Part shown: positions 1-15,138 of the stretch, one piece after another
How the letters are laid out: each line of letters begins with the position of its first letter
Numbering within the stretch: position 1 is the first letter of the stretch
Virus record (IMG/VR): IMGVR_UViG_3300010259_000015
Coordinates: 1 to 15,138 of that record
DNA: 15,138 nt
Source: a virus
Lineage: Duplodnaviria > Heunggongvirae > Uroviricota > Caudoviricetes
Strand: one strand, 5' to 3'
Made by a program: the position numbers and the translations under genes
The notes under the pieces: generated by a model
Databases searched by the model: none
What the model was told of the DNA's origin: nothing
What the model saw: only the letters and a program-made list of their open reading frames with translations

Positions 1-51
1 CCGATATCCGGCAGCTTGAGAACGCGCTGGCACGCTGTGCCAGCCAGGTAA
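1..51 (+). CDS. 3' end of a spanin-pair lysis gene (lysB or lysC), 5' truncated by window; reading frame 1, ends TAA 49-51
   Basis: Open frame from window edge reading PISGSLRTRWHAVPAR-stop; position immediately upstream of R matches the P2 lysB/lysC overlapped spanin pair. Which frame is lysB and which is lysC is not resolved. Confidence 0.35.
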   Translation, partial: PISGSLRTRWHAVPAR

Positions 52-119
52 AAATGATTAAACACTGTCAGGACGAAAACGATGCTCAAACCCGACAGCC
101 TGCGCAGGGCGCTGACTGA
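3..119 (+). CDS. 3' end of the second spanin-pair lysis gene (lysB or lysC), 5' truncated; frame 3, ends TGA 117-119, overlapping the R start
   Basis: Open frame from window edge reading ...DIRQLENALARCASQVKMIKHCQDENDAQTRQPAQGAD-stop; overlaps R start (82) by 38 nt, as expected for the P2 overlapped Rz/Rz1-type architecture. Confidence 0.4.
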   Translation, partial: DIRQLENALARCASQVKMIKHCQDENDAQTRQPAQGAD

Positions 120-549
120 TGCCGTCACGGTGCTGAAAACCAGTCCCGAGATGCTGCGGATATTCGTGGATAACGGGAGTATTGCCTCCACACTGGCGAC
201 GTCGTTGTCATTCGAAAAGCGTTACACGCTCAATGTGATTGTGACCGACTTTACCGGTGATTTTGACCTGCTCATTGTGCCGGTGCTGGCGTGGCTGCGG
301 GAAAATCAGCCCGACATCATGACCACTGACGAAGGCCAGAAAAAAGGCTTCACATTTTATGCAGACATCAACAATGACAGCAGCTTTGATATCAGTATCA
401 GCCTGATGCTGACCGAGCGCACGCTGGTCAGTGAGGTTGACGGTGCGCTGCATGTGAAGAATATCCCGGAACCTCCGCCGCCGGAGCCGGTCACCCGCCC
501 GATGGAGCTGTATATCAATGGCGAACTGGTGAGTAAGTGGGATGAATGA
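82..549 (+). CDS. R: Tail completion protein R
   Basis: 155-aa ORF, ATG start; sequence and length match P2 gpR as recalled; stop overlaps S start (ATGAATGA), indicating translational coupling. Confidence 0.9.
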   Translation: MLKPDSLRRALTDAVTVLKTSPEMLRIFVDNGSIASTLATSLSFEKRYTLNVIVTDFTGDFDLLIVPVLAWLRENQPDIMTTDEGQKKGFTFYADINNDSSFDISISLMLTERTLVSEVDGALHVKNIPEPPPPEPVTRPMELYINGELVSKWDE

Positions 550-994
550 GTTTAAGCGTTTTGAAGACCGGCTGACCGGGCTGATTGAATCGCTGTCACC
601 GTCAGGGCGTCGGCGACTGAGCGCCGAACTGGCGAAACGTCTGCGTCAGAGTCAGCAGCGTCGGGTGATGGCACAGAAAGCCCCGGACGGCACCCCCTAC
701 GCGCCACGTCAGCAGCAGAGCGCCAGAAAAAAGACCGGTCGCGTTAAGCGAAAAATGTTTGCGAAACTTATCACCAGTCGTTTTTTGCATATCCGCGCCA
801 GCCCGGAACAGGCATCAATGGAATTTTACGGCGGGAAGTCGCCGAAAATCGCCAGTGTGCATCAGTTCGGTCTGTCGGAAGAAACCCGGAAAGACGGTAA
901 GAAAATTGATTATCCGGCGCGTCCTCTGCTCGGCTTTACCGGTGAGGATGTGCAGATGATTGAAGAGATTATCCTGGCTCACCTTGAGCGTTAG
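542..994 (+). CDS. S: Tail completion / virion morphogenesis protein S
   Basis: 150-aa ORF directly following R with an 8-nt overlap; length and position match P2 gpS. Confidence 0.9.
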   Translation: MNEFKRFEDRLTGLIESLSPSGRRRLSAELAKRLRQSQQRRVMAQKAPDGTPYAPRQQQSARKKTGRVKRKMFAKLITSRFLHIRASPEQASMEFYGGKSPKIASVHQFGLSEETRKDGKKIDYPARPLLGFTGEDVQMIEEIILAHLER

Positions 995-1023
995 TTTTAT
1001 CCAGGCAGAGGCTGATGCGCAAT

Positions 1024-1060
1024 TAAACATTGAGCGGCCATGCTGGTCGCTCAATGTTTA
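1024..1060. terminator. Perfect 13-bp inverted repeat (TAAACATTGAGCG / CGCTCAATGTTTA, 11-nt loop) between convergent genes S and the minus-strand cargo gene; putative bidirectional terminator or protein-binding palindrome
   Basis: Arms 1024-1036 and 1048-1060 are exact reverse complements; located in the 71-bp gap between the stop codons of two convergent ORFs. No clear T-run on either side, so intrinsic-terminator function is uncertain. Confidence 0.45.
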
Positions 1061-1065
1061 GAGGT

Positions 1066-1851
1066 TTATGAGTGATTTTTATTTGATGCTTTGTATTCTA
1101 CAACCTTCTTATTGGCGTAAAGGAATTTTGTATATGACAGGAATATAACCAGACCTGAAATGAAATAGATGAGGGATATTATTAATAATGCTTTTTTTTG
1201 GCTGTTATTATCTTTAATCTCCTGACTTAACCATTCCGAGTCCTCCTCGTTTAGCTGTAAGAGCTTATTGCAGGCGATCTCAGGAAGTGTGTCTTTTATA
1301 AATACGTTTCGTAGCCTCTTGCAATCGGCAAGGCTATAAGTTTTATTGAATTCAACTGTTTTATTGTTGAAGGATAAAAGAACTTTGTCACTATAAACAT
1401 AGTACATCATATTTTTATATGGTATGCCTATGGCATCTCTTACTATAGCGGATTGTTTGTTGTGTATATAACATGCGAAGAGAATATAAATAATGCTGGA
1501 CAGAATTACAATTATTGTTTTAATTATGTGTGGTGGTTTTGTTATGTCACCCCAGAAGCGAGTAAGAAAAAAATACGATGTTTTTAGTTTTCCATCAATC
1601 AGCCCCTGCTGTATCATTCTCACATCTTCGATGCCTGATACATTGATTCCGTTAATTATTTTAAATAGTTGAATGTCGCGCCATTTTTTGTCGAGCATTT
1701 TTAACTTTCTGTCTGAATACTCAAAATTGAAATGATGTGCAATAAACCTCATAAGATTACTTTTACCAAAGGTAATAAATGTTAATGCTATTAATAAAAA
1801 TAGATACAAAGAGATAAACCACCGCGCATTAGTCACATTATCACTGAACAT
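1066..1851 (-). CDS. AT-rich cargo (moron) gene encoding a 261-aa predicted three-helix membrane protein of unknown function, at the S/V (orf30) variable locus
   Basis: ATG start at 1851 (minus) preceded by a strong Shine-Dalgarno (GAGGAG, 6-nt spacer); TAA stop at 1066-1068. Strongly AT-rich compared with flanking phage genes; three hydrophobic stretches (approx. residues 11-29, 108-128, 226-248); antisense to the late operons. Confidence 0.75.
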   Translation of the reverse strand: MFSDNVTNARWFISLYLFLLIALTFITFGKSNLMRFIAHHFNFEYSDRKLKMLDKKWRDIQLFKIINGINVSGIEDVRMIQQGLIDGKLKTSYFFLTRFWGDITKPPHIIKTIIVILSSIIYILFACYIHNKQSAIVRDAIGIPYKNMMYYVYSDKVLLSFNNKTVEFNKTYSLADCKRLRNVFIKDTLPEIACNKLLQLNEEDSEWLSQEIKDNNSQKKALLIISLIYFISGLVIFLSYTKFLYANKKVVEYKASNKNHS

Positions 1852-1866
1852 TACGCTCTCCTCGAA

Positions 1867-1887
1867 TGTTGTATGGTCGTTCTACAA
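1867..1887 (+). promoter_or_regulatory. Candidate Ogr-dependent late promoter element upstream of V (TGTTGT-N11-ACAA dyad)
   Basis: TTGT(1869-1872)...ACAA(1884-1887) is a perfect dyad; resembles the TGT-N12-ACA activator site of P2/P4 late promoters (my spacing count is 11); lies about 50-65 bp upstream of the V start with an AT-rich TATATAT stretch at 1911-1917. Confidence 0.45.
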
Positions 1888-1934
1888 ATGAATCCAGATA
1901 GCATAACTTTTATATATTGTGCAATCTCACACGC

Positions 1935-2570
1935 ATGAACACTCTCGCAAATATTCAGGAACTCGCGCGCGCACTGCGCAACATGATTCGTACCGGCCTT
2001 GTCGTCGAAACCAACCTTAAAGCCGGTCGCTGCCGTGTGCAGACCGGTGGCATGTGCACTGACTGGCTTCAGTGGCTGACCCATCGTGCCGGACGTTCGC
2101 GCACATGGTGGGCACCTTCCGTGGGGGAACAGGTGCTGATTCTGGCTGTGGGCGGTGAACTCGACACGGCGTTCGTTCTGCCGGGGATTTATTCCGGCGA
2201 TAACCCCGCGCCGTCTGCGTCGGCGGATGCCCTGCATATCCGTTTCCCTGACGGGGCGGTGATTGAGTATGAACCCGAAACCAGTGCACTCACGGTAAGC
2301 GGAATTAAAACGGCCAGCGTGACGGCTTCTGATTCTGTTACTGCCACGGTGCCGGTGGTCATGGTGAAAGCATCAACCCGCATCACCCTGGACACACCGG
2401 AGGTGGTTTGCACCAACAGGCTGATTACCGGCACGCTGGAAGTGCAGAAGGGCGGGACGATGCGCGGCAACATTGAACACACCGGCGGTGAACTCTCATC
2501 AAACGGTAAGGTACTGCATACCCATAAACACCCCGGCGACAGCGGCGGCACAACCGGGAGCCCTCTATGA
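1935..2570 (+). CDS. V: Baseplate assembly protein V (spike)
   Basis: ORF track begins at a TTG (1917), but the ATG at 1935 gives MNTLANIQELARAL... and a 211-aa product, matching P2 gpV; stop overlaps W start (ATGA). Confidence 0.88.
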   Translation: MNTLANIQELARALRNMIRTGLVVETNLKAGRCRVQTGGMCTDWLQWLTHRAGRSRTWWAPSVGEQVLILAVGGELDTAFVLPGIYSGDNPAPSASADALHIRFPDGAVIEYEPETSALTVSGIKTASVTASDSVTATVPVVMVKASTRITLDTPEVVCTNRLITGTLEVQKGGTMRGNIEHTGGELSSNGKVLHTHKHPGDSGGTTGSPL

Positions 2571-2914
2571 CAGCGCGTTATCTCGGAATGAATCGCAGTG
2601 ATGGCCTGACGGTCACTGACCTTGAGCATATCAGCCAGAGTATCGGCGATATCCTGCGCACACCGGTCGGCTCACGGGTGATGCGTCGTGATTACGGCTC
2701 GTTGCTGGCGTCAATGATTGACCAGCCGCAGACCCCGGCGCTTGAGTTGCAGATTAAGGTCGCCTGTTACATGGCGGTGCTGAAATGGGAACCCCGCGTC
2801 ACGCTGTCATCTGTCACCACGGCGCGCAGTTTTGACGGGCGAATGACGGTCACGTTAACCGGCCAGCACAACGACACCGGCCAGCCACTTTCGTTAACCA
2901 TCCCTGTGAGTTGA
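2567..2914 (+). CDS. W: Baseplate assembly protein W (gp25-like)
   Basis: 115-aa ORF, 4-nt overlap with V; length and order match P2 gpW. Confidence 0.9.
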   Translation: MTARYLGMNRSDGLTVTDLEHISQSIGDILRTPVGSRVMRRDYGSLLASMIDQPQTPALELQIKVACYMAVLKWEPRVTLSSVTTARSFDGRMTVTLTGQHNDTGQPLSLTIPVS

Positions 2915-2918
2915 AACC

Positions 2919-3827
2919 ATGCCGATTATCGACCTGAACCAGCTACCCGCACCGGATGTGGTCGAGGAGCTGGACTTTGAAACCATTCTCGCCGAACGCA
3001 AGGCGACACTGATTTCCCTTTACCCGGAAGACCAGCAGGAGGCGGTCGCCCGTACCCTGACGCTGGAATCTGAGCCTCTCGTCAAACTGCTGGAGGAAAA
3101 TGCTTATCGTGAGCTTATCTGGCGTCAGCGTGTGAATGAGGCCGCACGGGCGGTAATGCTGGCCTGTGCCGCCGGTAATGACCTTGATGTGATTGGTGCC
3201 AATTACAACACCACGCGCCTGATTATCACCCCGGCAGATGATTCGACCCTCCCGCCGACACCGGCAGTGATGGAATCTGACACGGATTATCGTCTGCGTA
3301 TTCAGCAGGCGTTTGAAGGTTTAAGCGTTGCCGGGTCGGTGGGTGCCTATCAGTATCATGGTCGCAGTGCCGACGGGCGTGTCGCGGATATCTCTGTCAC
3401 CAGTCCATCTCCGGCCTGTGTCACCATCTCTGTGCTGTCACGTGAAAATAACGGTGTCGCATCCGAAGACCTGCTGGCGGTGGTGCGTAACGCCCTTAAT
3501 GGCGAGGACGTCAGGCCGGTGGCCGACCGCGTGACCGTGCAGTCTGCCGCCATCGTTGAATACCAGATAAACGCCACGCTTTACCTTTACCCTGGTCCCG
3601 AAAGCGAACCCATCCGCGCTGCTGCCGTGAAAAAACTGGAAGCGTACATCACGGCACAGCACCGGCTGGGGCGCGACATCCGTCTGTCTGCCATTTATGC
3701 CGCTTTGCATGTGGAAGGCGTGCAGCGTGTCGAACTGGCTGCACCGCTGGCCGATATCGTGCTTAACAGCACGCAGGCGTCTTTCTGTACCGAATACCGC
3801 GTCGTGACCGGAGGCTCGGATGAGTGA
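2919..3827 (+). CDS. J: Baseplate assembly protein J
   Basis: 302-aa ORF; length and order match P2 gpJ; overlaps I start by 8 nt. Confidence 0.9.
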   Translation: MPIIDLNQLPAPDVVEELDFETILAERKATLISLYPEDQQEAVARTLTLESEPLVKLLEENAYRELIWRQRVNEAARAVMLACAAGNDLDVIGANYNTTRLIITPADDSTLPPTPAVMESDTDYRLRIQQAFEGLSVAGSVGAYQYHGRSADGRVADISVTSPSPACVTISVLSRENNGVASEDLLAVVRNALNGEDVRPVADRVTVQSAAIVEYQINATLYLYPGPESEPIRAAAVKKLEAYITAQHRLGRDIRLSAIYAALHVEGVQRVELAAPLADIVLNSTQASFCTEYRVVTGGSDE

Positions 3828-4350
3828 TTCGCGACTGCTGCCGACCGGCTCATCACCGCTTGAAGTTGCTGCCGCAAAAGCCTGTGCGGAAATTGAAAAA
3901 ACACCGGTCAGTATTCGTGAGCTGTGGAACCCGGACACCTGCCCGGCAAATCTGCTGCCGTGGCTGGCGTGGGCGTTTTCGGTCGACAGGTGGGATGAAA
4001 AGTGGCCGGAAGCGACAAAACGCGCCGTTATCCGCGATGCCTATTTCATCCACTGTCATAAAGGCACTATCGGCGCAATCCGGCGTGTGGTGGAGCCGCT
4101 AGGCTATCTCATCAACGTGACGGAGTGGTGGGAAAACAGTGACCCGCCCGGCACTTTCCGGCTTGATATTGGTGTACTGGAAAGCGGTATCACAGAGGCA
4201 ATGTATCAGGAAATGGAACGGCTGATTGCCGATGCCAAACCTGCAAGCCGTCACCTTATTGGTCTGAACATTACCCGGGACATTCCCGGCTACCTGTTCG
4301 CCGGTGGTGTGGCTTACGACGGCGATGTAATTACGGTTTACCCCGGATAA
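3820..4350 (+). CDS. I: Baseplate protein I (tail fibre attachment)
   Basis: 176-aa ORF; length and order match P2 gpI. Confidence 0.88.
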   Translation: MSDSRLLPTGSSPLEVAAAKACAEIEKTPVSIRELWNPDTCPANLLPWLAWAFSVDRWDEKWPEATKRAVIRDAYFIHCHKGTIGAIRRVVEPLGYLINVTEWWENSDPPGTFRLDIGVLESGITEAMYQEMERLIADAKPASRHLIGLNITRDIPGYLFAGGVAYDGDVITVYPG

Positions 4351-4360
4351 GTGAGGAAGA

Positions 4361-6358
4361 ATGAGCACAAAATTCAGAACCGTTATCACCACTGCCGGTG
4401 CAGCAAAGCTGGCAGCGGCAACCGCGCCGGGAGGGCGGAAGGTCAACATTACCACGATGGCCGTCGGGGATGGCGGTGGTAAATTGCTTGTCCCGGATGC
4501 CGGACAGACCGGGCTTATCCATGAAGTCTGGCGACATGCGCTGAACAAAATCAGCCAGGACAAACGAAACAGTAATTATATTATCGCAGAGCTGGTTATT
4601 CCGCCGGAGGTGGGCGGTTTCTGGATGCGAGAGCTTGGCCTGTACGATGATGCGGGAACGTTAATTGCCGTGGCGAACATGGCCGAAAGTTATAAACCTG
4701 CCCTTGCCGAAGGCTCAGGGCGTTCGCAGACCTGCCGCATGGTCATCATCGTCAGCAGTGTGGCCTCAGTGGAGCTGACCATTGACACCACAACGGTGAT
4801 GGCGACGCAGGATTACGTTGATGACAAAATTGCAGAGCATGAACAGTCACGACGTCACCCGGACGCCTCGCTGACCGCAAAAGGTTTTACTCAGTTAAGC
4901 AATGCGACCAACAGCACGTCTGAAACACTGGCCGCAACGCCGAAAGCGGTAAAGGCCGCCTATGACCTGGCTAACGGGAAATATACTGCGCAGGATGCCA
5001 CCACCGCGCGAAAAGGTCTTGTCCAGCTCAGTAGTGCCACCAACAGCACGTCTGAAACGCTCGCCGCAACACCAAAAGCGGTAAAGGCCGCGTATGACCT
5101 TGCTAACGGGAAATACACTGCACAGGACGCCACCACAGCGCGAAAAGGTCTTGTCCAGCTCAGTAGCGTCACCAACAGCGATTCTGAAACGCTTGCGGCA
5201 ACGCCAAAGGCGGTAAAGGTCGCGTATGACCTTGCTAACGGGAAATACACTGCACAGGATGCCACCACAGCGCGAAAAGGGCTTGTTCAGCTCAGTAGCG
5301 CCACCAACAGTGATTCGGAAACGCTGGCCGCAACACCAAAAGCGGTGAAGTCTGCCTATGACAATGCTGAAAAACGTCTTCAGAAAGATCAGAACGGTGC
5401 GGATATCCCTGATAAAAGATTATTCCTGCGCAATATTGGAGCAACAAATTCAACAACCATGTCTTTTAGTGGTGGTACAGGATGGTTCAGGCTGGCAACT
5501 GTAACCATGCCACAGGCCAGTTCCGTGGTTTACATAAGCCTGATTGGTGGTGCTGGATATAATGTTAACTCCCCTATGCAGGCTGGTATATCTGAACTTG
5601 TTCTTCGTGCGGGAAATGGAAATCCAAAAGGTCTTACTGGTGCGTTATGGCGACGGACCTCGGTTGGATTTACTAATTTTGCATGGGTGAATACATCCGG
5701 TGATACCTATGACATTTATGTAGAAATAGGTAATTACGCCACAGGTGTTAATATCCAGTGGGATTATTCAAAGGATGCAACTGTACAAATTCATACATCA
5801 CCAACTTATACAGCGAATAAACCAACAGGCCTGACAGATGGAACTGTATATGTAATTTACAGTTCGCACATTAAACCGACTGCTGCTGATGTTGGGGCGT
5901 TGTCGTTATCTGGAGGTCAATTGAATGGTGCACTGGGCATTGGAACATCCAGTGCTCTTGGCGGTAACTCGATTGTTTTGGGTGATAATGACACGGGCTT
6001 TAAACAAAATGGCGACGGTAATCTGGATGTTTATGCTAATAACGTTCATGTTATGCGCTTTGTCTCCGGTAGCATTCAAAGTAATAAAACCATAAATATT
6101 ACGGGGCGTGTTAATCCCACAGATTACGGTAACTTTGATTCCCGCTATGTCCGGGATGTCCGGCTTGGTGGTGCTGCCACATACAAACCTGCGAACAATG
6201 GCATGACATGGACACATCAGGCACCGTCCGGGTGTGTATATTCCGGCATTATTGTTCAGGATACCGGCTCAAACTCTGCCGATAACATTGGTGGCGTATA
6301 TTACAGACCGGTTCAGAAATACATTAACGGGACATGGTATAACGTGGCGCAGGTATAA
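4361..6358 (+). CDS. H: Tail fibre protein H (mosaic; conserved N-terminal anchor, repeat-containing shaft, variable distal domain, conserved C-terminal tip)
   Basis: 665-aa ORF with SD GAGGAAG upstream; N-terminus MSTKFRTVITTAGAAKLAAATAPGG... and C-terminus ...YRPVQKYINGTWYNVAQV match the P2 H termini as recalled; followed 3 nt later by G. Confidence 0.9.
   Translation: MSTKFRTVITTAGAAKLAAATAPGGRKVNITTMAVGDGGGKLLVPDAGQTGLIHEVWRHALNKISQDKRNSNYIIAELVIPPEVGGFWMRELGLYDDAGTLIAVANMAESYKPALAEGSGRSQTCRMVIIVSSVASVELTIDTTTVMATQDYVDDKIAEHEQSRRHPDASLTAKGFTQLSNATNSTSETLAATPKAVKAAYDLANGKYTAQDATTARKGLVQLSSATNSTSETLAATPKAVKAAYDLANGKYTAQDATTARKGLVQLSSVTNSDSETLAATPKAVKVAYDLANGKYTAQDATTARKGLVQLSSATNSDSETLAATPKAVKSAYDNAEKRLQKDQNGADIPDKRLFLRNIGATNSTTMSFSGGTGWFRLATVTMPQASSVVYISLIGGAGYNVNSPMQAGISELVLRAGNGNPKGLTGALWRRTSVGFTNFAWVNTSGDTYDIYVEIGNYATGVNIQWDYSKDATVQIHTSPTYTANKPTGLTDGTVYVIYSSHIKPTAADVGALSLSGGQLNGALGIGTSSALGGNSIVLGDNDTGFKQNGDGNLDVYANNVHVMRFVSGSIQSNKTINITGRVNPTDYGNFDSRYVRDVRLGGAATYKPANNGMTWTHQAPSGCVYSGIIVQDTGSNSADNIGGVYYRPVQKYINGTWYNVAQV
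4880..5365 (+). repeat. In-frame 132-bp (44-aa) tandem repeat, about 3.6 copies, within H shaft region
   Basis: Repeat starts at 4880, 5012, 5144 and 5276 (period exactly 132 nt); peptide unit KGLVQLSSATNSTSETLAATPKAVKAAYDLANGKYTAQDATTAR with a few substitutions per copy; fourth copy diverges after about 30 aa. Confidence 0.9.
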
Positions 6359-6361
6359 TTT

Positions 6362-6889
6362 ATGCAGCATTTGATAAATATAACGGTGGGTAATCCAAAA
6401 ACGGTTGAACAATATCAATTGACAAAGGGCTTTGATGTTGTCTGGTTTTTTTCAGAAGATGGTAAGAACTGGTACGAAGAACAAAAGTATTTTGCTGATG
6501 ACACGATAAAAATAGCGTACGACAAAGATAATATTATCCGCTATGTGGAAAAGGATGTGACAGCTATCAGACCAGATGGATTAAGTGTTGTTGAAGTGCC
6601 GGATATTACCGCTAACCGACGGGCGGACATTTCAGGGAACTGGATGTTTAAAGACGGCACAGTGATTAAACGAATTTATACGGCGGAGGAATTGCAGCAG
6701 CAGGCAGAAAATCGGAAAGCCAGACTTCTTGCAGATGCTGAATCCGTGATTTTGCCGCTGGAGCGTGCTGTCAGGCTGAATATGGCAACAGATGAGGAAC
6801 ACAGCCGACTGGAGGCTTGGGAACGCTATAGCGTTCTGGTCAGTCGTGTGGATCCTGCAAATCCTGAATGGCCGGAAATGCCGCAATAA
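6362..6889 (+). CDS. G: Tail fibre assembly chaperone G
   Basis: 175-aa ORF immediately after H; C-terminus ...[13 protein letters not shown] is typical of P2-type tail fibre assembly proteins. Confidence 0.88.
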
Positions 6890-7267
6890 GTTGTATGAGC
6901 TCTGGTGGGAGCTTACATATCTATGGCGCAGAGTAAAGCCTAATCTGACAGTTCGCTCTGTGCCAGAAGCAGACGTTGCGAACATCGAGGTGTATTAATC
7001 AACGGGGAGCTGGTCACAACTATTCGGTTTATAAACATTTTTTTCGCTTTTCTGCATTAGAGACTATTGCATTAACTGGCTAAACTATGGATGATTATTG
7101 GTGTTAGGTTGCCAATGAATTAAGGATTAACTTCTGAACTCTCTGGTTAATCTAAAAGGAATATATGTGTATCATTTTACTTTGGCTGATAATTGAGAAC
7201 AGGCTGTCAACCTATAAATTAGAAAGGTTAAATTAACTGTGTTTTCTTGGATTTACTAAGGATGAAT

Positions 7268-7888
7268 ATGGCTAAGCCTGAAATTAAATATGACAATCCT
7301 GAATTGGATGTAAATTATGATTATGTCGGAATTGTTGACGGTTTAAGTTGTGACGACAGGAAAGAATTTGGCATCACAACTGAGCTGGGAAATTTGCTGA
7401 GAAGTGCGCAATTACCTGTAAAAGAGGCGCTAGTAAATACTAAGCAGGAGCTTCTTGATGCGTTAAGCACATTCCTTAAAGATGCTATGAATGGTCAGCG
7501 TTTCATGCTCCATTTTGTAGCTCATGGAAACGAAAAAGGAATACAAATTGGTACTGACTTTGTGACTTGGGATATTTTACGTCCGCATTTGCAAGAAATC
7601 AATGTAGCAACGGAACGAACACTACTTTTGAATATGAGTACGTGTAAAGGTCTTCATGGAGTTAAGATTGTCGGTGGGAATGGTGAGTATCCTTTTTTTG
7701 GTTTAATTGGTGCGAAAGATGATTTATATGTGATTGATGCGCTAAATGCAAATAAAATAATGTATTGCAAGTGGCTTGATAACCTACCAGTTCAAAAGAT
7801 TGTTCCCGAGACAAATGCGGAACTTGGTAAGGACGTTTTGTTTAATATTTCATCTGAAGGGTTTAGGAAATTAACTAACCCTGAGTGA
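7268..7888 (+). CDS. AT-rich cargo gene at the G/FI (Z/fun) hotspot: ~206-aa protein with caspase-like (clan CD cysteine peptidase) His/Cys dyad motifs; function unknown, candidate anti-phage/exclusion factor
   Basis: ORF track starts at a TTG (7247); the ATG at 7268 follows an AAGGA Shine-Dalgarno (7257-7261) with a 6-nt spacer (an ATG at 7262 is also possible). Motifs hydrophobic strand + HG (FMLHFVAHGNEKGIQIGTD) and, 40 residues later, hydrophobic strand + C-x-G (TLLLNMSTCKG), resembling caspase SHG...GIxYGTDG and QACxG signatures. Strongly AT-rich island. Confidence 0.7.
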   Translation: MAKPEIKYDNPELDVNYDYVGIVDGLSCDDRKEFGITTELGNLLRSAQLPVKEALVNTKQELLDALSTFLKDAMNGQRFMLHFVAHGNEKGIQIGTDFVTWDILRPHLQEINVATERTLLLNMSTCKGLHGVKIVGGNGEYPFFGLIGAKDDLYVIDALNANKIMYCKWLDNLPVQKIVPETNAELGKDVLFNISSEGFRKLTNPE

Positions 7889-8073
7889 CACTTTTTCTTT
7901 CACTCATAATAATTATCAAATAGTGGATGGATTTGATGGAAATTAAGTACTTAGTCTGGTGGGATGTGTGTAAGATTAACTTCCGCTCCTCGCCCAAAGC
8001 AGACTGTCAGATTTGATAGTGTTTCGGCTATGTAAATAGTCAGTCGGAAAATGAGTTTGTACAAATCAGGACA

Positions 8074-8100
8074 GGCGGGCGAATTGCCCGCCTTTTCTTT
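8074..8100 (+). terminator. Rho-independent terminator downstream of the cargo gene / V-operon
   Basis: GC-rich hairpin GGCGGGC-gaatt-GCCCGCC (8074-8092) followed by the T-run TTTTCTTT (8093-8100). Confidence 0.8.
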
Positions 8101-8103
8101 ATC

Positions 8104-8124
8104 TGTTGTTTCATCCCCTGACCA
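8104..8124 (+). promoter_or_regulatory. Candidate Ogr-dependent late promoter element upstream of FI (TGTTGT-N11-ACCA)
   Basis: Same TGTTGT hexamer as upstream of V, followed 11 nt later by ACCA; sits just after the terminator and about 75-95 bp upstream of the FI start; SD GGAG at 8186-8189. Confidence 0.4.
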
Positions 8125-8197
8125 GCCAGGACAAATAGCATCTCATGCCCTGCACAACTGAAAATACCACTCACCCATTAACCACGGAGTTAAACGG

Positions 8198-9388
8198 ATG
8201 AGTGACTATCATCACGGCGTGCAGGTGCTGGAGATTAACGACGGCACCCGCGTCATTTCCACCGTATCCACGGCCATTGTCGGCATGGTCTGCACGGCCA
8301 GCGATGCGGATGCGGAAACCTTCCCCCTCAATAAACCGGTGCTGATTACCAATGTGCAGAGCGCAATTGCAAAGGCCGGTAAAAAAGGCACGCTGGCGGC
8401 GTCGTTACAGGCCATCGCAGACCAGTCAAAACCGGTCACCGTTGTTGTGCGCGTGGAAGACGGCACCGGCGACGACGAAGAAACGAAACTCGCGCAGACC
8501 GTTTCCAATATCATCGGCACCACCGACGAAAACGGTCAGTACACCGGACTGAAAGCCCTGCTGGCGGCGGAGTCGGTAACCGGTGTTAAACCGCGTATTC
8601 TCGGCGTGCCGGGACTGGATACCAAAGAGGTGGCTGTTGCACTGGCATCAGTCTGTCAGAAGCTGCGCGCTTTCGGGTATATCAGCGCATGGGGCTGTAA
8701 AACCATTTCTGAGGTGAAAGCCTACCGCCAGAATTTCAGCCAGCGTGAGCTGATGGTCATCTGGCCGGATTTCCTCGCATGGGATACGGTCACCAGTACC
8801 ACCGCCACCGCGTATGCCACCGCCCGTGCGCTGGGGCTGCGCGCTAAAATCGACCAGGAGCAGGGCTGGCATAAAACGCTGTCCAATGTCGGGGTGAACG
8901 GTGTTACCGGCATCAGCGCATCTGTATTCTGGGATTTGCAGGAGTCCGGCACCGATGCTGACCTGCTTAACGAGTCAGGTGTCACTACGCTGATTCGCCG
9001 TGACGGTTTCCGCTTCTGGGGTAACCGTACCTGCTCTGATGACCCGCTGTTCCTCTTTGAAAACTACACCCGCACCGCGCAGGTGCTGGCCGACACGATG
9101 GCTGAGGCGCACATGTGGGCGGTGGACAAGCCCATCACCGCAACGCTGATTCGCGACATCGTTGACGGCATCAATGCCAAATTCCGTGAGCTGAAAACAA
9201 ACGGCTATATCGTGGATGCGACCTGCTGGTTCAGCGAAGAATCCAACGATGCGGAAACCCTCAAGGCCGGAAAACTGTATATCGACTACGACTATACACC
9301 GGTGCCTCCTCTTGAAAACCTGACCCTGCGCCAGCGTATTACCGATAAATACCTGGCAAATCTGGTCACCTCGGTTAACAGCAATTAA
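8198..9388 (+). CDS. FI: Contractile tail sheath protein FI
   Basis: 396-aa ORF; length and order match P2 gpFI; SD GGAG 8 nt upstream. Confidence 0.92.
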   Translation: MSDYHHGVQVLEINDGTRVISTVSTAIVGMVCTASDADAETFPLNKPVLITNVQSAIAKAGKKGTLAASLQAIADQSKPVTVVVRVEDGTGDDEETKLAQTVSNIIGTTDENGQYTGLKALLAAESVTGVKPRILGVPGLDTKEVAVALASVCQKLRAFGYISAWGCKTISEVKAYRQNFSQRELMVIWPDFLAWDTVTSTTATAYATARALGLRAKIDQEQGWHKTLSNVGVNGVTGISASVFWDLQESGTDADLLNESGVTTLIRRDGFRFWGNRTCSDDPLFLFENYTRTAQVLADTMAEAHMWAVDKPITATLIRDIVDGINAKFRELKTNGYIVDATCWFSEESNDAETLKAGKLYIDYDYTPVPPLENLTLRQRITDKYLANLVTSVNSN

Positions 9389-9400
9389 GGAGCCTGACCG

Positions 9401-9919
9401 ATGGCAATGCCGCGCAAACTCAAGTTAATGAACGTCTTTCTGAACGGCTACAGCTATCAGGGCGTTGCAAAGTCCGTCACGCTGCCAAAACTGACCCGTA
9501 AGCTTGAAAACTATCGCGGTGCGGGGATGAACGGCAGCGCACCGGTAGACCTCGGCCTTGATGACGATGCGCTGTCAATGGAGTGGTCGCTCGGGGGCTT
9601 CCCGGATTCGGTTATCTGGGAGCTTTACGCAGCAACCGGTGTGGATGCCGTGCCGATTCGTTTTGCAGGCTCTTACCAGCGCGACGATACCGGCGAAACG
9701 GTGGCCGTCGAGGTGGTCATGCGTGGACGTCAGAAAGAAATCGACACCGGCGAGGGTAAACAGGGAGAAGACACCGAGTCGAAAATCTCCGTGGTCTGCA
9801 CCTATTTCCGGCTGACGATGGACGGTAAGGAGCTGGTCGAAATCGACACCATCAACATGATTGAGAAGGTGAACGGCGTCGACCGGCTGGAGCAACACCG
9901 CCGCAATATCGGCCTGTGA
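9401..9919 (+). CDS. FII: Tail tube protein FII
   Basis: 172-aa ORF 12 nt after FI with SD AAGGAG; length and order match P2 gpFII. Confidence 0.92.
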   Translation: MAMPRKLKLMNVFLNGYSYQGVAKSVTLPKLTRKLENYRGAGMNGSAPVDLGLDDDALSMEWSLGGFPDSVIWELYAATGVDAVPIRFAGSYQRDDTGETVAVEVVMRGRQKEIDTGEGKQGEDTESKISVVCTYFRLTMDGKELVEIDTINMIEKVNGVDRLEQHRRNIGL

Positions 9920-9975
9920 TTTTCATCCGGTCAGCCAGGCTGACCGGTTAACCCCGATTCAGAAGTGAGAAAACC

Positions 9976-10251
9976 ATGAACAAAGAAAATGTCATTACCC
10001 TGGACAATCCGGTCAAACGTGGTGAGCAGGTCATCGAACAGGTCACGCTGATGAAACCCAATGCCGGGACGCTGCGCGGTGTCAGTCTGGCTGCGGTTGC
10101 AAACTCCGAAGTCGATGCACTGATTAAGGTGCTGCCGCGCATGACGGCACCGATGCTGACCGAGCAGGAAGTCGCCGCGCTGGAACTGCCTGACCTTGTG
10201 GCGCTGGCCGGTAAGGTGGTCGGTTTTTTGTCGCCGAACTCGGTGCAGTGA
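9976..10251 (+). CDS. E: Tail assembly chaperone E
   Basis: 91-aa ORF between the tail tube and tape measure genes; length matches P2 gpE. Confidence 0.88.
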   Translation: MNKENVITLDNPVKRGEQVIEQVTLMKPNAGTLRGVSLAAVANSEVDALIKVLPRMTAPMLTEQEVAALELPDLVALAGKVVGFLSPNSVQ

Positions 10252-10403
10252 CGTTTCCGAAAAATCTGTCGGTCGATGACCTGATGGCGGATGTGGCAGT
10301 GATATTTCACTGGCCGCCATCAGAACTGTATCCCATGAGCCTGACCGAACTCATCACATGGCGCGAAAAGGCGCTCAGGCGAAGCGGAAACACGAATGAG
10401 TAA
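9976..10403 (+). CDS. E': Tail assembly chaperone E+E' fusion produced by programmed -1 frameshift at the TTTTTTG slippery heptamer (10224-10230)
   Basis: Six T then G at 10224-10230 near the end of E; the -1 frame stays open to a TAA at 10401-10403, giving about 142 aa, the size of P2 E+E'; the extension overlaps the T start, as is conserved in tail chaperone/tape-measure modules. Confidence 0.75.
10224..10230 (+). other. Slippery heptamer TTTTTTG (programmed -1 ribosomal frameshift site)
   Basis: Direct sequence observation within the last codons of E; the -1 frame downstream is open for about 58 codons. Confidence 0.75.
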
Positions 10404-12843
10404 CAATGTAAAATTACAGGTATTGCTCAGGGCTGTTGACCAGGCATCCCGCCCGTTTAAATCCATCCGCACAGCGAGTAAGTCGCTGTCGGGGGATATC
10501 CGGGAAACACAAAAATCACTGCGCGAGCTGAATGGTCACGCATCCCGTATTGAGGGATTTCGCAAGACCAGCGCACAGCTTGCCGTGACTGGTCATGCAC
10601 TTGAAAAGGCACGGCAGGAAGCCGAAGCACTTGCCACACAGTTTAAAAACACTGAACGTCCAACCCGTGCTCAGGCGAAAGTGCTGGAATCCGCAAAGCG
10701 TGCGGCGGAGGACTTACAGGCGAAATATAACCGCCTGACGGATTCCGTTAAGCGCCAGCAGCGGGAACTGGCCGCTGTGGGAATTAATACCCGCAATCTT
10801 GCACATGATGAGCAGGGACTGAAAAATCGTATCAGTGAAACCACCGTACAGCTTAACCGTCAGCGCGACGCACTGGCGCGTGTCAGTGCACAACAGGCAA
10901 AACTTAACGCAGTCAGACAGCGTTATCAGGCCGGAAAGGAACTGGCCGGAAATATGGCCTCAGTGGGCGCTGCCGGTGTGGGGATTGCGGCGGCGGGAAC
11001 GATGGCCGGAGTTAAGTTGCTGATGCCCGGTTATGAGTTTGCGCAGAAAAACTCAGAATTGCAGGCCGTGCTCGGAGTGGCAAAAGACTCCGCCGAAATG
11101 GCCGCGCTCCGCAAGCAGGCGCGCCAGCTCGGCGACAATACCGCAGCCTCGGCGGATGATGCGGCCGGTGCGCAGATTATCATTGCGAAAGCGGGTGGAG
11201 ATGCTGCGGCTATTCAGGCGGCAACGCCGGTCACGCTGAATATGGCGCTGGCGAACCGTCGCACGATGGAAGAAAACGCCGCCCTGCTGATGGGGATGAA
11301 ATCCGCCTTTCAGCTTTCAAACGATAAGGTCGCTCATATCGGGGATGTTCTCTCCATGACGATGAACAAAACCGCCGCCGATTTTGACGGCATGAGCGAT
11401 GCGCTGACCTATGCCGCACCTGTGGCAAAAAATGCCGGTGTCAGTATTGAAGAAACCGCCGCAATGGTCGGGGCGCTGCATGACGCAAAAATTACTGGTT
11501 CAATGGCGGGGACGGGAAGCCGTGCCGTGTTAAGCCGCCTGCAGGCACCGACGGGAAAAGCATGGGATGCACTGAAAGAGCTTGGTGTGAAAACCTCAGA
11601 CAGCAAGGGAAACACCCGACCAGTATTTACCATTCTGAAAGAAATGCAGGCCAGTTTTGAGAAAAACCGGCTTGGTACTGCCCAGCAGGCTGAATACATG
11701 AAAACCATTTTCGGGGAGGAGGCCAGCTCAGCCGCCGCTGTGCTGATGACTGCCGCCTCAACCGGAAAGCTGGACAAACTGACCGCTGCGTTTAAAGCCT
11801 CAGACGGGAAGACCGCAGAGCTGGTAAATATCATGCAGGACAACCTCGGCGGTGACTTTAAGGAGTTTCAGTCCGCTTATGAGGCGGTGGGGACTGACCT
11901 GTTTGACCAGCAGGAAGGCGCACTGCGTAAGCTCACGCAGACGGCCACAAAGTATGTGTTAAAACTCGACGGCTGGATACAGAAAAACAAATCACTGGCG
12001 TCAACCATTGGCCTCATTGCCGGTGGCGCGCTGGCGCTGACTGGCATCATCGGTGCCATTGGCCTCGTGGCCTGGCCGGTTATCACCGGCATCAATGCCA
12101 TCATCGCGGCAGCAGGCGCAATGGGGGCAATCTTCACGACGGTTGGCAGTGCCGTTATGACGGCCATCGGGGCGATTAGCTGGCCGGTTGTGGCCGTGGT
12201 GGCTGCAATTGTCGCCGGGGCGTTGCTTATCCGTAAATACTGGGAGCCTGTCAGCGCATTCTTCGGCGGTGTGGTGGAAGGGCTGAAAGCGGCATTTGCG
12301 CCGGTGGGAGAACTGTTCACGCCACTTAAGCCGGTGTTTGACTGGCTGGGTGAAAAGTTACAGGCTGCGTGGCAGTGGTTTAAAAACCTGATTGCACCGG
12401 TCAAAGCCACCCGGGATACCCTGAACCGTTGCCGTGACACGGGCGTCATGTTCGGGCAGGCACTGGCTGACGCGCTGATGCTGCCGCTTAATGCGTTCAA
12501 CAAATTACGCAGCGGCATTGACTGGGTACTGGAAAAGCTCGGGGTCATCAACAAAGAGTCAGACACACTTGACCAGACCGCCGCCAGAACTCATGCCGCC
12601 ACGTATGGCACCGGTGGTTATATTCCGGCGACCAGCTCTTATGCAGGCTATCAGGCTTATCTGCCGGTCACGGCACCGGCTGGCCGCTCTTATGTGGACC
12701 AGAGTAAAAACGAATATCACATCAGCCTGACGGGTGGTACTGAGCCGGGGACACAGCTTGACCGCCAGTTACAGGATGCGCTCGAAAAATACGAGCGGGA
12801 TAAACGTGCGCGCGCCCGTGCCAGCATGATGCATGACGGTTAA
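10396..12843 (+). CDS. T: Tail tape measure protein T
   Basis: 815-aa ORF; Ala/Gln-rich coiled-coil-like N-terminal half, long hydrophobic Gly/Ala/Ile-rich segment (about residues 530-610) typical of tape measure proteins; length matches P2 gpT. Confidence 0.92.
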   Translation: MSNNVKLQVLLRAVDQASRPFKSIRTASKSLSGDIRETQKSLRELNGHASRIEGFRKTSAQLAVTGHALEKARQEAEALATQFKNTERPTRAQAKVLESAKRAAEDLQAKYNRLTDSVKRQQRELAAVGINTRNLAHDEQGLKNRISETTVQLNRQRDALARVSAQQAKLNAVRQRYQAGKELAGNMASVGAAGVGIAAAGTMAGVKLLMPGYEFAQKNSELQAVLGVAKDSAEMAALRKQARQLGDNTAASADDAAGAQIIIAKAGGDAAAIQAATPVTLNMALANRRTMEENAALLMGMKSAFQLSNDKVAHIGDVLSMTMNKTAADFDGMSDALTYAAPVAKNAGVSIEETAAMVGALHDAKITGSMAGTGSRAVLSRLQAPTGKAWDALKELGVKTSDSKGNTRPVFTILKEMQASFEKNRLGTAQQAEYMKTIFGEEASSAAAVLMTAASTGKLDKLTAAFKASDGKTAELVNIMQDNLGGDFKEFQSAYEAVGTDLFDQQEGALRKLTQTATKYVLKLDGWIQKNKSLASTIGLIAGGALALTGIIGAIGLVAWPVITGINAIIAAAGAMGAIFTTVGSAVMTAIGAISWPVVAVVAAIVAGALLIRKYWEPVSAFFGGVVEGLKAAFAPVGELFTPLKPVFDWLGEKLQAAWQWFKNLIAPVKATRDTLNRCRDTGVMFGQALADALMLPLNAFNKLRSGIDWVLEKLGVINKESDTLDQTAARTHAATYGTGGYIPATSSYAGYQAYLPVTAPAGRSYVDQSKNEYHISLTGGTEPGTQLDRQLQDALEKYERDKRARARASMMHDG

Positions 12844-12857
12844 GGAGGTGACGAAAA

Positions 12858-13337
12858 ATGATGCTCGCGTTAGGTATGTTTGTTTTTATGCGCCAGACGC
12901 TGCCACACCAGACCATGCAGCGTGAATCAGATTATCGCTGGCCGTCAAATTCCCGTATCGGCAAACGGGATGCCTTTCAGTTTCTCGGTGTGGGTGAGGA
13001 AAACATCACGCTTGCCGGTGTGCTTTATCCTGAACTGACCGGCGGAAAGCTGACGATGACCACGCTCAGACTGATGGCAGAGGAAGGCCGGGCGTGGCCG
13101 TTGCTGGATGGCACCGGCATGATTTACGGCATGTATGTCATCAGCAGGGTGAGTGAAACAGGGTGTATTTTCTTTGCAGACGGCACACCCCGGAAAATTG
13201 ATTTTACGCTGTCACTCACCCGCGTTGACGAATCACTGGCCGCGCTTTATGGCGATATCGGTAAACAGGCGGAATCGCTCATCGGTAAGGCTGGCAGTAT
13301 GGCGACTAAATTCACAGGTATGACGGGGGCGGGATAA
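12858..13337 (+). CDS. U: Tail protein U
   Basis: 159-aa ORF with strong SD TAAGGAGGTG upstream; length and order match P2 gpU; stop overlaps D start (TAATG). Confidence 0.9.
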   Translation: MMLALGMFVFMRQTLPHQTMQRESDYRWPSNSRIGKRDAFQFLGVGEENITLAGVLYPELTGGKLTMTTLRLMAEEGRAWPLLDGTGMIYGMYVISRVSETGCIFFADGTPRKIDFTLSLTRVDESLAALYGDIGKQAESLIGKAGSMATKFTGMTGAG

Positions 13338-14500
13338 TGCTGGATGCACTGACATTTGATGCAGGCAGTACGCTGACGCCGGATTACATGCTGATGCTCG
13401 ACAGCAGGGATATTACCGGCAATATCAGCGACCGTCTGATGAGCATGACTCTGACGGATAACCGGGGCTTTGAGGCTGACCAGCTTGATATTGAACTGAA
13501 CGATGCCGACGGGCAGGTCGAACTGCCGGTTCGTGGCGCTGTCCTGACGGTGTATATCGGCTGGAAAGGTTTTGCCCTGGTATGCAAAGGGAAATTCACC
13601 GTTGATGAGGTAGAACACCGGGGCGCGCCGGATGTGGTCACCATCCGGGCCCGGAGTGCAGATTTTCGTGGCACGCTCAATTCCCGCCGTGAAGGCTCCT
13701 GGCATGACACCACGCTCGGTGCGATTGTTGAGGCGATAGCCTCCCGTAACAGGCTGGAAGCCAGTGTCGCTCCGTCACTGGCCGGAATTAAAATCCCGCA
13801 CATCGACCAGTCGCAGGAGTCTGATGCTAAATTCCTGACCCGTCTTGCTGAACGCAACGGCGGTGAGGTGTCGGTAAAAATGGGAAAACTGCTGTTTCTC
13901 AAAGCGGGGCAGGGGGTGACGGCCAGCGGTAAAAAAATCCCGCAGATTACCATCACCCGCAGCGACGGCGACCGCCATCATTTTGCGATTGCTGACCGTG
14001 GAGCCTATACCGGCGTAACGGCAAAGTGGTTACACACCAAAGACCCGAAGCCACAAAAGCTGAAGGTAAAACTGAAGCGCAAAAAGAAAGAGAAACACCT
14101 GCGCGCACTGGAGCACCCGAAAGCAAAACCGGTCACGCAGAAGAAAGCGCCAAAAGTACCGGAAGCGCGCGAAGGTGAATACATGGCCGGTGAGGCTGAC
14201 AACGTTTTTGCCCTGACTACGGTATATGCCACGAAAGCGCAGGCCATGCGCGCAGCTCAGGCGAAGTGGGATAAACTGCAACGGGGTGTGGCGGAGTTCT
14301 CCATCAGCCTGGCTACCGGTCGGGCAGATATTTACACGGAAACACCGGTCAGAGTGTCAGGCTTTAAGCGCGTCATAGACGAGCAGGACTGGACTATCAC
14401 TAAGGTGACACATTTTCTGAATAATAGCGGCTTCACGACGTCCTTGGAGCTTGAGGTCAGGCTTTCTGATGTGGAGTACGAAACAGAAGATGATGAGTGA
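13337..14500 (+). CDS. D: Tail protein D
   Basis: 387-aa ORF; length and order match P2 gpD; contains a Lys-rich low-complexity linker (about residues 235-280). Confidence 0.9.
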   Translation: MLDALTFDAGSTLTPDYMLMLDSRDITGNISDRLMSMTLTDNRGFEADQLDIELNDADGQVELPVRGAVLTVYIGWKGFALVCKGKFTVDEVEHRGAPDVVTIRARSADFRGTLNSRREGSWHDTTLGAIVEAIASRNRLEASVAPSLAGIKIPHIDQSQESDAKFLTRLAERNGGEVSVKMGKLLFLKAGQGVTASGKKIPQITITRSDGDRHHFAIADRGAYTGVTAKWLHTKDPKPQKLKVKLKRKKKEKHLRALEHPKAKPVTQKKAPKVPEAREGEYMAGEADNVFALTTVYATKAQAMRAAQAKWDKLQRGVAEFSISLATGRADIYTETPVRVSGFKRVIDEQDWTITKVTHFLNNSGFTTSLELEVRLSDVEYETEDDE

Positions 14501-14581
14501 TGTTTTTATTTTATCTATTTGTTTTATAAGGATAAATTAACTAAAATGGCACCATCAACAAAACCGGAAGAGGTGCTCGCG

Positions 14582-14800
14582 ATGTTTCATTGTCCTTTAT
14601 GCCAGCATGCCGCACATGCGCGTACAAGCCGCTATATCACTGACACGACAAAAGAGCGTTATCACCAGTGCCAGAACGTGAATTGCAGCGCCACGTTCAT
14701 CACTTATGAGTCGGTACAGCGATACATCGTGAAGCCGGGAGAAGTCCACGCCGTGAGGCCGCACCCGTTGCCGTCAGGGCAGCAAATTATGTGGATGTAA
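14582..14800 (+). CDS. ogr: Late-gene transcriptional activator Ogr (zinc-finger)
   Basis: ORF track begins at a TTG (14519), but the ATG at 14582 gives MFHCPLCQHAAHARTSRY...CQNVNCSATF... of 72 aa with CxxC...CxxxxC zinc-binding cysteines, matching P2 Ogr in size and N-terminus as recalled. Confidence 0.88.
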   Translation: MFHCPLCQHAAHARTSRYITDTTKERYHQCQNVNCSATFITYESVQRYIVKPGEVHAVRPHPLPSGQQIMWM

Positions 14801-14810
14801 TTACAAACAG

Positions 14811-14838
14811 AAAGCCCCTCAGTCGAGGGGCTTTTTTT
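14811..14838 (+). terminator. Rho-independent terminator after ogr
   Basis: Hairpin AGCCCCTC-agtc-GAGGGGCT (14813-14832) followed by a run of seven T (14832-14838). Confidence 0.85.
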
Positions 14839-14902
14839 GTCGATGTGGTCAATGTGTGGACGTGACCAGAAATAAATCCTTTTATTTCATTGAATTACGC
14901 GT

Positions 14903-14929
14903 AAAAAATAAGCCCGTGTAAGGGAGATT
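14903..14929. other. P2-type attachment core (attR) AAAAAATAAGCCCGTGTAAGGGAGATT; prophage/host junction
   Basis: Exact 27-mer that I recall as the P2 att core; lies 100 bp after ogr and coincides with the terminator hairpin and U-tail of cyaR on the opposite strand. Confidence 0.6.
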
Positions 14930-14989
14930 ACACAGGCTAAGGAGGTGGTTCCTGGTACAGCTAGCATTTTATGGGTTATGTTTTTCAGC
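14903..14989 (-). ncRNA. cyaR: CyaR (RyeE) Hfq-dependent sRNA, CRP-cAMP activated
   Basis: Minus-strand sequence GCTGAAAAACATAACCCATAAAATGCTAGCTGTACCAGGAACCACCTCCTTAGCCTGTGTAATCTCCCTTACACGGGCTTATTTTTT matches the E. coli CyaR sequence as recalled, including the conserved CCACCTCCTT anti-SD-like seed and the 3' terminator hairpin plus U-run. Confidence 0.8.
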
Positions 14990-15045
14990 GAAACGGATGA
15001 TAACCTTAATAAATGCAGCTGTATGTGATCGGTTTCTAAGAATTT
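14990..15045 (-). promoter_or_regulatory. cyaR promoter with class II CRP site (TGTGA-N6-TCTAA on + strand at 15024-15039)
   Basis: CRP half-site TCACA (minus strand) centred about 42 bp upstream of the inferred +1 at 14989; TATCAT-like -10 on the minus strand; consistent with the known CRP dependence of cyaR. Confidence 0.5.
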
Positions 15046-15073
15046 TCCATCCGGGAAAAATAATCGAAATTAA

Positions 15074-15136
15074 TCACTTACCGTGGGGATTACGCGTGGT
15101 TTCCCCGGAGAAATTACGCATCAGCAGCGCGTAATT
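15074..15136 (-). CDS. 3' end of a host gene upstream of cyaR (5' part beyond window); identity not determinable here
   Basis: Minus-strand frame open from the window edge to a TGA at 15074-15076 (reads ...NYALLMRNFSGETTRNPHGK-stop); only 21 codons visible. Confidence 0.25.
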   Translation of the reverse strand, partial: NYALLMRNFSGETTRNPHGK

Positions 15137-15138
15137 GA

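What the first reader, a model, noticed from the sequence alone, without database searches (positions are those of the whole stretch)
1066..1851. Antisense AT-rich cargo gene between S and V encoding a three-helix membrane protein with a strong ribosome-binding site
This is the only backbone-interrupting gene on the minus strand. It is convergent with S across a perfect 13-bp palindrome and divergent from the V late promoter region, so it is positioned to be expressed from its own promoter in the lysogen. It has a near-consensus Shine-Dalgarno (GAGGAG, 6-nt spacer), very low GC, and three predicted transmembrane helices separating two soluble segments of about 75 and 95 aa, with no recognisable catalytic motif. 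Prophage-encoded small membrane proteins in such positions are often superinfection-exclusion or abortive-infection factors. It may correspond to a P2 orf30-type gene, but its function would still be undefined.
Basis: partly seen in the sequence, partly recalled or inferred. Interest (0 to 1): 0.65.

Follow-up and report, generated by a model that had tools for sequence, protein, structure and literature searches.

The report
P2 orf30 membrane-protein cargo gene
This is an allele of the long-known but never characterised phage P2 gene orf30, a three-helix inner-membrane protein from a small, fast-evolving family found almost only in one slot between two tail genes of P2-like prophages, and it most likely helps the lysogen exclude other phages, though that is untested.

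Summary
A 261-aa minus-strand ORF (1066-1851) has GC 0.32 against about 0.55-0.60 in the flanks, a GAGGAG Shine-Dalgarno with a 6-nt spacer, three hydrophobic helices, and a hairpin shared with the end of gene S.

It is P2 orf30 (84% aa identity to P2 Orf30, 99% to phage P24A7b). The P2 record marks it nonessential, and no paper in the searched library assigns it a function.

New here:
- The family is tiny: 44 representatives among 1.84 billion proteins.
- It is a remote relative of DUF6216.
- All 20 distant homologues found in phage or MAG loci sit antisense between gpS and gpV of P2/186-like phages. They stay AT-rich and diverge about twice as fast as the backbone proteins.
- The slot is empty in most close relatives. 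It sometimes holds other antisense single genes, including an ApeA-like defence gene.
- Charge bias, plus exactly two cysteines in loop 2 of all 27 aligned members, predict N-out, a cytoplasmic helical loop and a periplasmic disulfide-bonded domain.
- No consensus promoter is present. A DUF6216 gene in the same slot of an E. coli B prophage is reported H-NS-bound and silenced.

Best reading: a non-enzymatic envelope-level exclusion or defence factor. This is unproven. Interest is moderate.

The parts
1066..1851 (-). orf30 coding sequence (261 aa plus stop), an allele of phage P2 orf30
   Evidence: ORF and translation. Amino-acid identity is 98.9% to P24A7b and 84.3% to P2 Orf30 AAD03281.1. It matches PHROG 2407 over the full length, E 2e-142. 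dN/dS over 19 alleles is 0.44, falling to 0.18-0.27 in the two soluble domains.
1858..1863 (-). Shine-Dalgarno GAGGAG, 6 nt before the ATG
   Evidence: Read directly from the sequence. It is conserved in all 19 alleles aligned.
1024..1060 (.). Hairpin between the convergent 3' ends of S and orf30 (13 perfect bp within 17-nt arms); probable bidirectional terminator
   Evidence: It corresponds to P2 9397-9433, annotated 'putative rho-independent terminator for O operon'. The tool did not call it a canonical intrinsic terminator.
1866..1893 (+). Late-promoter (pV) activator binding site, inside the orf30 leader; position transferred from the P2 annotation
   Evidence: P2 feature 10239-10266 maps by ungapped alignment, with window coordinate = L001 coordinate - 501. 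The 83-nt orf30-V intergenic region is nearly invariant among alleles.
997..1934 (.). Whole S-V intergenic cassette (hairpin + orf30 + divergent promoter region). It replaces a 66-bp spacer in empty-slot relatives such as phage Wphi.
   Evidence: Alignments to Wphi lose identity just after the S stop codon and regain it at the V ATG. Slot lengths across 80 P2-like loci are.
1768..1821 (-). TM1 (aa about 11-28), following a short acidic N-terminus predicted to be periplasmic. This is the fastest-evolving part of the protein.
   Evidence: Hydropathy. dN/dS for aa 1-28 is 1.2. Family-wide N-terminal net charge is -1.4.
1528..1767 (-). Loop 1 (aa 29-108): predicted cytoplasmic helical domain carrying the family motif D-x-Q-L-F-[KR]-x-x-N-G-I-N-V...D-A...G-x-L and FFGxIG
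   Evidence: Alignment A3 has G68 and G87 invariant, and G29, Q61 and D76 nearly invariant. Net charge is +5.0 family-wide. AlphaFold helices span 48-67, 74-86 and 91-94, with model mean pLDDT 85. dN/dS is 0.27.
1462..1527 (-). TM2 (aa about 109-130)
   Evidence: Hydropathy; AlphaFold helix 109-134.
1192..1461 (-). Loop 2 (aa 131-220): predicted periplasmic alpha/beta domain with two conserved cysteines (C177 at 1321-1323, C194 at 1270-1272), a probable disulfide
   Evidence: All 27 family members have exactly two Cys in this loop, and its net charge is about 0. AlphaFold gives four strands at 141-173 plus helices. It has the lowest dN/dS in the protein, 0.18. It is also the region that aligns with DUF6216.
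1132..1191 (-). TM3 (aa about 221-240), followed by a lysine-rich cytoplasmic tail (aa 241-261, nt 1069-1131)
   Evidence: Hydropathy and charges; K254 is nearly invariant.

Best explanation
**What it is (shown).**
- The ORF is an allele of phage P2 orf30, a nonessential, horizontally acquired accessory gene.
- It sits antisense between the tail-completion gene S and the baseplate-spike gene V.
- The cassette carries a shared hairpin at its 3' end. At its 5' end, a short divergent control region is shared with the late promoter pV.

**What it encodes (predicted).** An inner-membrane protein with three transmembrane helices:
- a short acidic N-terminus in the periplasm;
- an ~80-aa helical loop in the cytoplasm;
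- an ~90-aa alpha/beta domain in the periplasm, stabilised by one disulfide;
- a lysine-rich C-terminal tail in the cytoplasm.

**Family (shown).** It belongs to a very small, very divergent family remotely related to DUF6216. In the phage contigs recovered, the family is found only in the S-V slot of P2- and 186-like phages.

**Function (inferred).**
- It acts for the lysogen rather than for virion production.
- With no catalytic residues, the most likely mechanism is steric or binding interference at the inner membrane and periplasm with genome entry of other phages. This is superinfection exclusion in the manner of P22 SieA or T4 Imm.
- Its AT-rich DNA is a likely H-NS target, so expression is probably low or conditional.

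The confidence given (0.4) is for the functional inference. The identity and anatomy parts are near certain.
For: **Identity and synteny.**

**Accessory status.**
- The P2 record marks it 'nonessential'.
- The slot is empty (66 bp) in 50 of the 80 closest P2-like contigs, and in about 60 phage records.

**A real, constrained protein.**
- dN/dS is 0.44 overall and 0.18-0.27 in the loops.
- The match covers at least 80% of the gene in 461 of the 464 E. coli genomes that carry it.
- The AlphaFold model has pLDDT 85 and pTM 0.73.
- Invariant residues persist across sequences only 17-40% identical.

**Topology.** The family-wide positive-inside pattern, and exactly two loop-2 cysteines in 27 of 27 sequences.

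**Slot restriction.**
- All 20 distant homologues found in phage contigs or a MAG lie antisense between gpV and gpS.
- REL606 carries orf30 in one P2-like remnant and a DUF6216 protein in the same slot of its 186-like remnant.

**DUF6216 link.**
- Family member P0028 scores 28.9 bits against a gathering threshold of 27.3, over the full length.
- hhalign of the orf30 family against slot DUF6216 proteins gives 75.5% probability, E 2.4e-5.

**Host-benefit signature.** Family members are retained when the prophage has eroded:
- Pantoea L006, an orphan gene;
- REL606 L007;
- L098, beside an AAA_15/21 ATPase and a GIY-YIG protein.

**The slot carries defence cargo.** An ApeA-like gene, PADLOC E 1.4e-13, and other AT-rich antisense single genes.

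**Analogy.** P22 sieA is a 3-TM inner-membrane protein. It is antisense and convergent with ejection gene 16, and it is AT-rich.

**H-NS.** The DUF6216 gene of the BL21 P2-like prophage is an H-NS ChIP peak, and is up-regulated in delta-hns delta-stpA (bioRxiv 10.64898/2026.09.05.749240).
Against: - There is no experimental phenotype for orf30 in any paper that could be searched.
- There is no homology to any known exclusion or defence protein: PADLOC gives none, P22 SieA 0.3% probability, and YmfE/Kunado 0.1%.
- No informative structural neighbour was found.
- No recognisable promoter is present.
- H-NS binding was reported for the DUF6216 gene in the other E. coli B prophage, not for orf30 itself.
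- Typical P2 defence cargo turns over without linkage to core genes (PMC13586616). This family is slot-restricted, and its divergence tracks that of gpS (rho 0.56). That could instead indicate a function tied to the phage's own tail genes.
- Guilt by association with one ApeA-like occupant is weak evidence.
Confidence: 0.4

Rival explanations
1. Abortive-infection membrane effector or sensor. The protein senses a phage component, through its cytoplasmic or periplasmic domain, and then oligomerises to depolarise or permeabilise the inner membrane. The infected cell is killed or arrested rather than phage entry being blocked.
For: - It is a single-gene, AT-rich, H-NS-type cargo gene. The H-NS preprint argues that silencing guards against toxic immunity genes.
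- Another occupant of the slot, ApeA-like, belongs to a single-gene defence family listed in PADLOC.
- The model has long helices continuous with TM1 and TM3.
Against: - Three TM helices and no known pore or effector domain.
- No partner sensor gene lies in the cassette.
- The strongest constraint is on the periplasmic domain. That fits an extracytoplasmic binding role better than a cytoplasmic sensor.
Confidence: 0.17
2. Lysogenic-conversion factor unrelated to phage defence. It could be an envelope or stress-physiology protein that alters host fitness, for example colicin or tailocin tolerance, envelope stress response, or colonisation.
For: - Family members are retained in eroded prophages and as orphans next to ordinary chromosomal genes.
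- It is an inner-membrane protein with a periplasmic domain.
- 464 of 5426 complete E. coli genomes carry it.
Against: - Near-exclusive association with one slot of P2-family phages.
- Very fast sequence divergence, with mean pairwise distance 0.68 against 0.25-0.38 for backbone proteins. This pattern is more typical of conflict genes.
- Other occupants of the slot look like defence genes.
Confidence: 0.15
3. The gene serves the phage's own cycle. It could be a membrane factor that modulates tail or baseplate function, lysis timing, or protection of the lysing cell and progeny from re-adsorption. That would explain why it stays next to S and V.
For: - Slot restriction across phages whose S proteins are only 42-56% identical to the window's gpS.
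- Divergence of the slot protein correlates best with that of adjacent gpS: Mantel rho 0.56, p about 0.001, against 0.21-0.28 for V, J and R.
- The control region is shared with pV.
Against: - It is annotated nonessential in P2.
- It is absent from 50 of the 80 closest P2-like contigs and 62 of 80 186-like contigs. It is also absent from viable phages such as Wphi, L-413C and 186.
- It is antisense to both late operons.
- Physical linkage alone can explain the correlation with S, and the loci compared are not independent.
Confidence: 0.08
4. Decaying or non-functional ORF: a chance open frame in AT-rich junk DNA.
For: No known domain, no consensus promoter, and dN/dS of about 1.2 in the first 28 codons.
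Against: - Purifying selection acts in both soluble domains.
- The match covers at least 80% of the gene in 461 of 464 genomes that carry it.
- The Shine-Dalgarno sequence is conserved.
- Homologues only 17-40% identical keep the same length, three TM helices, two cysteines and invariant glycines.
- The structure prediction is confident.
Confidence: 0.02

Closest known systems
Bacteriophage P2 Orf30 (AAD03281.1; PHROG 2407)
   Same: It has the same gene position, orientation and length (261 aa). Identity is 84% at the amino-acid level and 92% at the DNA level. It has the same hairpin and the same pV control region.
   Different: It is an allelic variant. Most differences fall in the N-terminus and TM1. 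P2 Orf30 itself has no assigned function beyond 'nonessential'.
DUF6216 (Pfam PF19723), e.g. WP_000115390.1 in the retron-Eco1 186-like prophage of E. coli B
   Same: - It occupies the same S-V slot, antisense and AT-rich, and is a similar size (268 aa).
- It has three TM helices and a two-cysteine loop 2.
- Profile-profile comparison over the periplasmic domain plus TM3 gives 75.5% probability, E 2.4e-5.
- One orf30-family member passes the Pfam threshold over the full length.
   Different: - The window protein itself gives no Pfam hit.
- Pairwise similarity is not significant.
- The N-terminal halves do not align between the two groups, and the REL606 protein has a longer C-terminal tail.
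- DUF6216 has no known function. The only functional datum is H-NS binding and silencing in BL21.
P22 SieA superinfection-exclusion protein
   Same: - It is a prophage-expressed inner-membrane protein with three predicted TM helices.
- The gene is antisense within the late structural region, convergent with the preceding tail/ejection gene, and AT-rich relative to its flanks.
[quoted passage not shown]
   Different: - No sequence relationship: hhalign probability 0.3%.
- SieA is 162-164 aa, against 261 aa for orf30.
- The SieA motif FxRYPxEAxxFNK is absent from the orf30 sequence.
- SieA has a mapped promoter and a demonstrated block of DNA injection. orf30 has neither.
Kunado (YmfE) of prophage e14
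   Same: It is an H-NS-silenced, prophage-encoded protein with predicted transmembrane regions. It is proposed to block a step after adsorption of T5-like phages.
   Different: No detectable homology: hhalign probability 0.1% against the orf30 family and 0.6% against DUF6216. It sits in a different prophage and a different genomic context.
P2 cargo hotspots (old/tin 'TO' region; Z/fun region)
   Same: The orf30 locus is one of three P2 regions long noted to hold foreign genes in relatives (PMC3091744). Cargo in it is AT-rich and present or absent among near-identical phages.
   Different: Those hotspots show rapid, unlinked swapping of many unrelated systems (PMC13586616). The S-V slot is usually empty. 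When filled, it is dominated by one divergent family: 22 of 29 filled slots in P2-like contigs and 9 of 16 in 186-like contigs.

Membership tests
P2 Orf30 / PHROG 2407 | Full-length sequence similarity to P2 Orf30 | tested here: met
   84.3% aa identity over 261/261 residues by tblastn. PHROG 2407 matches at E 2e-142, positions 1-261 of 261.
P2 Orf30 / PHROG 2407 | Located antisense between tail-completion gene S and baseplate gene V | tested here: met
   The window gene order is R, S, orf30(-), V, W, J. It matches the P2 annotation base for base.
DUF6216 (PF19723) | Score at or above the Pfam gathering threshold (27.3 bits) | tested here: not met
   The window protein gives no DUF6216 hit even at E <= 10. 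Among 27 family members, only P0028 passes (28.9 bits, full length); four others match below threshold.
DUF6216 (PF19723) | Profile-level homology to bona fide DUF6216 proteins | tested here: inconclusive
   hhalign of A3 against A6 gives 75.5% probability, E 2.4e-5, over 115 columns covering the C-terminal half only. Against a single sequence the probability is 15.7%, and BLASTP is not significant.
DUF6216 (PF19723) | Shared architecture and genomic position (three TM, two-Cys loop 2, S-V slot, antisense) | tested here: met
   REL606 ECB_RS04445 lies between S and V, antisense. A further 9 DUF6216 genes occupy the slot among 80 186-like contigs.
P22 SieA-type superinfection exclusion | Sequence homology, including the conserved cytoplasmic motif FxRYPxEAxxFNK | tested here: not met
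   hhalign probability is 0.3%. The motif is absent from the translated sequence. The motif itself is described in PMC10883804.
P22 SieA-type superinfection exclusion | Inner-membrane protein with about three TM helices, encoded antisense among tail/ejection genes | tested here: met
   This rests on prediction only: hydropathy and charge bias and gene layout. Localisation was not measured.
P22 SieA-type superinfection exclusion | Blocks DNA injection of superinfecting phage without blocking adsorption | not testable with these tools
   This needs plaque, adsorption, potassium-efflux and DNA-entry assays.
Known anti-phage defence families (PADLOC-DB 2.0) | Match to any defence-protein HMM | tested here: not met
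   0 families at E <= 10. The slot DUF6216 protein also gives none.
Kunado (YmfE) | Sequence homology | tested here: not met
   hhalign probability is 0.1% for the orf30 family and 0.6% for DUF6216.
H-NS-silenced prophage cargo | H-NS occupancy and derepression in an hns/stpA mutant | not testable with these tools
   AT-richness is met (GC 0.32). ChIP and RNA-seq data exist only for the DUF6216 gene in the BL21 retron-Eco1 prophage. The supplementary tables are not held.

The most novel reading that the evidence does not exclude
The orf30/DUF6216 superfamily may be a dedicated, fast-evolving 'gatekeeper' of P2-family phages. On this reading, its periplasmic disulfide-bonded domain recognises the tail tip or membrane-insertion machinery of incoming contractile-tailed, especially heteroimmune P2/186-like, phages. 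It then blocks genome transfer across the inner membrane. It would stay next to S and V because it co-evolves with, or must spare, the resident phage's own tail-tip proteins. That would make it a new superinfection-exclusion family with built-in self/non-self specificity, normally kept quiet by H-NS.
Probability: 0.15. Interest if true: 0.7.

Novelty: new member of a known kind. Interest (0 to 1): 0.42.

Why it matters
orf30 has sat in the P2 reference genome since the 1990s without a function. It is present in about 9% of complete E. coli genomes, including E. coli B REL606.

If it is an exclusion or defence protein, three things follow:
- It would add a new, sequence-unrelated family of envelope-level anti-phage proteins.
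- It would give DUF6216 a function.
- It would mark the S-V slot as a third, differently behaving cargo site of P2-like phages.

It would also mean that a widely used laboratory strain lineage carries one or two silent exclusion genes. These could influence phage-sensitivity assays in hns backgrounds.

If it has no anti-phage role, its restriction to one slot together with rapid divergence would still need explaining.

Tried and rejected
**Domain and defence libraries.** The Pfam, PADLOC and PHROG scans of the protein gave only a PHROG of unknown function. The sub-threshold DUF6535 hit covers TM1 only.

**Structure searches.**
- Foldseek against BFVD and against the PDB (the latter with the better model) found nothing at E < 0.01. 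The top PDB hits were claudin/TARP-like folds at E > 0.1 and TM-score below 0.2, which I treat as noise.
- The AFDB library was unavailable.

**Homology tests against candidates.** P22 SieA, YmfE/Kunado and the R18C S-V ORF were all negative.

- The search for related loci with the full family alignment failed, because no stretch was conserved enough. Sub-alignments worked.

**Literature.**
- The Christie & Calendar P2 review is not held.
- Searches for orf30 gave no functional study.
- Rousset 2022, the NAR 2026 P2/P4 hotspot paper and the iLund4u preprint do not describe the S-V slot.
- Supplementary tables of the H-NS preprint are not held. I therefore could not check H-NS binding at the orf30 copy itself.

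**Promoter.** No credible sigma-70 promoter was found.

**The 'random moron' reading.** I considered it and rejected it, because all 20 distant homologues found in phage loci occupy the same slot.
Full report
**1. Observation**

The window is the tail-gene block of a P2-like phage: R, S, V, W, J, I, H, G, FI, FII, E, T, U, D, ogr.

- ORF 1066..1851 on the minus strand is 261 aa.
- Its GC is 0.324 (GC3 0.355), against 0.55-0.62 in the adjacent tail genes.
- GAGGAG lies 6 nt upstream of the ATG, at 1858-1863.
- A hairpin lies five bases beyond the orf30 stop codon and 29 bases beyond the S stop codon. Its arms are 1024-1040 and 1044-1060, with 13 perfect bp extended to 17. It folds at -26.8 and -21.3 kcal/mol on the two strands, z about -5 to -6.
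- Kyte-Doolittle analysis gives three hydrophobic helices at about aa 11-28, 109-130 and 221-240.

The exception is a recognisable promoter. The scan found none upstream, and a relaxed search gave at best 8/12 matches with 19-nt spacers.

**2. Identity**

- Megablast finds the region in 21 phage records, all Peduovirus or P2-like: 99.5% identity to P24A7b and 92.1% to P2.
- In the P2 record the ORF is orf30, product Orf30, marked 'nonessential'. It is flanked by the putative O-operon terminator, which is the hairpin, and by the activator-binding site of the late promoter pV.
- By ungapped coordinate transfer, the pV activator site is window 1866-1893. That is only 15-42 nt upstream of the orf30 start codon.
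- Protein identity to P2 Orf30 is 84%.
- The protein matches PHROG 2407 (unknown function) end to end. It matches nothing in PADLOC and nothing above threshold in Pfam.
- In the papers searched, orf30 appears only as 'unknown', and its locus as one of three P2 regions where foreign genes occur in relatives (PMC3091744 and PMC6823313). No functional study was found.

**3. It is a real, constrained gene**

- 464 of 5426 complete E. coli genomes carry it, always on the chromosome. The match covers at least 80% of the gene in 461 of them.
- Across 19 distinct alleles, dN/dS is 0.44, against 0.024 for S and 0.19 for V.
- Constraint is uneven: 0.27 in loop 1, 0.18 in loop 2, and about 1.2 in the N-terminus plus TM1.
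- The 83-nt region between orf30 and V is almost invariant among alleles, as expected for the pV control region.

**4. Family**

- The word-indexed search found only five clusters.
- An exhaustive HMMER search of 1.84 billion representatives found 44 proteins, about 25 of them full length at 249-271 aa.
- In the 27-sequence alignment, members are 17-41% identical to the window protein outside the close P2 alleles. They keep the three helices, and G68, G87, C194 and I212 are invariant. They share a loop-1 motif (D-x-Q-L-F-[KR]..N-G-I-N-V....D-A) and a second cysteine (C177) that the aligner shifts by two columns in three sequences.
- Every one of the 27 has exactly two cysteines in loop 2.
- Family-wide net charges are -1.4 at the N-terminus, +2.4 and +2.0 on the loop-1 flanks, +0.4 and -0.3 on the loop-2 flanks, and +2.2 after TM3.
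- Together these predict the topology: N-terminus out, loop 1 cytoplasmic, loop 2 periplasmic with a disulfide, and C-terminus in.
- With the deeper alignment, AlphaFold gives pLDDT 85 and pTM 0.73. The model has helices in loop 1 and a four-stranded sheet plus helices in loop 2.
- No structural neighbour is significant in the PDB or BFVD.

**5. Link to DUF6216**

- One family member (P0028) scores 28.9 bits against Pfam DUF6216, whose gathering threshold is 27.3, over the whole length. Four others match below threshold.
- E. coli B REL606 has two P2-family prophage remnants.
  - The one at yegR-yegQ carries orf30, 99.6% identical in DNA to the window copy.
  - The 186-like one, which carries retron Eco1, has an annotated 'DUF6216 family protein' of 268 aa. 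It is antisense and sits exactly between S and V.
- The REL606 DUF6216 protein also has three hydrophobic segments and two loop-2 cysteines.
- A profile of 15 such proteins aligns with the orf30-family profile at 75.5% probability (E 2.4e-5). The alignment covers the periplasmic domain and TM3.
- I therefore treat orf30 as a remote relative of DUF6216, not a member by Pfam's own criterion.

**6. Genomic behaviour**

- Among the 80 IMG/VR contigs with the most similar gpS, the S-V spacer has these states:
  - 66 bp, empty, in 50 contigs;
  - orf30 in 22 contigs;
  - a different AT-rich antisense single gene in 7 contigs (a 357-aa protein with hydrophobic segments in its C-terminal half, and a 268-aa soluble protein);
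  - one contig with a frameshifted V.
- Compared with Wphi, the whole intergenic segment from just after the S stop to the V ATG is replaced.
- Among 80 contigs of the 186-like lineage, 62 slots are empty and 9 hold DUF6216. Seven hold other antisense single genes. One of these is a 584-aa protein matching ApeA in PADLOC at E 1.4e-13.
- Searching with sub-alignments of the distant family members recovered 19 viral contigs and one Enterobacter MAG.
  - In all 20, the homologue lies between gpV and gpS, antisense to R, S, V, W, J and I.
  - In all of them the gene has GC 0.30-0.39, against 0.42-0.59 for the rest of the locus.
- Mean pairwise distance is 0.68 for the slot protein, against 0.25-0.38 for backbone proteins.
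- The slot protein's distances correlate best with those of adjacent gpS: Mantel rho 0.56, p about 0.001. The loci compared are not independent, so this is only indicative.
- There are exceptions to the slot rule.
  - A Pantoea homologue lies immediately after int, at the end of a 186-like prophage.
  - A near-identical site in another Pantoea keeps the gene but has lost the prophage.
  - A few homologues lie next to non-phage genes.
- DUF6216 genes also persist in heavily eroded prophages. One sits beside an AAA_15/AAA_21 ATPase and a GIY-YIG protein.

**7. Expression**

A 2026 preprint (bioRxiv 10.64898/2026.09.05.749240) reports three H-NS ChIP-seq peaks in the BL21-AI P2-like prophage, over the retron RT, the Ndt effector and 'the DUF6216 gene'. 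All three are up-regulated in delta-hns delta-stpA.

By position, that gene is the slot protein of the Eco1 prophage, not orf30 itself. orf30 has the same composition and layout. Low or conditional expression under H-NS control is therefore the more likely state.

**8. Mechanism**

*Shown:*
- gene identity;
- accessory status;
- purifying selection;
- family size and slot restriction;
- persistent AT-richness.

*Predicted:*
- membrane topology and the periplasmic disulfide.

*Inferred:*
- The protein works for the lysogen at the envelope.
- The invariant positions are glycines, one cysteine and one isoleucine, so there is no sign of a catalytic site. The most parsimonious activity is binding or occlusion.
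- The best-constrained part faces the periplasm, which phage tail tips and ejection proteins traverse.
- The closest functional analogue is P22 SieA. It is a three-TM inner-membrane protein encoded antisense and convergent with ejection gene 16, and it blocks DNA delivery by interfering with ejection proteins (PMC10883804). There is no sequence relationship.

Approximate weights for the explanations are:

| Explanation | Weight |
|---|---|
| Entry-blocking exclusion | about 0.4 |
| Abortive-infection membrane effector | about 0.17 |
| Non-defence lysogenic conversion | about 0.15 |
| Role in the phage's own cycle | about 0.08 |
| Non-functional ORF | about 0.02 |

The remainder is left for something not considered.

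**9. Novelty and score**

- The ORF itself is already catalogued, so the finding is not a discovery of a new element.
- Four results are new and testable:
  - the delimitation of the family;
  - its remote tie to DUF6216;
  - the predicted topology;
  - the slot behaviour, which differs from the fast unlinked swapping described for the main P2 hotspots (PMC13586616).
- A specialist would not be surprised that orf30 is a candidate exclusion gene.
- The slot restriction combined with rapid divergence is mildly unexpected.
- The experiments are simple, and E. coli B strains already carry both paralogues.
- Interest is moderate, 0.42.

Noticed in passing
window 6890-8197 (ORF 7247..7888, + strand): The G-FI slot, which holds Z/fun in P2, contains a second AT-rich insert (GC 0.32-0.40). 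It holds a sense-strand ORF of 208-213 aa. Pfam gives a sub-threshold caspase-domain hit (Peptidase_C14, 17.2 bits against a threshold of 21.4, residues 41-93). PADLOC gives none. It may be a single-gene caspase-like cargo.
   Followed up: partly
L135 (IMG/VR 2541047812_000004), S-V slot: In one 186-like phage contig the S-V slot holds an antisense 584-aa protein matching the ApeA defence family (PADLOC PDLC02157, E 1.4e-13). The slot can therefore carry a member of a known defence family.
   Followed up: partly
L030, L036, L048, L051, L084 and L037, L046 (P2-like); L129, L130, L131, L161, L166, L196 (186-like): Other S-V slot occupants are all antisense single genes: proteins of 357, 268, 253, 228 and 449 aa, several with hydrophobic segments. 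The two P2-lineage inserts have GC 0.335-0.34. None matches PADLOC or passes a Pfam threshold.
   Followed up: partly
L007 and L008 (E. coli B REL606, NC_012967.1): REL606 carries two P2-family prophage remnants. Each has a member of the orf30/DUF6216 superfamily in its S-V slot. The orf30-bearing remnant has lost its capsid genes and most of S, but keeps orf30 intact and carries an ABC-three-component system in the TO region.
   Followed up: partly
L003 and L006 (Pantoea spp.): A 22-24% identical family member sits directly after int (8-nt overlap) at the end of a 186-like prophage. In another strain, the same chromosomal site keeps the gene alone, with no prophage. This is an alternative cargo position and an example of retention after prophage loss.
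   Followed up: no
L113 6803-7012; also L100, L114, L116, L110: Some S-V slots carrying a family member have 1.0-1.8 kb of extra DNA. In L113 the extra segment includes a short stretch 28% identical to gpV, possibly a partial duplication or recombination scar.
   Followed up: no
window 997-1934 versus L009 (Wphi) 654-719: Empty-slot phages have a different 66-bp S-V spacer with its own GC-rich hairpin (GCCGCCGG...CCGGCGGC). The pV control region therefore travels with the orf30 cassette rather than being ancestral backbone.
   Followed up: no

Follow-up and report, generated by a model that had tools for sequence, protein, structure and literature searches.

The S–V junction and the divergent gene orf30

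The window, by which we mean the whole 15,138-nt stretch of DNA analysed here, is the late region of a P2-type (Peduovirus) prophage. The tail completion genes R and S lie upstream of V, the baseplate spike gene at the head of the V W J I H G late operon, and the open reading frames after V follow the order of P2, with G encoding a Caudo_TAP protein and FI the tail sheath; profile scans covered some of these downstream frames. S and V are separated by a 940-bp segment with a GC content of 31–36%, against 55–62% in its flanks, and this segment carries an orf30 homologue on the minus strand. With the orf30 start at 1851 and the V ATG at 1935, the two divergent genes leave a gap of 83 bp (1852–1934), within which positions 1867–1887 read TGTTGTATGGTCGTTCTACAA. 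A preliminary description had placed a TGTTGT-N11-ACAA dyad in this gap and had taken the leftward cargo gene to encode a membrane protein. Both the dyad and its coordinates are as described, and Orf30 contains three hydrophobic segments of 19 residues or more (approximately residues 8–31, 106–132 and 218–245), in agreement with a membrane protein. The coordinates of these and other features are collected in Table 1.

Table 1. Coordinates of genes, putative regulatory elements and candidate promoters in the window
Feature	Position	Strand	Remarks
R, tail completion gene	82–549		Pfam
S, tail completion gene	542–994		Pfam
Inverted repeat, 17-bp arms	1024–1060		Annotated in P2 as putative rho-independent terminator of the O operon
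orf30 homologue, AT-rich cargo gene	1066–1851	−	261 aa; three predicted TM segments
GGAGAG, strong Shine-Dalgarno sequence of orf30	1856–1861	−	4 nt upstream of the ATG; 5 bp from the left end of the Ogr site
Equivalent of P2 AF063097 10239–10266	1866–1893	+	Labelled in P2 "activator binding site; activation of pV promoter"
Dyad TGTTGT-N11-ACAA	1867–1887		Putative core of the PV binding element for Ogr, the late activator; TGT at 1870–1872
Candidate orf30 promoter GTGAGA-19-TATGCT	start ~1893	−	PWM score 6.0
ATAGCA, weak −35-like block	1898–1903	+	Counterpart of ATAGCC in P2 PF and ATTGCC in the PV family consensus
Candidate orf30 promoter TTCATG-17-TATATA	start ~1904	−	PWM score 4.8
Candidate orf30 promoter TTGCGA-16-GAGATT	start ~1916	−	PWM score 6.8; upstream TG
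CAATCT, −10-like hexamer of PV	1922–1927	+	Family consensus GCAnnCT; GAAAAT in P2 PF
V, baseplate spike gene, first of V W J I H G	1935–2570	+	Pfam Phage_base_V, Phage_spike
PF-type second Ogr site, upstream of FI	8104–8124	+	TGTTGT-N12-CCA; ATAGC and GAAAAT at the P2 PF offsets
ogr, zinc-finger late activator gene	14582–14800	+	Pfam Ogr_Delta, 2e-21; translation

Orf30 belongs to PHROG 2407, a group to which no function is assigned, and only five clusters of homologues were found, all of them hypothetical proteins. Pfam returned only a sub-threshold match to DUF6535 and PADLOC returned nothing for this protein, and a search of the PDB with its AF2 model (pLDDT 75) gave no fold match, the best TM-score being about 0.15. 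Diverged homologues with 37%, 37%, 26% and 23% identity are present in an Enterobacter MAG, Kosakonia, Pseudescherichia and Buttiauxella, and their occurrence in the same divergent position by V in other genera indicates that the Orf30 family is an old, locus-specific tenant. Among the loci surveyed below, L090, L086, L123, L159 and L140 have Orf30 homologues of 23–38% identity and about 254–264 aa beside V. The 5′ end of orf30 itself (1702–1851, minus strand, the region of TM1) is a local divergence hotspot, with 78.7% identity to P2 against 94.9% for the 3′ half. Beyond its 3′ end, the inverted repeat at 1024–1060 also appears placed to serve the convergent orf30.

Taken as a pattern of letters the dyad is weak evidence, and it is too short for prediction. 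Its self-complementary arms comprise only 4+4 bp (TTGT/ACAA), and no inverted repeat of at least 8 nt was found in the gap. Of 200 shuffled versions of the window, 56 (28%) contained TTGT-N11-ACAA and 7 contained the longer TGTTGT-N11-ACAA, which had a mean of 0.04 occurrences. The P2 late promoters PP, PO, PV and PF carry TGT-N12-ACA and are Ogr-dependent, and P2 late genes depend absolutely on Ogr (PMC3931495; PMC5694545). In its literal form TGT-N12-ACA has two matches in the window (4489 and 14917) against 4.2 expected; neither of these lies at a late promoter, and PV and PF of the window both miss the motif that the two non-promoter sites fit. Since the dyad pattern is near chance level, the case for a functional site rests on position and orthology. 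A structured RNA in the gap was considered and rejected, as the putative orf30 leader folds no better than shuffled sequences (z = −0.06); the only Rfam match was sub-threshold and fell at the terminator hairpin (1023–1061).

Orthology with P2 PV and the position of the activator site

Over positions 900–2100 the window shares 99.6% identity with Peduovirus P24A7b and 92.8% with P2. The gap matches P2 at 79 of 83 positions (95.2%), which is similar to the value for the V coding sequence (96.2%) and far above that for the 150 nt at the 5′ end of orf30 (78.7%). Positions 1863, 1873, 1878 and 1932 differ, with 1879–1931 free of substitution and both dyad arms unchanged. The substitutions at 1873 and 1878 fall in the dyad spacer; restriction to the spacer as a signal of selection was considered and dropped, because two variable positions are too few. 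In the P2 record (AF063097) the activator site is followed by an annotated transcription start of the V W J I H G operon at 10308, which is the first base of the V coding sequence and corresponds to position 1935 of the window. P2 PV and its Ogr site are orthologous to those described here: the flanking genes are the same, orf30 and V, the offsets to the V ATG are identical, and nothing structural differs. The Ogr protein encoded in the window is identical to P2 Ogr at all 71 of 71 residues. The proposal in the preliminary description that the dyad belongs to an Ogr-activated late promoter for V is thus supported by the annotated P2 site, the identity of the gap, the identical arms and activator, and the shared geometry.

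In P2 the distance from the centre of the site to the annotated start is 55 nt for PO, 56 nt for PP, 55.5 nt for PV and about 58 nt for PF, and the dyad centre in the window lies at −57 from the annotated start. Relative to the V ATG, PV of the window has TGT at −65 to −63, ATAGCA at −37 to −32 and CAATCT at −13 to −8, and P2 PF has TGT at −66 to −64, ATAGCC at −38 to −33 and GAAAAT at −13 to −8 relative to its own annotated start. These three elements agree to within 1 nt, which favours initiation on the A of the V ATG or on a neighbouring base. The sequence upstream of V reads ATCTCACACGC-ATG and has no Shine-Dalgarno sequence, and V mRNA appears to be leaderless, the start position being that of the P2 GenBank annotation. 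PV has the composition of a weak core promoter, with no good −35 element and a −10-like hexamer about 7 nt before the start, and a sigma-70 consensus scan (9 of 12) of 1852–1934 on both strands found no promoter-like site. The left half of the dyad stands exactly at the family position. In the right half ACA follows at N11 and the N12 register reads CAA, so that the literal consensus is off by 1 nt. The comparison with P2 PV that had been proposed therefore yields an orthologous site with identical arms, and in both phages an N11 spacing that misses TGT-N12-ACA. Promoters activated by Ogr or delta in other P2-like phages and in P4 share the TGTTGT left half and reliance on a zinc-finger activator, likewise lack a good sigma-70 −35 element, and differ in having 12 or 13 nt between TGT and ACA, against 11 in PV of the window; Ralstonia phage RSY1, for example, has TGTTGT-N13-ACAACA (PMC3931495; PMC5694545).

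The V-upstream regions of related phages were compared in two sets, one of 80 IMG/VR loci with V identity of at least 93% (set 1), and one of 80 loci, one genome per species, with V identity of 70–98% (set 2), drawn from Escherichia, Kosakonia, Enterobacter, Citrobacter, Pectobacterium, Yersinia, Brenneria, Buttiauxella and other genera. Among 81 such regions from many enterobacterial genera, whose sequences are otherwise often unrelated, TTGT begins at −66 or −65 in 77, the background being 1.7% per position; counted as clusters at 70% identity, the figure is 47 of 49. The TGT-anchored consensus is tGTTGTGTcA.c.accA.AaAACcc..tt..ATTGcCGC, and across the 81 loci the ATG is preceded by GCAnnCT (−14 to −8) and a pyrimidine-rich tract without a Shine-Dalgarno sequence. 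Six types of S/V cassette with mutually unrelated sequence have TGT-N10..13-ACA centred at −54 to −59. The triplet found at N12 varies among the 81 sequences (AAA in 23, ACA in 16, CAA, the reading of the window, in 10, and AGA in 8), and ACA at N11 is restricted to the P2/orf30 class. L090 and L086, diverged members of that class, retain the left arm (ATG.TGT) but have TATA in place of ACAA. From these alignments the constant feature is the left TTGT at a fixed distance, with a looser right arm, and the perfect dyad emphasised in the preliminary description is partly a peculiarity of the P2/orf30 class. What the survey clarifies is that, in many genera, the mark of the site is a TTGT placed 65–66 nt upstream of the V start codon.

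Probable Ogr activation of the V operon and alternative readings of the dyad

In our reading, held with a probability of roughly 0.88, the dyad is the element to which the activator of PV, the P2-type late promoter, binds. In the proposed mechanism Ogr would be produced after the switch to lytic growth, bind around −55/−57 and, through the alpha subunit, bring in sigma-70 RNA polymerase; the core promoter, with ATAGCA as a −35-like block, CAATCT as the −10 and no usable −35, is presumably too weak to fire alone. Transcription would begin at, or 1–2 nt from, the A of the V AUG, so that the mRNA of V W J I H G would be leaderless. The divergent orf30 abuts the left edge of the site. Contact of Ogr with the alpha subunit of sigma-70 polymerase is reported in the literature on rpoA109. 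The P2 reference record already annotates the site, its activator and their role in switching on tail and baseplate genes; all of this is textbook knowledge, and recognition of the P2 PV activator site here has little discovery value and adds nothing new in kind. Several details count against the PV reading. ACA follows after 11 nt and not 12, with CAA in the N12 register as in 10 of 81 relatives; the right arm is TATA in L090 and L086; and a better −10, TATATT at 1913–1918 (score 8.5), would put the start near 1925.

This last detail raises the alternative that PV starts at about 1925 from TATATT, giving V a short leader and centring the Ogr site near −47. ATGAAT-19-TATATT is indeed the best plus-strand sigma-70-like match in the region (8.46), and the unrelated divergent-cargo cassette of L045 has TATATAT at −23 to −17. 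However, the P2 record puts the start on the V ATG, a centre at −47 breaks the −55 to −58 geometry of PO, PP and PF, and most PV variants do without TATATA while keeping GCAnnCT at −14 to −8 and the pyrimidine-rich tract without a Shine-Dalgarno sequence. TATATA is not conserved in L090 or L086 either, and we regard a start at this position as unlikely. The opposite extreme, in which the dyad is a functionless 4+4 bp palindrome arisen by chance in AT-rich DNA, draws on the frequency of TTGT-N11-ACAA in the shuffled windows, but is scarcely credible given the identity to the annotated P2 site and the retention of the TTGT position in nearly every cluster.

A further alternative is a site that acts in both directions, with orf30, or an N-terminally shortened product of it, as an Ogr-activated late gene. 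P2 supplies the precedent: at PP/PO a dyad activator site likewise lies between divergent genes, and this single site (3057–3087) stands 55–56 nt from the starts of both P and O, both of whose operons are late. The window also has GATAAT on the minus strand at 1842–1837 (TATAAT in P2), at the same 35–36 nt from the dyad centre as TATATT at 1913–1918 on the plus strand. In contrast to PP/PO, however, only 27 nt separate the centre from the start of the leftward gene, a distance that does not allow the site to serve orf30 as it serves P and O. A transcription start 55–57 nt to the left of the centre would fall at about 1821–1823, some 29 nt inside the open reading frame and past both the Shine-Dalgarno sequence and the ATG, and the next in-frame Met is residue 34, use of which would remove TM1. 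In addition, GATAAT is about 8 nt too near the site for the family geometry of 43–45 nt, and −10-like hexamers are common in DNA of 32% GC. Bidirectional activation of orf30 by Ogr was rejected on this geometry, there being no pair of starts each about 55 nt from the site, and we consider it very improbable. The two hexamers that flank the dyad centre at 35–36 nt, TATATT and GATAAT (codons 4–5 of orf30), are thus both about 8 nt too close for Ogr, and their pairing is probably a matter of chance in AT-rich DNA.

Packing of orf30 against PV and exchange of the S/V cassette

A promoter for orf30 was sought by consensus scan and by PWM with shuffle controls, both in the window and in five diverged homologous loci. 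On the minus strand of the gap there was no sigma-70 match of 9 or more of 12 positions, and the best PWM score was 6.8 against a median best score of 7.5 in shuffled sequences. A sigma-70 promoter for orf30 was accordingly set aside, with no match above chance and no single candidate conserved across loci; the sequences that scored highest are listed in Table 1. A minus-strand −10-like hexamer ending at −12/−11 does recur in six loci, but since its reverse complement is the −10 region of PV, the recurrence may just reflect PV itself. The literature searched yielded nothing on transcription of orf30, and the text of Rousset 2022, on the cos-adjacent hotspot, makes no mention of gpV, gpS or the baseplate.

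The position of the Shine-Dalgarno sequence (1856–1861) places the orf30 transcription start at 1862 or higher, and because this sequence is 5 bp from the site any intergenic promoter falls within −55 to +20 of PV. As a consequence of this packing an intergenic orf30 promoter, if there is one, must overlap PV together with its leader. The preliminary description had gone further in holding that orf30 must be driven from the gap. That requirement is not established, since transcription may instead start inside V, and of the shared promoter space it envisaged the geometric part stands, any intergenic orf30 promoter lying under the PV footprint, while no such promoter scores above chance. P2 PF and fun(Z) form a similar arrangement, in which a late promoter at a cargo hotspot has an AT-rich accessory gene of opposite orientation beside it; there, however, 294 nt lie between the PF site and the start of fun(Z), which leaves this gene room for a promoter of its own, whereas orf30 has 83 bp in total.

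The interval between S and V varies among related phages in a manner that bears on this packing. In set 1 the S stop is 66 bp from the V ATG in 53 loci, which have no cargo, and 940 or 939 bp from it in the 16 of 80 that form the orf30 class; the remaining distances are 1031, 1255/6, 1305 and 1721 bp, each with an unrelated cargo. Homology between classes ends with the S stop codon on one side, and on the other at the V ATG or no more than about 24 nt from it, which implies that each cassette carries its own complete PV. Of 5426 complete E. coli genomes, 1480 have a match to V and 292 have the orf30-V junction, and in the sampled matches that lack orf30 similarity begins exactly at the V ATG. 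The whole interval 995–1934 can be described as an exchangeable cassette, with at least four other unrelated cargo types at the same position. The upstream genes abut the site without entering it: S stops at −69/−67, and the start codons of divergent genes in unrelated cassettes lie at −81 to −84. Individually, the divergent cargo ATG is at −84 in L045, at −81 in L082 and at −83/−84 in L090 and L086.

Regulatory coupling of PV with orf30 is a geometrically possible hypothesis that we regard as reasonable but unsupported. In its fullest form, an orf30 promoter in the gap would stand back to back with PV and the two would exclude each other's polymerase, such that orf30 would be on in the lysogen and off when Ogr loads PV, and its transcription would help to silence PV. 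We hold this combined picture to be doubtful. The candidate orf30 starts (~1893, 1904 and 1916) all fall within −55 to +20 of PV, and the tight divergent packing is repeated in the unrelated cassettes of L045 and L082 as well as in L090 and L086. The segment from −40 to −8 is the best conserved block of the gap between the P2 class and L090/L086, and the −10-like hexamer on the minus strand recurs in six loci. However, conservation of −40 to −8 is equally explained by the core elements of PV, the minus strand offers neither a 9-of-12 match nor a PWM score that reaches the shuffle median, and with the literature searched silent on its transcription, expression of orf30 in lysogens is unsupported. 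Mutual interference within pairs of overlapping or opposed promoters is known, for example, from P2 (Pe/Pc) and coliphage 186 (pR/pL), where the promoters have been mapped and the interference measured. These pairs serve as the model for the proposed coupling of orf30 and PV, with the difference that the second promoter is here represented by candidate hexamers only.

Extended to the cassettes in general, a PV borne on the cassette and a divergent cargo gene packed 13–16 bp from the Ogr site could together constitute a built-in switch between accessory and late genes. The Ogr-loaded promoter of the leaderless V would shut the cargo off at entry into the late lytic phase, and cargo transcription would keep PV tight in the lysogen; taken as a whole, we consider this rather improbable. 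If the coupling were true, it would be a modest addition to what is understood of the timing of prophage accessory genes relative to the lytic programme.

The cassette-free phages show a different feature in the S-V interval. In L084 (2465–2490), as in many of the loci L084–L163, a GC hairpin, GCCGCCGG-N6-CCGGCGGC, is placed between the −35-like TTGCCG and the −10-like CATCCT of PV, and a 74-nt segment including the hairpin has a folding energy of −21.6 kcal/mol (z = −2.45). The presumed terminator of the O operon would in these phages be embedded in the next promoter, PV.

A second cargo position, corresponding to Z/fun, lies between G and FI. At 6890–8197 the window has an AT-rich gene unlike that of P2, an open reading frame at 7247–7888 on the plus strand that encodes 213 aa, is co-oriented with the late genes and has a sub-threshold match to Peptidase_C14 (caspase; E = 0.0046). 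In the adjoining PF of the window (8104–8173) the spacer is TTCATCCCCTGA, against GCTGTCGATTAG in P2, and the upstream sequence has been replaced as well. A GC hairpin with a T run is found at 8072–8099, after the end of this open reading frame.

Follow-up and report, generated by a model that had tools for sequence, protein, structure and literature searches.

The tandem repeat in the tail fiber gene H of the analyzed window (the whole DNA stretch of 15,138 nt) is an ordinary, already catalogued feature. Its units belong to a curated and named family, PF03406, and numerous phage and E. coli records already contain an annotated copy of this four-unit gene. With a probability of about 85%, the array forms the proximal shaft of a trimeric gpH fiber and represents an old, shared four-motif allele in which whole units are occasionally gained or lost.

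Gene H, its repeat array and its neighborhood

The features of the gene and of its immediate surroundings are given below, with the basis of each assignment in brackets.

4361..6358, plus strand: tail fiber gene H of a P2-like (Peduovirus) prophage, 665 aa (ORF, Pfam, alignment with P2 gpH)
4361..4813, plus strand: conserved N-terminal domain, aa 1-151 (PF12571 Phage_tail_fib, E = 2.6e-58, profile positions 1-150 of 150)
4880..5011, plus strand: repeat unit 1, aa 174-217, KGFTQLSNATNSTSETLAATPKAVKAAYDLANGKYTAQDATTAR (repeat finders, PF03406)
5012..5143, plus strand: repeat unit 2, aa 218-261 (repeat finders, PF03406)
5144..5275, plus strand: repeat unit 3, aa 262-305 (repeat finders, PF03406)
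5276..5362, plus strand: truncated repeat unit 4, aa 306-334, ending ...AATPKAVKSAYD (Tandem Repeats Finder, PF03406)
4960..5268, minus strand: antisense ORF, 102 aa, GTG start, best read as a by-product of the repeat and not as a gene (ORF list)
5363..5452, plus strand: linker NAEKRLQKDQNGADIPDKRLFLRNIGATNS, similar to residues ~145-175 of the Mu fiber protein S (phmmer against PDB chains)
5453..6355, plus strand: variable distal, putatively receptor-binding part with the conserved C-terminal end ...YINGTWYNVAQV (comparison with P2 and Mu)
6362..6889, plus strand: tail fiber assembly chaperone gene G (PF02413 Caudo_TAP, E = 1.8e-34)

The protein encoded by gene H matched both PF12571 and PF03406 in the Pfam scan, and its residues 1-242 showed 95% identity with the reference P2 gpH in the protein alignment. 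According to the Pfam matches, H is preceded by R, S, V, J, and I and followed by G and then the sheath gene FI; V, J, I, G, and FI thus occur in the sequence expected for a P2-type phage, and the annotation of the E. coli prophage JNE120442 gives an identical V-to-FI order around H. In the best-matching complete E. coli genomes, 1998-bp genes annotated as 'tail fiber protein' are 97% identical to H over its full length. The N-terminal domain, which is expected to attach the fiber to the baseplate, shows 98-99% conservation across 80 viral contigs, which are the best of 424 IMG/VR matches.

The only array that the Tandem Repeats Finder program detected in the 15 kb of the window lies at positions 4907-5362, with a period of 132 nt, 3.5 copies, 89% matches, zero indels, and a score of 695. 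An ungapped repeat search placed the repeat at positions 4879-5368 with the same spacing of 132 nt. The array lies in frame within the 665-codon ORF of H, whose first unit begins at codon 174, and translation gives an intact reading frame across it. It comprises three full 132-bp (44-aa) units and an 87-bp truncated fourth one (4880-5362), in which the repeat is kept for 29 codons only and is followed by a different sequence. Both repeat finders and the translation of the ORF therefore agree with the sequence-only reading on the location of the array, its in-frame period of 132 bp (44 aa), the number of units, and the divergence of the last one; the assignment to the shaft of the tail fiber protein gpH, made in the same reading, is likewise in line with the PF12571 and PF03406 matches and the I-H-G context.

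The match of H with PF03406 (Phage_fiber_2) was highly significant (261.9 bits with a gathering cutoff of 22, E = 1.4e-79) and covered four stretches, the best of which corresponded to profile positions 1-41 of 42. Every unit scored above the threshold of the family, and the matches are arranged in tandem with a period of 44 aa from residue 174. According to PMC3368898, the repeat, also designated Pf2, forms part of the side tail fibers of phages, and little was known of its structure and function at the time of that publication.

The antisense ORF at 4960..5268, which had been considered artefactual from the sequence, does exist and retains that interpretation. Its translation is itself a 44-residue repeat, and the length free of stop codons rises with the copy number: the longest antisense stop-free stretch in homologues was 84 codons with two copies, 130 with three, 174-175 in most of those with four, and 218 with five. 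In units 1 and 4, C plus TA at the junction of Ala GCC and Tyr TAT closes the frame; units 2 and 3 encode that alanine by GCG, which is the sole reason why the frame stays open there. Across homologues, the reported frame spans 64 to 154 codons. Judging by these properties, the ORF is most plausibly a side effect of the repeat. A codon-position argument against it was dropped, as its third positions coincide with those of H.

Several observations concern the genes around H. A 261-aa ORF (1066-1851) is located on the minus strand, opposite to the flanking tail genes S and V. It had no Pfam or PADLOC match, matched phrog_2407 ('unknown function') over its full length, and shared 89-99% identity with genes annotated as 'hypothetical protein' in 21 records of Peduovirus. 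In JNE120442, which is the closest E. coli prophage, this ORF is absent and V directly follows S; by appearance, the ORF is accessory cargo carried in a variable slot. Another variable cargo slot is the 1.3-kb stretch from G to FI (6890-8197). In the window it contains a 213-aa ORF (7247-7888, plus strand, TTG start) with no Pfam or PADLOC match and only a weak match to phrog_38219; in JNE120442, the place of this ORF is taken by genes for a DUF2971 protein and a hypothetical protein. The mechanical ORF of the baseplate gene V (1917-2570, plus strand) has a TTG start at position 1917 and overlaps a 128-aa minus-strand ORF (1851-2237) without a family match. Since V is annotated as 211 aa in JNE120442, translation of V probably starts further downstream, and the ORF on the minus strand is likely to be spurious. 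After the tail gene D, a 93-aa ORF (14519-14800, plus strand) gave a weak PADLOC match to PD-T7-4 (E = 0.0025, 15 bits), which is probably due to chance. In P2, this position is presumably occupied by the ogr-type late activator.

Copy number of the repeat among relatives

The number of motif copies was determined in 80 IMG/VR loci and six GenBank phages using an HMM built from the units of the window itself. The IMG/VR loci, mostly E. coli prophages, share the N-terminal domain at 98-99% identity, and the frequencies are approximate because these loci are the best 80 of 424 matches. Four copies, as in the window, is the modal count among these close H proteins: it was found in 52 of 81 complete proteins (44 of 71 distinct sequences), followed by two copies in 18 (16 distinct), five in 9 (9 distinct), and three in 2 (2 distinct). 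A wider sample comprised representatives of 22 species from other taxa, most of them Enterobacteriaceae (Citrobacter, Salmonella, Buttiauxella, Scandinavium, E. albertii, and others). Here, one copy was present in seven loci, two in eight, three in six, and four in one, and all 22 arrays have a 44-residue period and start at residue 173 or 174. The overall range is thus from one to five copies, and the variability anticipated by the sequence-only reading is confirmed both in close Peduovirus H proteins (2-5) and elsewhere (1-4). A literature search found no published work specifically on the copy number of the gpH repeat.

The order of units in homologues was established by assigning the first 87 nt of each homologue unit to the most similar unit of the window. 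Whole units are gained and lost within the distal class of the window (DKRLFLRNIGATNST), which also occurs in the loci L007, L029, L054, and others with 96.6-99.5% DNA identity over the last 990 nt. With this distal part, three units are present in L054 (621 aa, pattern 1-2-4), four in the window and in E. coli JNE120442, and five in L007, L029, and E. coli A5 (709 aa), where the pattern is 1-2-3'-3-4 or 1-2-2-3-4. In L029 (IMGVR_UViG_2740892210_000016), which is 99.5% identical to H of the window over the last 990 nt, unit 2 is duplicated and its two copies differ by 1 nt; this duplication is truly recent, but it occurred in another genome. Another locus, L037, contains two neighboring units with identical cores. 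Neighboring units of this kind were found in the sample only in L029 and L037, and not in the window.

These patterns suggest that units are added or removed by unequal homologous recombination or replication slippage. Because the 132-bp direct repeats are a multiple of three bases, such events would occasionally change the array by whole units in frame and could produce the population polymorphism of one to five copies. A different kind of event was observed in E. coli PCN033 (L112, NZ_CP006632.1, 4367684-4369392), whose H homologue is annotated as frameshifted. Its array is 289 bp shorter than that of the window owing to an out-of-frame deletion starting inside the second unit, so in decaying prophages the repeat can also undergo deletions that inactivate the gene.

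The allele of the window might instead have arisen recently from a five-copy allele of the same receptor-binding class by deletion of one unit. Among the IMG/VR loci with this distal class, those with five copies (8 loci) are more numerous than those with four, and the three-copy pattern 1-2-4 of L054 shows that deletions happen. However, complete E. coli genomes favor the four-copy form (at least 19 versus 3), and since the extra unit in most five-copy alleles is diverged (86-94%), both the four-copy and the five-copy states are old. The extra unit of L029, in turn, is clearly a fresh duplication. A recent contraction is therefore considered improbable, and an old four-unit allele remains the preferred reading.

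Divergence and positional orthology of the units

Near-identity of the units at the DNA level, which the sequence-only reading had stated, does not hold, as they are only 76-92% identical. The pairwise DNA identity was 85.6% for units 1 and 2, 81.1% for units 1 and 3, and 91.7% for units 2 and 3, which are the closest pair in the window, while unit 4 showed 76-85% identity with the others; this corresponds to 11-25 differences per 132 bp. Since most of the changes affect the third base of a codon (between units 1 and 2, 13 codon changes are synonymous and 3 non-synonymous), near-identity holds for the peptides, not for the DNA. The prevalence of synonymous differences is counted here as support for purifying selection, which would keep the array at the protein level.

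The pattern 1-2-3-4 was found in 42 loci, in which the 87-nt unit cores showed 89-100% identity with the unit at the same position in the window; for the counterparts of unit 1, the identity was 92-100%. The maximum identity between different units of the window over the same cores was 88.5%. Same-position matches are thus closer than pairs within the window, which makes the units positional orthologs across many phages. Judging from these comparisons, the four-unit array is older than the divergence of the alleles sharing it, and it would represent an old allele common to most P2-like phages of E. coli and Yersinia. No recent event is visible in the array of the window.

The recent expansion proposed by the sequence-only reading, which would be specific to this lineage and would have started from a P2-like ancestor with two copies through slipped-strand or unequal recombination, is already largely refuted and is regarded as very unlikely. 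It would agree with the two copies of the reference P2 and with the occurrence of whole-unit duplications in the gene family, as in L029 and L037 with their identical neighboring cores. Nevertheless, the units of the window are 8-24% apart, each of them finds a closer match at the same position in many other phages, including the 42 other loci with the order 1-2-3-4, and four copies is the modal state. In addition, the highest within-array core identity in the window (88.5%) is close to the homologue median of 87.4%, and the difference from P2 is tied to a different downstream module, which is considered below. An origin of the copy number in short-read assembly, by collapse or expansion of the repeat, is very unlikely: tandem 132-bp repeats are open to mis-assembly, but 11-25 differences per unit suffice to anchor reads, an H gene of equal length (1998 bp) recurs in at least 19 complete and independent genomes of E. 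coli, the one genome among them whose unit order was read (JNE120442) also shows 1-2-3-4, and the reading frame of H is intact.

Role of the array and comparison with known fibers

In the preferred reading, that of an old shaft allele, the array lies after the N-terminal domain, which probably attaches the fiber to the baseplate, and before a distal, presumably receptor-binding part that can be exchanged. As it occupies this position and belongs to a tail fiber repeat family, it most likely forms part of a trimeric shaft, with each unit representing a fixed increment; a role as a length-setting spacer is suggested by the position in the protein and by general knowledge of fibers. H is a putative trimeric fiber that may bind its receptor via the C-terminal part; its C-terminal end is similar in sequence to those of Mu S and P2 H. 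When the whole protein and two units were compared with the PDB, the only similar solved chains were those of Mu gpS, which holds one motif. In the Mu cryo-EM paper, only the N-terminus of gp49 was modelled, and the C-terminal crystal structure was fitted. An AlphaFold2 model of residues 150-380 (monomer, single sequence) was all helix with a mean pLDDT of 45 and a pTM of 0.29, which is too poor to interpret.

Since the same distal class exists with three, four, and five units, it is conceivable, though rather doubtful, that the number of 44-aa units is a selected, tunable spacer set independently of the receptor-binding module. If so, the reach of the fiber could match the thickness of the host O-antigen or capsule, and gain or loss of units would serve as a rapid adaptation of host range or adsorption rate in P2-like phages. 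The array is of little importance beyond correct annotation, with a modest use for the engineering of P2-type fibers or tailocin fibers: the shaft tolerates one to five units in strict 44-residue steps, one receptor-binding module is found naturally with three, four, or five of them, and the end of the array (…AATPKAVK) is a natural junction for swapping distal modules.

This junction is evident from the homologues, whose arrays all end shortly past the AATPKAVK core and continue into differing downstream modules. Besides the module of the window, others are joined at the same point after the array, e.g., ...AVKSAYDNAEKRLQKDQNGADIP... and ...AVKAANDNANGRVP..., and all two-copy alleles in the sample carry the P2-type continuation. 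The core at the end of the array thus coincides with the point where differing distal modules join.

The gpH of the reference P2 (AF063097, AAD03286.1) has the same genome position (I-H-G) as H of the window and shares with it the N-terminal domain, the first 1.6 repeat units, and the C-terminal end YINGTWYNVAQV. The statement in the sequence-only reading that P2 has fewer copies proved correct, the alignment giving two motif copies in P2 gpH versus four here. P2 gpH departs from H of the window inside repeat 2, after ...AATPKAVK, and continues with TVMDETNKKAPLNSPALTG... into a middle region of ~250 aa that is unrelated to H; 37% identity resumes in the last ~170 residues, which is the only relatedness between the distal parts of the two proteins. 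Since P2 departs inside repeat 2 into an unrelated region, the difference between the two phages is a module exchange at the end of the array together with a different repeat number, and not simple slippage; P2 has only two copies because the AATPKAVK core at the end of its array coincides with the distal-module junction. The conclusion that the fiber of the window is longer than that of P2 is unsupported, because both proteins are almost equal in length (669 aa in P2 and 665 aa in the window) and P2 carries a different middle module.

Four-unit arrays with the order 1-2-3-4, like that of the window, are found in Escherichia phage 9W, Peduovirus P22H4, 'Peduovirus P2' OU784750, and Yersinia phage vB_YpM_46. 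These isolates share the N-terminal domain with H of the window and differ in carrying other distal receptor-binding modules, so that their H proteins are 736-764 aa long. E. coli prophages carry such four-copy alleles as well (e.g., JNE120442, WP_286356062.1). The allele of JNE120442 is 97% identical to the whole 1998-bp H of the window; the four-copy alleles of E. coli prophages differ from H of the window only by ~3% point substitutions.

Similarity to the fiber protein S of phage Mu (gp49; PDB 5YVQ, 9KI1, and 8JU3) was detected by phmmer between residues 293-364 of H and residues 104-175 of 5yvq_A, 9ki1, and 8ju3_A (domain E = 9e-18). Mu S contains one motif followed by the same linker as in H (...DNA..RL.KD.NGADIP.K.LF..N.G), and its C-terminal end is related to that of H, which also resembles a 'short tail fiber' chain in the PDB. 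It differs from H in its single motif, its other N-terminus, and its invertible distal segment. The sequence NAEKRLQKDQNGADIPDKRLFLRNIG directly after the array (5363-5452) closely resembles Mu S residues ~145-175, which we take to lie near the constant/variable junction of the invertible Mu fiber gene. The linker is the only likeness to Mu S that bears on an invertible system. The ORF list of the window contains no invertase-sized ORF beside H and G, and no invertible arrangement of the Mu/P1 type (Sc/Sv, Gin/Cin) was recognized, as ORFs of at least 80 aa between G and FI gave no recombinase Pfam match; the only ORF in this interval, 7247-7888, has no Pfam match at all. Exchange of fiber segments between P2, Mu, and P1 was reportedly described by Haggård-Ljungquist et al. 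in 1992 and by Sandmeier in 1994. The Mu-like linker fits such exchange, as well as the mosaic structure of the gpH of phage L-413C (PMC7460101).

Beyond the P2-like phages, PF03406 was first noted in the Stf protein of phage lambda and is also present in E. coli StfR and in the collagen-like fiber proteins of EHEC prophages. The units of H share with this family the motif and the length of ~42 residues. In contrast to H, the lambda-type Stf and EPcl proteins combine PF03406 with PF08400 N-termini and with collagen or coiled-coil segments.

What the first reader, a model, noticed from the sequence alone, without database searches (positions are those of the whole stretch)
7247..7888. Minimal caspase-like (clan CD) His-Cys protein encoded by an AT-rich moron at the P2 G/FI (Z/fun) hotspot
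A single ~206-aa gene sits in a strongly AT-rich island inserted exactly between tail fibre assembly gene G and the FI late operon, the classic P2 moron position. Numbering from the ORF-track protein, it has a hydrophobic strand followed by His93-Gly (RFMLHFVAHGNEKGIQIGTD) and, 40 residues later, another hydrophobic strand followed by Cys133-x-Gly (TLLLNMSTCKG). This order, spacing and local context (HG-x-E-x-GI-x-x-GTD, then xxC-x-G) closely resemble the caspase catalytic dyad signatures (SHGDKGIIYGTDG ... QACxG). The protein is far smaller than typical bacterial caspase-like/CHAT proteins and has no recognisable sensor or effector partner, so it could be a stand-alone protease acting on a phage or host target, or a degenerate allele of Z/fun. 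I cannot tell from sequence whether it is identical to the reference P2 Z/fun product.
Basis: partly seen in the sequence, partly recalled or inferred. Interest (0 to 1): 0.85.

Follow-up and report, generated by a model that had tools for sequence, protein, structure and literature searches.

The report
Stand-alone mini caspase-like protease in P2 prophage
A P2-type prophage carries, in its known accessory-gene slot between the tail-fibre and tail-sheath genes, a 206-residue protein that is just the bare catalytic core of a caspase-type cysteine protease, with no partner gene; it is a good untested candidate for a one-gene phage-defence or counter-defence protease.

Summary
The protein is not Fun(Z).

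No Pfam, NCBIfam or PADLOC model captures the family. NCBI already labels this exact protein 'caspase family protein'. I found no paper that characterises it.

In 21 independent loci no neighbouring gene recurs, so it is solitary. It travels as a promoter-plus-gene cassette in prophages, plasmids and islands rich in defence candidates.

Fold and an intact dyad are near certain. Function is inferred: most likely a prophage-borne defence protease (about 0.45), with counter-defence as the main rival. The find is moderately interesting, a new variant of a known kind.

The parts
6942..6977 (.). Left arm of a 36-nt imperfect inverted repeat; the last stretch of P2 backbone before the cargo
   Evidence: the repeat finder I1, 78% complementary to 7978-8013. 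P2 homology ends here. The boundary is the same in other P2-like prophages that carry different cargo.
6978..7977 (.). AT-rich cargo island (G+C 0.36) that replaces the 2.1-kb fun(Z) cassette of P2
   Evidence: Composition; alignments to P2 NC_001895.
7164..7996 (+). Portable cassette made of about 100 bp upstream, the gene and about 110 bp downstream. It is shared at 92% identity with a non-P2 locus in Leclercia/Atlantibacter.
   Evidence: blastn of the window against L009/L010. A further shared piece at 6950-7016 abuts it there, so the window carries about 147 extra bases (7017-7163).
7193..7220 (+). Sigma-70-like promoter candidate (TTGAGA-16-TAAATT) inside the portable upstream region
   Evidence: Consensus scan, 9 of 12 matches. 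The region is conserved in L009. Function not shown.
7258..7262 (+). Shine-Dalgarno AAGGA, five bases before ATG 7268
   Evidence: Read from the sequence.
7268..7888 (+). CDS of the 206-aa caspase-like (clan CD) protein: 23.0 kDa, pI 5.1, no transmembrane segment
7523..7528 (+). Codons for His86-Gly87 (His93 in the 213-aa ORF numbering), just after strand 3 (residues 79-84)
   Evidence: His kept in 182/183 and Gly in 180/183 relatives. Aligned to the caspase SHG motif and to the CHAT GHG motif.
7643..7651 (+). Codons for Cys126-Lys-Gly128 (Cys133 in ORF numbering), just after strand 4 (residues 120-124)
   Evidence: Cys kept in 183/183 and Gly128 in 181/183 relatives. Aligned to caspase-3 QACRG and to CHAT NAC.
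7884..7906 (+). Weak hairpin overlapping the stop codon (UGAGUGA...UCACUCA), with no U-run after it
   Evidence: RNA fold centroid. Not picked up by the terminator scan.
7978..8013 (.). Right arm of the inverted repeat; P2 backbone resumes here
   Evidence: A 28-nt copy also occurs in Pectobacterium L006 at 3741-3768.
8073..8093 (+). Strong terminator-like hairpin plus T-run in the conserved backbone. It is the first convincing stop for transcripts that run through the cargo.
   Evidence: Terminator scan, 9 pairs of which 7 are G-C; conserved in P2.

Best explanation
The gene encodes a soluble cytoplasmic cysteine protease of clan CD (the caspase-hemoglobinase fold), reduced to the bare catalytic core: six strands, five helices, a His86/Cys126 dyad and no sensor, pro-domain or partner.

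It moves between prophages, plasmids and genomic islands as a self-contained cassette of about 0.83 kb (own upstream region plus gene). In E. coli it occupies the Z/fun accessory slot of P2-like prophages.

The most likely role is defence borne by a mobile element. On this reading the lysogen makes the protease from the cassette's own promoter. The enzyme stays harmless, either through narrow specificity or through a latent state (monomer, or occlusion by its own N-terminal segment). On infection by another phage it cleaves one or more host or phage proteins and stops that phage.

Shown here: the gene, the cassette and its position, the fold, the conserved dyad, purifying selection, solitariness, and defence-type neighbourhoods. 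Inferred: catalytic activity, expression in the lysogen, the anti-phage role, and the trigger and substrate.
For: Fold:
- AlphaFold model with pLDDT 94.2 and pTM 0.90.
- Foldseek agrees.

Dyad:
- His follows strand 3 and Cys follows strand 4.
- HMM alignments place His on the caspase SHG motif and place both residues on the CHAT GHG and NAC motifs.
- hhalign puts H86 on H121 and C126 on C163 of caspase-3 in one 89-column alignment.
- His is kept in 182/183 and Cys in 183/183 relatives.

Selection: dN/dS is 0.30 against the Leclercia copy.

Solitary: across 21 loci only the caspase-like gene itself recurs. No TIR or other partner was found.

Defence context:
- Neighbours match PADLOC candidates PDC-S06, PDC-S31, PDC-S47 and PDC-S51, an Aga-REase-like protein and HNH/REase.
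- P2 fun(Z) at this same slot blocks T5 growth (P2 annotation).
- Three validated defence systems have been mapped to this same P2 locus (10.1101/2022.05.12.491691).

Precedent: caspase-like proteases execute immunity in type IV Thoeris (10.1101/2024.10.24.620036).

Cassette: the upstream 100 bp, which holds a promoter-like site, travels with the gene.
Against: - No experiment or direct assay exists, and the family is absent from PADLOC v2.
- Guilt by association is weak evidence, and counter-defence genes share the same mobile-element hotspots.
- The gene points the same way as the late tail operons, and no convincing terminator separates it from G. It could therefore be a late lytic gene rather than a lysogen-expressed one.
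- A sensor-less protease has no obvious way to detect infection.
- The 3D superposition of the dyad side chains could not be measured, because model coordinates are not exposed.
- The family is rare. It was found in 15 of 185,579 species genomes, in none of 5,426 complete E. coli genomes, and in none of the INPHARED or IMG/VR phage records.
Confidence: 0.45

Rival explanations
1. Counter-defence protease. The phage or mobile element makes the enzyme during lytic growth or transfer to cut and disable a host immune protein (for example an effector or sensor of an abortive-infection system), which protects the element that carries it.
For: The gene is carried by a prophage, a plasmid and a mobilisable element, where it sits right after the relaxase. 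It is co-oriented with the V and F late operons and no strong terminator follows G, so late read-through to the hairpin at 8073 is plausible. The lack of a sensor is easier to explain for an enzyme with one fixed target. Phage proteins of the same fold exist in BFVD (Myoviridae sp. ctWaE18, E 2.3e-9).
Against: Relatives also sit in chromosomal islands beside defence candidates. The cassette brings its own upstream region. The slot is documented for defence cargo. No relative was found in 50,697 phage records or 2.9 million viral contigs, which is odd for a phage counter-defence gene.
Confidence: 0.22
2. An orphan effector whose activator is encoded elsewhere. It would be a caspase-like executioner that responds to a signal or protease made by an unlinked host system, such as a TIR, CBASS or CRISPR type III pathway or an upstream CHAT protease.
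For: Known bacterial caspase-like effectors need an upstream activator: N7-cADPR from TIR in type IV Thoeris, and SAVED-CHAT cleavage of PCaspase. The best structural match is SAVED-CHAT. Relatives of about 290 aa carry an extra C-terminal region of about 90 aa, which this protein lacks.
Against: The protein has no domain that could bind a signal, and it has only about 19 residues between Cys126 and strand 5, so it lacks a caspase-type linker to be cut. Its scattered distribution on mobile elements across phyla argues against dependence on a particular host pathway. No TIR or cyclase lies within 5 kb in any locus.
Confidence: 0.13
3. Not a conflict-system protease at all. It could be a toxin or effector of interbacterial competition, a lysogenic-conversion factor acting on another target, or a clan CD enzyme with transpeptidase or ligase chemistry.
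Against: There is no signal peptide or transmembrane segment. No Hcp, VgrG, PAAR or Rhs neighbours occur in any locus. The DUF4347 and Tce1 similarities are far weaker than those to CHAT and the caspases.
Confidence: 0.08

Closest known systems
CHAT-domain proteases of bacterial immunity (SAVED-CHAT of type III CRISPR, PDB 8tl0; also Csx29 TPR-CHAT and DdvA)
   Different: CHAT proteins are large (about 480 to over 1,000 aa) and fused to SAVED, TPR or other sensor domains, and they work inside multi-gene systems. This protein is 206 aa and solitary. The Pfam CHAT model does not capture it: the best hit is E 0.057, in one of 10 distant relatives scanned, and CHAT is not among the hits at E <= 0.01 for 133 members.
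Caspase-like effector of type IV Thoeris (PsCaspase; Rousset et al., 10.1101/2024.10.24.620036)
   Same: A bacterial caspase-family protease used against phages. Its catalytic Cys is at a similar position (C129 against C126). The gene is small and found in E. coli and other Proteobacteria.
   Different: PsCaspase is encoded next to a TIR gene and has a C-terminal domain thought to bind N7-cADPR. Here there is no TIR within 5 kb in any locus and no C-terminal domain. Direct sequence comparison was not possible because the PsCaspase sequence is not held.
Caspases, metacaspases and orthocaspases (MEROPS C14, Pfam PF00656)
   Different: The score is below the Pfam gathering threshold (17.1 against 21.4 bits). 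There is no p20/p10 linker, no pro-domain and no CARD or DED. P1 specificity is unknown.
Fun(Z) and other cargo of the P2 Z/fun hotspot
   Same: Same slot between G and FI, the same backbone breakpoints, and AT-rich non-essential cargo.
   Different: The protein is unrelated to Fun(Z), which is 528 aa, lies on the opposite strand and gives BLASTP E 0.51.
Solitary relatives of about 290 aa with weak legumain (Peptidase_C13) matches
   Same: Same core with invariant H, C, W101 and the PFxG motif, at profile E down to about 1e-22. They are also solitary and sit in integrase or restriction-type islands.
   Different: They carry a C-terminal extension of about 90 aa with a conserved FFMxDxxPENxxRF motif, which the window protein lacks.

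Membership tests
Clan CD cysteine peptidases (caspase-hemoglobinase fold) | Alpha/beta/alpha sandwich with a six-stranded sheet that matches solved clan CD structures | tested here: met
Clan CD cysteine peptidases (caspase-hemoglobinase fold) | Catalytic His (His-Gly) after strand 3 and catalytic Cys after strand 4, both conserved | tested here: met
   Strand 79-84 is followed by H86-G87 and strand 120-124 by C126. Both align with the dyads of caspases and CHAT. They are kept in 182/183 and 183/183 relatives. The side-chain geometry in 3D was not measurable with these tools.
Clan CD cysteine peptidases (caspase-hemoglobinase fold) | Peptidase activity that depends on the dyad | not testable with these tools
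   Needs an enzyme assay with H86A and C126A mutants.
Peptidase_C14 (caspase/metacaspase, Pfam PF00656) | Score at or above the Pfam gathering threshold | tested here: not met
   17.1 bits against a cut-off of 21.4, E 0.0046, covering only residues 46-98 of the ORF. Only 4 of 133 relatives match at E <= 0.01.
Peptidase_C14 (caspase/metacaspase, Pfam PF00656) | p20/p10 organisation with an inter-subunit linker after the catalytic Cys | tested here: not met
   Only about 19 residues, including a short helix, separate C126 from strand 5 at residue 145.
CHAT domain (Pfam PF12770) | Score at or above the Pfam gathering threshold | tested here: not met
   The window protein gives no CHAT hit. One of 10 distant relatives scanned gives E 0.057, or 13.3 bits against a cut-off of 24. 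Even so, CHAT is the best structural and profile neighbour.
Peptidase_C13 (legumain, Pfam PF01650) | Score at or above the Pfam gathering threshold | tested here: not met
   No hit for the window protein. Two distant relatives just pass, at 24.6 and 23.4 bits against 22.8, and 16 of 133 match at E <= 0.01.
Type IV Thoeris | A TIR-domain gene adjacent to the caspase-like gene (at most one gene between them) | tested here: not met
   The flanking genes in the window are tail genes G and FI. No TIR was found among neighbours scanned with Pfam. No neighbour recurs across 21 loci.
Type IV Thoeris | A C-terminal (putative signal-binding) domain on the caspase-like effector | tested here: not met
   The protein ends about 10 residues after strand 6, and the whole chain is the core fold.
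Type IV Thoeris | A match to the caspase-like profile used to define the system | not testable with these tools
   Neither the PsCaspase sequence nor the DefenseFinder profile is held.
P2 Fun(Z) | Sequence similarity to P2 Fun(Z) (NP_046777) | tested here: not met
   Best BLASTP E is 0.51. Fun(Z) is 528 aa and lies on the opposite strand.
Known or candidate defence families in PADLOC-DB v2 | A match to any PADLOC model | tested here: not met
   No family matched at E <= 10.
Gasdermin-associated caspase-like proteases | A gasdermin gene adjacent to the protease gene | tested here: not met
   No gasdermin or any other recurrent neighbour was found.

The most novel reading that the evidence does not exclude
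A 206-residue caspase core is by itself a complete immune system. It would both detect infection (for example by binding a phage protein, or being cut by one, so that it dimerises or its active site is unmasked) and execute the response by proteolysis. That would make it the smallest self-contained caspase-type defence known. The long-standing question of how a caspase fold can be switched on without adaptor domains would then become directly testable in E. coli.
Probability: 0.25. Interest if true: 0.78.

Novelty: new variant of a known kind. Interest (0 to 1): 0.55.

Why it matters
Caspase-family proteases are now known to execute bacterial immunity. Every characterised case, however, depends on a sensor domain or a partner: TIR, SAVED, TPR, a gasdermin substrate or STAND NTPases.

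This family is the catalytic core alone. It is conserved with an intact dyad, spreads on mobile elements across phyla, and in E. coli sits in a prophage slot already proven to hold defence genes.

If it protects cells, it would show how little is needed to regulate a caspase, and it would add a one-gene system to defence catalogues that currently miss it. If it is instead a phage counter-defence protease, it would be a new class of anti-immune enzyme. Either outcome can be tested with a cassette of under 1 kb and two point mutants.

Tried and rejected
- **Z/fun allele:** rejected. The protein is unrelated to P2 Fun(Z).
- **Known family membership:** Pfam gave only sub-threshold C14 and DUF4347 hits. 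NCBIfam gave only spurious hits. PADLOC gave nothing. PHROGs gave only a weak match to an unannotated family.
- **Phage collections:** tblastn against INPHARED and a pattern scan of IMG/VR found no relative. No complete E. coli genome carries the island.
- **Partner gene:** Pfam scans of unannotated neighbours found no TIR or cyclase. Clustering of neighbours across 21 loci found no recurrent family. The only repeat is DUF3800 (PDC-S51) downstream in two loci.
- **Type IV Thoeris link:** the PsCaspase sequence could not be obtained, because no supplements are held.
- **Late-promoter test:** a strict TGT-N12-ACA search found nothing near the gene. It also missed P2's own annotated pV and pF sites, so the test is uninformative.
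- **RNA element in the island:** no Rfam match at E <= 1.
- **Small downstream ORF at 7927-8016 (29 aa):** rejected, because it is interrupted by a stop in the L009 copy.
- **AFDB fold search:** the library was unavailable.
- **S1-pocket or specificity prediction:** not attempted beyond noting an acidic residue at position 24 in 166/183 relatives, because model coordinates are not exposed.

Full report
**What is in the sequence**

The window is a P2-type prophage segment, about 95% identical to P2 over 85% of its length. Against P2 NC_001895 the gene order is R, S, orf30, V, W, J, I, H, G, FI, FII, E/E', T, U, D, ogr.

- Between G (6362-6889) and FI (8198-9388) there is one substantial ORF, 7247-7888 on the + strand.
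- The TTG-initiated ORF is 213 aa. An AAGGA Shine-Dalgarno at 7258-7262 sits five bases before ATG 7268, and all homologues start at that methionine. The product is therefore 206 aa.
- G+C is 0.36 for 6978-7977, against 0.51 and 0.56 for the flanks.

**It is a moron at the Z/fun slot, but not Z/fun**

Alignment with P2 shows that backbone homology stops at about 6977 and resumes at 7978. P2 has a 2.1-kb cassette there that encodes Fun(Z), which is 528 aa and lies on the minus strand. The two proteins are unrelated (best BLASTP E 0.51).

Other P2-like prophages break at the same two points and carry yet other cargo (L022 and L023). The locus is described in the literature as a second diversity and defence hotspot of P2-like phages (10.1101/2022.05.12.491691; 10.1101/2024.10.15.618418).

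**Fold**

Sequence searches alone were weak but consistent.
- Pfam Peptidase_C14 gave E 0.0046 and 17.1 bits, below the gathering score of 21.4.
- A profile of 33 family members hit only caspases in the PDB (E 0.23-1.3), with His86 on the catalytic SHG motif.

An AlphaFold2 model built on that alignment is confident, with mean pLDDT 94.2 and pTM 0.90.
- Foldseek agrees, with 8tl0 at 2.4e-6 and caspase-7 at 3.5e-6.

**Catalytic dyad**

In the model the order of elements is: strand 3 (79-84), His86-Gly87, a hairpin (91-94 and 97-100), a helix (101-114), strand 4 (120-124), then Cys126-x-Gly128. That is the clan CD arrangement.

- A broad family profile aligns LHFxxHG and NMxxCxG with ILHFIGHG and LVVLNAC of the CHAT domain in a single alignment.
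- hhalign of the family profile against human caspase-3 places H86 on H121 and C126 on C163 in one 89-column alignment (E 0.0028).
- Among 183 relatives, including representatives down to about 20% identity, His86 is kept in 182, Cys126 in 183, Trp101 in 183, Gly87 in 180 and Gly128 in 181.
- dN/dS against the 92%-identical Leclercia/Atlantibacter copy is 0.30.

I could not measure the 3D geometry of the two side chains, because model coordinates are not exposed.

**How minimal, and how alone**

An exhaustive profile search found 2,433 clusters at E <= 1e-3. Among the best 150, lengths range from 66 to 362 aa and are mostly 200-300 aa. A subgroup of about 290 aa adds a C-terminal extension of about 90 aa with an FFMxDxxPENxxRF motif.

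No Pfam, NCBIfam or PADLOC model captures the family.

Contexts of family members are varied:
- the P2 slot in E. coli, in all 24 contigs read for the identical protein;
- a lambdoid prophage in Aeromonas;
- a Pectobacterium chromosomal island;
- a Leclercia/Atlantibacter locus, between PDC-S06 and PDC-S31 candidates;
- an integrase/IS110 island with Abi_alpha, which matches PDC-S47;
- a mobilisable element, beside DUF4365 and Mrr-type nucleases.

When I clustered all ORFs of 21 loci, only the caspase-like protein recurred. DUF3800 (PDC-S51) follows it in two loci. No TIR domain was found.

The family is rare and patchy. It occurs in 15 of 185,579 species genomes, spread over Cyanobacteria, Deltaproteobacteria, Bacteroidota, Rickettsiales, Ignavibacteria, Providencia and one archaeal MAG. 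It was absent from 5,426 complete E. coli genomes and from two phage collections.

**The cassette**

The window and the non-P2 loci L009/L010 share 7164-7996 at 92% identity. This stretch comprises about 100 bp upstream, with a promoter-like TTGAGA-16-TAAATT at 7193-7220, the gene, and about 110 bp downstream. They also share 6950-7016. The gene therefore moves together with its own upstream region.

No convincing terminator lies between G and the gene. The first strong one is the backbone hairpin at 8073-8093. Late read-through from the V operon is thus possible in addition to autonomous expression.

**What it most likely does**

The fold and an intact, selected dyad make a cysteine peptidase by far the most likely chemistry (about 0.9).

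For the biological role I favour defence carried by the mobile element (about 0.45). The reasons are:
- the slot holds fun(Z), which blocks T5 growth (P2 annotation), and three validated systems have been mapped to the same locus;
- neighbours elsewhere are defence candidates;
- caspase-like proteases are proven immune executioners in bacteria (10.1101/2024.10.24.620036).

How a sensor-less enzyme is held in check is unknown. Narrow specificity, activation by dimerisation, or masking by the conserved N-terminal segment (residues 1-18, which have lower pLDDT) are guesses.

The rivals are:
- a counter-defence protease made by the element (0.22);
- an orphan effector that needs an unlinked activator (0.13);
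- an unrelated role such as an interbacterial toxin or ligase chemistry (0.08).

**Comparison with what is known, and novelty**

Structurally the protein is nearest to CHAT proteases. By name and topology it is caspase-like. It fails the HMM thresholds of the C14, CHAT and C13 families, and it lacks the TIR neighbour and C-terminal domain that define type IV Thoeris.

NCBI already labels this exact sequence 'caspase family protein [Escherichia coli]'. It is seen on 32 contigs, and a sister allele on 155. The fold assignment is therefore not new.

Full-text searches found no paper that characterises the family or a solitary minimal caspase in defence.

I rate it a new variant of a known kind and moderately interesting (0.55). 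It is a cheap, well-defined candidate whose outcome would be informative either way.

Noticed in passing
window 6942-6977 and 7978-8013; also L001 (P2), L009/L010, L006 3741-3768: A 36-nt imperfect inverted repeat (78% complementary, arms 1,000 nt apart) brackets the Z/fun hotspot exactly at the points where P2 backbone homology ends and resumes. Parts of both arms accompany the caspase cassette in a non-P2 locus. A 28-nt copy of the right arm lies 2.2 kb from the divergent caspase-like gene of Pectobacterium. It may be a split intergenic hairpin that serves as a cargo-exchange site.
   Followed up: partly
window 7017-7163: About 147 AT-rich bases upstream of the cassette are present in the window and in E. 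coli L002 but absent from the Leclercia/Atlantibacter copy, where 7016 abuts 7164. No ORF or Rfam match was found.
   Followed up: no
window 7268-7888 compared with L002 6001-6621: The two P2-borne alleles differ at four codons, all non-synonymous (V113A, G138R, N139I, D190N), with no synonymous change. The numbers are too small to test.
   Followed up: partly
window 1066-1851 (minus strand): A second AT-rich moron (G+C 0.32) encodes a 261-aa protein at the same position as P2 orf30. It matches phrog_2407 of unknown function at full length. It has no PADLOC match and no long flanking inverted repeat.
   Followed up: partly
window 4907-5362, within tail-fibre gene H (4361-6358): There are 3.5 tandem copies of a 132-nt (44-aa) unit at 89% identity in the tail fibre. 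The distal part of H and gene G have lower G+C (0.41-0.45), and H differs in length between otherwise near-identical prophages (665, 709 and about 750 aa). This is consistent with swapping of receptor-binding modules next to the hotspot.
   Followed up: partly
window 14906-14991 (minus strand): A full-length CyaR/RyeE sRNA (100.7 bits) lies just beyond ogr. The right end of the window is therefore probably the prophage-chromosome junction.
   Followed up: no
L006 6700-7812 and L028 3534-4646: In Pectobacterium and Providencia the divergent caspase-like gene is followed, about 85 bp downstream on the same strand, by a DUF3800 protein that matches PADLOC candidate PDC-S51 (E 4e-106). This may be a two-gene unit in that branch.
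   Followed up: partly
L007 5341-5736: An Imm63 (polymorphic-toxin immunity) gene lies directly upstream of the caspase-like gene in one Pectobacterium carotovorum genome, but was not called in the near-identical metagenome contig.
   Followed up: no
L012 3985-4899 and L017 7289-7867: Ion_trans_2 (potassium-channel-like) genes lie next to, or a few genes from, the caspase-like gene in two unrelated loci. They did not cluster together by BLASTP, so this is probably coincidence.
   Followed up: no

Follow-up and report, generated by a model that had tools for sequence, protein, structure and literature searches.

The window, that is, the whole 15,138-nucleotide stretch of viral DNA analysed here, consists for most of its length of P2-type late genes and ends, on the right, in a small RNA gene of the bacterial host and part of a neighbouring host protein gene, with a short sequence that belongs to both sides in between. 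Its features are these, the two elements of the P arm being candidates assigned by likeness to annotated P2.

1-14500, plus strand: P2-type late (tail) genes up to gpD (13337-14500), from Pfam and from annotated P2-like prophages, sited between yegR and yegQ, that match the window as a whole.
14582-14800, plus strand: ogr, the late-gene activator and final prophage gene (Pfam Ogr_Delta, E = 1.1e-21; aligns to annotated P2 ogr).
14811-14835, no strand assigned: terminator hairpin of ogr and the F operon, the homologous position in P2 being annotated 'rho-independent terminator for ogr transcript and F operon'.
14840-14867, plus strand: putative Int arm-type site of the P arm, with the direct repeats TGTGGTCA and TGTGGACG (28/28 against the P2 feature 'protein_bind Int, P arm').
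14871-14904, plus strand: predicted IHF-binding region of the P arm (by homology its position corresponds to that of 'protein_bind IHF' in P2).
14903-14929, plus strand: att core (O), 27 bp, which is also the final 27 nt of cyaR (exact unique match, identity with the P2 attP core, switch of homology at both edges).
14903-14989, minus strand: cyaR (ryeE), small RNA gene, 87 nt (Rfam RF00112; identity with empty sites and K-12).
14911-14938, minus strand: CyaR intrinsic terminator hairpin, 11-bp stem and 6-nt loop (MFE fold and terminator scan).
14997-15039, minus strand: putative cyaR promoter, -10 hexamer and CRP-like site (pattern positions, assigned by eye; the same in empty sites).
15074-15138, minus strand: 3′ end of yegQ/trhP, the host gene flanking cyaR (translation ending in RNPHGK and the stop codon, identical to the annotated yegQ of CRE1493).

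The small RNA gene aligns to all 85 positions of the Rfam model RF00112 (CyaR_RyeE), from 14991 to 14906 on the minus strand, at a score (100.7 bits, E = 1.5e-19) that exceeds the gathering score of 47. Its place beside yegQ/trhP is the conserved one for CyaR, and the extent of 87 nt given here rests on the K-12-type start, GCUGAAAAAC... The interval upstream of it, 14990-15045, is cyaR promoter region: the -10 hexamer at 14997-15002 reads ATGATA on the plus strand (TATCAT on the minus), and a putative CRP-like sequence, TGTGA-N6-TCTAA, picked out by eye at 15024-15039, has its centre at about -42.5. A generic sigma-70 scan found no -35/-10 pair at this promoter, which is to be expected of one that depends on an activator; for the dependence of CyaR on CRP there is the literature cited in PMC3333887.

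In RNA coordinates the terminator hairpin takes up positions 52-79 and the U-tail, UAUUUUUU, positions 80-87 (14910-14903), together a probable Hfq-binding module to judge from its sequence. The 27-bp core, AAAAAATAAGCCCGTGTAAGGGAGATT on the plus strand and present only once within the window, corresponds to RNA positions 61-87 and thus holds 2 nt of the 5′ arm, the loop, the entire 3′ arm and the tail. An initial annotation of this DNA had equated the core with the terminator stem plus U-tail. That is accurate for the U-tail and for the 3′ half of the hairpin, only 14911-14929 of which falls within the core, but the 5′ stem arm has 9 nt more (14930-14938), which lie outside it, in host B′ DNA.

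The same 27-mer is the annotated attP (24356-24382) of the P2 genome AF063097, at 27/27, in keeping with what had been proposed for it, and with up to 3 mismatches tolerated no match to it arose in 200 dinucleotide-preserving shuffles. Megablast of 14500-15138 against phage genomes returned 76 Peduovirus-type records. P2 itself aligns to window 14500-14929 (query 1-430) at 96.8% identity, ending exactly at the end of the 27-mer, and phage homology, comprising gpD, ogr and the P arm, ends at 14929. From the host side, with 14780-15138 as query, all but two of 5426 complete E. coli genomes (5424) match its right part; in 1219 of the 5424 (about 22%) 80% or more of the query is matched, and hence the ogr side too, and in the remaining genomes, which have no prophage here, the match begins at window 14903 or 14895. 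A five-way alignment of the window, P2 attP, the empty sites of CRE1493 and ATCC 25922, and the K-12 remnant leaves the core invariant, with the partners of its flanks switching at its edges: to the left the window tracks P2, to the right it tracks the host. What lies on the downstream side of the core is host cyaR, its promoter and yegQ/trhP, rather than a phage int region; in the P2 record the order is ogr terminator, Int P-arm site, IHF site, attP, and then the Cox sites, the Int P′ site and int.

With phage homology to the left, host homology to the right and breakpoints at 14929 and 14903, the region is almost certainly the ogr-proximal junction, attR (P-O-B′), of a P2-like prophage (Peduovirus) integrated in E. 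coli at cyaR, the site called locI. The earlier proposals of a right prophage junction, of a boundary inside the window and of cyaR as the host locus all stand, the last on the Rfam match and the neighbouring yegQ/trhP. For annotation the practical gain is that the right boundary of the prophage is fixed at 14903-14929 and the host locus has a name.

The layout of the P arm agrees with such a junction, the presumed Int repeats (for which the consensus arm repeat is tgTGGaCa; PMC3448106) and a diverged, predicted IHF region following one another between the ogr terminator and the core. Across its 64 nt the arm matches P2 at 58 positions, all six differences being inside the 14871-14904 stretch, and the K-12 remnant at 63. 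In the terminator scan the ogr/F-operon hairpin was also scored on the minus strand (14834 to 14811).

Upstream, Pfam families in the late genes include Phage_GPD, Phage_base_V and Phage_spike, and the best whole-window match has 93% coverage and 96.5% identity. Two intervals depart from the late-gene theme. One, at 1066-1851 on the minus strand, between a 150-aa ORF (542-994) and gpV, is a 261-aa ORF that matches phrog_2407 (unknown function) over its full length (E = 2e-142), gave no significant Pfam match, and has at its position in relatives an annotated 'hypothetical protein'. It is probably accessory cargo, and its position is that of P2 orf30. The other is a variable 1.3-kb region, 6890-8197, flanked by the genes for tail-fibre assembly and for the sheath, where P2 has Z/fun. 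Its sole long ORF, 7247-7888 (213 aa, TTG start), has sub-threshold matches only (a caspase domain, E = 0.005, and phrog_38219, E = 4e-4). Relatives have other genes at the Z/fun position, e.g. 'lysogenic protein' and 'phage exclusion protein Lit', and this difference in content fits a defence or cargo hotspot.

The far end of the element, attL with int, is beyond the 15-kb window and was seen in two relatives, MS20649 and Z1322HEC0001. In the latter the interval from yegR to cyaR/yegQ is occupied by a complete P2-like prophage of about 34.7 kb; MS20649 (H26), which matches the junction at 100%, holds an internally deleted element of about 6 kb in which gene D and the sheath gene are truncated. 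On the int side of both there is a second copy of the core, followed by a P′ arm, TAGGGTGTCACCAGTAGGGGC..., identical to that of P2 (TAGGGTGTCACC...). This int-proximal copy at attL is a promoterless orphan of 27 bp.

Could the window's junction be that of a decayed remnant no longer able to excise, as with ogrK-D′ of K-12 or the 6-kb MS20649 element, where the junction anatomy is the same? Short remnants are included among the roughly 22% of complete E. coli genomes in which ogr-type DNA adjoins cyaR, K-12 and MS20649 both have one at this very place, and it is with the K-12 remnant that the P arm agrees so nearly. However, in the window the P2-type late genes run unbroken for about 14.9 kb, every one of the ORFs named here being full length (gpV, tail fibre, sheath, tube, tape measure, U, D and ogr), and complete prophages of about 34.7 kb that occupy this site are collinear with it, so that a remnant is unlikely.

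A second reading concerns the core itself, and part of the evidence on it lies in the host flank of the core. In E. coli the yegR-side flank of the core, at empty sites, at attL of lysogens and to the left of the K-12 remnant alike, reads TCGATGTGGTCAATGGAAGACGGTTACCAGAGATAGGGC--TTATGCAT; the sites are L002:2953-3000 (CRE1493), L004 (ATCC 25922), L005 at about 8510-8460 on the minus strand (MS20649 attL), L003:2447-2492 (K-12) and, outside E. coli proper, L027 at about 597-661 (MOD1-EC7003). The first 15 nt of this flank are identical to those that open the P2 Int P-arm site, with one Int arm-type repeat (TGTGGTCA) intact and the second degenerate, and 16 bp of the IHF region have been lost in the E. 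coli version. In Escherichia sp. MOD1-EC7003 the flank is an ungapped 64 nt that agrees with the window's P arm at 46/64 in the same register to the core, a score that none of 200,000 shuffles reached (maximum 34). E. ruysiae has neither yegR nor the fossil stretch. An 'empty' E. coli attB bearing a decayed P arm is, to go by these likenesses, very probably a fossil attR, the scar that an older P2-like prophage left behind. That the fossil arm is other than neutral, adding to the strong preference for this site or changing recombination of attL or attB, is speculative and rather improbable. (As cargo of the ancestral prophage yegR was considered on account of a strong phrog_21109 match, yet rejected, since tblastn found only two 'phage' records and both were prophage or remnant entries with host flank.)

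The left edge of the K-12 D′-ogrK remnant (L003:2481-2510) is inside a core copy, past core base 18, where aaaaaaataagcccgtgta is followed directly by gcagagttctcc (...AAGCCCGTGTA and then GCAGAG) and is thereby joined to a gene D fragment. Since this edge is within the core copy, the deletion that made the remnant began in the attL core, which suggests an aberrant event at attL. Possibly the deletion started at or near the Int crossover region, for which the position of the edge is only a hint.

The fossil arm shows that at least one older integration became fixed in E. coli, and it abuts the core directly. It is in this light that the core might be taken for phage DNA in origin, an ancient integration having swapped the ancestral cyaR terminator, with the 3′ end of the small RNA a captured phage sequence. 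A scan for the exact 26-mer in one genome per bacterial species, which gave 21 loci, is pertinent here. At 10 Kluyvera and 2 Enterobacter hormaechei loci the same core terminates cyaR with non-phage flanks, the downstream flank agreeing with the P arm at 10-22/64, which is background level. That cyaR ends in this way in Kluyvera and Enterobacter in the absence of P-arm similarity argues for the core being native cyaR sequence that was copied by the phage. As, moreover, the B arm of E. ruysiae is without the fossil and the 3′ arm within the core pairs with 5′-arm sequence found only in the host, capture from a phage is very improbable. As for chance resemblance between a P2-like core and cyaR, it is already refuted by the 27/27 match where none is expected, by breakpoints of homology precisely at the core edges, and by the doubling of the core, as attL and attR, in relatives.

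The scan also brought out divergent P2-like prophages at the same core, at L026:1994-2019 in Kluyvera intermedia and at L008:5349-5374, with P arms that agree with the window at 48-49/64, and from these the cyaR site is seen to be used across genera. (The L008 record is titled Escherichia coli and has a cyaR allele of Kluyvera type; it may be mislabelled or represent another species.)

The preferred reading remains attR of a P2-like prophage whose core is a copy of native cyaR sequence. The core, the breakpoints, the identity of cyaR and the phage derivation of the tip of its U-tail are read directly in the DNA; the recombination that would have joined them is modelled on the P2 family, and on P2 itself, a system known from experiment as well as from annotation. 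A P2-type tyrosine integrase, together with IHF, would recombine attP with the chromosomal attB, strand exchange presumably occurring within the 27 bp of identity common to the two. Its products would be attL (B-O-P′), beside int, and attR (P-O-B′), beside ogr, the shared core being the last 27 nt of an Hfq-dependent, CRP-controlled small RNA gene.

What does this do to CyaR? No base of the 87-nt cyaR differs among the window, two empty sites, K-12, E. ruysiae and two Enterobacter hormaechei genomes, and, as the phage holds an exact copy of the 27 bp, cyaR is complete and unchanged at the ogr-proximal junction. The initial annotation had likened the insertion to that of phages which enter the 3′ end of a tRNA gene and rebuild it, and the identity of cyaR in lysogen and empty sites (87/87) bears this out. 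It had further suggested that the terminator might be altered by substitutions in the phage-derived core; this does not apply here, where the core is 27/27 identical to the host's and the gene 87/87. With cyaR left intact by lysogeny, no regulatory consequence for control by CRP or by CyaR is to be assumed.

The terminator is formed jointly. The fold z-score is -2.7 at attR, as against -1.3 on the same strand of attP, from which it follows that the compact hairpin is present only where the core joins host B′ DNA. (A role for the core as terminator of int in attP or attL was considered and dropped, the hairpin being absent without the host 5′ arm, z = -1.3.)

Changes specific to lysogens are confined to the sequence just past the U-run and, in hosts with 7 A at this position on the plus strand, to the loss of one U. 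The lysogen MS20649 has the host run of 7 A at attL and the phage run of 6 A at attR; in a lysogen, then, the DNA at the very 3′ tip of cyaR comes physically from the phage. The phage had been credited with supplying the last 27 nt of the small RNA, which is right for the extreme end; 27 nt is an upper bound, though, because the point of crossover is unreadable within an identical core. The A-run, 14903-14908 in the window, is 6 long in 8/8 phage-joined junctions examined (P2, the window, K-12, MS20649, Z1322HEC0001, E. ruysiae, Kluyvera intermedia L026, and L008) and 6-8 long in native sites. By rough estimates from a 76-nt probe, identity bands and 40 evenly spaced records, the site is empty with 7 A in about 22% of E. 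coli genomes, empty with an allele shorter by 1 nt (6 A in the three that were read) in about 55%, and phage-joined in about 20%. Within the 55% class 16/22 sampled rows were exactly 1 nt short of the probe and 6/22 had further differences. On such shares at most a minority of integrations trim the U-run by one. Phage-joined cyaR alleles accordingly have their U-run fixed at 6 U and an altered context after the terminator.

That context would matter for transcripts that pass the terminator, read-through of which was about 41% in a double-terminator assay (PMC9765468). At an empty site such read-through would head towards yegR; in a lysogen or in K-12 it would enter the P arm and meet the ogr hairpin, which could then act as a back-stop before the transcript became antisense to ogr. 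The ogr/F-operon hairpin is some 70-90 nt downstream of the cyaR terminator.

At empty sites and attL (L005:8440-8500, plus strand) the host flank just past the cyaR U-tail, GGGCTTATGCAT, is an inverted repeat of the core sequence ATAAGCCC. On a modelled fold, an 8-bp stem could form in read-through transcripts between this downstream flank and the CyaR terminator's 3′ arm and tail. The phage-joined flank has a different palindrome, TTACGCGTAA.

P2-type integration at cyaR is already known and published. The 27-nt core, locI and the K-12 remnant are said to have been defined by Yu et al. in 1989 and by Barreiro and Haggard-Ljungquist in 1992. The E. coli W genome paper (Archer et al. 2011; PMC3032704) has 'cyaR RNA' among the insertion sites for P2 prophages, the occupants being Wphi2 (P2) in W, ogr-D′ in K-12 and P2*B in strain B, and E. 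coli ryeE appears as a known phage target in Bobay et al. 2013 (PMC3603311). A 2011 survey of P2-like integrases by P2 specialists places P2-type sites between genes and, more rarely, in non-tRNA genes, with no mention of cyaR (PMC3448106). Evidently the P2-integrase and small RNA literatures are not fully joined.

P2 itself shares with the window the 27-bp core, the presumed Int arm site (28/28), the 58/64 P arm, the order from ogr terminator through Int arm repeats and IHF region to the core, and a host flank of cyaR and then yegQ. The window phage is nevertheless not P2, from which it differs at 6/64 positions of the P arm and in its accessory gene regions. The D′-ogrK remnant of K-12 has a near-identical attR (P arm 63/64, core and cyaR identical); the difference is in what has been retained, a gene D fragment and ogrK only, as against about 14.9 kb of intact late genes in the window. 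Given this near-identity, CyaR as studied in K-12 is the lysogen-type allele, with a 6-U run and P-arm context downstream. The last bases of K-12 CyaR and everything beyond its terminator are P2-derived, and measurements of termination and read-through, the 41% (PMC9765468) among them, may not carry over unchanged to strains in which the site is empty.

Small RNA loci other than cyaR also serve as phage attachment sites, as with sdsR/ryeB in Salmonella (PMC3333887, PMC3603311) and rybB, an att site for P2-like prophages in E. coli W, B and Crooks (PMC3032704), though there the small RNA, the core and the specificity of the integrase are different. The broader parallel is with integration at the 3′ ends of tRNA and tmRNA genes, as by phage 186 at tRNA-Ile, HP1 at tRNA-Leu, and Fels-2 and SopEPhi at ssrA (PMC3448106). 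In common with these, a structured RNA gene shares its 3′ end with the core (positions 61-87 of 87 here), a phage-borne copy keeps the gene intact in the lysogen, and the target is conserved across genera. Unlike them, the cyaR target is the intrinsic terminator of an Hfq-binding small RNA, with no acceptor or T-arm, and the intact cyaR is at the junction distant from int. In the tRNA-linked islands of K-12, int adjoins the intact RNA gene. The locus is thus a clean textbook case of a small RNA terminator being used as tRNA 3′ ends are by other phages.
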